64,000 nt of DNA, from contig CBDCJH010000002.1 of assembly GCA_965217775.1 (NCBI GenBank), positions 3,744,001 to 3,808,000 of the forward strand, in the 5' to 3' direction. The DNA comes from Acidobacteriota bacterium (GTDB lineage: Bacteria; Acidobacteriota; UBA6911; RPQK01; JAJDTT01). Numbering within the stretch: position 1 is the stretch's first letter; every line of letters begins with the position of its first letter. Positions 1 to 64,000 of this stretch are shown here, piece by piece. The position numbers and the translations under genes are program-made. The notes beneath the pieces were generated by a model. It searched no databases. It saw only the letters and a program-made list of their open reading frames with translations, and was not told the origin of the DNA.

Positions 1-1239
1 TGCGGTGTAGACGCCACCGGGCACGCGGAAGGGACGCCGCCTTCCGGGCCGCTTCACCCGTAGGATCAGGACCCCCAGACAGACGAAAAAGAAAACGGTG
101 GCCAGACACATGACTGCCATGCCGACAATGGGACCCAGACCTCCACGGCCCAGGAAACTGCCCAACGCGCCGATCAAGCCGACCAGGAGGACCGCGCGGC
201 CGGGAGATCCGAACACGGGATGGACCGCGGCGAAGCCGGCCGGGATCATGCGGGCCCGGCCCAACGCGAAGACCAACCTCGAAGCCGCAATAAAGATGGG
301 ATTGAGCGTCGTGATGAGACCCAGCAACCCCGTGAACACGATGATTCTTCCAAACAGCGGCGAATCGAATCTGGACTCATACGTGGCGGCCGTGGTCAGA
401 CCCTCCAATCGGACGGCCTCCTGCCACGGCGTGGCCATGGACACGGAGAGAATCAGCAGACAGTAGAAAGCCCCACCCGCGGCGATGGAGGCGACCATCA
501 TCAGGGCGGCCCTCCTCATGGGGGTTCCCGGCGACTTCTCCTCCATGACCTGGGGGATCGTGTCGAAACCCGCCATGAAGAACGGAGCCGTCATCAGCGC
601 CGCCAGGATTCCGGGCCAGACCGATCCCATCCGGTCACGCTGGAAGAACGGTTCCAGGTTTCCCGTCTCTCCGAAGGCGATCCCGGCAATGATGAAAACG
701 GCACAGGACACGATGAAGACGGCCGTGAGCACTTCCTGGAACCGGGCAGCCAGCTTCATCCCGCGATAGATCAGGGCCGTCATCAGGACCATTCCACCCA
801 GCGCGATCAACAGGCTCCCTAAACGCACCGGATGTCCGCCCACCGAGTACAGTTCCGGTCCCGAAATGCCCGGGAAGAGGGCGTCCGCGATCAATGCCAG
901 CGAGATCGCTTCCCAACTGGTCACGGCGATGTACTCGAAGGCCAGCAGCCAACCGCACAGGAAGGAGAGGCGGAGCCCGTAGACTTCATAGGTATACGCG
1001 ACCTCCCCGCCGGCGACAGGGAACATCCCCGCCATCTCCGCGTAGCAGAGCGCGATCACGAGCATGACCACCCCGCCCGCCGCGAAACCGGCGATGGCCC
1101 CCAGGGGCCCGGAGGTGGAGAGCCAGACGCCGGGATAGACGAGCCACCCGACCCCGACCACCGTGCCGTAGGCCAGCATGAAGAACTGGCGGGCGCTGAC
1201 CGCTTTCCTCAACTGCGGGCGTGGAATCGGATTCGTCAT
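1..1239 (-). CDS. APC-family amino acid permease (3' end runs off the window)
   Basis: Not in the ORF track; manual translation from ATG at 1239 gives MTNPIPRPQLRKAVSARQFFMLAYGTVVGVGWLVYPG...CYAEMAGMFPVAGGEVAYTYEVYG, a typical APC N-terminus followed by multiple hydrophobic helices. Confidence 0.85.
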   Translation of the reverse strand, partial: MTNPIPRPQLRKAVSARQFFMLAYGTVVGVGWLVYPGVWLSTSGPLGAIAGFAAGGVVMLVIALCYAEMAGMFPVAGGEVAYTYEVYGLRLSFLCGWLLAFEYIAVTSWEAISLALIADALFPGISGPELYSVGGHPVRLGSLLIALGGMVLMTALIYRGMKLAARFQEVLTAVFIVSCAVFIIAGIAFGETGNLEPFFQRDRMGSVWPGILAALMTAPFFMAGFDTIPQVMEEKSPGTPMRRAALMMVASIAAGGAFYCLLILSVSMATPWQEAVRLEGLTTAATYESRFDSPLFGRIIVFTGLLGLITTLNPIFIAASRLVFALGRARMIPAGFAAVHPVFGSPGRAVLLVGLIGALGSFLGRGGLGPIVGMAVMCLATVFFFVCLGVLILRVKRPGRRRPFRVPGGVYTA

Positions 1240-1244
1240 ATCCC

Positions 1245-2606
1245 CTATCTAAATAGCGAGTGGAGGGTCTTCAGGACTTCTTCGACCAGCACATCTCCCC
1301 CTTCGGGCCCGACCAGGAACTGGTCGGCGCTGTATCCGCCACCGGCCACCGCCTCCGTCGTCGGAAGGTAACCCGCCAACTGACTGGCCAACTGAACCGT
1401 GAAGGTCAACACGGCCGGGCTTCGCGCCTGAATGCGGATGGAATACTCCAGGTAGAGCTCAAAAGGGACGCTCACCAGCGCAACATCGCCCACGCGAATC
1501 ACGTGGACGCGAAACTTCCCGCCGCCGTCGATGGGATAGGGCGGTTTCCGCGACGGGTCGGCTCTCGGCAGGTCGAGATACAGGATCCTGTGCGTCAGTT
1601 GCAGCTTCCTCTTGATTCCGAACTTGGAGTACGGCAGGACGGCGTCCAAAGCGTCGGCGATGCGGAGGGCGATCTCCTGGCGGCTGGAAATGCCCTTACG
1701 CTCCAGCATGATCTGCTCGGCGCGTTTGCGAAACATCAGGTGCGGAGAAATGTCGCCTGAAGCGGCGCATTGAGGAAAGATGAACCAGTCGGCTTGATGC
1801 CGGTTTCGAACTTCCTGCCGGACCTCGTGCCAGAAGTCGGCGGAGACCTCCGAGATACCTTCGGTTTCCTGCGAGGGCGCGGCCAAATTGATCACGACGC
1901 CGGTGAGCTCCTCCTGGTTATTCCAGAAGAAGAGCATCGGCACCCCGGGATCCTCGAACCCTTCGATCCCCATGAAGTCTTCCCTGCTGGTGTCCCCGTA
2001 CATCACCGACTCGCCGCTGCGATAGACGGCGCGGCGGTTGTGTCCGACCACGGCTTGTCCCAGTCCCCAGCTCATGCCGGCCGGCTTGCGGCTCTGCCAT
2101 GCTTTCACCAGACCCTCGGACAGCCGGTTCACCAGCCACCGGCCGTACCCGGTTGAGCTCATGGCCACCGGCGGCGGTTCGTCGCCCCACCAGATGCTGA
2201 AGGTGCCGTCGACCTGACCCGGGGCGGTATGGGTGTGCGTGGCGTGAAGAAACACCTTCTCAGGGTCGAGATCCTTCACCTCTTGGGAGACCGAACGCCG
2301 CAGACCCTTTTCGGTGACCTGCCGGATGTAGCCGAGATCGCACGAGATCATGACGGCCTGTTCCAGCGAACGGCCGTCCTGCTTCGTTTCGAGAGCCAGA
2401 ACCGTCGCCGTTAGCGGATCTCGGGCCCGGCCAGCGATACGCGGACGTTTCTGACCCACGAGCGCCACTTCCCGGGGCGGCGTGATGACCACCTCGGCCC
2501 AGCCCACGTAGAGCGTCCCCTCGGAAGCAAGGGCCGGCACCGAAACCGCGGACAGAGTTATCGCAACAATGAGATGAAATGATACGGACGCTGGGAATGG
2601 CTTCAT
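1245..2606 (-). CDS. Exported neutral/alkaline ceramidase-like amidohydrolase
   Basis: Signal peptide; G-A-x-x-x-ITP-like N-terminus, ATHTHTAP motif, GDxA..PFELY and GYLPT..A..GGGY C-terminus. Confidence 0.75.
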   Translation of the reverse strand: MKPFPASVSFHLIVAITLSAVSVPALASEGTLYVGWAEVVITPPREVALVGQKRPRIAGRARDPLTATVLALETKQDGRSLEQAVMISCDLGYIRQVTEKGLRRSVSQEVKDLDPEKVFLHATHTHTAPGQVDGTFSIWWGDEPPPVAMSSTGYGRWLVNRLSEGLVKAWQSRKPAGMSWGLGQAVVGHNRRAVYRSGESVMYGDTSREDFMGIEGFEDPGVPMLFFWNNQEELTGVVINLAAPSQETEGISEVSADFWHEVRQEVRNRHQADWFIFPQCAASGDISPHLMFRKRAEQIMLERKGISSRQEIALRIADALDAVLPYSKFGIKRKLQLTHRILYLDLPRADPSRKPPYPIDGGGKFRVHVIRVGDVALVSVPFELYLEYSIRIQARSPAVLTFTVQLASQLAGYLPTTEAVAGGGYSADQFLVGPEGGDVLVEEVLKTLHSLFR

Positions 2607-2666
2607 TATTATTCTCCGCTGGATAATCATAAGATACACAGTGAATTGACGACCTTCGAGAGTCTC

Positions 2667-3968
2667 ATGGAAGACAAGTGGAAGAAATCAAGGGAGTTCC
2701 TGGTTCGGGCCGAAGGATCCCTCGCCGGCGGCGTCAGTAGTCCTTTCCGGCGCAAGTCTCCGGTGCCCCTGTTCTTTCGGGATGGCTCGGGTTGCCGGCT
2801 GGAAGACGTGGACGGAAACCGCTACATCGACTACGGCCTGGGCTGGGGCCCTCTGATTCTGGGCCATCGCCACCCTGCCCTCTTGGAGACGCTTCGGTTC
2901 CAAGTGGAGCGTCCCTTTCACTACGGTGCCCAGCATGAGCTCGAGTCCCGTCTTTCCGAGCGAGTCCAACGGCTCGTCCCGTGCGCCGAACGGGTGGCCT
3001 TCACTTCCAGCGGAAGCGAAGCCGTGCAACTGGCCCTACGCCTGTCCCGAGCCTTCACCGGGCGCAAGCTCGTGGTCAAGTTCGAAGGCCACTACCACGG
3101 CTGGATGGACTCGATCCTGGCCAGCTACCACCCCCCGCTGGAAGAACTCGGGACTATCGAGCAACCTCGGACCGCGCCCGGCACGCGAGGACAACTGCTG
3201 ACGGCGCTGGATGATCTGCTGGTCTGTAGCTGGAACCGAACGGACCTGGTGAGGGACCTCTTTCGGCAGTATGGCGACCGGATCGCCGCCGTCATCATGG
3301 AACCGGTCCTCTGCAACAGCGGCTGTCTGCTGCCTCGGGAGGACTACCTGCGCAGCGTTCAAGAGCTCTGCGCCCGGCACGGCGCCCTCTTCATCTTCGA
3401 CGAGGTCATCACGGGCTTCAGGATCGCCCTGGGCGGCGCCCAGGAGCTTTACGGAATCACGCCCGATCTGTGTACCCTCGGGAAAGCCATCGGGGGCGGC
3501 CTGCCCTTCAGCGCGGTGGCCGGCCGCCGGGAAATCATGGAGCAACTGATGGACGGCGTCGCCTTCGGCGGGACCTACAACGGCAACCCCCTGTCCGTCG
3601 CGGCCGCCGACTCCACCCTGGCTGAACTCGAAAAAGACGGCGGCGCGGCACTGGCTCATGCCCGGGCCAGGGGAGAGAGGCTGATGGCGGGCTTGCGGGC
3701 ACTGGCCGCGAGCCGGCCGTTTCCGGTGAAGATCACCGGGCTGGGGGCGGCGTTCAGCGTCCACTTCACGAACAAAGACGACCTGGTCGACTATCGGGAT
3801 ACGCTGGGGGACGACACGGACCGTCTGAGTCGGTTCGTCATGGAAGCTCTGAAGGAGGGCATCTATCTCCTGCCCGACGGAAGATGGTACGTCTCGGCCG
3901 TCCACGGCGAAGAGGAAATAGCCGAGACGCTGGAAAAGATGGCACTCGTATTCCAACGCCTATGCTGA
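2667..3968 (+). CDS. Class-III PLP aminotransferase, glutamate-1-semialdehyde aminomutase-like
   Basis: GGVSSPFR, DVDGNRYIDY, SGSEAV, KFEGHYHG, FDEVITGFR, LGKAIGGG, GGTYNGNP motifs. Confidence 0.85.
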   Translation: MEDKWKKSREFLVRAEGSLAGGVSSPFRRKSPVPLFFRDGSGCRLEDVDGNRYIDYGLGWGPLILGHRHPALLETLRFQVERPFHYGAQHELESRLSERVQRLVPCAERVAFTSSGSEAVQLALRLSRAFTGRKLVVKFEGHYHGWMDSILASYHPPLEELGTIEQPRTAPGTRGQLLTALDDLLVCSWNRTDLVRDLFRQYGDRIAAVIMEPVLCNSGCLLPREDYLRSVQELCARHGALFIFDEVITGFRIALGGAQELYGITPDLCTLGKAIGGGLPFSAVAGRREIMEQLMDGVAFGGTYNGNPLSVAAADSTLAELEKDGGAALAHARARGERLMAGLRALAASRPFPVKITGLGAAFSVHFTNKDDLVDYRDTLGDDTDRLSRFVMEALKEGIYLLPDGRWYVSAVHGEEEIAETLEKMALVFQRLC

Positions 3969-6412
3969 ATCCCGCAGCACCGTGGAGGCTCTCGGCACTG
4001 ACCCTGAGGGCTGTTTTTTCGTTCTCGATTCTGCTGGCGTACGGGGCAGAAATTCGGGCGGCCGGCCAGGAATCCGTCTGCCAAGGGGAATATGAGGAAG
4101 CCCTGTCCCTGATTCTCCAGGCCCGGACGGTCGAGGCCAGAGACAAGCTCCGGAAGTGCCTTTCCGGGGACCGGGCCGACGCCGACCTGCATTATCAGCT
4201 CGCCCGCACCCACATCATCGACTTCAACCAGTCGCGCAATGCCGGCGAGGGTCGCCAGTCTCTGGGGAACGCCGTTCGTGAGCTGGACCGGGCGCTCGCC
4301 ATCGAGCCTGAACATCTCAACGCCCTTCGGCTGAAGTACCCGATCCACCGGGGAAAGGGCAGCATCCACTACGATCCCGGCGGCGCCTACGAGCTGGCCC
4401 GGAAGGTCATGGATCTTCAGCCCTCGTCCCACCCGTTTCTGCTGAACGTCGCCGAGTGGATGGGACTGAGCGGGGTCCGCTTCTACGTCGAGAGCGAAGA
4501 CCGGGTTCCGCATGATTCCATGATCGGACTCGATCGGGCCGCCTCCCTCCTGAAGCAAATGCTCGGAGAAACGGTGCCATTCACGCCGGACGAGGAGTCG
4601 GCGCTCATACTGCTGGGCAAGGTCCAGGCAAAGAGCGGCCGGCACGCGGAGGCCATCGAGACCTATCAGTCCGCGCTGTTGCGGCGCCTGTCGCCCGCTC
4701 AGCGGATCGAAGCCTTCCGCGGAGCCGGAACCAGCCATTTTCACCTGGGCAACTATCCCGCGGCCGGCAAGTCCTTTCTCAATGCTCTGCAGATTCGAGT
4801 CGATCCGTTCAGTCAGTGGCTGTTCAAACTGGTCCTGGACCGGTTGGGAAGACTGCCTGTCGATTTTCCGCCCGAGCTGCTCTTTCCACTTCGCCGGGAG
4901 CCGACCCATCCGGCGAACCCACCCCTCCTGGAATTCACCGACGTGGCCGCCGAACTGGGTGTCAACCGGCGGGACGGTCACGGCACGTGCGCCTGGGGAG
5001 ACTACGACGGAGACGGGGACCTGGACCTGCTCCTGGGCGGGAGGGACACCTTCATCGCGCTCTACCGCAATGACGGGCGTCGGTTCGTGGAGGTCACGGA
5101 TCGGGCGGGGCTGGCGAAGGTTCCATCGGGCTACAGTCTCAACTTCGTCGACTACGACGACGACGGAGCGATCGACATCTACTTGTCCCTCAACGGCTGG
5201 AGCGGCCCCATGGCCAACCGGCTTTTCCGCAACCGGGGAGACGGAACCTTCGAAGACGTCTCGCAACGGGCCGGCGTGGCGGATCGGGGCTCCGGGTTCG
5301 TGTCCCTGTGGGGAGATCTCGACAACGACGGAGACCTGGACCTGGTGGTGGGCAACGGGGTTCTGAGGGACGGGTCGACGACTCGGATCTACCGAAACAA
5401 CGGCGACGGGACGTTTTCCAACGTGACTCGACAAGCCGGCTTGGCGGAGCCTCCCGAATTCGGGACCATCGGAATCGCGCTGGGCGACTACGATCGGGAC
5501 GGAGACCTCGATCTGTTCATCAACGGCTGGGCTCCCGCTCCCAACCGCCTTTATCGCAACAACGGCAATCTCAGCTTCACCGAGGTGGCCCGGCAAGCGG
5601 GGGTCGTTCAGCCCGCCCACGCCGGATACGTCTGTTTCTTCTTCGACTACGACAACGATGCCTACCCCGACATCCTGGCCACCAGTCTGGGGACCTGGCC
5701 GGCGGTGCTGGCCGGTCTGCAGCGGTCATATTCCATCCCCAACCTGGAGGCGGTCGATCCCAACGCCCCCCGCCTCTTTCGAAACAACCGGGACGGGACC
5801 TTCACCGATGCGACCTGGGAGGCCCGGCTCCACTATCCGGTGGGCAGCATGGGCGCCGGCGTGGCCGACGTGGACAACGACGGTTACATCGACATCTTTT
5901 TCGGGACGGGAGACCCGCAGCTTTCCCGCCTGGAGCCCAACCGTTTCTTCCGCAACAACGGTGACGGGACTTTCTCCGACCTGACCATGACCTCGGGGCT
6001 GGGGCACATCGGAAAAGGTCACGGCGTGACCTTCATCGACTACGACGAGGACGGCGACCTCGACATCTACGCCCAGATCGGGGCGGCCGATCCCGGGGAC
6101 ATGTGGGAGAACGCCTTCTACAAGAACCAGAAGGGGAACCGGAACCACTGGCTTCAGGTTGATCTCGTCGGAACCCGAAGCAACCGCTACGGCGTGGGAG
6201 CGACGCTGGTGGCCCGTGCCGGCGGCTTGATCGTGCACCGCGAAGTGAAGGGCAGCGAGGGATTCGGATCCACCAACCCCTATCGGGTGAGCTTCGGGTT
6301 GGGTCGCAGGACTCGGGTCAACACTCTCGACGTCATCTGGCCGAGTGGGCAGAAACAGACCCTCCAAGACCTGCCGGCCGACAGGCAGATCGTGGTGAAG
6401 GAAGGCGAATAG
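3962..6412 (+). CDS. TPR + FG-GAP/CRTAC1 (ASPIC/UnbV) protein
   Basis: N-terminal TPR-like helices, repeated GDYDxDGDLDL and LYRNNGDGTF motifs, C-terminal ASPIC/UnbV (V.WPSG). Confidence 0.85.
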   Translation: MLNPAAPWRLSALTLRAVFSFSILLAYGAEIRAAGQESVCQGEYEEALSLILQARTVEARDKLRKCLSGDRADADLHYQLARTHIIDFNQSRNAGEGRQSLGNAVRELDRALAIEPEHLNALRLKYPIHRGKGSIHYDPGGAYELARKVMDLQPSSHPFLLNVAEWMGLSGVRFYVESEDRVPHDSMIGLDRAASLLKQMLGETVPFTPDEESALILLGKVQAKSGRHAEAIETYQSALLRRLSPAQRIEAFRGAGTSHFHLGNYPAAGKSFLNALQIRVDPFSQWLFKLVLDRLGRLPVDFPPELLFPLRREPTHPANPPLLEFTDVAAELGVNRRDGHGTCAWGDYDGDGDLDLLLGGRDTFIALYRNDGRRFVEVTDRAGLAKVPSGYSLNFVDYDDDGAIDIYLSLNGWSGPMANRLFRNRGDGTFEDVSQRAGVADRGSGFVSLWGDLDNDGDLDLVVGNGVLRDGSTTRIYRNNGDGTFSNVTRQAGLAEPPEFGTIGIALGDYDRDGDLDLFINGWAPAPNRLYRNNGNLSFTEVARQAGVVQPAHAGYVCFFFDYDNDAYPDILATSLGTWPAVLAGLQRSYSIPNLEAVDPNAPRLFRNNRDGTFTDATWEARLHYPVGSMGAGVADVDNDGYIDIFFGTGDPQLSRLEPNRFFRNNGDGTFSDLTMTSGLGHIGKGHGVTFIDYDEDGDLDIYAQIGAADPGDMWENAFYKNQKGNRNHWLQVDLVGTRSNRYGVGATLVARAGGLIVHREVKGSEGFGSTNPYRVSFGLGRRTRVNTLDVIWPSGQKQTLQDLPADRQIVVKEGE

Positions 6413-6420
6413 AGCCGCTG

Positions 6421-6481
6421 TGAGAGGGGAGTGCCAATCCCCCGCTCCCCGGATTCGGGGATTGAAAACCCCCGCCCCCAT
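6421..6481. repeat. REP-like palindromic intergenic repeat (family B)
   Basis: Short GC stems such as GGGGATTGAAAACCCC; related motifs at 11017, 38218, 56791, 58566. Confidence 0.5.
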
Positions 6482-6532
6482 AGATCGAGATTGGAGCGGC
6501 GGTTGGTGTAGAATTGTCGGCAGGTCCCTCTC

Positions 6533-9500
6533 TTGAAAAGAAACAGAACCAGCGTCGTCTTCCTGTCCATCGCCGGACTGGCATTGGTGACCCAGACTCG
6601 TTCGGAGGTCGGCCCTTCGGACTTGGAGTCGCGGGCTACCGAACTGATCGCGGCCGAATGCCTCGGATGTCACAACCCGGAACTGGCGACTTCCGGTCTG
6701 AACCTGACGCGGCGCGAGAGCGCTCTTCGCGGCGGAGACCACGGGCCGGTTCTGGTTCCGAGTCACCCTGAGGCCAGCCTCCTGTGGTCCAAGGTGTCCT
6801 CCGGCGAGATGCCTCCGGGGAGTCCGCTGTCCGCACCCGATCGTGAAGTCTTTCGAGATTGGATTGCGGCGGGCGCGCCATGGGACCATCCGATCGGGTC
6901 CAAATCGCCGGCGAAACGGAGCGACTCCAACTGGTGGTCCTTCCAGCCCTTGCAAGAGTCACAGCCACCATCGGCCGAGACGGCTCCCGAGCACTGGCAG
7001 ACCTCGCCCATCGACCGTTTCGTTCACGCCCGGATGGAGGAAGCGGGTCTGGAACCCAATCCGCCGGCCGACCCCCGGACCCTCATTCGCCGCGCCAGCT
7101 ACGATCTCATCGGCCTGCCGCCCGACTTCGAGGAGGTCTCGGCCTTCCTGGACGACCCCTCGCCTGCAGCTTACGAGAAGCTGATCGACCGGCTGCTCGC
7201 TTCTCCCCGCTACGGGGAGCGCTGGGGACGCCATTGGCTCGACGTGGTGCGATTCGCCGAGAGTGAGGGGTTCGAACGGGACACGCTCCGGGAAAACGCC
7301 TGGCCCTATCGCGACTACGTCATCGAGAGCTTCAACCGGGACAGATCCTACCTGGATTTCGCGCGGGAACAGATCGCCGGCGACGTGTTGGCGCCAGTTA
7401 CCCGCGACGGCCTTGTCGCCACCGGTTTTCTGGTGTCCGGACCATCCGACACCGTCGGATTCATGTCGAGCGTGCCCGTGCAGCGTGAGATGGTTCGCCA
7501 AGACCAGATGGAGGAGATGATCGGGACGGTTTCGCAAACTTTCCTGGGCCTGACCGTCAACTGCGCTCGCTGCCACGACCACAAGTACGATCCCATCCCG
7601 CAGCGCGAGTACTACCGGATGAAGGCCGCCTTCGACGGTGTCTGGCAAGGCGACCGGGACCTGCTGACGCTCGACGAACAGCGCGCGCGCCGGCAACGGG
7701 TTCAACCGCTCGAGGGGCGTATTGCCGAGCTCGAGGACCGTTTGGCTGCCTTCGAGGTTCCCGCCCGCCGGCGGTTGTTGTCACAGAAGGCTGGTCCTAA
7801 AACGAGCGCCGTCGCGCCCTCTCCCTTCGGCCAGTGGACGTTCGATCTCGACAGCCGGGACTCGGCCGGGTCTCTTCACACCGAGATGTCGGAAAAAGTG
7901 GTCCTGGCTGAGGGGCGCCTGCGGGCGGCCGCTGGCACCAAGCTTACGGAGTCGGTCGCCAGGACGGTCCCGCTTGCACGGGAATTGCGTGAGAAAACGC
8001 TGGAGGCATGGATCCGGGTGAATCGCCTGCCGGAAAAGCAGGTCGGCGTCTTCAGGATCCACAATACGAAAGCGTTTCTGGGCGCCGTCCTGGACGGCAT
8101 CATGTTCTCCGGCGGCGACGCCAAGGAGTGGCGGAATATCAGCTCGAGCTCATTCCGCACCGCCGAAGGGAACGGGACGCCGGAAGCGGCTGAGGAAAAC
8201 CGGCTCGTCCATATCGCCATCTGCTACGCCGCCGACCACAGCATTCGCCTCTACCGCGACGGGAAACCGTACGGAAAAGCTTACACCCCCGATCTGAGGA
8301 TCGAGGAGGGTCGGTTGCAGACGTACTTGGCCGGGGAAGGCAAAGTAGCGTTCAACGTCTCCGAGGATCTTGAACTCGAAGAGGCGCGGCTCTACGACAT
8401 GGCCTTGACCGGAGAACAGGTCGAGGCCTCCTACCTCACCGGGGTTCTCAATGTCCGGCGGGAAGAATTGGACGAAGTCATGACTCCCGCCGAAAGGTCG
8501 AGCGCGCTCGAACTGCGCGCCGAGCTGGGACGATTGCGGGACCGGCGGGAGGTGATTCCGGACCCGCAGAAGATCTATGCTGCCGCCGTCAGACAGCCCG
8601 GGGCCACCTACCTGCTGGAACGCGGCGACCCGAACGCGAAGCAGGAGAAGGTTTCCGCCGGCGGCTTGTCCTGCGTCCCGACCCTGTCGCCGGAGTTCGG
8701 ACTGGAGGTGGACGCTCCCGAAGCGAAACGCCGGATGCGGCTGGCCGAGTGGATGGCGAATCCCCGAAATCCCATCTTTGCCAGAACCATGGTGAACCGT
8801 GTCTGGCACTACCTTTTCGGAAGGGGCCTGGTCGAGAATCCCAACGATCTCGGTTTCAATGGCGGTCCACCGACGCACCCGGAGCTGCTCGACTGGCTGG
8901 CCGGCGAGTTCGTCCGGGGCGGTTGGAGTGTCAAGAAACTGCACAAGCGGATCATGATGTCGCAAACCTACCGGCAATCCTCCGACTGGAGGAAGACGGC
9001 CGCCGCCAACGATGCCGGCAATCGGCTTCTCTGGCGTTACTCTCCGAGGCGCCTCGAAGGGGAGGCCATTCGCGACGCGATGCTGCTGGTCAGCGGACAG
9101 ATCAATTGGGAAATGGGGGGCGCCAGCTTCCGTCCTTTCCAGGAAGAAGAGAAGTTCAACGCCTTCGAGATGTATACGCCGGTCGACTCCGATGAGCCCG
9201 CGCACAACCGGCGCACCGTGTATCGCATGAACGTCGCCTCGGCTGCGAGTCCGTTGCTCGATTCGTTCGATTGCCCCAATCCCAATGTCAAGACTCCCAA
9301 GCGAGTGGTCACGACGACTGCACTGCAGGCACTGAGCCTCATGAACAATGCTTTCGTCCTGCGGCAGGCCCGGGCGTTCGCCGACCGGATCGAGCGGGAA
9401 GTCGAATCAGACCGGGAGCGCCACGTCCGGCGTGCTTTCGAAATCGCGCTCGGACGGACGCCGGGGCGTGAGGAGATGGCGTGGAGTGAAGATCTGGTCG

Positions 9501-9568
9501 GTGAACACGGCCTGTCGAGCCTCTGCTGGGGTCTCTTCAACACCAGCGAGTTTCTCTACCTGAATTGA
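6533..9568 (+). CDS. Planctomycete cytochrome c + DUF1549/DUF1553 (PSD1) protein with LamG-like insert
   Basis: CLGCH and CARCHDHKYDP heme motifs, YGERWGRHWLDVVRFAE, PTHPELLDWLA, RRLEGEAIRDAML, FNTSEFLYLN. Confidence 0.9.
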   Translation: MKRNRTSVVFLSIAGLALVTQTRSEVGPSDLESRATELIAAECLGCHNPELATSGLNLTRRESALRGGDHGPVLVPSHPEASLLWSKVSSGEMPPGSPLSAPDREVFRDWIAAGAPWDHPIGSKSPAKRSDSNWWSFQPLQESQPPSAETAPEHWQTSPIDRFVHARMEEAGLEPNPPADPRTLIRRASYDLIGLPPDFEEVSAFLDDPSPAAYEKLIDRLLASPRYGERWGRHWLDVVRFAESEGFERDTLRENAWPYRDYVIESFNRDRSYLDFAREQIAGDVLAPVTRDGLVATGFLVSGPSDTVGFMSSVPVQREMVRQDQMEEMIGTVSQTFLGLTVNCARCHDHKYDPIPQREYYRMKAAFDGVWQGDRDLLTLDEQRARRQRVQPLEGRIAELEDRLAAFEVPARRRLLSQKAGPKTSAVAPSPFGQWTFDLDSRDSAGSLHTEMSEKVVLAEGRLRAAAGTKLTESVARTVPLARELREKTLEAWIRVNRLPEKQVGVFRIHNTKAFLGAVLDGIMFSGGDAKEWRNISSSSFRTAEGNGTPEAAEENRLVHIAICYAADHSIRLYRDGKPYGKAYTPDLRIEEGRLQTYLAGEGKVAFNVSEDLELEEARLYDMALTGEQVEASYLTGVLNVRREELDEVMTPAERSSALELRAELGRLRDRREVIPDPQKIYAAAVRQPGATYLLERGDPNAKQEKVSAGGLSCVPTLSPEFGLEVDAPEAKRRMRLAEWMANPRNPIFARTMVNRVWHYLFGRGLVENPNDLGFNGGPPTHPELLDWLAGEFVRGGWSVKKLHKRIMMSQTYRQSSDWRKTAAANDAGNRLLWRYSPRRLEGEAIRDAMLLVSGQINWEMGGASFRPFQEEEKFNAFEMYTPVDSDEPAHNRRTVYRMNVASAASPLLDSFDCPNPNVKTPKRVVTTTALQALSLMNNAFVLRQARAFADRIEREVESDRERHVRRAFEIALGRTPGREEMAWSEDLVGEHGLSSLCWGLFNTSEFLYLN

Positions 9569-9579
9569 CGGAGTGCCCT

Positions 9580-11016
9580 ATGCTCATCCCATCAGCGGTC
9601 CAACGCCGATTTTCCCCGCTCTCCCGCCGCCGGTTGCTCTTCGATGCCGGAGCGGGATTCGGCTGGGTTGCCCTCTCTTGGTTGACCCAACGGGAAGCGT
9701 TGGCTGGGGCGGCTGTGCGGGGGGCCGACCCAACTTCCAGAACGGGTCAGGTGCCGCACTTCGCGCCCAGAGCCAAGCGAGTGATCCAGATATTCGCGGT
9801 CGGCGGCATGAGCCACGTCGACACCCTGGATTACAAACCGGAACTCTCCAGGCGAAACGGCACGCCGTTCAATATGACGACCTTTTTTGGCCAGGCGGGC
9901 CACCTCTACGGGAGTCCGTTCGAGTTCCGCCGGAACCGTGAGAGTGGACTGTGGGTGAGCAACCTGCTGCCGCATTTGCGCGGTTGTGCCGACAAACTCG
10001 CGCTGATTCAGTCGATGGTCTCCAACAGCGCCAACCACATGCCCGCCGTGGCTCAGATGAACACCGGATTCGCGCTGAGCGGCTTCCCCAGCATGGGTGC
10101 CTGGATCAGCTACGGGCTGGGCACCGAGAGCGAGGACCTGCCGGCGTTCGTCGTCCTGCCCGACCCCGCCGACCACCCTTGGGGAAGCGGCCTGCAATGG
10201 GGTGCTTCATTCCTGCCCGCTTCTCATCAGGGGACGCCGTTTCGGACGTCCGGCGACGCCTTGGCTGACCTGACCACGCCCGAGTCCGTCCGTCCCGCAC
10301 AGCGGAGTGCGAGCCTGGAGTGGCTGGCGCGAATGAACCGGATCTACCAGCGGGAACATCCGGGCGACAGTTCGTTGCAGGCGCGCATCAGCTCCTATGA
10401 GCTGGCGGCGCGGATGCAGTTGAGCGTCCCCGAGATTGCCGATATCGAGCGCGAAAGCGAGAGTACTCGCCGCCTCTACGGCCTCGAGTCAAAAGAAACC
10501 GAAGCGCTCGGCCGCCGCTGTCTGCTGGCGCGCCGCTTGCTGGAGCGAGGAGTCCGATTCGTTCAGGTGTATCACGGCGGCACCAAGAAGACTTGGGACG
10601 CCCACTCCAGACTGGAGAAACACCACACCAAGATGGCGCTGGAATACGATCGTCCGGTGGCCGGCCTGCTCCAGGACCTGGATTCGCGCGGCATGCTGGA
10701 GGATACCCTGGTATTGGGGGTGACCGAGTTCGGCCGGACGCCCGTCGCCCAGGGAGGCAGCCTGGGACGCGACCATCACCCCGAATGCTTCACCTGCTGG
10801 CTGGCCGGGGCCGGTCTCAAGCGGGGTTTCATCTACGGAGCCTCAGACGAACTGGGCTACAAGCCGGCGGAGAACCCGGTCACGATCTACGACTACCACG
10901 CCACGGTCCTCCACCTGCTGGGGATCGACCACAAACGCCTTACCTATTACCACAACGGCATCGAACGCCGCCTGACCGACGTCCACGGGCGAGCCGTCAC
11001 CGAATTGTTGGCGTAG
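9580..11016 (+). CDS. DUF1501 family protein (Tat-exported)
   Basis: SRRRLL Tat motif, PRAKRVI, GGMSHVDTLDYKP, LLERGVRFVQ, EFGRTP, GRDHHP; usual partner of DUF1553. Confidence 0.9.
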   Translation: MLIPSAVQRRFSPLSRRRLLFDAGAGFGWVALSWLTQREALAGAAVRGADPTSRTGQVPHFAPRAKRVIQIFAVGGMSHVDTLDYKPELSRRNGTPFNMTTFFGQAGHLYGSPFEFRRNRESGLWVSNLLPHLRGCADKLALIQSMVSNSANHMPAVAQMNTGFALSGFPSMGAWISYGLGTESEDLPAFVVLPDPADHPWGSGLQWGASFLPASHQGTPFRTSGDALADLTTPESVRPAQRSASLEWLARMNRIYQREHPGDSSLQARISSYELAARMQLSVPEIADIERESESTRRLYGLESKETEALGRRCLLARRLLERGVRFVQVYHGGTKKTWDAHSRLEKHHTKMALEYDRPVAGLLQDLDSRGMLEDTLVLGVTEFGRTPVAQGGSLGRDHHPECFTCWLAGAGLKRGFIYGASDELGYKPAENPVTIYDYHATVLHLLGIDHKRLTYYHNGIERRLTDVHGRAVTELLA

Positions 11017-11043
11017 TGGGGAGCGGCGATTTCCAGTCGCCGA
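11017..11043. repeat. REP-like palindrome (family B)
   Basis: GGAGCGGCGATTTCCAGTCGCCG immediately after the stop codon; same core at about 38221. Confidence 0.5.
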
Positions 11044-11049
11044 ATTCCG

Positions 11050-11608
11050 GAGTTACAAAGAAGCTTTGTGCGCGCTTTTATGCGGAGCGGCTGGGTCGCC
11101 CGAGTCTACGGCCCGGACGGTACTTTCGGCTGCTGCTGGTAGGGTACTTCGAGGGGCTGAACTCGGAGCGGGCCATCGCCTGTCGGGTGTCGGATTCGGC
11201 GAGCGTGCGAGCCTTTCTGGAATACGACCCGGAGGAGGCGCCGCCGAGTCATTCGACCTTGTCGCGGACGCGACGGCGGATCGACGTGGAGACGCACGGA
11301 GAGGTGTTCACCTGGGTGCTGAAGCAGTCGGCGGAAGCGGGACTGGTGAAGGGGAAGACGATCGGGATCGATGCGGCGATGCGGAGCATCGTGCGCCGGG
11401 ACACGGGCAAAGACTATGAGACGTTCGTGAGGGGATTGGCGGAGGCGTCGGGGGTGAAGACGCCGACTCGGGAGGAACTGATTCGGAGCTATCCGTCGGA
11501 AACGGATCGGGGCCGGCGGAATTGGAAGGGGAACAACAAAAAGTACCAAGCGCCAGCGTTCGAAAAGAACATAAACCCGAGAAATCCGGATCTTGCCACG
11601 GACTGCTA
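11050..11608 (+). pseudogene. IS5/IS1182-like transposase remnant with one terminal inverted repeat
   Basis: GRPSLRPGRYFRLLLVGYFEGLNSER...PPSHSTLSRTRRR...GIDA-AMRSIVRRDTG; 5'-truncated with internal deletions; ends TTGCCACGGACTG-CTA. Confidence 0.8.
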
Positions 11609-11697
11609 AGCTAACACCTTGCTTGGGGGTCGATTCCCGACTTCGGGAGGCACGGCGCTGACAGGCCCAATGAGTATCTACCAGATCCCGGGAGCGC

Positions 11698-12003
11698 TCA
11701 TCCTGGGGTATGCAGGCCTCTGCCGGCATCCAGGGTCGGCAATCGGGCGATCGCCGGGCCGCTTTTCCGCGCCGCAAGCCGCAATTCGTAGAGCTTCTGA
11801 AGGTTGAGCCAGAACTCCCCCGAGGTGCCGAAGAAGCGCCCCAGACGCAATGCCGTATCGCCGGTGATCGAGCGTCGGCCGTTGAGTATCTCGGTAATGC
11901 GGTTAACCGGCACCTCGATGCGTCGCGCAAGCTCCGTAGCGCTCATGCCGAGCGCATCGAGATCCTCGCGCAACGTCTCGCCCGGATGGATGGGGTCGCG
12001 CAT
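11698..12003 (-). CDS. higA: HigA-family antitoxin (HTH)
   Basis: PIHPGETLREDL..MSATELAR..VPVNRITEILNGRRSITGDTALRLGRFFGTSGEFWLNLQ; GAGGAGG RBS. Confidence 0.92.
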   Translation of the reverse strand: MRDPIHPGETLREDLDALGMSATELARRIEVPVNRITEILNGRRSITGDTALRLGRFFGTSGEFWLNLQKLYELRLAARKSGPAIARLPTLDAGRGLHTPG

Positions 12004-12019
12004 GACTTGCCTCCTCAAA

Positions 12020-12300
12020 TTAATGGTAGTCCACGATTTCCACTTCGGTCGGGCCCGGACTTCCGTCCGGCCACTTGAAGCAGATCCGCCATTGGTCGTT
12101 GATGCGGATGCTCCACTGCCCCTTGCGCCGGCCCTTGAGTGCCTCCAGACGGTTGCCGGGCCTCGCCAGATCGCCCAGGCTCATGGCCGCGTCAAGCTGG
12201 TCGAGCTTGCGCGAGGCGGTCCGGGCGAATCCGGAAAATGACGCGATCCGGCGACCCTCGTATACGCTTCGGTTTTCCTGTCCGAGAAACCGACGATCAC
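12020..12300 (-). pseudogene. higB: HigB (RelE/ParE) toxin with a frameshift near the 5' end
   Basis: Body PGNRLEALKG.RKGQWSIRINDQWRICFKW..VEIVDYH; the family-like start GTG-IVGFSDRKTEA at 12300 is out of frame with the body by 1 nt. Confidence 0.75.
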
Positions 12301-12354
12301 AACGCATTCCGTTCCCGGAGCAACCGCATCAGCTCCACACTTGCGAAAACATCC

Positions 12355-12375
12355 GCATTACGTCAAGCATAACGC
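12355..12375 (-). promoter_or_regulatory. Putative higBA operator overlapping a -35 box (TTGACG)
   Basis: Imperfect palindrome GCATTACG-TCAAG-CATAACGC upstream of higB. Confidence 0.4.
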
Positions 12376-12662
12376 ATTTTGCTTCGCTGCCCGGTTTCAC
12401 GTCGTGGAGAGGGCGAGTCTGGCCGTGAGCGGGACGGCGGTCGGCACTCTGGAGGGGGCTGCCATCGCCCTTTCTTTTCACCCGACCGGAGGAGCATGGC
12501 ACGATGCAGGCGGCACTCGCACCGCGCGGCGACGCGCGCACCTTTCTCACCCATTTCGTCGGCAGCGGCCTGGACGACGACCGCTACGTCATTACCAAGT
12601 GCGGAGTTTTACAGTCACACCCGACGCAGGGCCGGGACTCCAACCAGCGCCAGACGGTCTCG

Positions 12663-12770
12663 CTCCACCTGCTGGGGATCGACCACAAACGCCTCACCTA
12701 CTACCACAACGGCATCGAACGCCGCCTGACCGACATCCACGGGCGCGCCGTCACCGAATTGCTGGCGTAG
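12663..12770 (+). repeat. Direct repeat of the last 108 bp of the DUF1501 gene (10909-11016)
   Basis: 5 mismatches in 108 bp: 4 synonymous, 1 V>I; includes the stop codon. Confidence 0.95.
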
Positions 12771-12867
12771 TAGAGGCGACCCTTGTGGTCGCCCTTTTCC
12801 TGCCGGCAACCATTTTCAGGAGATTGCGACGAAAGAGGGCACCCAAACACACAAGGGGTGCCCCTAC
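12770..12867. repeat. GTAG-family REP doublet (REPIN, family A)
   Basis: GTAGAGGCGACCCTTGTGGTCGCCC ... GGGCACCC..ACAAGGGGTGCCCCTAC; homologous to 46905 and 51057. Confidence 0.8.
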
Positions 12868-12922
12868 GGGTTCGATTCGATGCCCGAGATGGTGTGCTCC
12901 ACGGGCGTCAAGCAGTTGACGT

Positions 12923-13549
12923 TCAGGGAGTTGATCCGTGGCCATCACGTGGGTGTCCAACTTGCAACAATCCGCGCAGAAAGTCTCTGAGCGGAGCGAT
13001 GGACTGATCGTGGTCAGCGAACCTCAGATGGCCGACATACTCATCCCGGGTCTGTCGAATCATCTCAGGGAGAATTGGATCTCCTCCCGGGAAACCACCT
13101 ATTTTGACGCAAAGGACGTAGTAGCAGAGAGCCCGAGCAGTACGGCCATTCCCGTTGACGAAGGGATGTATGTGGTTCAACTTCCACAGGCATACGGCCG
13201 ACAGGGAGACTGGGTCAGCGGAAGACCACACGCCGTTGACTCCTCTGACGAATTCACCCATGAGACGAGGAACATGAACCGACGGGGGAGGAGTGTGAGG
13301 TCCCACACGTACTTCAGATGCGCGGTATGTACCGGCTGGATGGTCAAGACAAGCGATGGCGTGGAAATTCAGGGCTTTGACGATCGTCTCGGTGAGCTTC
13401 TCGTCGAGGTCCCGGCCGAGCATACGCTCAGCTGAAAGAGTGGCACGGATTATCGAGGTGAGAAAGTCGTATTGCCGGTTGAGATTGTCACGGGCGAGAT
13501 TCTTGTATACGTCGTGGTTTTCGCCGCCACACAGATCTCATAGGATCAT
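12923..13549 (-). pseudogene. Fic-domain protein with an in-frame TGA at codon 4 (open remainder 12923-13423)
   Basis: HPFVNGNGRTAR Fic motif; reading frame extends upstream as M-I-L-*-DLCGGENHDVYKNLARDNLNRQYDFLTSII. Confidence 0.75.
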
Positions 13550-13556
13550 CCACGGA

Positions 13557-13751
13557 TTATCCCATGTCTCTCAGATGCTGCTCGATCTCCTCCCGAGTGA
13601 AGTGCATCTCCTTTGGCTGGTTGCCGTAGACAAAGGAAACCCGTTGTTGAAAGCGTTCTTCCGGAGTTCTTGGCCTTCGGGCCGCTTCCTCTAGTTGACG
13701 GGTGAACTCCGGGTCAGTCTCTCTCAGTTCTGCGAGCAACGCTCTCTCCAT
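13557..13751 (-). CDS. Small 64-aa protein upstream of Fic, probable antitoxin/partner
   Basis: GGAGG RBS; MERALLAELRE...TPEERFQQRVSFVYGN...TREEIEQHL; stop lies 7 bp before the Fic ATG. Confidence 0.6.
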   Translation of the reverse strand: MERALLAELRETDPEFTRQLEEAARRPRTPEERFQQRVSFVYGNQPKEMHFTREEIEQHLRDMG

Positions 13752-13887
13752 GGCTGAACCTCCGCGGTTGCTTTGATCAAACTGTTGCGAAATTGTCAAG
13801 CGCGTGCGCACAAGAGTAGACGTAATACGATGACCTGGATTCGGGTTGGTCCGTACCCGCCCGTTCCCTTTATCAGTTTGCCTTGTA

Positions 13888-14047
13888 CCAGCCCGTGGCA
13901 AAAGTCGTCACGGCATTCGACCGTCCCTGCATCCCGGCGGACTGCGTTGCTATCGGCTCACATACTCCCGGTATGCTCCCTCATCGCGCCTTGTCCGGCG
14001 GGCGCAGGAACGGTCTCGGTGCTCGCGCGACTTTCACCACGGACTGG
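13888..14047 (+). mobile_element. MITE family 1, copy 1 (160 bp, TA flanks)
   Basis: TIRs CAGCCCGTGGCAAAAGTC / GACTTTCACCACGGACTG; four near-identical copies in the window. Confidence 0.9.
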
Positions 14048-14106
14048 TACGACCGGCACAAACCTTCTGTGCGCTTACGATTCAGCGACCCACTGAGGAA
14101 TTCGGG

Positions 14107-17100
14107 CTAAAAGTCGTAACGCAGTCCGAACTGGACCTGACGGGCATCGCCGGCGTTGCGGATGCGTCCGAACGACGCCGAGCCGAAGCTGGTGTTGGGA
14201 TTCCCGAAATTCACGTGGTTGAAGGCGTTGAAGAGCTCGACGCGGAACTGCACCCGCTGTTCTTCGGCCACGTAGAAATCCTTGTGCAGTGAAATGTCCC
14301 AAAGCTGCAGTCCGGGCCCCACGATCGTCCCCGTTCCGGCATTCCCGTAAGTGTACGGGGCGGTCCGTGCGAAGAACCGGTCGCCGGTATTGAAGAACTG
14401 ATTGATCATCTGGTCCCGGGACGAGTGACCGAGGTCGTTGGGATTGCGCAGCAGGTTGGGACGGCTGCCCCCTGCGTTGGAGACATTGAAGATATCCCTC
14501 GGCGTCAGGAACGCTCCGGATTGGAAGGTGCCGATCCCTCCCAGTTTCCAGCCGCCGAAAATCAAGTCCGCCGTCCGGCCGATGTCGCCGCCCAGCGGTT
14601 TCCCCCGCCCGAAGGGCAACTGGTAGACCCAGCTGAGGGAAGCGAGGTGGCGAGTGTCGTATCTGGTGGGGCCAGTGTCCGCCTTCCAGTTCCGGTTCCA
14701 GTCGCGAATCGGCTGGCCTTCCCAGAGCTGGGGTCCGGCGATGGAGGTGCCCAGGACCTTGCCCCAACTGTAGGCGCCCAGCAGCATGAGTCCATCCGGT
14801 CCCATCTCTTTGCGCAGCTTGACCTGAAGCGCATTGTAGTTGCTGGTACCCCAGTTGACCGGCCCGCTGATGCCGGAAAGATCGCAGATGTCGGCGTTGC
14901 GGCAGAGAGCCCGGCGTTGCGCCGTGGGTTCCGGTCCCGGATAGGGATTGTTGAGCCCGAAATTGAACACGTTCTTGCGGCCCGCGTTCCCGACGTAGGC
15001 GACTTCGACGCCCATGGTGGGAAGCAGCTCCCGGTCGAGGCTGAGCGAGTACTGCTGCAGGTAGGGGGTCCGGTTGTCGCGGATCAGCCCCCGGCCTCCC
15101 GTGGCGGGCACGACGGTCGTCCCGAAGGGACTGCCGAAACTGATGGCGGGAACGTCCCGGTCGCTGGCGATGCTGGTCGGCGGCACCCAGGGCCGGCCCA
15201 GCCCCATGGTGATGGGGATGTCCAGGACCTGCCAACTGTAGAAGACGCCGTATCCACCCCGGAGCACTGTCTTGTTGTCGCCGAACAGGCGCCAGGCAAG
15301 ACCGACCCGCGGGCCCCAATCGTTCATTTCAGACCCGCCGACTTTCTGCAGGCTGCGGTCGTAGTCGAAGGCGTCATTGGTGACGGCATTGCTGGGCGTG
15401 CCCGGCAGGGTCGGAATCGACTCCGCGAACACCCATTGGCCGGATGCGATGTCGATGCCGGTGATCCGGTTCTCGGCGTCATAGGGGCGCTGCCAGATCT
15501 CGTATCTCATCCCCAGATTCAAGGTGAGGTCCGGATGAACGTGCCAGTCATCCTGGAGGAAGAACATCCACCAGGTCTGCTTGGTGTTGAGCTGTAGCAG
15601 AGCGCCGTTTATGCCGGAACTGGTGACCGCCCCCAGCAAGTAGTCGGCCCAAGCGTTGAACTGATCTCCGGGGGCTCCGACACTGGCGACGCTGAACCGG
15701 GGCGAGAAACTGATGACGCCTCGGCTGTTGGCCTCGAACGCCATGTCCATGGCGTTGCGAATGACTTCGATCCCGACCTTCCAGGAATGGTTTCCCTGAA
15801 CCTTGTTCAAGGTGTTGGAGTACACGTAGTTGTTGTAGGGATTGTCCAACGGCGCGAAGGTGTCGTCGGCAATGGTTCTCCAGCCGCTGATGTTGATGGT
15901 CGGAATTCCCGCCTGTTGCCGTTCGGGGGCCACTCCCGTGATGCCCGCCCCCGCGAAGAATTCGGGTCCGGTGACGGCGCCCCGGCTGCCGCCCTGCACG
16001 TAGAGGTCCGGCAGCGTGGTCTCGTTGTCCCGAATCTGGTGGTACTGGCTGAAACCGAAGTTGAAGGAGTTGATGGTGGTGGGGCTGAACGTGTGCGTCC
16101 ACCCCAACTTGTGATTTTCGCCGTTCAGGTCCTGATTCTGCCGAAAACCGACGAGGGGTGTCGTGCTGCCCCGCGGCTGGGGCTCCAGGAACTTGCGGTC
16201 CTGGTAGGTGAAGCGGAAGGTGATGGCGTCACTGTCGGAGAAGTCGCGATCGTAACGAATGGAGTACTGGTCCTTGTCTCGAATCCGATCCGGACTGGCG
16301 ACGAAGTTCCCCGTGAATCCCGCCTGGGTCGGATCGGGGAAGAACTGGTTGATGAATTTTGCCTGCTGTGTGATCCGGTCGGTGGGAATGATGTTGTTGG
16401 GGAACGGTTGCCGCATGCCGGTCGCGGGATCCAGGGTGGCCGGGTCGTAGATGCAACCCTTGTTGTTGCTGTGGTCCATGCAGTTGGCGCCCGGAGCCAG
16501 CAGGCTCGAGAAGTCGCCGTTCCTTATTTCCGGCGTGGGCACGCTGATGGGAACGGTCAAACCTCGAGCCGCCCGCTGGCCTTCGTAGTTGAAAAAGAAG
16601 AAATCGTTCTCGGAGCCCGGAATATGGCCGCCGAACGAACCTCCGAACTGACTCCGGCGGAACTCGGGAATCCTCCTGGCGAAGAAGTTCCTCGCCTCGT
16701 GGTTGTCGTTGCGGTGAAACATGTAGATGGCGCCGTGGTAGTCGAGCGATCCGCGCTTGGTGACGATGTTGATCTGGGCTCCACCGCTGCGGCCGAATTC
16801 GGAGTCATAGACGTTGGTCTGGATCTTGAACTCCTGAATCAGGTCGATGCTGGGGGAGAAGTTCATGCGGGCGGCGCCGCTCTCCTGATTCATGACCCCG
16901 TCGACCATGGTGTTGTTGGCGTGGTCCGACATCCCGTTGGCCGAGATGCTTCCTCCGCTGTATTCCATGTATCCGACGGTGGTCCTCTGGACGCCCGGCG
17001 TCAGTTCCGCCAACTGCAGGAACTGGCGCCCGTTCAGAGGCAACTCCAGCACCTTCTCCCGCTCGATGACTTCGCCGACCGTCGCCTGGTCGGTGGCGAT

Positions 17101-17496
17101 GATGGGCGTGACCCCTTGGACGGTCACCTCATCCGCGACCTCGCCGACCTCCAGTTCAACGTCGATCCGCGCTCTCTGGTCCACCTGGAGGATGATTCCC
17201 TGAACGGTCTTGGGCTTGAATCCGGGCAACATGGCCCGAACCGAATACTCGCCGGGATCGAGATTCACGATCCGGTAGTTGCCATCCTCGCCGGTGACCA
17301 TGACCCGGGCCACGCCGGTCCCGACGGCGGTGACCTCCACTTCGGCGCCCGGCATGACTGCTCCGGTCTGGTCGCTGACGGTGCCGAGGATGACACCCTT
17401 GCTGACCTGGGCCAGCGACACGGTGTTCAGCGCGAGCCCGAAGGCGAACGCTACTGCCAACACCCAAAGTGATCTGATGGTTGGAAACTTACTCAT
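14107..17496 (-). CDS. TonB-dependent receptor, Oar-like, with carboxypeptidase-regulatory N-domain
   Basis: GTVSDQTGAVMPGAEV, LPLNGRQFLQLAELTPGV, IQEFKIQTN.YDSEFGRSGG, C-terminal RQVQFGLRYDF. Confidence 0.92.
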   Translation of the reverse strand: MSKFPTIRSLWVLAVAFAFGLALNTVSLAQVSKGVILGTVSDQTGAVMPGAEVEVTAVGTGVARVMVTGEDGNYRIVNLDPGEYSVRAMLPGFKPKTVQGIILQVDQRARIDVELEVGEVADEVTVQGVTPIIATDQATVGEVIEREKVLELPLNGRQFLQLAELTPGVQRTTVGYMEYSGGSISANGMSDHANNTMVDGVMNQESGAARMNFSPSIDLIQEFKIQTNVYDSEFGRSGGAQINIVTKRGSLDYHGAIYMFHRNDNHEARNFFARRIPEFRRSQFGGSFGGHIPGSENDFFFFNYEGQRAARGLTVPISVPTPEIRNGDFSSLLAPGANCMDHSNNKGCIYDPATLDPATGMRQPFPNNIIPTDRITQQAKFINQFFPDPTQAGFTGNFVASPDRIRDKDQYSIRYDRDFSDSDAITFRFTYQDRKFLEPQPRGSTTPLVGFRQNQDLNGENHKLGWTHTFSPTTINSFNFGFSQYHQIRDNETTLPDLYVQGGSRGAVTGPEFFAGAGITGVAPERQQAGIPTINISGWRTIADDTFAPLDNPYNNYVYSNTLNKVQGNHSWKVGIEVIRNAMDMAFEANSRGVISFSPRFSVASVGAPGDQFNAWADYLLGAVTSSGINGALLQLNTKQTWWMFFLQDDWHVHPDLTLNLGMRYEIWQRPYDAENRITGIDIASGQWVFAESIPTLPGTPSNAVTNDAFDYDRSLQKVGGSEMNDWGPRVGLAWRLFGDNKTVLRGGYGVFYSWQVLDIPITMGLGRPWVPPTSIASDRDVPAISFGSPFGTTVVPATGGRGLIRDNRTPYLQQYSLSLDRELLPTMGVEVAYVGNAGRKNVFNFGLNNPYPGPEPTAQRRALCRNADICDLSGISGPVNWGTSNYNALQVKLRKEMGPDGLMLLGAYSWGKVLGTSIAGPQLWEGQPIRDWNRNWKADTGPTRYDTRHLASLSWVYQLPFGRGKPLGGDIGRTADLIFGGWKLGGIGTFQSGAFLTPRDIFNVSNAGGSRPNLLRNPNDLGHSSRDQMINQFFNTGDRFFARTAPYTYGNAGTGTIVGPGLQLWDISLHKDFYVAEEQRVQFRVELFNAFNHVNFGNPNTSFGSASFGRIRNAGDARQVQFGLRYDF

Positions 17497-17578
17497 GAGG
17501 CTTCTCCGGCGGCGGGGTTTTACGCCCCTTTTCTTAGATTACGTCCGACGCACGATACGTGTAGGACTGGTTGGCAGT

Positions 17579-17607
17579 GTTATAAGCAATGCAAGTTCCA
17601 GCGTCAA
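17579..17607 (-). promoter_or_regulatory. Putative sigma70 promoter of the TonB receptor
   Basis: Minus strand TTGACG-17 bp-TATAAC. Confidence 0.55.
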
Positions 17608-17807
17608 GAAAGCCTTCGGTCAACTCCGGCAATTCACTGACATGTATAGAGTTAGGACCTCACTTCAGATTGCGGCGGCGGGGTGTAGGCGAGGTTCTGT
17701 CCAAAAAGATGGATTCGGCCGCAGGGTGATTCCAGGTTTTTGGACTGAATAGGCCGGCAAACGGTCGCGGACCCACCCACGGCGAGGCGCCTGATGGTGA
17801 CGGCCGT

Positions 17808-19442
17808 TCACTCCGCCTCGCGAGTGACGGTCAGGAATCGATTTACGGGGAGGTCTTCCAGGACCTGCTCTTTTCCGTCCGGCCACCGAACCAGCAGGTG
17901 GTCGAGACGTTGCGCCGTTCCCAAGCCGAAGTGCAGGCGCAGGTCGTTTTGCGAGAGGTAGCTCCCGCCGCTCCGAACTTCTCTCGTGAGCTTGCGCCCC
18001 GGGGTGGCCGCCGTAACCCGAGCGCCGATGGCCGGTACGTTGAGGCTCTTCCCCACGAGCTTCACCGTCAGCCAGTGTCCTCTTCGAGGCGTGTCGTTCC
18101 GGAGAATGGTCGGGGAATCGTCCACGTTGTTGACCACCACGTCGACGTCGCCGTCGTTGTCCAGATCGCCGAACGCGGCCCCGCGGCTGGATTTGGCCAA
18201 CGCCATGCCACGACCCGTGGAATCCGGTTCCAGAAACCTTCCCGACCCCGTGTTGAGGAACAACTGGTTGCGCTGCGCGTAGCGCTCGTCCCATTCGCGT
18301 TCTTCCACCTGGGGGTAAGTGTGCCCGTTGGCGACGAAGAGGTCCTGGTCGCCATCGGAGTCGACGTCGAAGAACTGCGTGCCCCAGGCCACGAAGGGGA
18401 AACTCGGCCGCCCCAAGCCGATCTGTGGGCTCACGTCGGAAAAGAGGTTCCCTGCCGTGCTCTTGTAAACGGCGTTGTATTCGCGTGAAAAGTTGGTCAC
18501 GACGATGTCCGGCTTCCCGTCCGCATCGACGTCGCCGATGTCCACTCCCATGCAGGCCTGAGTCTGGCCGTCCCACCCCACGGCGACGCCGCTCAGCAAC
18601 CCGGCCTCTTCAAATCCGCCACGGCCGTCGTTCCGGTAGAGGTAGTTTGGAGTCCTGTCGTTGGCGACGAAGAGGTCGAGATCGGCGTCGTTGTCGATAT
18701 CGGTCCAGATGACGCCCAGACCATAGTACATCGCCGCGTCGGCGACGCCGGCGGCTTGGGAAACGTCCGTAAAGGTGCCGTCGCCGTTGTTCCGGTAGAG
18801 AAAATCGGGCGCTCCTTCGAGTCCCCGGGGCCCGCAACCCACCCGCAGCCCGTAGTAGTTGCACACCCGGTCCTTCCGGTTGGGATCGGTATGTTCGACG
18901 GCGACGTAGTTGGCCACGAAGAGATCGAGATCCCCGTCGCCGTCGTAGTCGGCGAAGGCCGTCCCGGTGCTGAACAGGGGACACGAAACTCCGGCTCGTT
19001 CCGCGACCTCGGTGAAGGTGCCGTCCCCGTTATTGCGATAGAGCAGGTTGGGTCCCAGATTGGTGACGTAGAGGTCGAGGTTCCCGTCGCCGTCGTAGTC
19101 CCCCACGCAGGCTCCCATGCTCCACCCTCGGAAGCCGACTCCCGCCGACTCGGTGGCGTCGGTGAACGAACCGTCGCCGTTGTTGCGATAGAGCCGGTTG
19201 CCGAGCGTCGCGGACGGAACGGCGGCCGGACCGGTCAGCAGGTAGATGTCGAGCCAACCGTCACGGTCGTAGTCCAGGAGAGCGACCCCGCTCCCGATCT
19301 GCTCGCGGATGTTGGTTTTCCCGGGAGAACCGGAGCCATGCTTCCAGCGGATGCCGGTGGCGGCGGTCGCGTCGGTCAGACGAATCTCCGGCTCGGGTCC
19401 GAGTCCGATCAGGAGGAAAAAAACTCCGAGGAATCCCATCAC
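17808..19442 (-). CDS. CRTAC1-family (FG-GAP/ASPIC-UnbV) protein
   Basis: GSGVALLDYDRDGWLDIY, repeated DYDGDG, SSRGAAFGDLDNDGDVD, GGSYLSQNDLRLHFGLG. Confidence 0.9.
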   Translation of the reverse strand: MMGFLGVFFLLIGLGPEPEIRLTDATAATGIRWKHGSGSPGKTNIREQIGSGVALLDYDRDGWLDIYLLTGPAAVPSATLGNRLYRNNGDGSFTDATESAGVGFRGWSMGACVGDYDGDGNLDLYVTNLGPNLLYRNNGDGTFTEVAERAGVSCPLFSTGTAFADYDGDGDLDLFVANYVAVEHTDPNRKDRVCNYYGLRVGCGPRGLEGAPDFLYRNNGDGTFTDVSQAAGVADAAMYYGLGVIWTDIDNDADLDLFVANDRTPNYLYRNDGRGGFEEAGLLSGVAVGWDGQTQACMGVDIGDVDADGKPDIVVTNFSREYNAVYKSTAGNLFSDVSPQIGLGRPSFPFVAWGTQFFDVDSDGDQDLFVANGHTYPQVEEREWDERYAQRNQLFLNTGSGRFLEPDSTGRGMALAKSSRGAAFGDLDNDGDVDVVVNNVDDSPTILRNDTPRRGHWLTVKLVGKSLNVPAIGARVTAATPGRKLTREVRSGGSYLSQNDLRLHFGLGTAQRLDHLLVRWPDGKEQVLEDLPVNRFLTVTREAE

Positions 19443-19687
19443 CGCACCTTAGCTATCGGCTGTTTCGATTAGTTTCGTCTATTCCGAATCCCGAAACCAT
19501 TCGGATCTCCGACGGCACTCTTCCCTTTTCAAGCGGCTTCCTTCACAATTTAGAAAACTATAGCTAATTTCAGCAAACCAACGACCCGAATGATTCACAA
19601 CAAAAATATAAATAAATGTGAATATATCAATATATCCGTGTCGAATCAGGATATTGCAGAACTCATCTCATGCCGGAGGGAAATCGT

Positions 19688-20911
19688 ATGGACTCCAAGT
19701 TGCCGACACTCAATCGCAGGGACTGTCTGAAGACGCTGTCTCTGGCGGCGTTCGCCGGAACCGCGGCCGGTGCCCTCTCAAGTTGCCGGCGGGATGGACT
19801 CGGGGTCCCCGAGTGGGTCACCTATCCGGAGGCAGAATGGGTGAAGATCGATCCGGCCGACGCAGGTCTGGATGCGGGACGAATGGATCGCATCTTCGCC
19901 GCCGCCGATATTCACCCGGGAGGCTTCGGCGGCACGGCTCCCGGCGATGACGAGTGGGGCGCCGTCCTGACCCGCGGAGGCTACCTGGTCTACTCTTTCG
20001 GGGATCCCACCTACAAGACGCAGTCGGCTTCGTTGGGGAAATGTCTCGTCCGCGCCATACTGGGGTTGGCGGTGGATGACGGCCTGGTCGACCCGGACGA
20101 ACCCATCTGGAAGACCTGGACCGGGCGGGATGAGCTGTCGCATCCCCACAAGTACCTGGATCAAGGGCATCACAAAACCCTCACCTGGCGGAAACTGGTC
20201 AACCACCGGGGAGGATTCATCCTGGAGAGCGGGTACCACTGGCGGAACAAGCCTGGAGAGCGGGATCCGGAGGTCGCGGCGCATTGGATCCACGGCAACA
20301 TTCCGGACTGGGCGAAATGGACGGGCGACCCGATCCATGACAACTATTCCCATACGGAACCGGGCACCGTCACTCGATACAGCAGCGGAGGCTACGTGAG
20401 GCTGGGCCAGGCGTTGACCGCCCTCTGGGACCGGGACCTCAAGGAAGTCATCGACGAGCGGTTGTTCAGCCGCATGGGGATCCCCCCCGACCGATGGGAA
20501 TGGAAGCCCGGCAAGGTGCTGCAGGACACGAAGGGCTTCTATCCCGCCATTCCCCACTATGGCGAGTACGTCGATCCGCCTTACGAGATCAACGGGAACG
20601 TGGTTCGGGGCGGTCCCGGCTGGTTCCTGATCAGTTCGGAAGATCTGGCCCGCTTCGGCCTGTTGATCGCGACTCGGGGGATCTGGCGCGGCGAACGGCT
20701 CATCAGTCCCGAGTGGCTCCGGGGTCATGCCGGATTGGACATCCACGTGACGGGCGGCGATCCCGACACTTATGTCTCCCTGGGCAAGACGAACACGAAG
20801 AACTTCCCCTTCGGCAGGGAGGTCGGCGCCCGGGGGTATTTCTCCTTTCCCAAGGATCTCGTCACGGGCCCGGTCTCGCCGCCTCAGGCACCGTCCTATA
20901 GTGCATACTGA
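19688..20911 (+). CDS. Serine hydrolase (beta-lactamase-related), probable Tat lipoprotein
   Basis: NRRDCLK Tat motif, LSSC lipobox, SLGK (SxxK), PGT..RYSS, DLARFGLL. Confidence 0.75.
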   Translation: MDSKLPTLNRRDCLKTLSLAAFAGTAAGALSSCRRDGLGVPEWVTYPEAEWVKIDPADAGLDAGRMDRIFAAADIHPGGFGGTAPGDDEWGAVLTRGGYLVYSFGDPTYKTQSASLGKCLVRAILGLAVDDGLVDPDEPIWKTWTGRDELSHPHKYLDQGHHKTLTWRKLVNHRGGFILESGYHWRNKPGERDPEVAAHWIHGNIPDWAKWTGDPIHDNYSHTEPGTVTRYSSGGYVRLGQALTALWDRDLKEVIDERLFSRMGIPPDRWEWKPGKVLQDTKGFYPAIPHYGEYVDPPYEINGNVVRGGPGWFLISSEDLARFGLLIATRGIWRGERLISPEWLRGHAGLDIHVTGGDPDTYVSLGKTNTKNFPFGREVGARGYFSFPKDLVTGPVSPPQAPSYSAY

Positions 20912-21015
20912 AATAAATAAGATAACTATTGATATAAAATAAATTATACTGAAATAATCTATTTTATAAATGTTATCGATGCCCGTTCGTTAGATAAAAT
21001 TCATTGATGGAGAAA

Positions 21016-23313
21016 ATGCAGATGGAATCAGGCAACAATACTTGCATATCAGCCCGTGGCAAAAGTCGTCACGGCATTCGACCGTCCCTGCATCCCGGCG
21101 GACTGCGTTGCGACTCGGTCACATACTCCCGGTATGCTCCCTCATCGCGCCTTGTCCGGCGGGCGCAGGAACGGTCTCGGTGCTCGCGGGACTTTCACCA
21201 CGGACTGATATGCTGGACCCTCACGAAACGCAAGGAGTGCGCCCGGCCCCTATTTATTGCACTAATTCTGCTTTTCCTGTCCCCCTCAATCGTTCATTCA
21301 AAAGGAAAGATGTCTGAACCAAAATATAAAAACAATCTTAAAGTGGAATTCGTACGGGTTCCCATGCGGGACGGCGTCGAGCTGGCGGCCAAGATCGTGC
21401 GGCCCGACGCCGAAGGCCGGTTTCCCGGAGTCATGATGTACTACCCGTATCGTTTTCTGAACGACTCGGAGGACCTGGGCTTCCCCTGGCCCGTCGGGCC
21501 CACCCCCTACCTGGCGGCGAGGGGCTATGCGGTCGTGCAGTACGAAGTCCGCGGGACCGGAAATTCGGGGGGCTGGACGAAAGACATCTACTCCGCCGAC
21601 GAGAGGCGGGACGGCTACGAGATGGTGGAGTGGATCGCCGACCAACCCTGGTGCAACGGCAACGTGGGCATGATGGGGATCTCCTATGGAGGCGTGGTGC
21701 AGTGGCACGTCGCGGTGCAGGCGCCTCCCAGCCTGAAGGCCATCATCGTCCGCTCCGCCAACGACGACGTCTACACCGAGTGGACCTACCCCGGCGGCGT
21801 CCTGCGGCCGTACATGTTCGACACCTTCTCTCCCCTGATGACGGCCTCCAACCTGCTGCCGCCCAATCCGGACATCACCGGCCCCAAGTGGAGCGAAATC
21901 TGGCAAGAGCGACTGCAGAAGAGCGAGCCCTGGGGCATCGGATACATTTCCAACCAGCAGCACGGTCCCTACTGGCAGGACCGTTCGTTGTCGAAGGATT
22001 TCAACCGGGTCAAATGCGCCGTCTACGTCATCGGGGGCTGGTCCGACTGCTACCCCACTGCGCTGCTGAGAGCCTACTCGAACTTGAAGGTTCCCAAACG
22101 GGCGCTGATCGGTCCCTGGGGCCACTGGTGGCCGGAAGTGGAACGGGCGGTCCCGGGACCCAGGATCCAGGGCGGTATCGAGTACGTGAAGTGGTTCGAC
22201 TACTGGCTCAAGGGGATCGACAACGGCGTCATGGACGAACCGCCGGTGACCATCTTCGTCAAGAAGTACAAGAAACCGTCGGCTCGGATGTATGTGGAGG
22301 AACCCGGGGAGTGGCGGTCGGAGCGGGAGTGGCCCATCGCCCGCACCCGGCCGACGCCGCTCTACTTCCACTCCGGCGGCCGGCTGAGCCGCGAGGAAGA
22401 CGCTGCCGAAGGGCGCGACGAGTACGAATACAACCCGATCGCGGGCCTCACATCGGGGATGCACTGGGGCGGCGGTGTTCTCCCCTGGGGAATGCCCATC
22501 GATCAGCGGCTGGACGAAGCCTTCTCCGTGACCTATACGACGCCCCCGCTGGAAGCGGAACTGGAAGTGACGGGGACCCCCACCGCGGTGCTGAACATCT
22601 CCTCGAGCGCCAAGGTCGCCTACTTTCGAGTGAAGCTCATCGACGTGGCCCCCGACGGGACGTCGAAGCTGGTCCGTTACGGGGGACTCAATGCGACTCA
22701 CCGCAACTCCCACTTCGAACCCGAACCCCTGGTGCCGGAACGGACCCACGAAATCAAGGTCGAGTTGAAGACCATTTCCTACGTCTACGCTCCGGGACAC
22801 CGGATCCGGGTGGCCGTCACCAGCGCCGACATCCAGAACGCGTGGCCGACGGCCCAGAGCGCCACCAACACCATCCACCGAGGAGGGAGTTTTCCGTCCC
22901 GGATCATCCTCCCAGTCGTTCCGTCGCAGAGCCCGAGCCTCCCGCCGCCGGATTTGAAGATCCTGCCCCCTGCCGATCCCGACATCCTCGCCAAGCCCAC
23001 GGAATACTCCATCACCCACGACCTGGTGAACGAGACCGCAACGGTCCGGTTGTCCGTGGACGATCGGGAGTACGGCCGGCTCATCGAGTCCAGTTTCACG
23101 GTGTCGTCGAAAGAGCCCGCCAACGCCGTGCTCAAGGCCCGCGCCATCAGGTCGATGAACCGCCCCGGCATGGAGGTTCGGGTGGAGGCGAACGAGGTCA
23201 CCACGAGCGACCCGGAGGCCTTTCACCATGTGGGCCAGGTCGAGGTCCGGGTCAACGGCAAGCGTCACACCAACAAGAGCTGGTCCGTGACCGTGCCCAG
23301 GAAACTGAACTGA
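21016..23313 (+). CDS. CocE/NonD family hydrolase (MITE in frame in the N-terminal leader; start uncertain)
   Basis: VPMRDGVELAA, RGTGNSGG, QPWCNGNVGMMGISYGG nucleophile motif, IGPWGH, GHRIRV. Confidence 0.88.
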   Translation: MQMESGNNTCISARGKSRHGIRPSLHPGGLRCDSVTYSRYAPSSRLVRRAQERSRCSRDFHHGLICWTLTKRKECARPLFIALILLFLSPSIVHSKGKMSEPKYKNNLKVEFVRVPMRDGVELAAKIVRPDAEGRFPGVMMYYPYRFLNDSEDLGFPWPVGPTPYLAARGYAVVQYEVRGTGNSGGWTKDIYSADERRDGYEMVEWIADQPWCNGNVGMMGISYGGVVQWHVAVQAPPSLKAIIVRSANDDVYTEWTYPGGVLRPYMFDTFSPLMTASNLLPPNPDITGPKWSEIWQERLQKSEPWGIGYISNQQHGPYWQDRSLSKDFNRVKCAVYVIGGWSDCYPTALLRAYSNLKVPKRALIGPWGHWWPEVERAVPGPRIQGGIEYVKWFDYWLKGIDNGVMDEPPVTIFVKKYKKPSARMYVEEPGEWRSEREWPIARTRPTPLYFHSGGRLSREEDAAEGRDEYEYNPIAGLTSGMHWGGGVLPWGMPIDQRLDEAFSVTYTTPPLEAELEVTGTPTAVLNISSSAKVAYFRVKLIDVAPDGTSKLVRYGGLNATHRNSHFEPEPLVPERTHEIKVELKTISYVYAPGHRIRVAVTSADIQNAWPTAQSATNTIHRGGSFPSRIILPVVPSQSPSLPPPDLKILPPADPDILAKPTEYSITHDLVNETATVRLSVDDREYGRLIESSFTVSSKEPANAVLKARAIRSMNRPGMEVRVEANEVTTSDPEAFHHVGQVEVRVNGKRHTNKSWSVTVPRKLN
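21049..21208 (+). mobile_element. MITE family 1, copy 2 (160 bp)
   Basis: Same TIRs and body as 13888-14047; TA flanks. Confidence 0.9.
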
Positions 23314-23398
23314 GCCCAAGTCTCCATCGACTGTCGGGCTCCGGCCATTTCGGGAGCGCCAGTGTCGAAACTTCATTCGTCCAGCGGAGGAATCCCTG

Positions 23399-25729
23399 AT
23401 GCGGAGCAGAATATTCGGTGCCTTGCCCCTTGTCCTCTCTGCCAACCTGGTTGGTCTGACGGTGCACTCGTCCCCTCAAAGTGAGAGCTCCCGGACGGCG
23501 CTTATGGGATACGCCGACCCTTTGAGCGTCCAGCCAGGCCAGTCGGTTCGTTTCATGGTCAGCTGCGACTTTGCGGAATATCGAGCCGACATCGTTCGAC
23601 TCATCCACGGTGACATCAATCCAAAGGGGCCCGGATTCAAGGAGGAGTTCATTCACACTCGGGTCAGTGGAGAATACCCGGGGCGACGTCAGGATCTCCG
23701 CGCCGGATCGCACGTCACCGTCCCCGACAGCCTTGCTCTTCGCCTGAGTGGAAGCCTGACGCTTCAGGCGTGGATCGCCGCGAGCACACCCCAAAAAGGC
23801 GTTCAGGGCATTGTCACCAAATGGTCTCCGGCGGACCGTGCCGGCTATGGATTGTTTCTGGACGAGGACGGCAGCCTCGCTCTCTGGCTCTACGACGGCC
23901 GAGGCCGCCTCGTCAAGGTCAGAACGGGGCGGCCTCTTCGGGCCTCGATTCCGGCCAGTTCATATCGTCGCGGAGACAAGTCCAGTGGAATCCGGATGCA
24001 CCAGATGGTCAATCAGACCGACTGGTATTTCGTAGCCGCCACTTTCGACTCGGAAACCGGCAAAGTCGTCCTCTACCAGGATCCGGTCACCTCGTGGCCG
24101 TTGGAGGACACCCGCAGCCGGACCGAAGAGGAGACTTCGGCCCGCTCCGTGCGCAGCAGCCGAGCCGACCTCCTGCTGGCAGGCTACCGAACGGAAGACT
24201 CGGTCGAAGGCGTGTTCAACGGCAAGCTGGAGAGCCCAAAAATCTTTGACCGCGCCCTGAGCCGCCCTGAGATCGAAGCCCTCAAGGAGGGTCAGGAAAT
24301 AGCAGAACCGGTGGCCGCCTGGGACTTCTCGGTCGGAATCTCCACCCGTGATGTAAGAGATACCTCCTCCAACCAACTGCACGGCAAGACAGTGCAGATG
24401 CCGACTCGCGCCGTGACCGGCCACAACTGGACCGGGGCGGAAACGAACTTCAGACTGGCCCCTCGACAATATGGCGCCATTTATTTTCACGACGACGATC
24501 TGGACGACGCCGGGTGGGAGGTTGATTTCGAGTTCAGGATACCGGCCAATCTAAGAAGCGGTGTCTACGCCGCCCGGTTGCGGTCCGGTACTGCGGAAGA
24601 CTACATCCCCTTTTTTGTCCGGCCCGCACCAGGATCTTCGACCGCACCCATCGCCCTTTTGATGCCCACCTTCAGCTACCTGGCCTACGGCGCTTCCGGA
24701 CCCCCTGTCCTGAGTCTCTACAGCTTCCACTCTGACGGAAGCGGCGTCTGCCATGTCTCTTCACGACGTCCGATTCTGAACCTGCGCCCCAAGGTCGTGG
24801 AGAACTGGCAGGGAATCGATCTGGTGCATATGTTCAACGCCGATCTCCACCTGGTGGACTGGCTGGAGGCCAAGGGCTTCCGATATGACGTCATCACCGA
24901 TGGGAACCTCCATGCCGAGGGGGAAGAACTGCTGGCCCCGTACAACGTCGTCATCACCGGCTCCCACCCGGAATACTGGTCCGAGCAGATGCTGGATGGA
25001 CTGCAGGACTATCTGTCCCGGGGCGGCCGGCTGATGTATCTGGGCGGCAACGGCTTCTACTGGGTGACTTCGGTCGACCCCGTCGGAGGGCACACGCTCG
25101 AGGTCCGGCGCAAGGACGGGACCCAGATGTGGGAAGCCGCGCCGGGTGAGTACTACCACAGCACCACCGGGGAACTCGGAGGTCTCTGGCGTTTTCGGGG
25201 CCGGCCTCCCCAGAAGCTGGCAGGGGTCGGATTCACTTCCGTTTCCGCACTTCGGCCGGAGCCGGGAAGACCGTTTCGGCGACAGCCCGGCAGTTTCGAC
25301 CCACGTGCTGCCTTCATCTTCGAGGGTATTGGACCCGACGAGGTGATCGGAGACTTCCCTTCACTCCTTGTTTATGGGGATTACGGGGCTGGCGGATTCG
25401 AGATTGACCGCCTGGACTATCGGCTCGGCACCCCTCCTCACGCACTCCTGCTGGCTACCGCCTCAGGCTACTCCGATGTCTATCAGCACGTCGTGGAGGA
25501 AGTCATGCAGGCGGACTCGATGCAATCCGGGTCCGTCAACCCGTGGGTCCGATCGGATATGGTGTACTTCGAGCATCCCAACGGGGGAGCTGTCTTCTCG
25601 GTCGGTTCAATTGCCTGGGATGCCAGCCTGTCCTACAACCGGTATGACAACAACGTCTCGCGCATCACGGAGAATGTCCTGAAAAAATTCGCTTCGGACG
25701 GATGGTCTCCTGAAGACAACTCGAATTGA
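23399..25729 (+). CDS. N,N-dimethylformamidase beta-subunit family protein with LamG insert
   Basis: GYADPLSVQPG, YGAIYFHDDDLDDAGW, PTFSYLAY, GSHPEYWS, GGRLMYLGGNGFYW, NGGAVFSVGSI. Confidence 0.88.
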   Translation: MRSRIFGALPLVLSANLVGLTVHSSPQSESSRTALMGYADPLSVQPGQSVRFMVSCDFAEYRADIVRLIHGDINPKGPGFKEEFIHTRVSGEYPGRRQDLRAGSHVTVPDSLALRLSGSLTLQAWIAASTPQKGVQGIVTKWSPADRAGYGLFLDEDGSLALWLYDGRGRLVKVRTGRPLRASIPASSYRRGDKSSGIRMHQMVNQTDWYFVAATFDSETGKVVLYQDPVTSWPLEDTRSRTEEETSARSVRSSRADLLLAGYRTEDSVEGVFNGKLESPKIFDRALSRPEIEALKEGQEIAEPVAAWDFSVGISTRDVRDTSSNQLHGKTVQMPTRAVTGHNWTGAETNFRLAPRQYGAIYFHDDDLDDAGWEVDFEFRIPANLRSGVYAARLRSGTAEDYIPFFVRPAPGSSTAPIALLMPTFSYLAYGASGPPVLSLYSFHSDGSGVCHVSSRRPILNLRPKVVENWQGIDLVHMFNADLHLVDWLEAKGFRYDVITDGNLHAEGEELLAPYNVVITGSHPEYWSEQMLDGLQDYLSRGGRLMYLGGNGFYWVTSVDPVGGHTLEVRRKDGTQMWEAAPGEYYHSTTGELGGLWRFRGRPPQKLAGVGFTSVSALRPEPGRPFRRQPGSFDPRAAFIFEGIGPDEVIGDFPSLLVYGDYGAGGFEIDRLDYRLGTPPHALLLATASGYSDVYQHVVEEVMQADSMQSGSVNPWVRSDMVYFEHPNGGAVFSVGSIAWDASLSYNRYDNNVSRITENVLKKFASDGWSPEDNSN

Positions 25730-25745
25730 TCTTCCAACCCCCTTA

Positions 25746-25906
25746 CCAGCCCGTGGCAAAAGTCATCACGGCATTCGACCGTCCCTGCATCCCGGCGGAC
25801 GGCGTTGCGATTCGGGCACATACTCCCGGGTATGCACCCGAATCGCGCCTTGTCCGGCGGGCGCAGGAACGGTCTCGGTGCTCGCGCGACTTTCACCACG
25901 GACTGC
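25746..25906 (+). mobile_element. MITE family 1, copy 3 (161 bp) between convergent genes
   Basis: Same TIRs; one extra G relative to the other copies. Confidence 0.9.
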
Positions 25907-25918
25907 TAACGGGCACGA

Positions 25919-27448
25919 CTAGTTCCCGAGCGCATTCTCACTCCGTCGAGACTTCAAGGCTTCGAGCATCTCAAGTAACTTGCCCACGACCTTGCGCTCG
26001 GCTTGGACTTCCAGATAGCTGTGCTCGCCCCGCCAAGTCTCGAAACCGCCCAGCGGATGGTGTCTGGGCGGGGGAAGATAGCTTCTTCCGCCCGCCAGGG
26101 AAATCGTGAACGTCGACCCGAAAGGGCTCTTCTGCTTCAACTCCAGACCGGTCTCCGCGAAGACTTCATTGGGGATCGCGAGGATTGCCAGATCACCCAT
26201 TCGGACGACCTGCAACGGCCGCATGAGCGTCTCGGGATATTGGCTCAGCAGGGTCGTTTCCAACGCGAAGTACTGCTTCAGCGCCTGGTTCCTGTTGCCG
26301 GGTGAGATCTTGATCGGATACTCGGTCTGGTCCACGATTTGCTGGGCTCGCTCGACTTCGTCCGGACTGGGAAGGCGGACCCCCAGCTCCAACTCGGCGT
26401 TGATCACGTCCAGCGATACCCAGTCCTGGTACTCAAGGGTCTGGTGAACTCGAAAGACCTCGGCGGCCACGACTGCGGCGATCCGATCCACCCAATGATA
26501 CCGGTCCGCCTTGGGCAGGGTCCGCCGGAGGTTTCTCCAGCCGACATCTCCGCTCGTACCGTTGGAGAGTATTCCCACGAACGGCGGATCCTGACGCCGG
26601 ACCTCCAGCAGGCGCTCCATGTGATCGGCGAAGGCTCCGAAGTAGTCGGAAGAAACGTGGCCCGCCGGCACTCCCACGTAGTGCAGCGAATAGTTGGCGA
26701 GGAGAGCGATCGGTCGACCTTCCAGCGACTCGACCGCAACAAATGAAACGTCCGGGTCGACCGGACCGGCCGGTTCCAACAGGTCGGGACTGCCTGCCGG
26801 TGGGTGCATCACGACCTGATCGAATCCCCCCAGGGGATTGTGCACAACGGTTCCGGGCTTCATCTTCCATCTGCGATTGAAGACGAACTCGGGAACCTGG
26901 CCCACACCCCAGGCGATCCGGGCCGGCACCAGATGGTTGATGGCAAGCTGAACCCCGTCCGCGATCTTCAACTTGAGCAGCCGCAGGTAGTCCTCATCCG
27001 GCTCCATCTGGTTGGCCTTGACCAGCGCCGGAGCCGAATGGGTGTGGGTCGCCGACATCAGCATGTGTTCGACGGGGATGCCGGTTCGCTGATGGGTCAG
27101 TTGCTTGATCTCCCACCAGAGCTGCTGGGAAACAATCGTGTTGTCGACGACGACGATCGCCAGTCGCGTCTCGCCGTCGTCCAGGACGAGGCAACGAGCC
27201 TTCAACTCATCGTGAATGTGTTCCGCTCGCCGGTCATGGAGCGCACCGGCCAGGGAAATTCCCAGCCACGGCGTGATATTGCCGGTGGCGGCCCCAGCCT
27301 TGAACTGTCTGGCCCCCTGCGCGGCAAGGAGTTGGTCTGACTGAATCCAGCAGGTGACTGCCAGAGCCACGCCCGACAGGTAGAGAAATCGCCACAACGT
27401 TCCGCGACGCCCGTTTGCCGATGACTTCCCTGCTCCCGCAGCATTCAT
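25919..27448 (-). CDS. Neutral/alkaline ceramidase-like amidohydrolase
   Basis: GAATGNITP, HDELKARCLVLDDG, SATHTHSAP, FNRRW, NYSLHYVG, NGTSGD, PNEVFAETGL. Confidence 0.8.
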   Translation of the reverse strand: MNAAGAGKSSANGRRGTLWRFLYLSGVALAVTCWIQSDQLLAAQGARQFKAGAATGNITPWLGISLAGALHDRRAEHIHDELKARCLVLDDGETRLAIVVVDNTIVSQQLWWEIKQLTHQRTGIPVEHMLMSATHTHSAPALVKANQMEPDEDYLRLLKLKIADGVQLAINHLVPARIAWGVGQVPEFVFNRRWKMKPGTVVHNPLGGFDQVVMHPPAGSPDLLEPAGPVDPDVSFVAVESLEGRPIALLANYSLHYVGVPAGHVSSDYFGAFADHMERLLEVRRQDPPFVGILSNGTSGDVGWRNLRRTLPKADRYHWVDRIAAVVAAEVFRVHQTLEYQDWVSLDVINAELELGVRLPSPDEVERAQQIVDQTEYPIKISPGNRNQALKQYFALETTLLSQYPETLMRPLQVVRMGDLAILAIPNEVFAETGLELKQKSPFGSTFTISLAGGRSYLPPPRHHPLGGFETWRGEHSYLEVQAERKVVGKLLEMLEALKSRRSENALGN

Positions 27449-27505
27449 AATCCGTCTCCCAACCCGACAAATGATCCGCTGAACACAGGGCGGCGGAGCC
27501 TAGGA

Positions 27506-29970
27506 CTGCCCTTTCCCCACATCTCGTGCCGGGCGCATCAGCCTGGGTCTGATTTCATTCATCCGTCTTCTCGTAGAGCGAAGCCCAGACACATGCCGTA
27601 GAGCGTGACGTAGCCTTGCCACATCAGTTGATGCCCGGGTGGGGGGTCGTGTTTACGAGCCAGATATCCCCCCAGGCGGGCCAGCACGAGCACGGCCGCC
27701 CCCAAGTCTTTCGGCGCTGGGAATCCTCGCGACGCGGCAAACGCCCCCAGGACCCGGATTTCCAGATCGGAAAACAGCAACTGCGCCGGCAGGTCCGGGT
27801 CCTCTCGCCCCAGCAGTGTCATCAGCATGATCCGCCAAGCGATGACGGCGTGCATGGCGATGGCCCGTTTCAGACGTTCGGCGGATTGGTGCTGGAGCTG
27901 TTGCACCCGGCATCCGGTCTTGAGCACCCGGAAATAATCCTCCACCCGCCAACGCAGGGCGTACCATCTCAGCAGTTGCTGCGCCGTCTCGACATCGGTC
28001 ACGGGCAAAGTGGTGAGCAGGAACCATTCCAGGCGCTTCCCGTTCGCCGGCGGCGCGACCTCCCGCGCGTGAACCACCGACAGTCTCAGCGACGGGATGC
28101 CGCTCGGGTTCCCGCGCGGCGCCGGAATCGTCAGGGTCTCGTAGCGCAGTTCCATACGAGCCACCCGCGCCGGCCGCGCCGGGCGGGCCGCCTGCTTGCT
28201 GGCCTTGATCCGCGCACTCTGACGCTTCACCTCCAGCAGCATCTGGGCCCGCACCGGCGCCGATCGCAGACGCCCGAACAGCTTCCGCTTCTGCTCCTGG
28301 TCCGGATCCGCGCCTTTCCCGGCCGTCTTCGCCCGGGTCTTCCGCTTCAGCACCCGATCCTGCTTCGCACGCACCACCAACTCCACCTCCGGAGTCGCTC
28401 GTTGCTCGGCGAACAGGGCGAAAAAATCCGCCGCCCGGTCCACCACGCTGACCACCCGCACTCCGTCCAGTGACCGCGACACCTCGGCGCAGTCCCGAAG
28501 TCCCTCGATCCAGCGATACGTCTTCTTCTTTTTCTGCGTGGCCGCCGGTCCCGGCTTCGGCGCGTCCATCTTTGCCCGCAACACCCCCAGCGGCAGCCCC
28601 GTCTCACTCACCACCAGCGTCGCGTGCAGATGCAGTCCCCGCGCCGTCGCTCCCGTCTGGTTGCGCCCGATCACCCCCAGTCCCTCACACTGGCCGTGCC
28701 GCGTGAAGTTCAGATCGCTTCCGTCCTGGATGCACAGCACCGTCCGCTGCCCCTGCATCCGCTGTCGCGTCCGCTCCCGGTGCGGGGCCAGGATGTTCTC
28801 GACCGTCACCGCCGAGGCTTCCGGCTGGTCAATCAGCCGGTAGTATCCCTTGACCGCCGCCGGATCGCCCCGCGCCACTCCCGTGAACGCCCGCCCCGGC
28901 TCCTGCGCCTGACGCTCCGCACTCTCCACCAATCGCCGACTCAAGCGCCGGTCTCCCAGCGGCGCCCCGCCCAACTCCTGCTGAGCCCAGCCCTCTCCCT
29001 CCAGTCCCTCGCCCTCCGACATCGGTTCCACTCCCCGCCTCGGCGCCGGTCCCACCCCCAACCGCCGCCGCCAATCCCGGCACAACTCATACCCATAGAT
29101 CGCCTTGCTCGTCTCCGCCGCCCGGTGCGCCCGATCTTGCCGGCCTCGACCTTGCGTCTTCCCCAGAACCCTCCAGTTCGAGGCGCGCAAACTGGCCCCA
29201 TCGTGGCGGTCCGTCTCCACGAAGGTCTCCACCAGCCAGGGCCGGTAGCCGTAGCGCGCTTGGAACTCCGGACCCAGCCGCCGCAACGCCTCCCCCAGCA
29301 CCCGGGAGGCCAGATTACGACATCTCACCGACGGACGGATCAGAAACCGGCTCAACCCCACCACCCGGTGCAGGTGCGCCCGGCGTTGTTCCTCATCCCA
29401 ACCGATCCAGCGGTCCCGGTCCCGCAACCGCAACGCCGCCGCCCCGAAGCCCAAGCCCCCCAGCCAACCGTGGGCCGAGCCCACCAGATAGCGTAACTGA
29501 GCACCCACCAACGGCCCCGCGCCCCGCGGATGCTCTCGCGCCATCAACTCGTTCCAGAGCGCTCGCAGCGGACTCGTCTCCACCAGAATCAATTCCAGCT
29601 CCCGCACGCCGTCCACCGTCGCGGGCACTCCCACCGCCTCCGGCACCGCTCGGCCCAGTCCTCGGGGCCCGCAATGTTTCACCCGCCGTCGCGGCGTCGG
29701 CAGACGAATCCGTCCGCGCGCCTCCAACTCCCGTAGCGCCTTCAGGCAGCCGCTGCGTTGCGCCCGCCCTCGGGCATCGTGAAATCCAAACTCCGAGCAG
29801 ACCCGGTCTGCCAGCGCCGTCCGGTGGGCGAACTTCTCCCGCCTCATCACGGCGTGTAAACGATCCAACTCTCGGCTCAAAGTGCGCTTGATCTGGTTCT
29901 GAACTACCATGTCGTGGAGACTACGACAGGCAATCTTGTTTGTCCAGCATTACTTGTGGGTATAGGGCAG
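27506..29970 (-). mobile_element. Complete IS4-family element (2465 bp) with 8-bp target duplication GCCTAGGA
   Basis: TIRs CTGCCCTTTCCCCACA / TGTGGGTATAGGGCAG; GCCTAGGA at 27498-27505 and 29971-29978. Confidence 0.92.
27559..29910 (-). CDS. IS4-family (IS50/Tn5-like) transposase with N-terminal DUF4338 domain
   Basis: LGDRRLSRRL, IQDGSDL, VDR.ADFF, Y..RWRVEDYFRVLKTGC (YREK), LARLGGY..DPPPG; N-terminal RFLIRPSV..NLAS, ETFVE, NWR.LGKTQGRGR. Confidence 0.9.
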   Translation of the reverse strand: MVVQNQIKRTLSRELDRLHAVMRREKFAHRTALADRVCSEFGFHDARGRAQRSGCLKALRELEARGRIRLPTPRRRVKHCGPRGLGRAVPEAVGVPATVDGVRELELILVETSPLRALWNELMAREHPRGAGPLVGAQLRYLVGSAHGWLGGLGFGAAALRLRDRDRWIGWDEEQRRAHLHRVVGLSRFLIRPSVRCRNLASRVLGEALRRLGPEFQARYGYRPWLVETFVETDRHDGASLRASNWRVLGKTQGRGRQDRAHRAAETSKAIYGYELCRDWRRRLGVGPAPRRGVEPMSEGEGLEGEGWAQQELGGAPLGDRRLSRRLVESAERQAQEPGRAFTGVARGDPAAVKGYYRLIDQPEASAVTVENILAPHRERTRQRMQGQRTVLCIQDGSDLNFTRHGQCEGLGVIGRNQTGATARGLHLHATLVVSETGLPLGVLRAKMDAPKPGPAATQKKKKTYRWIEGLRDCAEVSRSLDGVRVVSVVDRAADFFALFAEQRATPEVELVVRAKQDRVLKRKTRAKTAGKGADPDQEQKRKLFGRLRSAPVRAQMLLEVKRQSARIKASKQAARPARPARVARMELRYETLTIPAPRGNPSGIPSLRLSVVHAREVAPPANGKRLEWFLLTTLPVTDVETAQQLLRWYALRWRVEDYFRVLKTGCRVQQLQHQSAERLKRAIAMHAVIAWRIMLMTLLGREDPDLPAQLLFSDLEIRVLGAFAASRGFPAPKDLGAAVLVLARLGGYLARKHDPPPGHQLMWQGYVTLYGMCLGFALREDG

Positions 29971-29976
29971 GCCTAG

Positions 29977-30135
29977 GAGCCTGCGCCGTAGAAATGATCG
30001 TAGCGAGAAAGTGGGGAATCGAGGCCAGATTTTCTCGATTTGGAGGTGCATAGTCGTTCTATTCGCCGAGAAATCGAGGAAATCTGGACCGATTCTACCG
30101 CTTTCGCAGTAGATTGATTTCTGCGGCGCAGGCTC
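29977..30135. mobile_element. MITE family 2 (long hairpin, CTAG flanks)
   Basis: TIRs GAGCCTGCGCCGTAGAAAT / ATTTCTGCGGCGCAGGCTC; internal inverted repeats; CTAG on both sides. Confidence 0.8.
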
Positions 30136-30159
30136 CTAGGACCAACAGTGTCGCGACCT

Positions 30160-31545
30160 CTATGGTTGCGGTTCCTTCACCTGCCCTACGAGTTGGTGAA
30201 TCTTGCGTACCACGATCTCTTCGATCTCAGGGGCAAAGGGCCCGGGCAGCCCGACCAGCAACATCGATCGTTCCGGCTCGTATCCACCTTCCTGCAACAC
30301 CCGCCGCGAGGGAATATAGGTCGTAATGTCATTCGAGTAGCCGACGATCCACACGTCTCGATCGCGGGCGGCCAGTTCCTTTCTCAACCGCACCGCGTAG
30401 TCGGCGACCACTTCACCGCCCAGGGCGATCAGGGTGAGAGAAGGCCCCAGTCGAATCGCTTGGAGCGGCAACCGGTGGTGGCTCACGAGCTTGCCGTCCC
30501 GCTCCAAACGAGACAGCGAGTACTCGGCATGCCGGCGGACGTAGTCTTTTTCCGCAGAAAGTCTCTTCTGAAGGAACTCACGCGTCGGAGGTGGACCGAA
30601 CGGAACCGGGACGATGGCCAGCGCGCTGTCCAGGTTTCCGCCAACCGGCCGGCCGCCGTCCGACATCGCCTCTGAAACCGCGGCCGCCAGCGCTCCTCCA
30701 TGCCGGCGAGCCAAATCGAGGCTGCCTCGTTCACCGGGTTGGGCATCTCCTCCACAACCCTGCATGAACAGGGCCACCGCCCCCGAATGAGCCGCTTCCA
30801 GATCACTTTGCGCAAAGCCCGGATAGTCGCCACTGATTTGGTGAAAATCGCCTCGAAGGGTGGTGGGATGGCAGGCGTAGCTGAAGAGAATCGCTTTGAC
30901 GCCCCCATTCTCGCGGGAGACTCGAAGCAGGGGGACTCCGTGGTCCACCAGGCCCTCAGGATTGGGGGCCAGCTTGACGCCCTCGGGTGTGGGCAAGCGG
31001 CGATTCATCGCGAAATTCGCCTCACCCCGGTGAAAGGAGAAGCGGGCCGGCGCCAGGTCCGCCAGGGCCTCACTCACCGCCCGCACCATTCGTTCCTGCA
31101 CCAGCCGGGTGTAACGACGCAATCCGGCAAGCTGATCCTGGTCGAGAACGTACATCATCTCCAGCGGACGCCGAACATGCTCGACCAGAGGTCCCGTATG
31201 GGTGTGAGAGGCGTTGAACAACAACTGCCGGCGCTGGAGTGCGTGCCGCCTTTCGATTCGCGCGGCCACGGGTTCGATCATCTCCCCCTCGAACCCGGCC
31301 AGGTCGGAGGTCACGATCACGACCCGGTTCCCCGCCGGATCCTCTATCGCCAGAGCCCGGACATGGATCTCATGTGCGATGCCCTCAGAGAAACGGACTC
31401 CCACGTATCCCCACATGCAGACCGGCTCTTGCGGCGTAATCGAGACTCTGGCGACTCCTGCCTTCCAATCCGCCGCCCGGAGCGCCGACGGGGCGTTCAG
31501 CGCACTCAGAGCGAAGCACAGAACCACAAAGACCGTCCTGGTCAT
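30160..31545 (-). CDS. Neutral/alkaline ceramidase-like amidohydrolase
   Basis: Signal peptide; WKAGVARVSITP, NASHTHTGP, AMNRR, YACHPT, ISGDYPG, GCGGD, LGGEVVADY, EGGYE. Confidence 0.82.
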   Translation of the reverse strand: MTRTVFVVLCFALSALNAPSALRAADWKAGVARVSITPQEPVCMWGYVGVRFSEGIAHEIHVRALAIEDPAGNRVVIVTSDLAGFEGEMIEPVAARIERRHALQRRQLLFNASHTHTGPLVEHVRRPLEMMYVLDQDQLAGLRRYTRLVQERMVRAVSEALADLAPARFSFHRGEANFAMNRRLPTPEGVKLAPNPEGLVDHGVPLLRVSRENGGVKAILFSYACHPTTLRGDFHQISGDYPGFAQSDLEAAHSGAVALFMQGCGGDAQPGERGSLDLARRHGGALAAAVSEAMSDGGRPVGGNLDSALAIVPVPFGPPPTREFLQKRLSAEKDYVRRHAEYSLSRLERDGKLVSHHRLPLQAIRLGPSLTLIALGGEVVADYAVRLRKELAARDRDVWIVGYSNDITTYIPSRRVLQEGGYEPERSMLLVGLPGPFAPEIEEIVVRKIHQLVGQVKEPQP

Positions 31546-31724
31546 GAGCCTCACATTCCTCCAACCTTCCTTCGGGATGCCTCTCGACTCCGGAACGTCT
31601 GCTCCCACCGGTCAACGGCGTCAACAGAACGCGGCGAGGCGCATTTTCCCTCCCGGTTCGCGGGATTCGATCTCGTTGACCGAAGAGGAGACAATCGCTA
31701 TTCTGACCGCGATTCAACCATCTT

Positions 31725-33308
31725 ATGTCAACCCTGGCACTCATCACCATTCTGCTTCTGTCCCATGGACTTGTATGTGCCCAGGACGTGCGGGACGAAG
31801 AAGTCGACGACTACTTCAATAAATGGCTCCGCGAAGACACCGTGTACATCATTTCTCCCGAGGAAAGATCCGTCTTCGAAAAGCTCTCGAGCCCGGAAGA
31901 GAAGGAACGCTTTATCGAACAATTCTGGTTTCGTCGTGATCCCGATCCTGGAAACGCGTTTAACGAGTTCAAGGAGGAACACTACCGGCGCATCGCCTAT
32001 GCGAATGAACATTACAAGGCGGGAAAGGCTGGCTGGACCACGGACCGCGGCCGCATCTATATCATTCACGGACCTCCCGCCAACATCATGATGCGGCCCA
32101 TGGGCGGTCTACATAAGCGAACCTTGCAGGAAGGCGGTGGCGCCACGACGACTTTTCCTCACGAAGTCTGGAGTTACCGCTATATCGAGGGTATTGGAAA
32201 CGACGTCGAGTTCGAGTTCGTGGACTCGAATCTGAGCGGCAACTACCGTTTGGCGCTCACGCCGGACGAGAAGGATGCCCTGTTGCATACCGGCTTGGGT
32301 GCAACTCTCGAAGAGAGCCTGGGGATGAAGACCCGGGCGGACCGGATCCGGGAGCAGACCATGCTGCGGCCGTTGGAGGACCGGACTCTTGGTGCCCAAA
32401 AAAGCCCCATAGAACGCCTGCAAAATTACTTCCAGGCTTTCAGGAATCCTGAAATCACCTATCACGACCTGCAGAATATCGTCGAAACCCGAGTCACCTA
32501 CGAGGAACTCCCGCTGGGCACTCGAGCCGACTATTTTTGGGTCGCTGGAGAGAGGTTCATGGCAACGGTGACGCTCCAGTTGGCCAACCGGGAGCTGACC
32601 TACAAGCAAGACGGCGCCAGGAACGGGGCGCGCGTTGACGTGTATGGGGCGGTCCAGGACCTTTCCGGAAAGACGGCCTACGAGTTCGAGCAGACTCTTT
32701 TTGTCAACACCCCCTCGGAAATCGCAATGGAGAAGGGACATACGCTCTACCAGCATGCCATCCCTCTGGAGCCGGGACGGTACAAACTGGATTGGGTGGT
32801 TCGCGACCTTCATTCCGGAAAACTGGGCACCTCCGCACACGCTCTAGTCCTGCCGAGGCGTGGAAAGGACGAGTTTTTCACCAGCTCTCTCATCCTGGCA
32901 GACCGCATCCGCGGCGGCTCAGGTGATCCCCTCGAGCCCTTCAACACGCTTTCGGGCCTGAAGGTTTATCCCAACGTCGAAAAGAACACCTTCGCCCTCG
33001 GCGAAAAAATCGGCTTCTATTTCGAGATCTACAACGCTGCCCTGGACTCGGCTTCAGGCAATCCGGCTCTGCAGGCCGTCCTGCGCATCCGGGGTCGCGA
33101 GGATCAGGTCGTGGAAGAACGGCGGCTGGAGGGGTGGGCTCTGAACTACGCCAACGAGCGCGCCTATGGCTCGACCATCCTGCGCCTCGATTCCATGGCG
33201 CCCGGCCCCTACCTGGCCGAGGTTTCGGTTCAAGATTCGATTTCCGGACAGAACAAGACACTCAGCTCCCGCTTCCGACTGGTTTCGTCGAAAGCCGACG
33301 GCGAATGA
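31725..33308 (+). CDS. GWxTD-domain protein
   Basis: KWLREDTVYII, FIEQFWFRRDP, NEFKEEHYRRIAYAN, GWTTDRGRIYI. Confidence 0.9.
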   Translation: MSTLALITILLLSHGLVCAQDVRDEEVDDYFNKWLREDTVYIISPEERSVFEKLSSPEEKERFIEQFWFRRDPDPGNAFNEFKEEHYRRIAYANEHYKAGKAGWTTDRGRIYIIHGPPANIMMRPMGGLHKRTLQEGGGATTTFPHEVWSYRYIEGIGNDVEFEFVDSNLSGNYRLALTPDEKDALLHTGLGATLEESLGMKTRADRIREQTMLRPLEDRTLGAQKSPIERLQNYFQAFRNPEITYHDLQNIVETRVTYEELPLGTRADYFWVAGERFMATVTLQLANRELTYKQDGARNGARVDVYGAVQDLSGKTAYEFEQTLFVNTPSEIAMEKGHTLYQHAIPLEPGRYKLDWVVRDLHSGKLGTSAHALVLPRRGKDEFFTSSLILADRIRGGSGDPLEPFNTLSGLKVYPNVEKNTFALGEKIGFYFEIYNAALDSASGNPALQAVLRIRGREDQVVEERRLEGWALNYANERAYGSTILRLDSMAPGPYLAEVSVQDSISGQNKTLSSRFRLVSSKADGE

Positions 33309-34693
33309 TGGTCGAGGAGTGGCCATCACTTCCACCGGGAGCGCGCTCACTCCGCCCCATAGAAACGGCCTCCACCCACCAGAATACGCCGGTAGGGAAA
33401 CGCTGCCCCTCCTTATCAGTCCGTGGTGAAAGTCCCGCGAGCACCGAGACCGTTCCTGCGCCCGCCGGACAAGGCGCGATTCGGGTGCATACCGGGAGTA
33501 TGTGCCCGAATCGCAACGCCGTCCGCCGGGATGCAGGGACGGTCGAATGCCGTGATGACTTTTGCCACGGGCTGTTATGGGTCGTGTTTACGATGTTCAG
33601 TCTGAGCTCGCTTCTCTGGGCTCAGACGGTGGATCTTGAAAGGGTGCAAGCTCTCATCAGTTCCGGAGACTTGGCGCAGGCGCGGCGCCTTCTCACCAAC
33701 GCCGTCGACGCAGATCCGCGATCGACGCAACTATGGGCCATGCTCGGGAGTGTGTGTGCAAGGCTCGAAGATTGGTCCGCCGCCCGGGACGCGTACGATC
33801 AGGCTCTGCTTCAGACACCGGACGACCCCAAGCTTCTGGCCGGACTGGGTTTTGTTCTGGCTCGTCAGGGGCAGTTCAAGAGCGCGACAACTGCGCTCCA
33901 AAAAAGTTTGAACCTTGACCCGGAGAACGCGTCGATTGGTTTCCTCCTGGGGCGGGTGCAGTTCGAGGCCCAGCAATTCGCAGCAGCCGTGTCCAACTTC
34001 GAGCAGGCGATAATCAAGGAGCCGAAGAACGAAACATTCTATCTTGACTACGCTCAGATTCTGGCGCAGGGACAGGCCTACACCGGGGCTGAGAAGATCC
34101 TCAAATACGGTCTTCAACAACTGCCCCAATCGGCCGCAATCCGCTTCGAGCTCGGGGTCTGCTACCAGAAACAGTTGAAGAGCCAGAGAGCACAGCAGGA
34201 GTTTCGGCGCGTGATCGAGTTGGACCCGGCCTTTCCTCGAATCCACGCCGCCCTGGCCAGTTCGCTGCTGGAAAATGGGCAATTGGAGGAGGCGGAGCCC
34301 GTACTGAAGACCGCACTGAAGATCAACGGCAGCGACTTCGACGCACGCTATCTCTACGCGGTCCTGCTCACCCGGCTGGGACGCAAGTTGGAAGCCGTGG
34401 CCCAATTCAGAAGATGTCTCGAGTTGAGAGCCGACGACGCGCGAGTCCACTACCAGTTGGGGAAGACGTTATCTGAATCCGAAGAGATTGAGGCTGCGGA
34501 ATCCGAGTTGAACACCGCAGTCCGGCTCTACCCGGAGTTCAAGGAAGCCTACCTGGAGTTGGGCCGCCTCTATTCCAAGCTGGGCCTCACCGAGAAGGCG
34601 CGGCAGGCTCTTGGCCGGTTTGAAGAAATCCGTCAGAAACAGGAGCGAGAGGACAAGGAACAACCCAGCAGAGTCCTGATCATCGAGGACTGA
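33305..34693 (+). CDS. TPR-repeat protein (MITE in frame in the leader; alternative start about 33592)
   Basis: ATGA overlap with the GWxTD stop; about 9 TPR-like repeats after a signal-like LWVVFTMFSLSSLLWA. Confidence 0.8.
   Translation: MMVEEWPSLPPGARSLRPIETASTHQNTPVGKRCPSLSVRGESPASTETVPAPAGQGAIRVHTGSMCPNRNAVRRDAGTVECRDDFCHGLLWVVFTMFSLSSLLWAQTVDLERVQALISSGDLAQARRLLTNAVDADPRSTQLWAMLGSVCARLEDWSAARDAYDQALLQTPDDPKLLAGLGFVLARQGQFKSATTALQKSLNLDPENASIGFLLGRVQFEAQQFAAAVSNFEQAIIKEPKNETFYLDYAQILAQGQAYTGAEKILKYGLQQLPQSAAIRFELGVCYQKQLKSQRAQQEFRRVIELDPAFPRIHAALASSLLENGQLEEAEPVLKTALKINGSDFDARYLYAVLLTRLGRKLEAVAQFRRCLELRADDARVHYQLGKTLSESEEIEAAESELNTAVRLYPEFKEAYLELGRLYSKLGLTEKARQALGRFEEIRQKQEREDKEQPSRVLIIED
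33416..33575 (-). mobile_element. MITE family 1, copy 4 (160 bp, inverted)
   Basis: Reverse complement of the other copies; TA flanks. Confidence 0.9.
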
Positions 34694-34772
34694 ACACAAG
34701 TTGGAATTGGAATGCTGGTCCACGCTTGACAGGGCGTTATCCGTTCCATTCGCCCGCAATTCCTCGCCCCGT

Positions 34773-34802
34773 TTGACTTTTTTCTCCGGTCGGACTTAGG
34801 CT
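34773..34802 (+). promoter_or_regulatory. Putative sigma70 promoter of the second TonB receptor
   Basis: TTGACT-18 bp-TAGGCT. Confidence 0.4.
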
Positions 34803-34884
34803 CGACTGCGACTTGTTCCTCCAATGCGGAATCCTTGGGCCTGTACCCGACGAACACCGTGTTCGCCAACCAGAGGGTGGGAAA

Positions 34885-37800
34885 ATGACTTCTGCACGTA
34901 GCATCATTGCGATTTTGATCGGACTGTTTCTAATTCCGGCTGCGGCCCTGGCCCAGGAGGCTCAGGGCGTCATTGTCGGGATTGTGCAGGACAAGACGGG
35001 AGCCGTCGTACCTGGTGTCGAGGTGATGGTTACGGACGTCGGTCAGGCGCGGTCGCGGGTAGCGATCACGGGGGATGCCGGCAACTACCGGGTCAGCAAT
35101 CTCGACCCCGGGGAATACGAAATCAGAGCCTCACTGGTCGGTTTCGAAACCACGATCCTGACCGGAATCGTACTGCAGGTGGGTCAGATCGCACGGATTC
35201 CGATCACACTGTCGGTGGGAGAGGTCACCCAGGAACTGACGGTTGAAAGCGTGGCTCCCATCATCCAGACCGACCATGCAACGGTGGGCGAAGTCATCGA
35301 CACGACCAAGGTGAGGGAACTGCCCCTGAACGGCCGGGACTTTTACCAGTTGGCGACGCTGACGCCTGGCGTCGTGGCGAATACTCAAGACCAGGTGGGC
35401 GTCTTCGCCCACACCGGGACCAGTATCTCGGCCAATGGTATCGGCCCGCAGTCGACCAATGTCATGGTCGATGGAATTCAAAACGTCGAGTTCGGCGCCG
35501 GCCGGCTGGCCTTCACCCCCAGCATCGACCTGATTCAGGAATTCCAGATCGTCACCAACGTTTACGACGCCGAGTTCGGCGGAACCCCGGCTGCCCAGAT
35601 CAACATGGCGACCAAGCGCGGATCTCTCGACTATCACGGCTCCATTTTCTATTTTCGCCGCAGTGACGCCCTCGATGCGCGCAACTTTTTTGAAACCGGA
35701 GCCCTCCCTCCCTTCGAGCGTGAACAGTTCGGAGGCTCCTTCGGCGGGCATGTTCCCGGATCGGAAAAGGACTTCTTCTTTTTCGTGTACGAGGGGCAAC
35801 GGCAAGCCCGTGGTCTGACACTACGGGCCAGCGTGCCCCCGGTTGCGCTTCGGAACGGGGATTTCCGGGAGTTCGGGACGACCATTTACGATCCCATGAC
35901 CACGGACCCGGACACCGGCGAGCGGCAGCCCTTCCCCAACAACGTCATCCCAGCGAACAGAATCACTCCCCAGGCCGCCTATATCTCCTCGCTGTGGCCG
36001 GAGCCGACCCTCCCCGGAACCGTGGCCAACTTCGTCGCCAACCCGGACCGGCTTCGCAACTTCGATCAATGGAGCATACGCTACGATCGCGACCTGACCG
36101 ATGCGGACAGCATCATGTTTCGTTTTACCCGGAACAAGAATTCCTATCTGGAGCCTCAGCCGAGGGGCTTCACGCTGCCGGTCAATGGATTCCGTCAGAA
36201 CCAGACTTTCGTCGGGCCGAACTGGAAAGGAGGCTGGACCCGCACCATCAGCCCGACCACGCTGAACAGCCTCAACATCGGTTACAGCAAGTTCGATCAG
36301 TGCCGCGACTCGGAGGCCACGGATCCTGAACTTTTCGGGTGTGGCGGGCCTCACGGTCCACTCACCGGACCGGAGTTTTTCGAAAATTCCGGAATCCAAG
36401 GTGTCTCGCCCGAAGCGCAACGCGCCGATATCCCCAGGATCCGGGTCAGCGGCTGGAATGACATCGCGACTTCGACCTTTGCGCCCGTCGCCTCCAAAGA
36501 GCCTCACTACCAGATCAACAACGTGTTCAGTAAGGTTGAGGGGAATCATTCCTGGAAGGCGGGAGTCGACGTCCTCGACAGCTTTTTTGAACTGAAATTC
36601 GAGGCCCGCACGCGCGGCCGGATCGATTTCGCGTCCCGGTTCACGACCGCCTCCGTGGGCTCCCCGGGAAACGAGTTCCATTCATTCGCGGACTTTCTGC
36701 TGGGACAGGTCAATTTCAGCAACTTGTTCGGAAACCCCTTGTTCCAGGAGATCGAACTGACCTGGTGGAGCTTTTTCATTCAAGACGACTGGAGCGTCCA
36801 TCCCGATGTGACGCTCAATCTCGGGCTGCGATATGAGATCTTTCAGCGCCCCGTGGAGAGGGGTAATCGTGTGGTGGCCTTCGACCTCGCGACCGAACAG
36901 TTCGTCTTCCCGGGTTCGGTGCCCAACCTGCCGGGCACCCCTCCCAATTCCGTGACCGCCGACAGCCTGGGTTATTCCCGCACCCTGCAGCATGACACGG
37001 ACCTGAATGATTACGGCCCCCGGTTGGGTTTCGCCTGGAGAATCGGTGGAGACAACAGCACCGTGTTGCGGGGTGGCTTCGGTGTCTTCTACACCTGGTT
37101 CGTGGAAGACATGCAGGTGGGTCAGGGTTTCGGCCCACCCTTCGTGCCTCAGGCCAGCAACCGTAGCGATCCGGATCGCCCGGCCGCGACTTTCGAATCG
37201 CCGTTTGCCGGCAGCGCGGCTGCCACGGTGAGACCCTCAGGAGTCGCGGTTAAAGACAACAACACCGGATATCTCTACCAGTACTCGCTGGGCCTGGATC
37301 GGGCCCTGACCCCCACGCTGGGTTTCGAGATCGGTCTGGTCGGGAATGCCGCACGCAAGATGCTTCGCAGTCACAATTACAATCAGGCGATCCCGGGGGC
37401 CGCACCCATTTCCGAACGGGTCCCCTATCCGCAGTATGGAGGCCTCACTGCCCGGCAAAGCTGGGCCAACGGCAGTTACAGTGCGCTCCAGATGAAGCTT
37501 CGCAAGGATTTTTCGGGTGGTCTGATGGGGCTGGTTTCCTATACCTGGGGAAGGGCGATCGGCCACGTGGTTCCAGGGGCGGCCTTCCGTCAACAGCCCA
37601 ACCGTAATCACAACAATTGGAAAGCGGACTACGGACCGACGCAGTGGGATATCCCTCAGATCCTTTCCCTGTCCTGGGTCTGGGATCTCCCCGTCGGCCG
37701 CGGCAAACCGGTGGGGAAGGATCTGACGGGGGTCGCCAATGCCATCTTCGGTGGGTGGAAATTCGGCGGCATCGCCAATTTCCAGGCTGGAAACAAGTTT

Positions 37801-38193
37801 ACGGTCAGCGATATTTTCAACAACTCGAACGCCGGAGGCAGCCGGCCCGACATGATCAGCAATCCGAACGGTGTCTCCCATGGCTCCAACGCCTCCGCGA
37901 TCGCCCAGTTTTTCAAAACCTCCGCTTTCGTCCGGGCGCCGAGATATACCTTCGGCAATACCGGGGTCGGGGTGGTTTCGGGTCCCGGACTGGGGATTTG
38001 GGATCTGTCCCTGTACAAGGACGTCTATGTGGCCGAGGGGATGCGAACTCAATTCCGGGTGGAGTTTTTCAACGCCTTCAACAAAGCCAATTTCTTCAAC
38101 CCGAACGGTGCGTTCGGCAGCAGCAGCTTCGGCGTGATCAGCCGGACCCGAGATGCCCGTCAGATTCAGTGGGGGCTCCGTTTCGACTTCTAG
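34885..38193 (+). CDS. TonB-dependent receptor, Oar-like; paralog of 14107-17496
   Basis: GIVQDKTGAVVPGVEV, LPLNGRDFYQLATLTPGV, PSIDLIQEFQI, RQIQWGLRFDF. Confidence 0.92.
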   Translation: MTSARSIIAILIGLFLIPAAALAQEAQGVIVGIVQDKTGAVVPGVEVMVTDVGQARSRVAITGDAGNYRVSNLDPGEYEIRASLVGFETTILTGIVLQVGQIARIPITLSVGEVTQELTVESVAPIIQTDHATVGEVIDTTKVRELPLNGRDFYQLATLTPGVVANTQDQVGVFAHTGTSISANGIGPQSTNVMVDGIQNVEFGAGRLAFTPSIDLIQEFQIVTNVYDAEFGGTPAAQINMATKRGSLDYHGSIFYFRRSDALDARNFFETGALPPFEREQFGGSFGGHVPGSEKDFFFFVYEGQRQARGLTLRASVPPVALRNGDFREFGTTIYDPMTTDPDTGERQPFPNNVIPANRITPQAAYISSLWPEPTLPGTVANFVANPDRLRNFDQWSIRYDRDLTDADSIMFRFTRNKNSYLEPQPRGFTLPVNGFRQNQTFVGPNWKGGWTRTISPTTLNSLNIGYSKFDQCRDSEATDPELFGCGGPHGPLTGPEFFENSGIQGVSPEAQRADIPRIRVSGWNDIATSTFAPVASKEPHYQINNVFSKVEGNHSWKAGVDVLDSFFELKFEARTRGRIDFASRFTTASVGSPGNEFHSFADFLLGQVNFSNLFGNPLFQEIELTWWSFFIQDDWSVHPDVTLNLGLRYEIFQRPVERGNRVVAFDLATEQFVFPGSVPNLPGTPPNSVTADSLGYSRTLQHDTDLNDYGPRLGFAWRIGGDNSTVLRGGFGVFYTWFVEDMQVGQGFGPPFVPQASNRSDPDRPAATFESPFAGSAAATVRPSGVAVKDNNTGYLYQYSLGLDRALTPTLGFEIGLVGNAARKMLRSHNYNQAIPGAAPISERVPYPQYGGLTARQSWANGSYSALQMKLRKDFSGGLMGLVSYTWGRAIGHVVPGAAFRQQPNRNHNNWKADYGPTQWDIPQILSLSWVWDLPVGRGKPVGKDLTGVANAIFGGWKFGGIANFQAGNKFTVSDIFNNSNAGGSRPDMISNPNGVSHGSNASAIAQFFKTSAFVRAPRYTFGNTGVGVVSGPGLGIWDLSLYKDVYVAEGMRTQFRVEFFNAFNKANFFNPNGAFGSSSFGVISRTRDARQIQWGLRFDF

Positions 38194-38217
38194 GTGTTTC
38201 TAACCGGGGGGGCGCAA

Positions 38218-38250
38218 GGAGGGGCGATTTCCAGTCGCCCATTCCTCCGC
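38218..38250. repeat. REP-like palindrome (family B) between convergent genes
   Basis: GGAGGGGCGATTTCCAGTCGCCCATTCCTCC. Confidence 0.5.
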
Positions 38251-38331
38251 TCTCCCGCCCGCTCATTCCGCCATACTCTCCTGCCCCTCGGGAGTTCGGC
38301 GGCAAGAAAGCCGCCGTTCCCTGCTCGACGA

Positions 38332-41300
38332 CTAAAAGTCGCGGCTTCCAACGCCGGTTGTCGCTCCCAAGTGGGTCAGATACTCGAGCAGGTCGGTCAT
38401 CTGCCGGACGCTGATGTCTTCCTGGACTCCCTCCGGCATGGCGGACACTCCCAGAGACCGGAGGCTGGCGATCTGGCTCCGGGAGATCGTGTCCTCCTCC
38501 CCCTCGCTTCGCCTCAGGGTGACCGTCGCCGGCCCTTGGCTGGCCATCACTCCGGTCAGCGCGCGTCCGTCGTTGGTCTCGACCAGATACTCCTCATAAC
38601 CGGGGACGATGTTGGAGTTGGGGTCGAGGATATTTTCCAGGAATTCGTACTTGGTCCGGCCTGAAAGGCTGAGCAGGTCCGGTCCGACTTCCGAGCCGGT
38701 TTCCCCGACCTTGTGACACTGACTGCAATGGTCGTTGAAAACGTCGCGGCCGGCAGCGATGTCCCCGGTGGTGCGGGCGGCGGCGCCATACTGGTCCATC
38801 AACGCACTCAGGTCGGGAGGAGAACTCCGCAGGAGAGTCCTGGCGCGCTCCAGGGTCTCGCCCTCCGAGATCCGAAAAAGGCGGCTCCGCCTGGCGCCTC
38901 GGATGGTCCAGGGCTGGACGGTCCCCGCCTCGACGGCGTCCAGGAGGTTGGGCACTCGCACCGGTTCTCTGAGCATCCCGTCCACTGCCGCGTTCTGGAG
39001 CGTGGCCGTGAAGGATCGCCAGCTATCGAGTAGAACTTCGGTTGACCTGGGATGGGGCAGGACGATCAGCGCGCGCGTCGCCGCCATCTGGATCTCTTCC
39101 GCCTGGCGAGGTTGCAGCAACTCTGCCAGTAGCGAGTAGTCCGCTCGCACCGGGTCCAGGGCCGCCAATCGGATGGCATGGACCCGGGATTCCAAGCCGG
39201 CTCCCTCAGCGGCGGCCAGCGCGGCAGCCTGCCGCATCAAAGACCGAAATTGGAGTGTGTCCGACAGACGGACTCCTTCCACCACCTCAAGAGACGCCGT
39301 GCCCAACCGATTCGGTTTGGACAGAAACTCCAACAGGATTCGCTGTGCTCGGGTGGGAAGGTTGACCTCCGACTCGGTCCCCCGTTTCAATCCTTCCGCC
39401 AGCCCCCCCAGGCTCGGGGCGGGCCACCACACGTCCGCATCCCCCGCGGCCTTGCGCACGGCCGCCAGAAACGCCGTCAGTTCCCGGGGCTTCTGGCGGG
39501 CTCCGATCATCCCAGTCAGCCGGCGCAGGAATAGCTGCCGGCCCTCCGTCCCTTGGGACGCGAAGTCCCGGTTCCCGATCACGGCGCGAAACCACCGGGC
39601 CGTGTGCTCCCCGGCGGCGCTGAGCACCGCGACCTGAAACCATGGGTCCTCCATCTGGTCATGGGCGACCTTGAGCAGGGGTTTGAAGGAGTCCCTGGCC
39701 GGAAGTTCCCCCAGCGTGCACGCCAACTGGAACCGGACCCGCTCATCCGGGTCCCCGGTCATCTCCATCATCCGGTCCACGATACGGCGGTCCGACAGAT
39801 AGGATTCCCCCATCCGGATCGCCTGCTCGCGAACCTCCGGGCTATCGTCTCTCAAACCGTCCAGAACCAGGTCGGCGTCCAGGGCGTCCAGCCCTTCCAG
39901 CGTCCAGAGGGCATGCATTCGGCCGCGGGCCGAGGCACGGCTGCGGGCGAGCTCCTTCAGATGGGGAACCGCCGACGGATCCTGGCGCTCGACCAGGAGT
40001 CGCTGGGCCGTGAGCCGCCACCACCGGTTGGGATGGGAGAGCCGGACGATGAGTTCCGCGGCGCCGGCCTGGTCGAGTCGAGGTGGCTCCGCCGGCTCGT
40101 TCTCGCCGTAGACGATCCGGTAGATCCGCCCGCGATCCTGACCCGCGTAAAACAGTTCGTGGTCGTCGACAAAGTCTTCACGAATCCATTCGGGGTGCTC
40201 GACGATCTTTCGGTAGAAGTCGACCACGTACAGGGCCCCGTCGGGACCCGTTGTGGTGAAGACGGGCATGAACCAACTGTCCCGGGAAGCCAGGAACTCG
40301 GACTCCTTGAAGGCGGCGGCGCCGGTATAGGTCGCCCCGCGCGCCGACACGATATCGCCGTGCACCAGATTGTGGGCCGGCTCCGCGATGAAATGGGCTC
40401 CGTCGTAAGGCTGGGGAAACCGGCCGCCCGTATAGACGCTCTGTCCGCAAGCGGATGTGAAGTGGCCGAGCTCCTTCAACAGGCGAGTCTGGCGAATGTT
40501 CTGCAGGTGCGGATCGTCGGTGATGGGATAGACCGGCGCCGGTTGTCCGTGGTCGGAAACCGTCTGCATGGGGTTGTCGACCTGGAGCTGGGGATTGCGG
40601 TCCAGGTAACGAGTCTCGATCACCGAGTGTCTCAGGTGATTGTTGTTCCAGGAGGGGAACCGGTGGCCTCTGGCATTGAAGGTGTGCCCGAACTCGGAGT
40701 TGCCGCTGACCGGCTCGATCTGCAGCTTGTCCGGCTTGAACCGAATATCCGAACGCCGCTCGAAGACGTCGACGGGTGCGATCTCGGGATGATCGGGGAA
40801 ATGGATCGGCTGGCCCTGATCGCTGAACTGCTTGAAGCGGCGGCCGACCCCGAATCTCGGGTAGGCGGCGTAGATCCAGTTGTCCATTTCATAGAGGGGC
40901 GTATTGATGCGGAGCTGGGGATTGACCTGCGCGAAACCGGTCAGGATCACCTTGCGCTGGTCGGCCCGGCCGTCGTCATCGGTGTCGGCGAAATAGAGGA
41001 TGTCGGGGGCGCAGGCGACCAGGATTCCTCCCTTCCAGGGCAACACGCCATGGGCCATGTGGAGACCGTCGACGAACACGCTGCTGTGCTCGAACCGGCC
41101 GTCGCCGTCCCGGTCCTCGAGCAGCTTGATCCTGGAGAGGGGTTGGTCGGAGATGGGATAGTCCCTCATCTCGACGACGAACAGGCGGCCGCGTTCATCG
41201 AACGCCATGGAGATGGGATCCACGACCTGGGGTTCGGCAGCCGCCAGCTCGATCCGGAATCCCGGGGCCAGTTGAAAGGTCTGGAGAGCCGCCTCCGGAG

Positions 41301-41406
41301 GGTAGGGAGGTTCCGCGTCGGAGCAGCCGCCGGTGAGAACTGCGGCCAGGACCGCGGCGAACCGGACGCCCTGTCTCAACCTCGTCCCCGCCTGATTCGT
41401 TCTCAA
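38332..41406 (-). CDS. PVC-type heme-binding CxxCH protein (dehydrogenase-like propeller, HEAT repeats, cytochrome c)
   Basis: LTGGC lipobox, GFRIELAAAEPQVVDP, FDERGRLFVVEM.DYP, GPDGALYVVDFYR, CSQCH, VGPDL, SAMPEG. Confidence 0.9.
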   Translation of the reverse strand: MRTNQAGTRLRQGVRFAAVLAAVLTGGCSDAEPPYPPEAALQTFQLAPGFRIELAAAEPQVVDPISMAFDERGRLFVVEMRDYPISDQPLSRIKLLEDRDGDGRFEHSSVFVDGLHMAHGVLPWKGGILVACAPDILYFADTDDDGRADQRKVILTGFAQVNPQLRINTPLYEMDNWIYAAYPRFGVGRRFKQFSDQGQPIHFPDHPEIAPVDVFERRSDIRFKPDKLQIEPVSGNSEFGHTFNARGHRFPSWNNNHLRHSVIETRYLDRNPQLQVDNPMQTVSDHGQPAPVYPITDDPHLQNIRQTRLLKELGHFTSACGQSVYTGGRFPQPYDGAHFIAEPAHNLVHGDIVSARGATYTGAAAFKESEFLASRDSWFMPVFTTTGPDGALYVVDFYRKIVEHPEWIREDFVDDHELFYAGQDRGRIYRIVYGENEPAEPPRLDQAGAAELIVRLSHPNRWWRLTAQRLLVERQDPSAVPHLKELARSRASARGRMHALWTLEGLDALDADLVLDGLRDDSPEVREQAIRMGESYLSDRRIVDRMMEMTGDPDERVRFQLACTLGELPARDSFKPLLKVAHDQMEDPWFQVAVLSAAGEHTARWFRAVIGNRDFASQGTEGRQLFLRRLTGMIGARQKPRELTAFLAAVRKAAGDADVWWPAPSLGGLAEGLKRGTESEVNLPTRAQRILLEFLSKPNRLGTASLEVVEGVRLSDTLQFRSLMRQAAALAAAEGAGLESRVHAIRLAALDPVRADYSLLAELLQPRQAEEIQMAATRALIVLPHPRSTEVLLDSWRSFTATLQNAAVDGMLREPVRVPNLLDAVEAGTVQPWTIRGARRSRLFRISEGETLERARTLLRSSPPDLSALMDQYGAAARTTGDIAAGRDVFNDHCSQCHKVGETGSEVGPDLLSLSGRTKYEFLENILDPNSNIVPGYEEYLVETNDGRALTGVMASQGPATVTLRRSEGEEDTISRSQIASLRSLGVSAMPEGVQEDISVRQMTDLLEYLTHLGATTGVGSRDF

Positions 41407-42980
41407 CCCGAATTGTCCTGGATTCGAAATCGGACGCTCATATCTTTGGTCTGACCCGAGATCAGGTCCTGAACGGAGATCTCGGCGCGGTAGTCCCCGG
41501 CGCCGTCGATATAGAGATGGGTCGAGGCCGAGGCCCGTTCCCCCAGGTAGGTCAGGCCGACGTGGTCCAGACGGATCTCCTGGATTACCCGCCCCTCCCG
41601 GTCCAGAACGCGCAGCGGAATCTTCAGGTCCGCCTCGCCGGTGGCGGCGTCCACGGAGAAGTTGTAGATCTCGAAATAGAGTCCGACCCGTTCCCCGGCC
41701 GGAAACGTATTTTTCTGGAGGTTGGGATAGACCTTCAGTCCGGACAGCGTGGCGAAGGGCTCCAGTGGATTGGCCTCCTTCTGGACTCGAATCCGATCCG
41801 CCAGGATCAGCGAACTGGTGAAGAGTTCCTTCCCCGGCTTGGGCGGCACCACGATGGAATGGACCGAGGTGCCGATCTTCCCGGAGTGAACGTCGCGGAC
41901 CACCCAGTCCAGCTTGTAGCGGCCCGACTTCAGGGGAATCGTGTGTTGGTAGAGAGACTTCCCCTGTTCCACGAACGGGCGGTAGCCAGTGTCCTCCACG
42001 TAGACCTGGTCTTCGAACTCGTAGACGATCTTCCCCAGGAGGTCATGAACGGCGCCGTAGATCTCGACGCGGGCCTTGCGGATTTCGTTCTCCGGCTGAT
42101 AGGTCAAGAGTCGGTTCCAGATCTGAAGCGTGGCCGGCACCATGAATTGCTCCGCATTGACCCAGACGATGGCCGCGCGGGTGTCGACGGGCAACTCCTC
42201 GTAGTGGATGCGCGTCCCGACGACTTTCTGCAGGTCCTTGTACTTGATGTTGGGAGGAGTGAGCGCCTGGAAGTAGTCCTCGATGCGCTGGAGGTTGCTC
42301 TTGTTGATGCCGAGACCGGTGTGATCCAGAGGCCTCAGAATGCCCTGCTGCCGGATGCGATCGAGTCGCGTCCTCGATCCGAAGAACTCCTCCATGGTCA
42401 GCCCGTAGCCGGTATGCAGCAGGGCGTCCTTTTCGTCCGGGGTGAGAGCCAGGCGGTAGTTGCCGTTCATGCCGGAGTCCACGAACTCGAACAGGATGTC
42501 GTTTCCCAGGCCTTCGATGTAGCGATAGGACCAGACCTCGTATGGGAAAGTGACGGTGGACCCGCCCCCTTCCGCAAGCGTGCGGTTGTAAAGTCCGCCC
42601 ATGGGATGCATTTCGATGTGGGCCGGCGCACCGAAAACGATATAGATCCGTCCCCGATCCGTGAGCCAGCCGTCACGCCCCGCCTTGAAGCGCTCATTGG
42701 CGTACGCGATGCGGCGGTAGTGCTCCTCCTTGAATTCGTTGATCGAGGTCTTGGGATCGGGGTCCCGCCGCAGCCAGAACTGCTCGATGAAACGCTCTTT
42801 TTCCTCCGGTGCGGAGAGCTCCTGGAAGACACTGGTTTCTTCCGGATTGACGATGTAGCGAACATCCTCGTCCAGCCACTTCCTGAAGTACTGCTCGGAC
42901 TCCTCGTCTCTGACGGATTGGCCGAGTGAGACGGAAGCAATGAGGAAAAGGAGACAAAGTGCCGGAATTGCCGGACCCAT
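41403..42980 (-). CDS. GWxTD-domain protein; paralog of 31725-33308
   Basis: KWLDEDVRYI, NEFKEEHYRRIAYAN, GWLTDRGRIYI. Confidence 0.9.
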   Translation of the reverse strand: MGPAIPALCLLFLIASVSLGQSVRDEESEQYFRKWLDEDVRYIVNPEETSVFQELSAPEEKERFIEQFWLRRDPDPKTSINEFKEEHYRRIAYANERFKAGRDGWLTDRGRIYIVFGAPAHIEMHPMGGLYNRTLAEGGGSTVTFPYEVWSYRYIEGLGNDILFEFVDSGMNGNYRLALTPDEKDALLHTGYGLTMEEFFGSRTRLDRIRQQGILRPLDHTGLGINKSNLQRIEDYFQALTPPNIKYKDLQKVVGTRIHYEELPVDTRAAIVWVNAEQFMVPATLQIWNRLLTYQPENEIRKARVEIYGAVHDLLGKIVYEFEDQVYVEDTGYRPFVEQGKSLYQHTIPLKSGRYKLDWVVRDVHSGKIGTSVHSIVVPPKPGKELFTSSLILADRIRVQKEANPLEPFATLSGLKVYPNLQKNTFPAGERVGLYFEIYNFSVDAATGEADLKIPLRVLDREGRVIQEIRLDHVGLTYLGERASASTHLYIDGAGDYRAEISVQDLISGQTKDMSVRFRIQDNSG

Positions 42981-43183
42981 GGGTTGTCGAAGAGTATAAC
43001 GAATGCTCATCTCCGGCGGAAGCAAGCCGGCGCCGTCCCAGGAGGGGGGACATGTTGTCCCCCATTCTCCCCGGCGTCGGGGGTTGCCCCCAATTTGACA
43101 ACTTGGCACGCCCTTCATATGCTGACCCGCAAATTTTCACTCAGCTTCCAGTCCAGTCAATCAGCAAGAAAGGGAGGTCACTC

Positions 43184-45100
43184 ATGAGGAGTTCGCCGTG
43201 GACTCTGCTGTTTGCAGTGGGACTCTTCTGCTTTGGTTTTGCGGCCGCCGGGCCGGCAGGCGAGGAGAAAACCATGGATGTCGTCGTCATGAAGGATGTC
43301 ATGGTCCCGATGCGGGATGGAGTCGAGCTGGCGACGGACCTGTATCTGCCGGCGAAAGACGGCCGCCCGCTGGAAGGAAAGTATCCGGTGGTCCTGCAGC
43401 GGACGCCTTACGACAAGGAGAACCAGTTCTACAAGGACCCGGCCAGCTTCTTTGCCAGCCACGGCTACCTGTCGGTGATTCAGGACTGCCGGGGGCGGTT
43501 CCGATCGGGAGGCGAGTTCTTTCCCATGCGGGACGAGGCGGAGGACGGCTACGACACGGTGGAATGGCTGGCCCGGCATCCCTCCAGCAGCGGAAAGGTC
43601 GGGACCTACGGGGTCTCCTACATGGGTTGGGTGCAAATCCAGATGGCGACGCTGAACCCTCCCAGCCTGGCCACCATGATCCCCCACACCGGACCGAACA
43701 ACGCGTACTACTACAGCATGCACGTCGGCGGCACCCGCACTCTGGGCCTGCTGAGGTGGCACCTGCACATGGCCACCACCAGTTGGGAGGCTCAGGAGAA
43801 CCCTTCCATCGTTGAAGCCATCAAGCCGATGCTGACCTCCAAGGGGTTTCTGCAGTGGGCGTCGCGGATTCCGTGGCGGCGCGGGCAGACGCCGCTGAGC
43901 GTGGCTCCCAGGTACGAGGACGCCGCCTTCCAGTTCTACTTCGACAACAACGACTACACGGAGTTCTGGCAGCGGCCCGGCCTGGCCATGGACGAATACT
44001 TCGACAACTATCCGGACATTCCCATCATGTGGGTCACCGGATGGTACGAGGTCTACGCCCGCTCCATCGTGGACGGCTACCGGGAGATGCTCAAGCGAGG
44101 CCGCCGCGACCAGTATCTTGTGGCCGGCCCCTGGACCCACGCCAACTGGGATCCCTACAACGGGGACGCCAACTACGGCGCCAAGGCGGGGCTCATGCCA
44201 CCCAACGATCTCGAATTCCTCGACTACGAACTGCAGTGGTTCGATCGCTGGCTCAAGGGGGACGAGAGCGCCGAGCTGGGCCATCCGGTGAAGGTGTTCG
44301 TGATGGGCGGCGGTGACGGTGGGCGCGGTGAAAAAGACCGGATGAACCATGGAGGCGCCTGGCATACCGGCGAGCAATGGCCCGCCGTAGACACCTCCGC
44401 CAGGAAATACTATTTCCACGGGGACGGCACGCTGTCCGCAACGAAACCCGGCGGCGGGGCCGATTCCACCACCTACACCTACGATCCTCGGAACACGGTC
44501 CACAGCGACGGCCGCTGCGAGATCGCCTACGGACCGGCGTCCGAGCTCGGGTTCCGGGGAATGGGACCCTACAACCAGATCCAGATGGAGACCCTCCCGG
44601 GCCACGGGATTCCCGGACTCCCCACCGCCTCCCGCCCCGACGTCCTGGTCTTCCAGACGCCTCCCCTGTCCCGGGATACGACCGTGGCGGGCAACCTTCG
44701 AGCTGTGCTCTACGTGTCGTCCGATGCCCCCGACACCGACTTCTTCGTCAAGCTGATCGACGTCTATCCGGCCAGTGAGGACTACCCTGCGGGCTACGCC
44801 TTCCCCGTCACCGACGGCATCATCCGGGCCCGGTACCGGAACAGCTTCAAGACGCCGGAGTTGATGGAGCCGGCCAAAGTGTACGAGATCCGCCTGCCGG
44901 TCCAGCCGGCGGCCAACCTGTTCAAGGCGGGCCATCGCATCCGGGTGGACATCTCCAGCAGCAGCTTTCCCAACTTCGACATCAACCGGAACACGGGCGA
45001 CCCGCTGAGCCGGCAGTGGCGCATCGCCAACAACACGATCCATCACGGGGGCAAACATGCTTCCTTCATCGAGTTGGCGATCCAGGAGGGGAGTCCATGA
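43184..45100 (+). CDS. CocE/NonD family hydrolase
   Basis: GGAGG RBS; VPMRDGVELATDLY, QRTPYDK, QDCRGRFRSGG, GVSYMG, GHRIRVDISSSSFPNFD. Confidence 0.9.
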   Translation: MRSSPWTLLFAVGLFCFGFAAAGPAGEEKTMDVVVMKDVMVPMRDGVELATDLYLPAKDGRPLEGKYPVVLQRTPYDKENQFYKDPASFFASHGYLSVIQDCRGRFRSGGEFFPMRDEAEDGYDTVEWLARHPSSSGKVGTYGVSYMGWVQIQMATLNPPSLATMIPHTGPNNAYYYSMHVGGTRTLGLLRWHLHMATTSWEAQENPSIVEAIKPMLTSKGFLQWASRIPWRRGQTPLSVAPRYEDAAFQFYFDNNDYTEFWQRPGLAMDEYFDNYPDIPIMWVTGWYEVYARSIVDGYREMLKRGRRDQYLVAGPWTHANWDPYNGDANYGAKAGLMPPNDLEFLDYELQWFDRWLKGDESAELGHPVKVFVMGGGDGGRGEKDRMNHGGAWHTGEQWPAVDTSARKYYFHGDGTLSATKPGGGADSTTYTYDPRNTVHSDGRCEIAYGPASELGFRGMGPYNQIQMETLPGHGIPGLPTASRPDVLVFQTPPLSRDTTVAGNLRAVLYVSSDAPDTDFFVKLIDVYPASEDYPAGYAFPVTDGIIRARYRNSFKTPELMEPAKVYEIRLPVQPAANLFKAGHRIRVDISSSSFPNFDINRNTGDPLSRQWRIANNTIHHGGKHASFIELAIQEGSP

Positions 45101-46908
45101 TCCGATTGACTCGCCACTGGACCCGAGGACTTCTCGTCATGTGCCTGCAATCCACACTCATCTCGCCGTCTTTGGCCGAGAGACCAGCCTGGAAGGACAT
45201 CCTGTCTCCGCCGGAACACAGCCCTGCCACGTTGATCGACGTCCGGGTGCCCATGCGGGACGGGGTTTCGTTGTCGGCGGACGTCTATCTCCCCGGGAAG
45301 GAAGGCCGGTGGCCGGTCATCCTGGAGCGGACACCGTACGGCAACAGCTCCGACTGGTACATCAACCGGGCCCTGTATTTCGCCCGGCGCGGTTACGTGT
45401 ACGTGCTCCAGGACTGCCGCGGCCGTTTCGATTCGGATGGAGAGTGGTCCGGGTGGATCGTGGAAATCGAAGACGGGCGGGACACGCTGGACTGGTGCGG
45501 AACCCAGTCCTGGTCCAACGGCAACGTGGGCATGATGGGGATGTCCCACATGGGACTGACCCAGTGGAAGGCAGCCCAGACCGGTTCACCCTACCTGAAG
45601 GCCATCGCCCCCCAGATGGGCCCGGCCGACGAATACCTGTACGGGATGAACTACACCGGCGGAGCCTTCCTGCTGCAGATCGGCATCCCCTGGTCCATCG
45701 GCGTCCGCGGGCGGACTCAACAGACGCGGCAACCGTATGACTGGGACAAGCTGTTTCGGCACCTCCCCATTCTGACGGCCGACGTGGAGGCCACGGGAAA
45801 ACCGATCGGGTTCTACCGCGACTGGATCCAGCACCCCAGCTACGACGATTTCTGGAAGAAGGCCAGCAACTACGGGCACTTCCGCAAGATGGACGTCCCC
45901 ATCCTGCAGGTGAGCGGCTGGCTCGACCTGCACGCCAAGTCGCTGTTCGCCAACTACGAGGCCATTCAGCGAGAGGGCACAGAGCGCGCCAAGCGCCTGC
46001 AGAAAGTGGTGGTCGGCCCCTGGGTCCACACCGACCGGCCCAAGCAGGGCTACGGGGTGTTGGATTTCGGAGTCGACTCCATCATCGACCTCTATGCGCT
46101 CTACCTGCGCTGGATGGACCGGTGGCTGAAGGGGATCGAGAACGGGGTCGAGAACGAGCCCCCTCTGAAACTGTTCATGATGGGGAAGAACCGGTGGAGA
46201 ACCGCCGACAAATGGCCACTCCCCGAGACCCAATGGACTCCCTTCTACTTGCGCAGCGGCGGGCGGGCCAATTCTCTCTTCGGCGACGGCACCCTCGCTA
46301 CGGGAATGCCCGGCGGCGGCGAGCCGGCCGACCGCTACACCTACAACCCGGAAGACCCCGTCCCGACCCTGGGGATGGATCCCAACGGCGAGGTGGCGCC
46401 CCTGGACCACCGGCCCGTGGAGTACCGGGACGACGTCCTGGTCTACAGCACCGAAGCCCTCGAGGAAGAGCTGGAGGTGACGGGCCCGATCCAGGCCACC
46501 ATCTACGCCAGCAGCTCCGCTCCGGACACGGACTGGACCGTCAAGCTGCTGGACGTCTACCCGGACGGCAAGGCGGTCAACCTCTGGGACGGTATCCTCC
46601 GAGCCCGTTACCGGGATCCCGCGGCAATCCGGGCCGGAGTCCCCTCACCCGGCCAGTTCGAAAACCCTGAGTTACTGGAGCCTGGGAAGATCTACAGCTT
46701 CTTCATCGAGGTGGGCGTCGTCAGCAACGTCTTTCTCAAGGGTCACAAGATCCGCGTCGAAGTCTCCAGCAGCAACTTCCCGCGTTTCGACCGCAACCTG
46801 AACAACGGAGGAAAGCTCGGCGTCGACACCGAGATCGTCCTAGCCAATCAGACCATCTACCACGACGCCGACCACCCGTCCCACATCCTCCTGCCGGTCA
46901 TTCCGTAG
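45097..46908 (+). CDS. CocE/NonD family hydrolase
   Basis: ATGA coupling; VPMRDGVSLSADVY, ERTPYG, WSNGNVGMMGMSHMG, GHKIRVEVSSSNFPRFDRN. Confidence 0.9.
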   Translation: MIRLTRHWTRGLLVMCLQSTLISPSLAERPAWKDILSPPEHSPATLIDVRVPMRDGVSLSADVYLPGKEGRWPVILERTPYGNSSDWYINRALYFARRGYVYVLQDCRGRFDSDGEWSGWIVEIEDGRDTLDWCGTQSWSNGNVGMMGMSHMGLTQWKAAQTGSPYLKAIAPQMGPADEYLYGMNYTGGAFLLQIGIPWSIGVRGRTQQTRQPYDWDKLFRHLPILTADVEATGKPIGFYRDWIQHPSYDDFWKKASNYGHFRKMDVPILQVSGWLDLHAKSLFANYEAIQREGTERAKRLQKVVVGPWVHTDRPKQGYGVLDFGVDSIIDLYALYLRWMDRWLKGIENGVENEPPLKLFMMGKNRWRTADKWPLPETQWTPFYLRSGGRANSLFGDGTLATGMPGGGEPADRYTYNPEDPVPTLGMDPNGEVAPLDHRPVEYRDDVLVYSTEALEEELEVTGPIQATIYASSSAPDTDWTVKLLDVYPDGKAVNLWDGILRARYRDPAAIRAGVPSPGQFENPELLEPGKIYSFFIEVGVVSNVFLKGHKIRVEVSSSNFPRFDRNLNNGGKLGVDTEIVLANQTIYHDADHPSHILLPVIP

Positions 46909-46989
46909 GGGCACCCCTTGTGGGTGCCCTCTTTCGTTCTGCCATCAGTCGCCGACACGGGGGAGGGCGACCACAAGGGTCGCCCCTAC
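46905..46989. repeat. GTAG-family REP doublet (REPIN, family A)
   Basis: GTAGGGGCACCCCTTGTGGGTGCCC ... GGGCGACCACAAGGGTCGCCCCTAC; 85 bp, inverse copy at 51057-51141. Confidence 0.85.
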
Positions 46990-47022
46990 GATTCGTCCCT
47001 CCAATACCGGTATATTCTGATC

Positions 47023-48864
47023 ATGTTGATACCTACGATCATCCTCCTCGTAGCATCCCTCACCCCCGCCCTTGCGGACACCCCCAACATCCTGTGGATC
47101 AGCTCCGAAGACAACGGGCCCCACCTCGGCGTCTACGGCGACTCCTACGCCGACACTCCGAACCTGGACGCATTGGGCGCCCGCGGCATGATCTACCGCA
47201 ACGCGTGGTCCACGGCCCCCGTCTGCGCGCCGGCTCGCACCACCATCATCAGCGGCATGTACCCGCCGTCCACGGGTTCGCAGCACATGCGCTCGTCGAC
47301 CCGGCTCCCCCGGTTGATGAAGATGTTCCCCCAGTACCTGCGCGAGACCGGCTACTACGTCACCAACAACTCCAAGGAGGACTACAACCTCATCAAACCC
47401 GGCAAGGTCTGGGACGAATCCAGCCCGCAGGCGCACTGGCGCAAGCGCGCGCCCGGCCAGCCCTTCTTCTCGGTCTTCAATCTCACAGTCACCCACGAGT
47501 CCCAGATCCGGAAGCGCCCGCATGCAGCCGTCCACGACCCCGCTACGGTGCGGGTGCCCGCCTACCACCCCGACACCCCGGAGACCCGGCAGGACTGGGC
47601 CCAATACCACGACAAGATGACGGAGATGGACGGTCTGGCCGGCAAGGTGCTGGCCCAGTTGAAAGCAGACGGCCTGGAAGAGGACACCATCGTCTTCTAC
47701 TGGGCGGACCACGGGGCCGGCATGCCCCGCAGCAAGCGCTGGACCTACAACTCCGGCCTGCACGTGCCGTTGATCCTCTACATCCCGGAGAAGTTCCGGC
47801 ACCTGCGCCCGGCCGAGTACGCCGCGGGCGGTGAGAGCGACCGTCTCGTCGGTTTCGTCGACTTCGCGGCGACGGTTCTCAGCCTCGCCGGCATCCAACC
47901 TCCGGGCCATTTCCAAGGCCATGCCTTCGCGGGCAAATACGAAGCTCCTCCGCAGCCGTACCTTTACGGCTTTCGCGGACGGATGGACGAGCGCTACGAC
48001 ATGGTCCGCAGCGTCCGCGACCAGCGCTACATCTACATCCGCAACTTCATGCCGCACCGGATCTACGGCCAGTTCGTCGAGTACATGTTCCGGACGCCGA
48101 CGACCGCCGTGTGGCACAAGATGTACACCGAGGGAAAGCTGAGCCCTCCTCGCACCCACTTCTGGGAGACCAAACCGGCCGAGGAACTCTACGACTTGGC
48201 CGAGGACCCCGATGAGACGAGAAATCTCGCCGACAGCCCCGAGCATACGGCGGTCCTGGAGTGTCTGCGGGCCGCCCGCCGGGAGTGGTCGCTGTCGATC
48301 CGCGATCTCGGATTCCTGCCGGAAAGCGCCATCCACTCACGATCCGGCCATGATGCGCCCCATTCCATGGGAGCCGACCCGGCGAGGTACCCCCTGGAGC
48401 GCATCATGCGAATGTCGGAATTGGCGTCCTCCATGCAGGAAGGCGTGGAGCCGGAACTTCGCGCCGGGTTCGCAGATCCCGACAGCGCCGTGCGTTACTG
48501 GGCGGCCCTGGGCGCCTTGATGAGAGGGGAGGCGGGTGTCGGGGCACTGGCCGCGCCGCTACGGGAGGCGCTCTCGGATGACGATCCGGCGGTCCGAGTT
48601 GCCGCCGGCGAAGCGCTCGGGCGGTATGGCAACGATCCGGACACCGAACGTGCCCTGGCCGTGCTGGTGGAACTGGCCGATGCGGAAAAGCACGGTCTCC
48701 ACGTCGCCATGATGGCGCTCAATGCTCTCGACTACCTGGAGGCCCGCGCCGAGCCGGCGCTCAACCGGATCCTCGCCCTGCCCCAAGAGCTGCCGGGAAT
48801 GGACCGCCGGTTCCGCATTTACCTCCCGAACCTCATCGCCAAGATCCGCGCGGACTTCGAGTGA
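47023..48864 (+). CDS. Cys-type sulfatase with C-terminal HEAT repeats
   Basis: PNILWISSED, CAPAR (CxPxR), ADHG, ELYDL..DP.E..NLA; AVRYWAA and AVRVAAGEAL repeats. Confidence 0.9.
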   Translation: MLIPTIILLVASLTPALADTPNILWISSEDNGPHLGVYGDSYADTPNLDALGARGMIYRNAWSTAPVCAPARTTIISGMYPPSTGSQHMRSSTRLPRLMKMFPQYLRETGYYVTNNSKEDYNLIKPGKVWDESSPQAHWRKRAPGQPFFSVFNLTVTHESQIRKRPHAAVHDPATVRVPAYHPDTPETRQDWAQYHDKMTEMDGLAGKVLAQLKADGLEEDTIVFYWADHGAGMPRSKRWTYNSGLHVPLILYIPEKFRHLRPAEYAAGGESDRLVGFVDFAATVLSLAGIQPPGHFQGHAFAGKYEAPPQPYLYGFRGRMDERYDMVRSVRDQRYIYIRNFMPHRIYGQFVEYMFRTPTTAVWHKMYTEGKLSPPRTHFWETKPAEELYDLAEDPDETRNLADSPEHTAVLECLRAARREWSLSIRDLGFLPESAIHSRSGHDAPHSMGADPARYPLERIMRMSELASSMQEGVEPELRAGFADPDSAVRYWAALGALMRGEAGVGALAAPLREALSDDDPAVRVAAGEALGRYGNDPDTERALAVLVELADAEKHGLHVAMMALNALDYLEARAEPALNRILALPQELPGMDRRFRIYLPNLIAKIRADFE

Positions 48865-48930
48865 ACGGAATCAGCGGTCCGACCGGCCTATTTCGATCTG
48901 TCCACCCTTGAGTTCTTCCGTCGTTCAAGA

Positions 48931-49326
48931 TTATGCCAAGTCCAAAAGCGGAATGTTCATGGCGCGGGCGACATCTGTCATTCGGCGATCGTAGCTTGCA
49001 AGTGTGACTGATTGTCCTTGCTTGCGAAGGTAGTCGCAGGAAGCAAGATGAAGGGTATCGAGGGTGCGTAAGAATACAGACACGGGAAAGGCATCCAGAG
49101 CCCGTGCCAGTACCGGTGGAGTAAGCTCCAGCAACGCGACTTGTCCGATGAGTCGAAGGGCCGTCTCACCGTGGGATTCGGCGAGTCTGCGCGCGTGTAG
49201 CTGGGTCCAAATCTCGTACTCCATCAAACGACTGGACACCAGCGTCTCGCTCCAAAGCGAGGCGGGTGGGCAACGATCTTCCGCCAGTAGCTGGGCAAGA
49301 GCGACGGAGGTATCGAGGTAGATCAC
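48931..49326 (-). CDS. vapC: PIN-domain toxin (VapC-like)
   Basis: IYLDTS, LMEYEI, LRTLDTLHLAS, SYDRRM acidic tetrad. Confidence 0.85.
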   Translation of the reverse strand: MIYLDTSVALAQLLAEDRCPPASLWSETLVSSRLMEYEIWTQLHARRLAESHGETALRLIGQVALLELTPPVLARALDAFPVSVFLRTLDTLHLASCDYLRKQGQSVTLASYDRRMTDVARAMNIPLLDLA

Positions 49327-49616
49327 CGTTCGCTCCGGTGTTCTTCCAATTCGGCGAGAATATCCCGGAGCGGCGCCACCGGTTGAGGTGTCGGCGGCTC
49401 ACCGTCGGATGGTAGGACCGGCGGCGTCAACCAGCCCTTACGTACCGCCTCTGCGAGCAGCGCATCGGCTAGAATCGGACTCCTCGTCGGTTTCCGCGGA
49501 CCGATTTCGGCTACGACTCGGTCGCGGTCTGTCACCAGAACGGTTTCCCCTGATGCGGCGATCCTTATGTACTCGCTTAAACGGCTGTTGAGCACCTTTA
49601 TTCCTACTGATCTCAT
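49323..49616 (-). CDS. Phd/YefM-family antitoxin
   Basis: MRSVGIKVLNSRLSEYIRIAASGETVLVTDRDRVVAEI; GTGA overlap with the PIN gene. Confidence 0.85.
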   Translation of the reverse strand: MRSVGIKVLNSRLSEYIRIAASGETVLVTDRDRVVAEIGPRKPTRSPILADALLAEAVRKGWLTPPVLPSDGEPPTPQPVAPLRDILAELEEHRSER

Positions 49617-49688
49617 ACGGATTAAAGTAGCAACTCGTAGCTACCAGTTCAAACTGCGCCAAAGCGACCAATGCGGTTATGGGCCCAA

Positions 49689-49744
49689 GGTTCCGCATCT
49701 ACTTGCCGAACCTCATCGCCAAGATCCGGTCGGATTTCGAGTAA
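49689..49744 (+). repeat. Direct repeat of the last 56 bp of the sulfatase gene (48809-48864)
   Basis: Encodes FRIYLPNLIAKIRSDFE* versus FRIYLPNLIAKIRADFE*; 7 mismatches, only one non-synonymous. Confidence 0.92.
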
Positions 49745-49774
49745 GCGGCCCGGCAGCCCGGCGGGAGACGGGAA

Positions 49775-50893
49775 TCAGGCGGAACTCTTTTCTCGTTGCC
49801 AGAGCCTGTAAAGACCCAGAGTCATCAACGGGACGATGTAGACGAACAGGAATCCCCAACTCACCGCTCCGTAGCCCTTGGCGACCAAGTGGACCAACCC
49901 GAATGTCGACAGCGCCAGTCCCAGCAAGAGAAGAGCCAGGGCCACCAGGGGCCTGACCCGTCGAGGAAGGTCTCTCCCCCGAGCCTGTAGAGCCGACTGC
50001 AAGCGTTCGTTGACGGAATGGATCATTCCCGTCCCGGTCTCGACCAGAGTTCCCAGCAGGACCACCTGAAAGACGATGAGGAGCAGGGGCAACTGGGCTT
50101 CGCGCAAGATGTAGACCGCCGGGATCTCCTGGGAAAGCACCTCCGGATAGTGGCCGACGATGGCGAGGTAGAAGAGCAAGCCGGGGAAAATTCCGATCAC
50201 GCCGCCGAGGAGACCTGCTCCGACGGCCTGCCGCCGGCTCTTGATGTGATGCGTGGCGAATAGAACCGCAGGAATCGCTCCGAGGTTGTAGAAACCGTAC
50301 TTGAACGCCCCCAGGACCCAGAGGGAGGAATCGATCCCGGTGGAGAGGCTGTCTCGAATCTCGGCACCGAACCGGAGGAAGCACAGAACGAAGAAGACCA
50401 GATAGACCCCGTAGAGGAGCAGCGACCAGCCGGAGAGAAACTTCTCGATCAGGCCCGTTCCCTTGAAGGTGAGAAATCCGATGGAAGCCAGCATGATGGC
50501 GACCCCGAGCAGGTAGGGCAGGCCGAAGTTGTCGCGCAGCAGGACCCCAGCGGTGGAGCCGATCACCGCCAAGACGATCAGCAGCAGGATCAGATAGAGA
50601 ACTTCGAAGCTGACCCAGAATCGGCCCAACAGGTGGAGGAAGAAGGTTCGATAGTCATGCGCCCGGTAGATCCTCGCGAATTCGAAGGAGACGGCAAGGA
50701 CCACCGACCACATCACGGTACTGATGAAAAGCATTCCCAACAGACCGCCGACGGGTCCGTAGTTGAGGAAGTACTCCACCATTTCCCGTCCCGTACCGTA
50801 TCCCCCGGCGATGATCACCGACTGGAAGACGATTCCGGGGAGCACGTAGGCCTTGAATACGGACGTGAGTCGATTGCGTTGCATGACGGTCAT
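49775..50893 (-). CDS. YkvI-like membrane transporter
   Basis: PGIVFQSVIIAGGYGTGREMVEYF, about 10 TM segments, LVAKGYG. Confidence 0.8.
   Translation of the reverse strand: MTVMQRNRLTSVFKAYVLPGIVFQSVIIAGGYGTGREMVEYFLNYGPVGGLLGMLFISTVMWSVVLAVSFEFARIYRAHDYRTFFLHLLGRFWVSFEVLYLILLLIVLAVIGSTAGVLLRDNFGLPYLLGVAIMLASIGFLTFKGTGLIEKFLSGWSLLLYGVYLVFFVLCFLRFGAEIRDSLSTGIDSSLWVLGAFKYGFYNLGAIPAVLFATHHIKSRRQAVGAGLLGGVIGIFPGLLFYLAIVGHYPEVLSQEIPAVYILREAQLPLLLIVFQVVLLGTLVETGTGMIHSVNERLQSALQARGRDLPRRVRPLVALALLLLGLALSTFGLVHLVAKGYGAVSWGFLFVYIVPLMTLGLYRLWQREKSSA

Positions 50894-64000: not shown

Follow-up and report, generated by a model that had tools for sequence, protein, structure and literature searches.

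An old VapBC islet between two copies of a sulfatase gene end in an Acidobacteriota genome, and the route by which it may have entered

Background

How does a bare toxin–antitoxin (TA) operon come to lie between the working end of a chromosomal gene and a second copy of that end, which encodes almost the same residues with partly different codons? The movement of chromosomal TA modules has long been unclear, because most of them adjoin no obvious mobile element. The locus that raises the question lies in a 64,000-nt stretch (the window) of the genome of an Acidobacteriota bacterium, and was pointed out in an earlier note made from the sequence of the window alone. Here, the genome studied (G000) is compared with those of eight other species of the same genus (G001–G008).

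Results and discussion

Anatomy of the islet

The duplicated end belongs to a sulfatase gene (46918..48864, plus strand; Pfam Sulfatase, E 6e-37) with a C-terminal HEAT-repeat region (HEAT_2, E 3.2e-10), of which orthologues are present in all 8 other species (85–92 % amino acid identity). A repeat search of the window aligned 48794–48868 with 49674–49748 (75 nt, 81 % identity, spacing 880). The first copy (48809..48868, plus strand) is the working 3' end of the gene, i.e., its last 18 codons, the stop and 4 nt. The second copy (49689..49748, plus strand) is a non-functional relic that runs on into the native spacer before a convergent gene for a membrane protein of 378 aa (49775..50911, minus strand); the latter belongs to no Pfam family, shares 87–94 % amino acid identity with its relatives and is the right neighbour in 9/9 species. 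The core of the repeat (48809–48864 versus 49689–49744) contains 7 mismatches in 56 nt, and both copies translate in the sulfatase frame to FRIYLPNLIAKIR(A/S)DFE*, with one differing residue and, in the relic, TAA in place of TGA as the stop. Left of the core, 9 of 15 positions still match, and the protein-level likeness of the relic reaches back to an ATG at 49679 (MDRRF... versus MGPRF...). Apart from the query itself, a search of the whole 6.43-Mb genome with the sulfatase end retrieved only the relic (blastn-short E 8.5e-10, tblastn E 3e-6), and no further match exceeded 20 nt; the repeat exceeds chance.

Between the repeats, the islet consists of two ORFs with 62–66 nt of spare DNA on each side: (i) vapB (49323..49616, minus strand), predicted to encode an antitoxin of 97 aa with a Phd/YefM-type N-terminal part, and (ii) vapC (48931..49326, minus strand), predicted to encode a PIN-domain toxin of 131 aa and beginning with a GTG start that overlaps the antitoxin stop by 4 nt (GTGA). 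VapC matches PF01850 over profile positions 1–119 of 120 (E 3.9e-9, 37.6 bits, cut-off 23.6), and Asp5, Asp90 and Asp112 together with a Glu near residue 36–38 are candidates, picked by eye, for the four conserved acidic residues of the PIN active site. VapB reaches 19.4 bits with Pfam PhdYeFM (E 9.3e-4), which is under the cut-off of 29.8, and aligns with VapB46 (PDB 6jqy) over residues 1–40 only (E 6.7e-5). The two genes stay together in 5 relatives as well as in cassettes of other phyla, and the VapC proteins at the same site in 6 relatives share 79–96 % amino acid identity. Judged by its genes, the islet is a chromosomal type II TA operon of the VapBC kind, with a predicted Phd/YefM-type antitoxin and a predicted PIN toxin.

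A putative promoter/operator of the operon (49617..49665, minus strand), so assigned on account of its conservation, contains TTGAAC, two GTNGCTAC half-sites and TACTT, with the ATG 7–8 nt further on; vapBC probably starts leaderless. The segment is conserved both in a paralogous cassette and in those of other phyla, unlike the DNA outside it. A scan for the sigma-70 consensus found nothing at the putative promoter, its sole match being at the 3' end of vapC (48959–48930, minus strand), and a terminator search at vapBC found none. Among known systems, VapBC46 of M. tuberculosis, likewise with a Phd/YefM-type antitoxin, is similar in that a PIN toxin gene follows a small antitoxin gene with a 4-nt overlap, in the N-terminus of the antitoxin and in an operator-like repeat before the start. 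It differs in that a phmmer search of the present VapC against solved structures gave no match at E 0.01. Cassettes of this VapBC family (60–78 % protein identity) occur in MAGs labelled with many different phyla.

The repeat with its single residue change and swapped stop, as well as a cargo of only an antisense antitoxin–toxin pair and its promoter, had been described in the earlier note and are borne out. The same holds for the claim that the islet has no recombinase of its own: the genome contains 24 Phage_integrase (PF00589) tyrosine-recombinase matches, the nearest of which is ~250 kb away.

Age of the insertion

The islet is found at the same place in 7 of the 8 other species. The TA pair is full in G007, G003, G006, G002 and G004; G001 retains the antitoxin only, the antitoxin of G008 is truncated, and G005 has no TA gene at the site. 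Identities of the TA proteins (79–98 %) track those of the flanking genes (85–95 %). Since G005 groups with G008, G001 and G004 in the locus tree (support 96/99), i.e., within the TA-bearing lineages, its lack of TA genes represents a loss. The base of the sulfatase tree is without resolution and leaves an alternative, in which the insertion may have occurred slightly later and G005 may be ancestrally empty. Both main branches of the genus carry the islet; its insertion dates to the common ancestor of the nine species sampled, or earlier, and its descent has been vertical since.

The relic is present in G007, G003, G006 and G002, where its decay can be followed: that of G003 has a frameshift and a lost stop, that of G006 has 5 non-synonymous changes, and that of G002 has two deletions. 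It was not recognisable in G004, G001 and G008; weak tblastn matches in these three genomes were dropped, as their positions lie inside the membrane-protein gene. Contigs from three metagenome runs of three studies (X6, X10 and X11) bridge the passage from copy 1 to vapC as well as that from vapB through the relic to the membrane-protein gene, with 0–5 differing letters, X6 possibly being the source sample. In runs X1–X5 at most 0.29 of the sampled words were present (X1 0.29; X2–X5 0.05–0.18, three of these labelled sponge metagenome), and no habitat is drawn from them.

Divergence of the two copies

The majority consensus of the 9 working ends and that of the 4 alignable relics are a single sequence, from which it follows that the 7 differences arose after the duplication. 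In G000, the working end departs from this consensus by 2 synonymous changes and 1 non-synonymous change (Ser to Ala), and the relic by 4 changes, all silent; 2 synonymous and 4 non-synonymous changes are found in the relic of G003, and 2 synonymous ones besides the 5 mentioned above in that of G006. The variants ATT, CTC and GCG are confined to the working ends of the G000/G007/G003 group, and TTG, GAT and TAA to the relic of G000. The copies were thus identical or almost identical at first; since then, the working copy has acquired 3 changes and the relic 4. Those in the working copy arose under purifying selection, and the relic is functionless. All 5 independent changes in the relics of G000 and G007 are silent in the old reading frame (probability 0.0005–0.01 under three mutation models). 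This pattern is not accounted for by the reading preferred below and counts against it, although the locus was chosen on account of it.

Other gene-end islets in the window and the genome

A second case in the window involves a gene of 483 aa (9565–11016), the working 3' end of which (10909..11017, plus strand) recurs as a relic at 12663..12771 (plus strand; repeat search, 109 nt at 95 %). The cargo (11698..12307, minus strand) comprises a HigA-type HTH antitoxin (11698–12018; Pfam HTH_3, E 1.3e-10) and a HigB toxin (12020–12307; HigB-like_toxin, E 2.2e-14), beside which lies an IS fragment (~11059–11486; DUF772, E 3e-5) that is multicopy in the genus. The hairpin spacer after copy 1 resembles that of G006, G003 and G002, and the hairpin repeat element after copy 2 that of G001; 7 relatives lack the segment from ~11045 to 14106 at this locus. 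The arrangement looks like two haplotypes side by side and fits DNA from a relative, one of the two routes that the earlier note had put forward for TA arrivals at gene ends.

Forty pairs of a gene end and a downstream relic were found in the 6.43-Mb genome, of which 10 enclose TA genes and 10 other defence or mobile genes. Low-copy repeats bracket 15 of 73 toxin genes. Among randomly drawn genes, the corresponding figure is 26 of 600 (Fisher p 5.5e-6), and among small genes it is 60 of 600 (p 0.016). The genome-wide repeat search and the test for TA enrichment, both proposed in the earlier note, agree with its claim of recurrence: 20 relic-type pairs carry TA, defence or mobile cargo, and toxin genes are over-represented. 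One candidate, T28, was rejected as a gene-end islet, being a pair of a 165-nt multicopy element.

Two of the islets are real target duplications with empty sites in relatives. In case of the HicAB islet T29, the single 178-nt end in 5 relatives (empty sites) aligns to both copies, and in case of T27 the target duplication measures 156 nt (99 % alike) and its relic is continuous with the native downstream DNA. The relics of T29 are 1–7 nt apart among 4 species and the corresponding working gene ends 4–17 nt apart, while between G000 and G006 the flank is 98.6 % alike and the gene 94.3 %, a pattern counted as spread by recombination. The junction of T27 lies inside the coding region, with the gene shortened by 9 codons, and in G001 the T27 cargo occupies this site with no duplication. 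Islet T13 contains a duplicated gene end of 277 nt (89 % alike) and has tyrosine recombinases aboard. Across the islets, repeat lengths range from 47 to 413 nt.

Route of insertion

The best explanation overall, to which a probability of roughly 0.7 is assigned, is an old VapBC islet at whose insertion the sulfatase end was duplicated, the copies being alike and then diverging, with a route of entry that we infer. With the insertion, the final segment of the sulfatase gene, 56 to ~70 nt long and reaching 4 nt beyond the stop, was directly duplicated; the true length of this duplication is uncertain owing to the fuzzy left edge (9/15 matching positions), which counts against this explanation, as do the different haplotypes of the two copies in the second case and the tyrosine recombinases of T13, an islet of the same anatomy. 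As to the route, the islet would have entered by recombination without a dedicated enzyme, one end using homology or a break in the gene end, and the joining would have left a target duplication of variable length (insertion-duplication); later, the islet would have been passed among related species via ordinary recombination in its flanks. Within the best explanation, this enzyme-free route is proposed tentatively, at a little less than even odds, and integration at an att site, by an integrase that has since disappeared or that acted in trans, appears somewhat unlikely. Three observations may be counted for the former, namely the lack of an integrase within ~250 kb, left boundaries without a motif and unconserved cassette ends. 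By eye, the left boundaries of 21 islets have no common motif. All-against-all comparison of the 100-nt cargo ends of 26 islets found only a hairpin, GAGAAGGGGACAGTCAC, in common; this was rejected as a specific site, as it recurs between genes throughout the genome (255 occurrences of GGGACAGTC, of which 159 fall outside called genes). A recombinase core shared by the junctions, for which the earlier note had suggested comparing them, was not found. Cassettes from 9 loci have the promoter and the two ORFs in common and no conserved termini.

Insertion-duplication by a single crossover and homology-facilitated illegitimate recombination, reportedly described for natural transformation by de Vries and Wackernagel and by Prudhomme et al. 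in 2002, are known from laboratory crosses. They resemble the present case in that the insert need not bring a recombinase and that a duplication of variable length of the anchoring gene segment would result, and they fit the two haplotypes of the second case. The footprint of homology-facilitated illegitimate recombination, i.e., a donor-derived working end that already differed from the native relic when the insertion occurred, is absent from this locus, where the two consensuses are equal. In those parts of the literature that were accessible, nothing was found linking homology-facilitated illegitimate recombination to TA islets, both terms occurring together in a simulation study; likewise, no named system combining TA modules, direct repeats and gene ends was found there, subscription journals being outside the scope.

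Clearly unlikely, yet the best-surviving alternative, is that the islet derives from a site-specific integrative element, either as a remnant or as a satellite. In that case, the 56-nt block at the end of the sulfatase gene would be the attachment site, the gene end would have been carried along to keep the gene whole, and the integrase would have been lost (CIME-like) or a tyrosine recombinase of the genome, with its 24 Phage_integrase matches, would have acted in trans. Direct repeats of the attL/attR type that restore the target gene are indeed present at the islet; they end 4 nt past the stop, similar to the 0–8 nt of at least 12 other islets, and T13 combines the same anatomy with tyrosine recombinases. 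No ICE, IME or integrase cognate to this sulfatase-end site is known to us. A precedent for integration into a gene end is icd of E. coli, in which phage 21 is integrated. Likewise, e14 is bordered by icd on one side and by the C-terminal pseudogene icdC with synonymous differences on the other, and its excision recombines the two icd copies (PMC13626634). The islet shares with e14 an insert between a working gene 3' end and a displaced C-terminal fragment differing mostly by synonymous changes; unlike e14, a 15-kb prophage with its own integrase, it comprises 0.8 kb with a TA operon only, and both copies were alike at the start. Cis-mobilizable elements (CIMEs), derived from ICEs and IMEs, are defined by retained attL and attR and lost integration genes (PMC5704250); in form, the islet matches this definition with its att-like bounds at the 3' end of the target gene and absent integration genes, and differs in that repeat length varies between islets, the boundaries having no common core. 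Several further findings argue against such an origin. No integrase is present in or near the islet in 9/9 species, and no integrase-bearing element was seen at this sulfatase end in the 8 congeners or 3 outgroup loci. For the leftover of a deletion, a bare operon with so little spare DNA at either end is very neat, and repeats of 47 to 413 nt, the T27 junction within a coding region and the T27 cargo lacking a duplication in G001 likewise count against this alternative.

Other mobile forms were also considered. A transposon, IS or MITE-like form was rejected in view of the 9 loci without conserved termini and duplications that are not of fixed length. An integron gene cassette would call for an attC site and a neighbouring integron integrase, and no integrase lies near the islet. 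The pdif modules of Acinetobacter plasmids are small, often TA pairs, and mobile without their own recombinase; they are bounded by XerC/D sites on plasmids, in contrast to the copies of a chromosomal gene end here. Across phyla, the cassette is bracketed at 7 of 56 loci, and the shifted controls are so in 17 of 336 cases (p 0.06). Several of the 7 loci represent the same event, and this test gave no support.

The earlier note had read the recoded duplicate as an import, by homology-facilitated illegitimate recombination from a relative or by trans-mobilised mini-islands. In such a reading, the cassette would stem from a diverged relative with a differently coded sulfatase end and would have arrived via illegitimate recombination of that kind or via one crossover of a circular molecule, so that the synonymous differences would be older than the insertion. 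Such an origin would account for 6 of 7 mismatches being silent, has a parallel in the second case, whose copies each precede a different native-type spacer, and could draw on the third-codon mismatches that dominate many other islets (by codon position, 1/1/7 in T01, 4/5/22 in T13 and 0/2/8 in T20). It is nevertheless very improbable at the sulfatase locus, where relic and working end have one shared consensus, the differences are lineage-specific (ATT/CTC/GCG versus TTG/GAT/TAA) and the islet, old and vertically inherited, is common to both main branches of the genus. That the relic is the last piece of a mostly deleted tandem sulfatase paralogue, or the locus an assembly chimera of two strains (a doubt raised in the earlier note), has next to no probability in spite of many sulfatase-like genes (85 first-look candidates) and an estimated contamination of the assembly of 7.5 %, given that the C-terminal sequence is in no other gene of the genome, that the relic has the consensus of the orthologous gene end rather than of a diverged paralogue and runs into the native spacer before the membrane-protein gene, and that a chimera is excluded by the same relic structure in four other assemblies, TA genes at the site in seven and metagenome contigs spanning both junctions.

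Conclusions

The best explanation, an old insertion with duplication of the sulfatase end, teaches that apparently deliberate recoding can be ordinary divergence following an old duplication. As a generalisation, possible though still doubtful, small accessory cassettes (TA modules, defence genes, IS fragments) may repeatedly have been planted at gene 3' ends without bringing their own recombinase; the host gene would be kept whole by a target duplication of variable length (50–400 nt), the spare copy would decay, and the islet would be passed among relatives via recombination in the flanks. If this is true, gene-end relics would be datable footprints of the arrival of chromosomal TA modules, which a fifth of the toxin genes of this genome still carry. 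The genome provides such a footprint in countable form, namely duplicated gene ends around TA and defence cargo, and since relatives hold matching empty sites, one can trace how individual islets arise, spread and decay. Many other accessory genes are likewise flanked by such scars, which hint at how genes may settle in a chromosome without an enzyme of their own.

Structure of the vapBC islet

The terminal 56-nt block of a sulfatase gene (48809–48864) occurs a second time at 49689–49744 with 7 mismatches, and the earlier note's view of a duplicated sulfatase 3' end around an antisense antitoxin-toxin pair was borne out. Read in the sulfatase frame, both copies yield FRIYLPNLIAKIR(A/S)DFE followed by a stop (TGA vs TAA). 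In the 15 nt to the left of the repeat core 9 of 15 positions still match, and similarity of the displaced copy (the relic) extends at the protein level back to an ATG at 49679. Since a search of the 6.43-Mb genome with the sulfatase end retrieved the end itself and the relic alone (remaining matches all ≤20 nt), the repeat is real and does not belong to a repeat family.

The locus comprises (i) the sulfatase with a HEAT-repeat tail (46918–48864, plus strand, 648 aa, Pfam), the end of which forms copy 1, (ii) after a gap of 66 nt, the PIN toxin gene vapC (48931–49326, minus strand; PF01850, E 3.9e-9), (iii) overlapping it by 4 nt, vapB (49323–49616, minus strand) for a 97-aa antitoxin with a Phd/YefM-type N-terminus (Pfam match weak and below cut-off; VapB46 in PDB, E 6.7e-5), and (iv) the relic, which continues into a 31-nt spacer reaching the stop codon of a convergent gene for a membrane protein (49775–50911). 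The approximately 45 nt preceding the antitoxin start contain TTGAAC, two GTNGCTAC half-sites and TACTT. Conservation of this stretch, both in a paralogous cassette and in those found in other phyla, suggests a putative promoter and operator; a consensus promoter scan gave no match at this site. The pair is an ordinary VapBC and is likely to work as such a module, with autoregulation of a promoter of its own. The block of sulfatase, TA and membrane-protein genes is flanked by inverted copies (97% complementary) of an 86-nt element consisting of a pair of hairpins (46904–46989 and 51057–51142).

An assembly chimera can be dismissed, since Logan contigs from metagenome runs of three studies (X6, possibly the source sample, X10 and X11) bridge both junctions, covering 48820–49330 and 49305–49876 or 49305–49742 with 0–5 differing letters; contigs of this kind cannot reveal rare excised forms. 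Contigs about 84% alike, in which 55 different letters connect 48864 to 49799, represent the empty form of a relative, and another contig an antitoxin-only form.

Age of the insertion and decay of the relic

The sulfatase orthologue is present in the same gene neighbourhood in all eight other species of the genus (G001–G008; 85–92% aa identity), and seven of them carry TA genes at the same place. The pair is whole in G007, G003, G006, G002 and G004, reduced to vapC and antitoxin residues 60–97 in G008 and to the antitoxin in G001; G005 has neither gene, a spacer of 89 nt taking their place. Amino acid identity of the TA proteins (79–98%) tracks that of the flanks. A tree of three flanking proteins groups G005 with G008, G001 and G004 (support 96/99), the remaining five species forming a second group, and in a sulfatase tree with three outgroups, the base of which is poorly resolved, G005 does not branch as sister to all remaining species. 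From these sequence comparisons, i.e., TA identity following the flanks and the position of G005 in the trees, the islet appears to predate the sampled genus and to have been lost from G005. Partial TA loss is evident in three lineages.

Four relatives retain a readable relic, with silent changes only in G007, the stop gone and one upstream base missing in G003, five non-synonymous changes in G006 and two deletions in G002; in G004, G001 and G008 none can be recognised. The ancestral gene end was taken as the majority consensus of nine working ends and the four relics that could be aligned, not as a model-based reconstruction; this consensus is a single sequence, identical to that of either set alone. 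Relative to it, the working end in the studied genome (G000) carries ATC>ATT, CTG>CTC and TCG>GCG, and the relic CTG>TTG, CGC>CGG (also in G007), GAC>GAT and TGA>TAA, apportioning the 7 differences to 3 in the constrained copy and 4 in the relic. The proposal of a recoded duplicate did not hold: because relics and working ends share one consensus, the apparent recoding reflects divergence after duplication. Summed over all relic lineages, 9 silent and 9 non-silent changes argue that the relic is not maintained as coding sequence. Unexpectedly, all 5 independent changes in the G000 and G007 relics are silent (P 0.0005–0.01 under three mutation models), a figure weakened by the locus having been chosen for this look. 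What is seen at the locus is an old insertion, a duplicated gene end and a relic in decay.

Second islet in the window and sister islets

The second bracketed TA islet of the window (HigBA, 11698–12307) lies between the working end of a gene for a 483-aa protein (10909–11017) and its relic (12663–12771; 109 nt, 95%), with an IS fragment and the HigB/HigA pair as cargo. The segment ~11045–14106 is absent at this locus in seven relatives; no orthologous match to the locus was found in G007. The hairpin spacer behind copy 1 resembles that of G006, G003, G002, G005 and G008; behind the relic stands a different hairpin element (12771–12869), which is present at that spot in G001. Given these different spacers, the second case is two haplotypes side by side, compatible with acquisition of DNA from a relative by one homologous and one illegitimate join. 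The element behind the relic is the 86-nt element that also flanks the sulfatase-TA-membrane block, and it likewise follows the orthologous gene in G001. Within the G000-specific segment, a 166-aa ORF (12923–13423, minus strand) with the motif HPFVNGNGRTAR looks Fic-like by eye.

Three further islets of G000 have empty sites in relatives. At T29 (HicAB), a single gene end of 178–182 nt in five relatives aligns to both G000 copies, the relic being continuous with the native flank. This islet is present in G000, G007, G006 and G003, among which relics are 1–7 nt and working ends 4–17 nt apart; between G000 and G006, identity is 98.6% over the flank, the relic and some of the cargo vs 94.3% over the gene. 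The closer likeness of relics and flank than of working ends indicates passage of the islet between species by recombination. At T27, the cargo of which is two AAA_16 proteins, the duplication is 156 nt long (99% alike); its junction lies in a hairpin element, 27 nt upstream of the native stop, and the join creates a new stop. In G001 the T27 cargo (87% alike) is found at the same place without duplication. The site of T23 (Gp49 with HTH) is empty in all eight relatives, and each copy carries its own changes. T29 and T27 represent true target duplications, and T29 also spread by recombination.

Genome-wide recurrence and cargo

A scan of G000 with a home-made rough gene caller and ungapped seed-and-extend yielded 2042 direct-repeat pairs (≥36 nt, 120–10000 nt apart), in 70 of which one copy ends ≤15 nt from a called stop with the partner downstream. 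These include 26 ends of neighbouring paralogues, 4 relic-type pairs >450 nt and 40 relic-type pairs ≤450 nt (T00–T39). Repeat ends of 32 pairs fall in the bin 0 to +9 vs 4–9 in each of the next five 10-nt bins; in the control direction (mostly paralogue pairs) they likewise peak at the stop.

Pfam analysis of cargo ORFs (144, then 68) assigned TA families to 10 of the 40 pairs: T06 (Phd), T17 (HigBA), T18 (the studied vapBC), T21 (VapB), T22 (PIN), T23, T24 (RHH with GNAT), T25 (DUF2283, presumably TA-linked), T26 (DUF5615) and T29. Ten pairs with nine cargos are otherwise defence-like or mobile, i.e., T02 (Schlafen AlbA_2), T11 (AAA_21), T13 (tyrosine recombinases), T15 (UPF0236 transposase), T19 (AAA_14/DUF4143), T20 and T33/T34 (IS200-like Y1), T27 and T35 (Type ISP); 8 hold other families and 12 none, including T28, a multicopy element. 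The duplicated-gene-end pattern thus recurs in the genome, as the earlier note had supposed.

TA genes are abundant in the genome (43 PIN, 12 ParE, 13 HigB-like and 5 HicA matches), the PIN search having missed the studied toxin. With the studied locus added, 73 toxin-domain places (44 PIN, 12 ParE, 12 HigB, 5 HicA) were compared with other genes. Low-copy repeats bracket 15 of these 73 within 6 kb, vs 26 of 600 random called genes (Fisher p 5.5e-6) and 60 of 600 called genes ≤200 aa (p 0.016); the TA link accordingly exceeds chance, four in five toxins being without such a bracket. Related species in the comparisons are not independent samples, and none of the conclusions draws on the unpublished genome G016.

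Several other repeats were observed. An element of ~165 nt (21047–21210 and 25744–25908, flanking two genes) is one of a high-copy family for which the nine genomes give well over 100 matches (92–100% identity); it adjoins the relics of T23 and T25 and makes up T28. A short hairpin repeat, GAGAAGGGGACAGTCAC..TTCTC, is found across G000, e.g., at C2:6169473–6169498 and 6170339–6170364, and often at islet cargo ends; GGGACAGTC occurs 255 times vs 79 expected, 159 times outside called genes. Overlapping ORFs at 52355–53308 and 52402–52575 (both minus strand) resemble a reverse transcriptase broken by a frameshift, the shorter containing RYVDDF; Pfam gave no family at E 0.01 for the 317-aa ORF. 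Between 58700 and 63900 there are large internal duplications (units of 687–699 and 2250 nt) and a 72-nt period with 17 copies spread over two blocks, probably parts of two paralogous genes for repeat proteins. The 9.3-kb T13 insert (G000:C2:3533186–3542470) is bracketed by a gene-end duplication of 277 nt (89% alike) and contains a trio of adjacent tyrosine-recombinase matches; three more such trios lie elsewhere in G000. The insert presumably resembles 'recombinase in trio' elements.

Route of insertion and spread of the cassette

The studied islet would have arisen by a recombination-type insertion with duplication of the gene end. Varying duplication lengths (47–413 nt), the lack of a shared core and of conserved ends, and the occurrence of the same cargo with and without duplication favour this route. 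Integration at an att site by an integrase since lost or acting in trans is a live alternative, to which point right edges near the stop (12 islets or more), the recombinases of T13 and the initial identity of the two copies of the 56-nt block. Why right edges gather at stops is not explained by recombination-type insertion, and pair selection may account for part of this; edges away from the stop occur at the cassette loci L128 (+45) and L157 (+63) in other genomes and at T27 (−27). As with e14 in icd (PMC13626634), an insert here separates a working gene end from a displaced C-terminal fragment whose differences are mostly synonymous, and the arrangement is comparable to CIMEs, att-bounded elements lacking integration genes (PMC5704250). 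Minimal TA islets bracketed by gene-end duplications were not found described as a recurrent class in the literature searched.

A second vapBC cassette in G000 (C2:6169558–6170298, contig numbering) and G007 (80% aa identity; 80% DNA identity over 741 nt) has a common intergenic hairpin on either side, and behind it lies a 125-nt relic derived from an inner portion of the upstream 414-aa gene. A one-genome-per-species scan retrieved 181 relatives of the cassette, the best 80 of which (59–95% aa identity) are labelled Acidobacteriota, Binatia, Alpha-/Gammaproteobacteria, Nitrospira, Dehalococcoidia and others. Aligned cassettes have no more than the promoter and two ORFs in common and no conserved ends. 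L128 is tightly bracketed by a 93-nt local duplication of a gene end plus 45 nt beyond, and L157 by 87 nt from 23 nt before to 63 nt after the stop; bracketing overall (7/56 vs 17/336 shifted positions, p 0.06) was not significant, several of the 7 not being independent. VapC relatives at 59–78% aa identity (L123–L199) occur in MAGs labelled with many phyla and classes, which points to horizontal spread of this vapBC cassette family across a wide range of bacteria.
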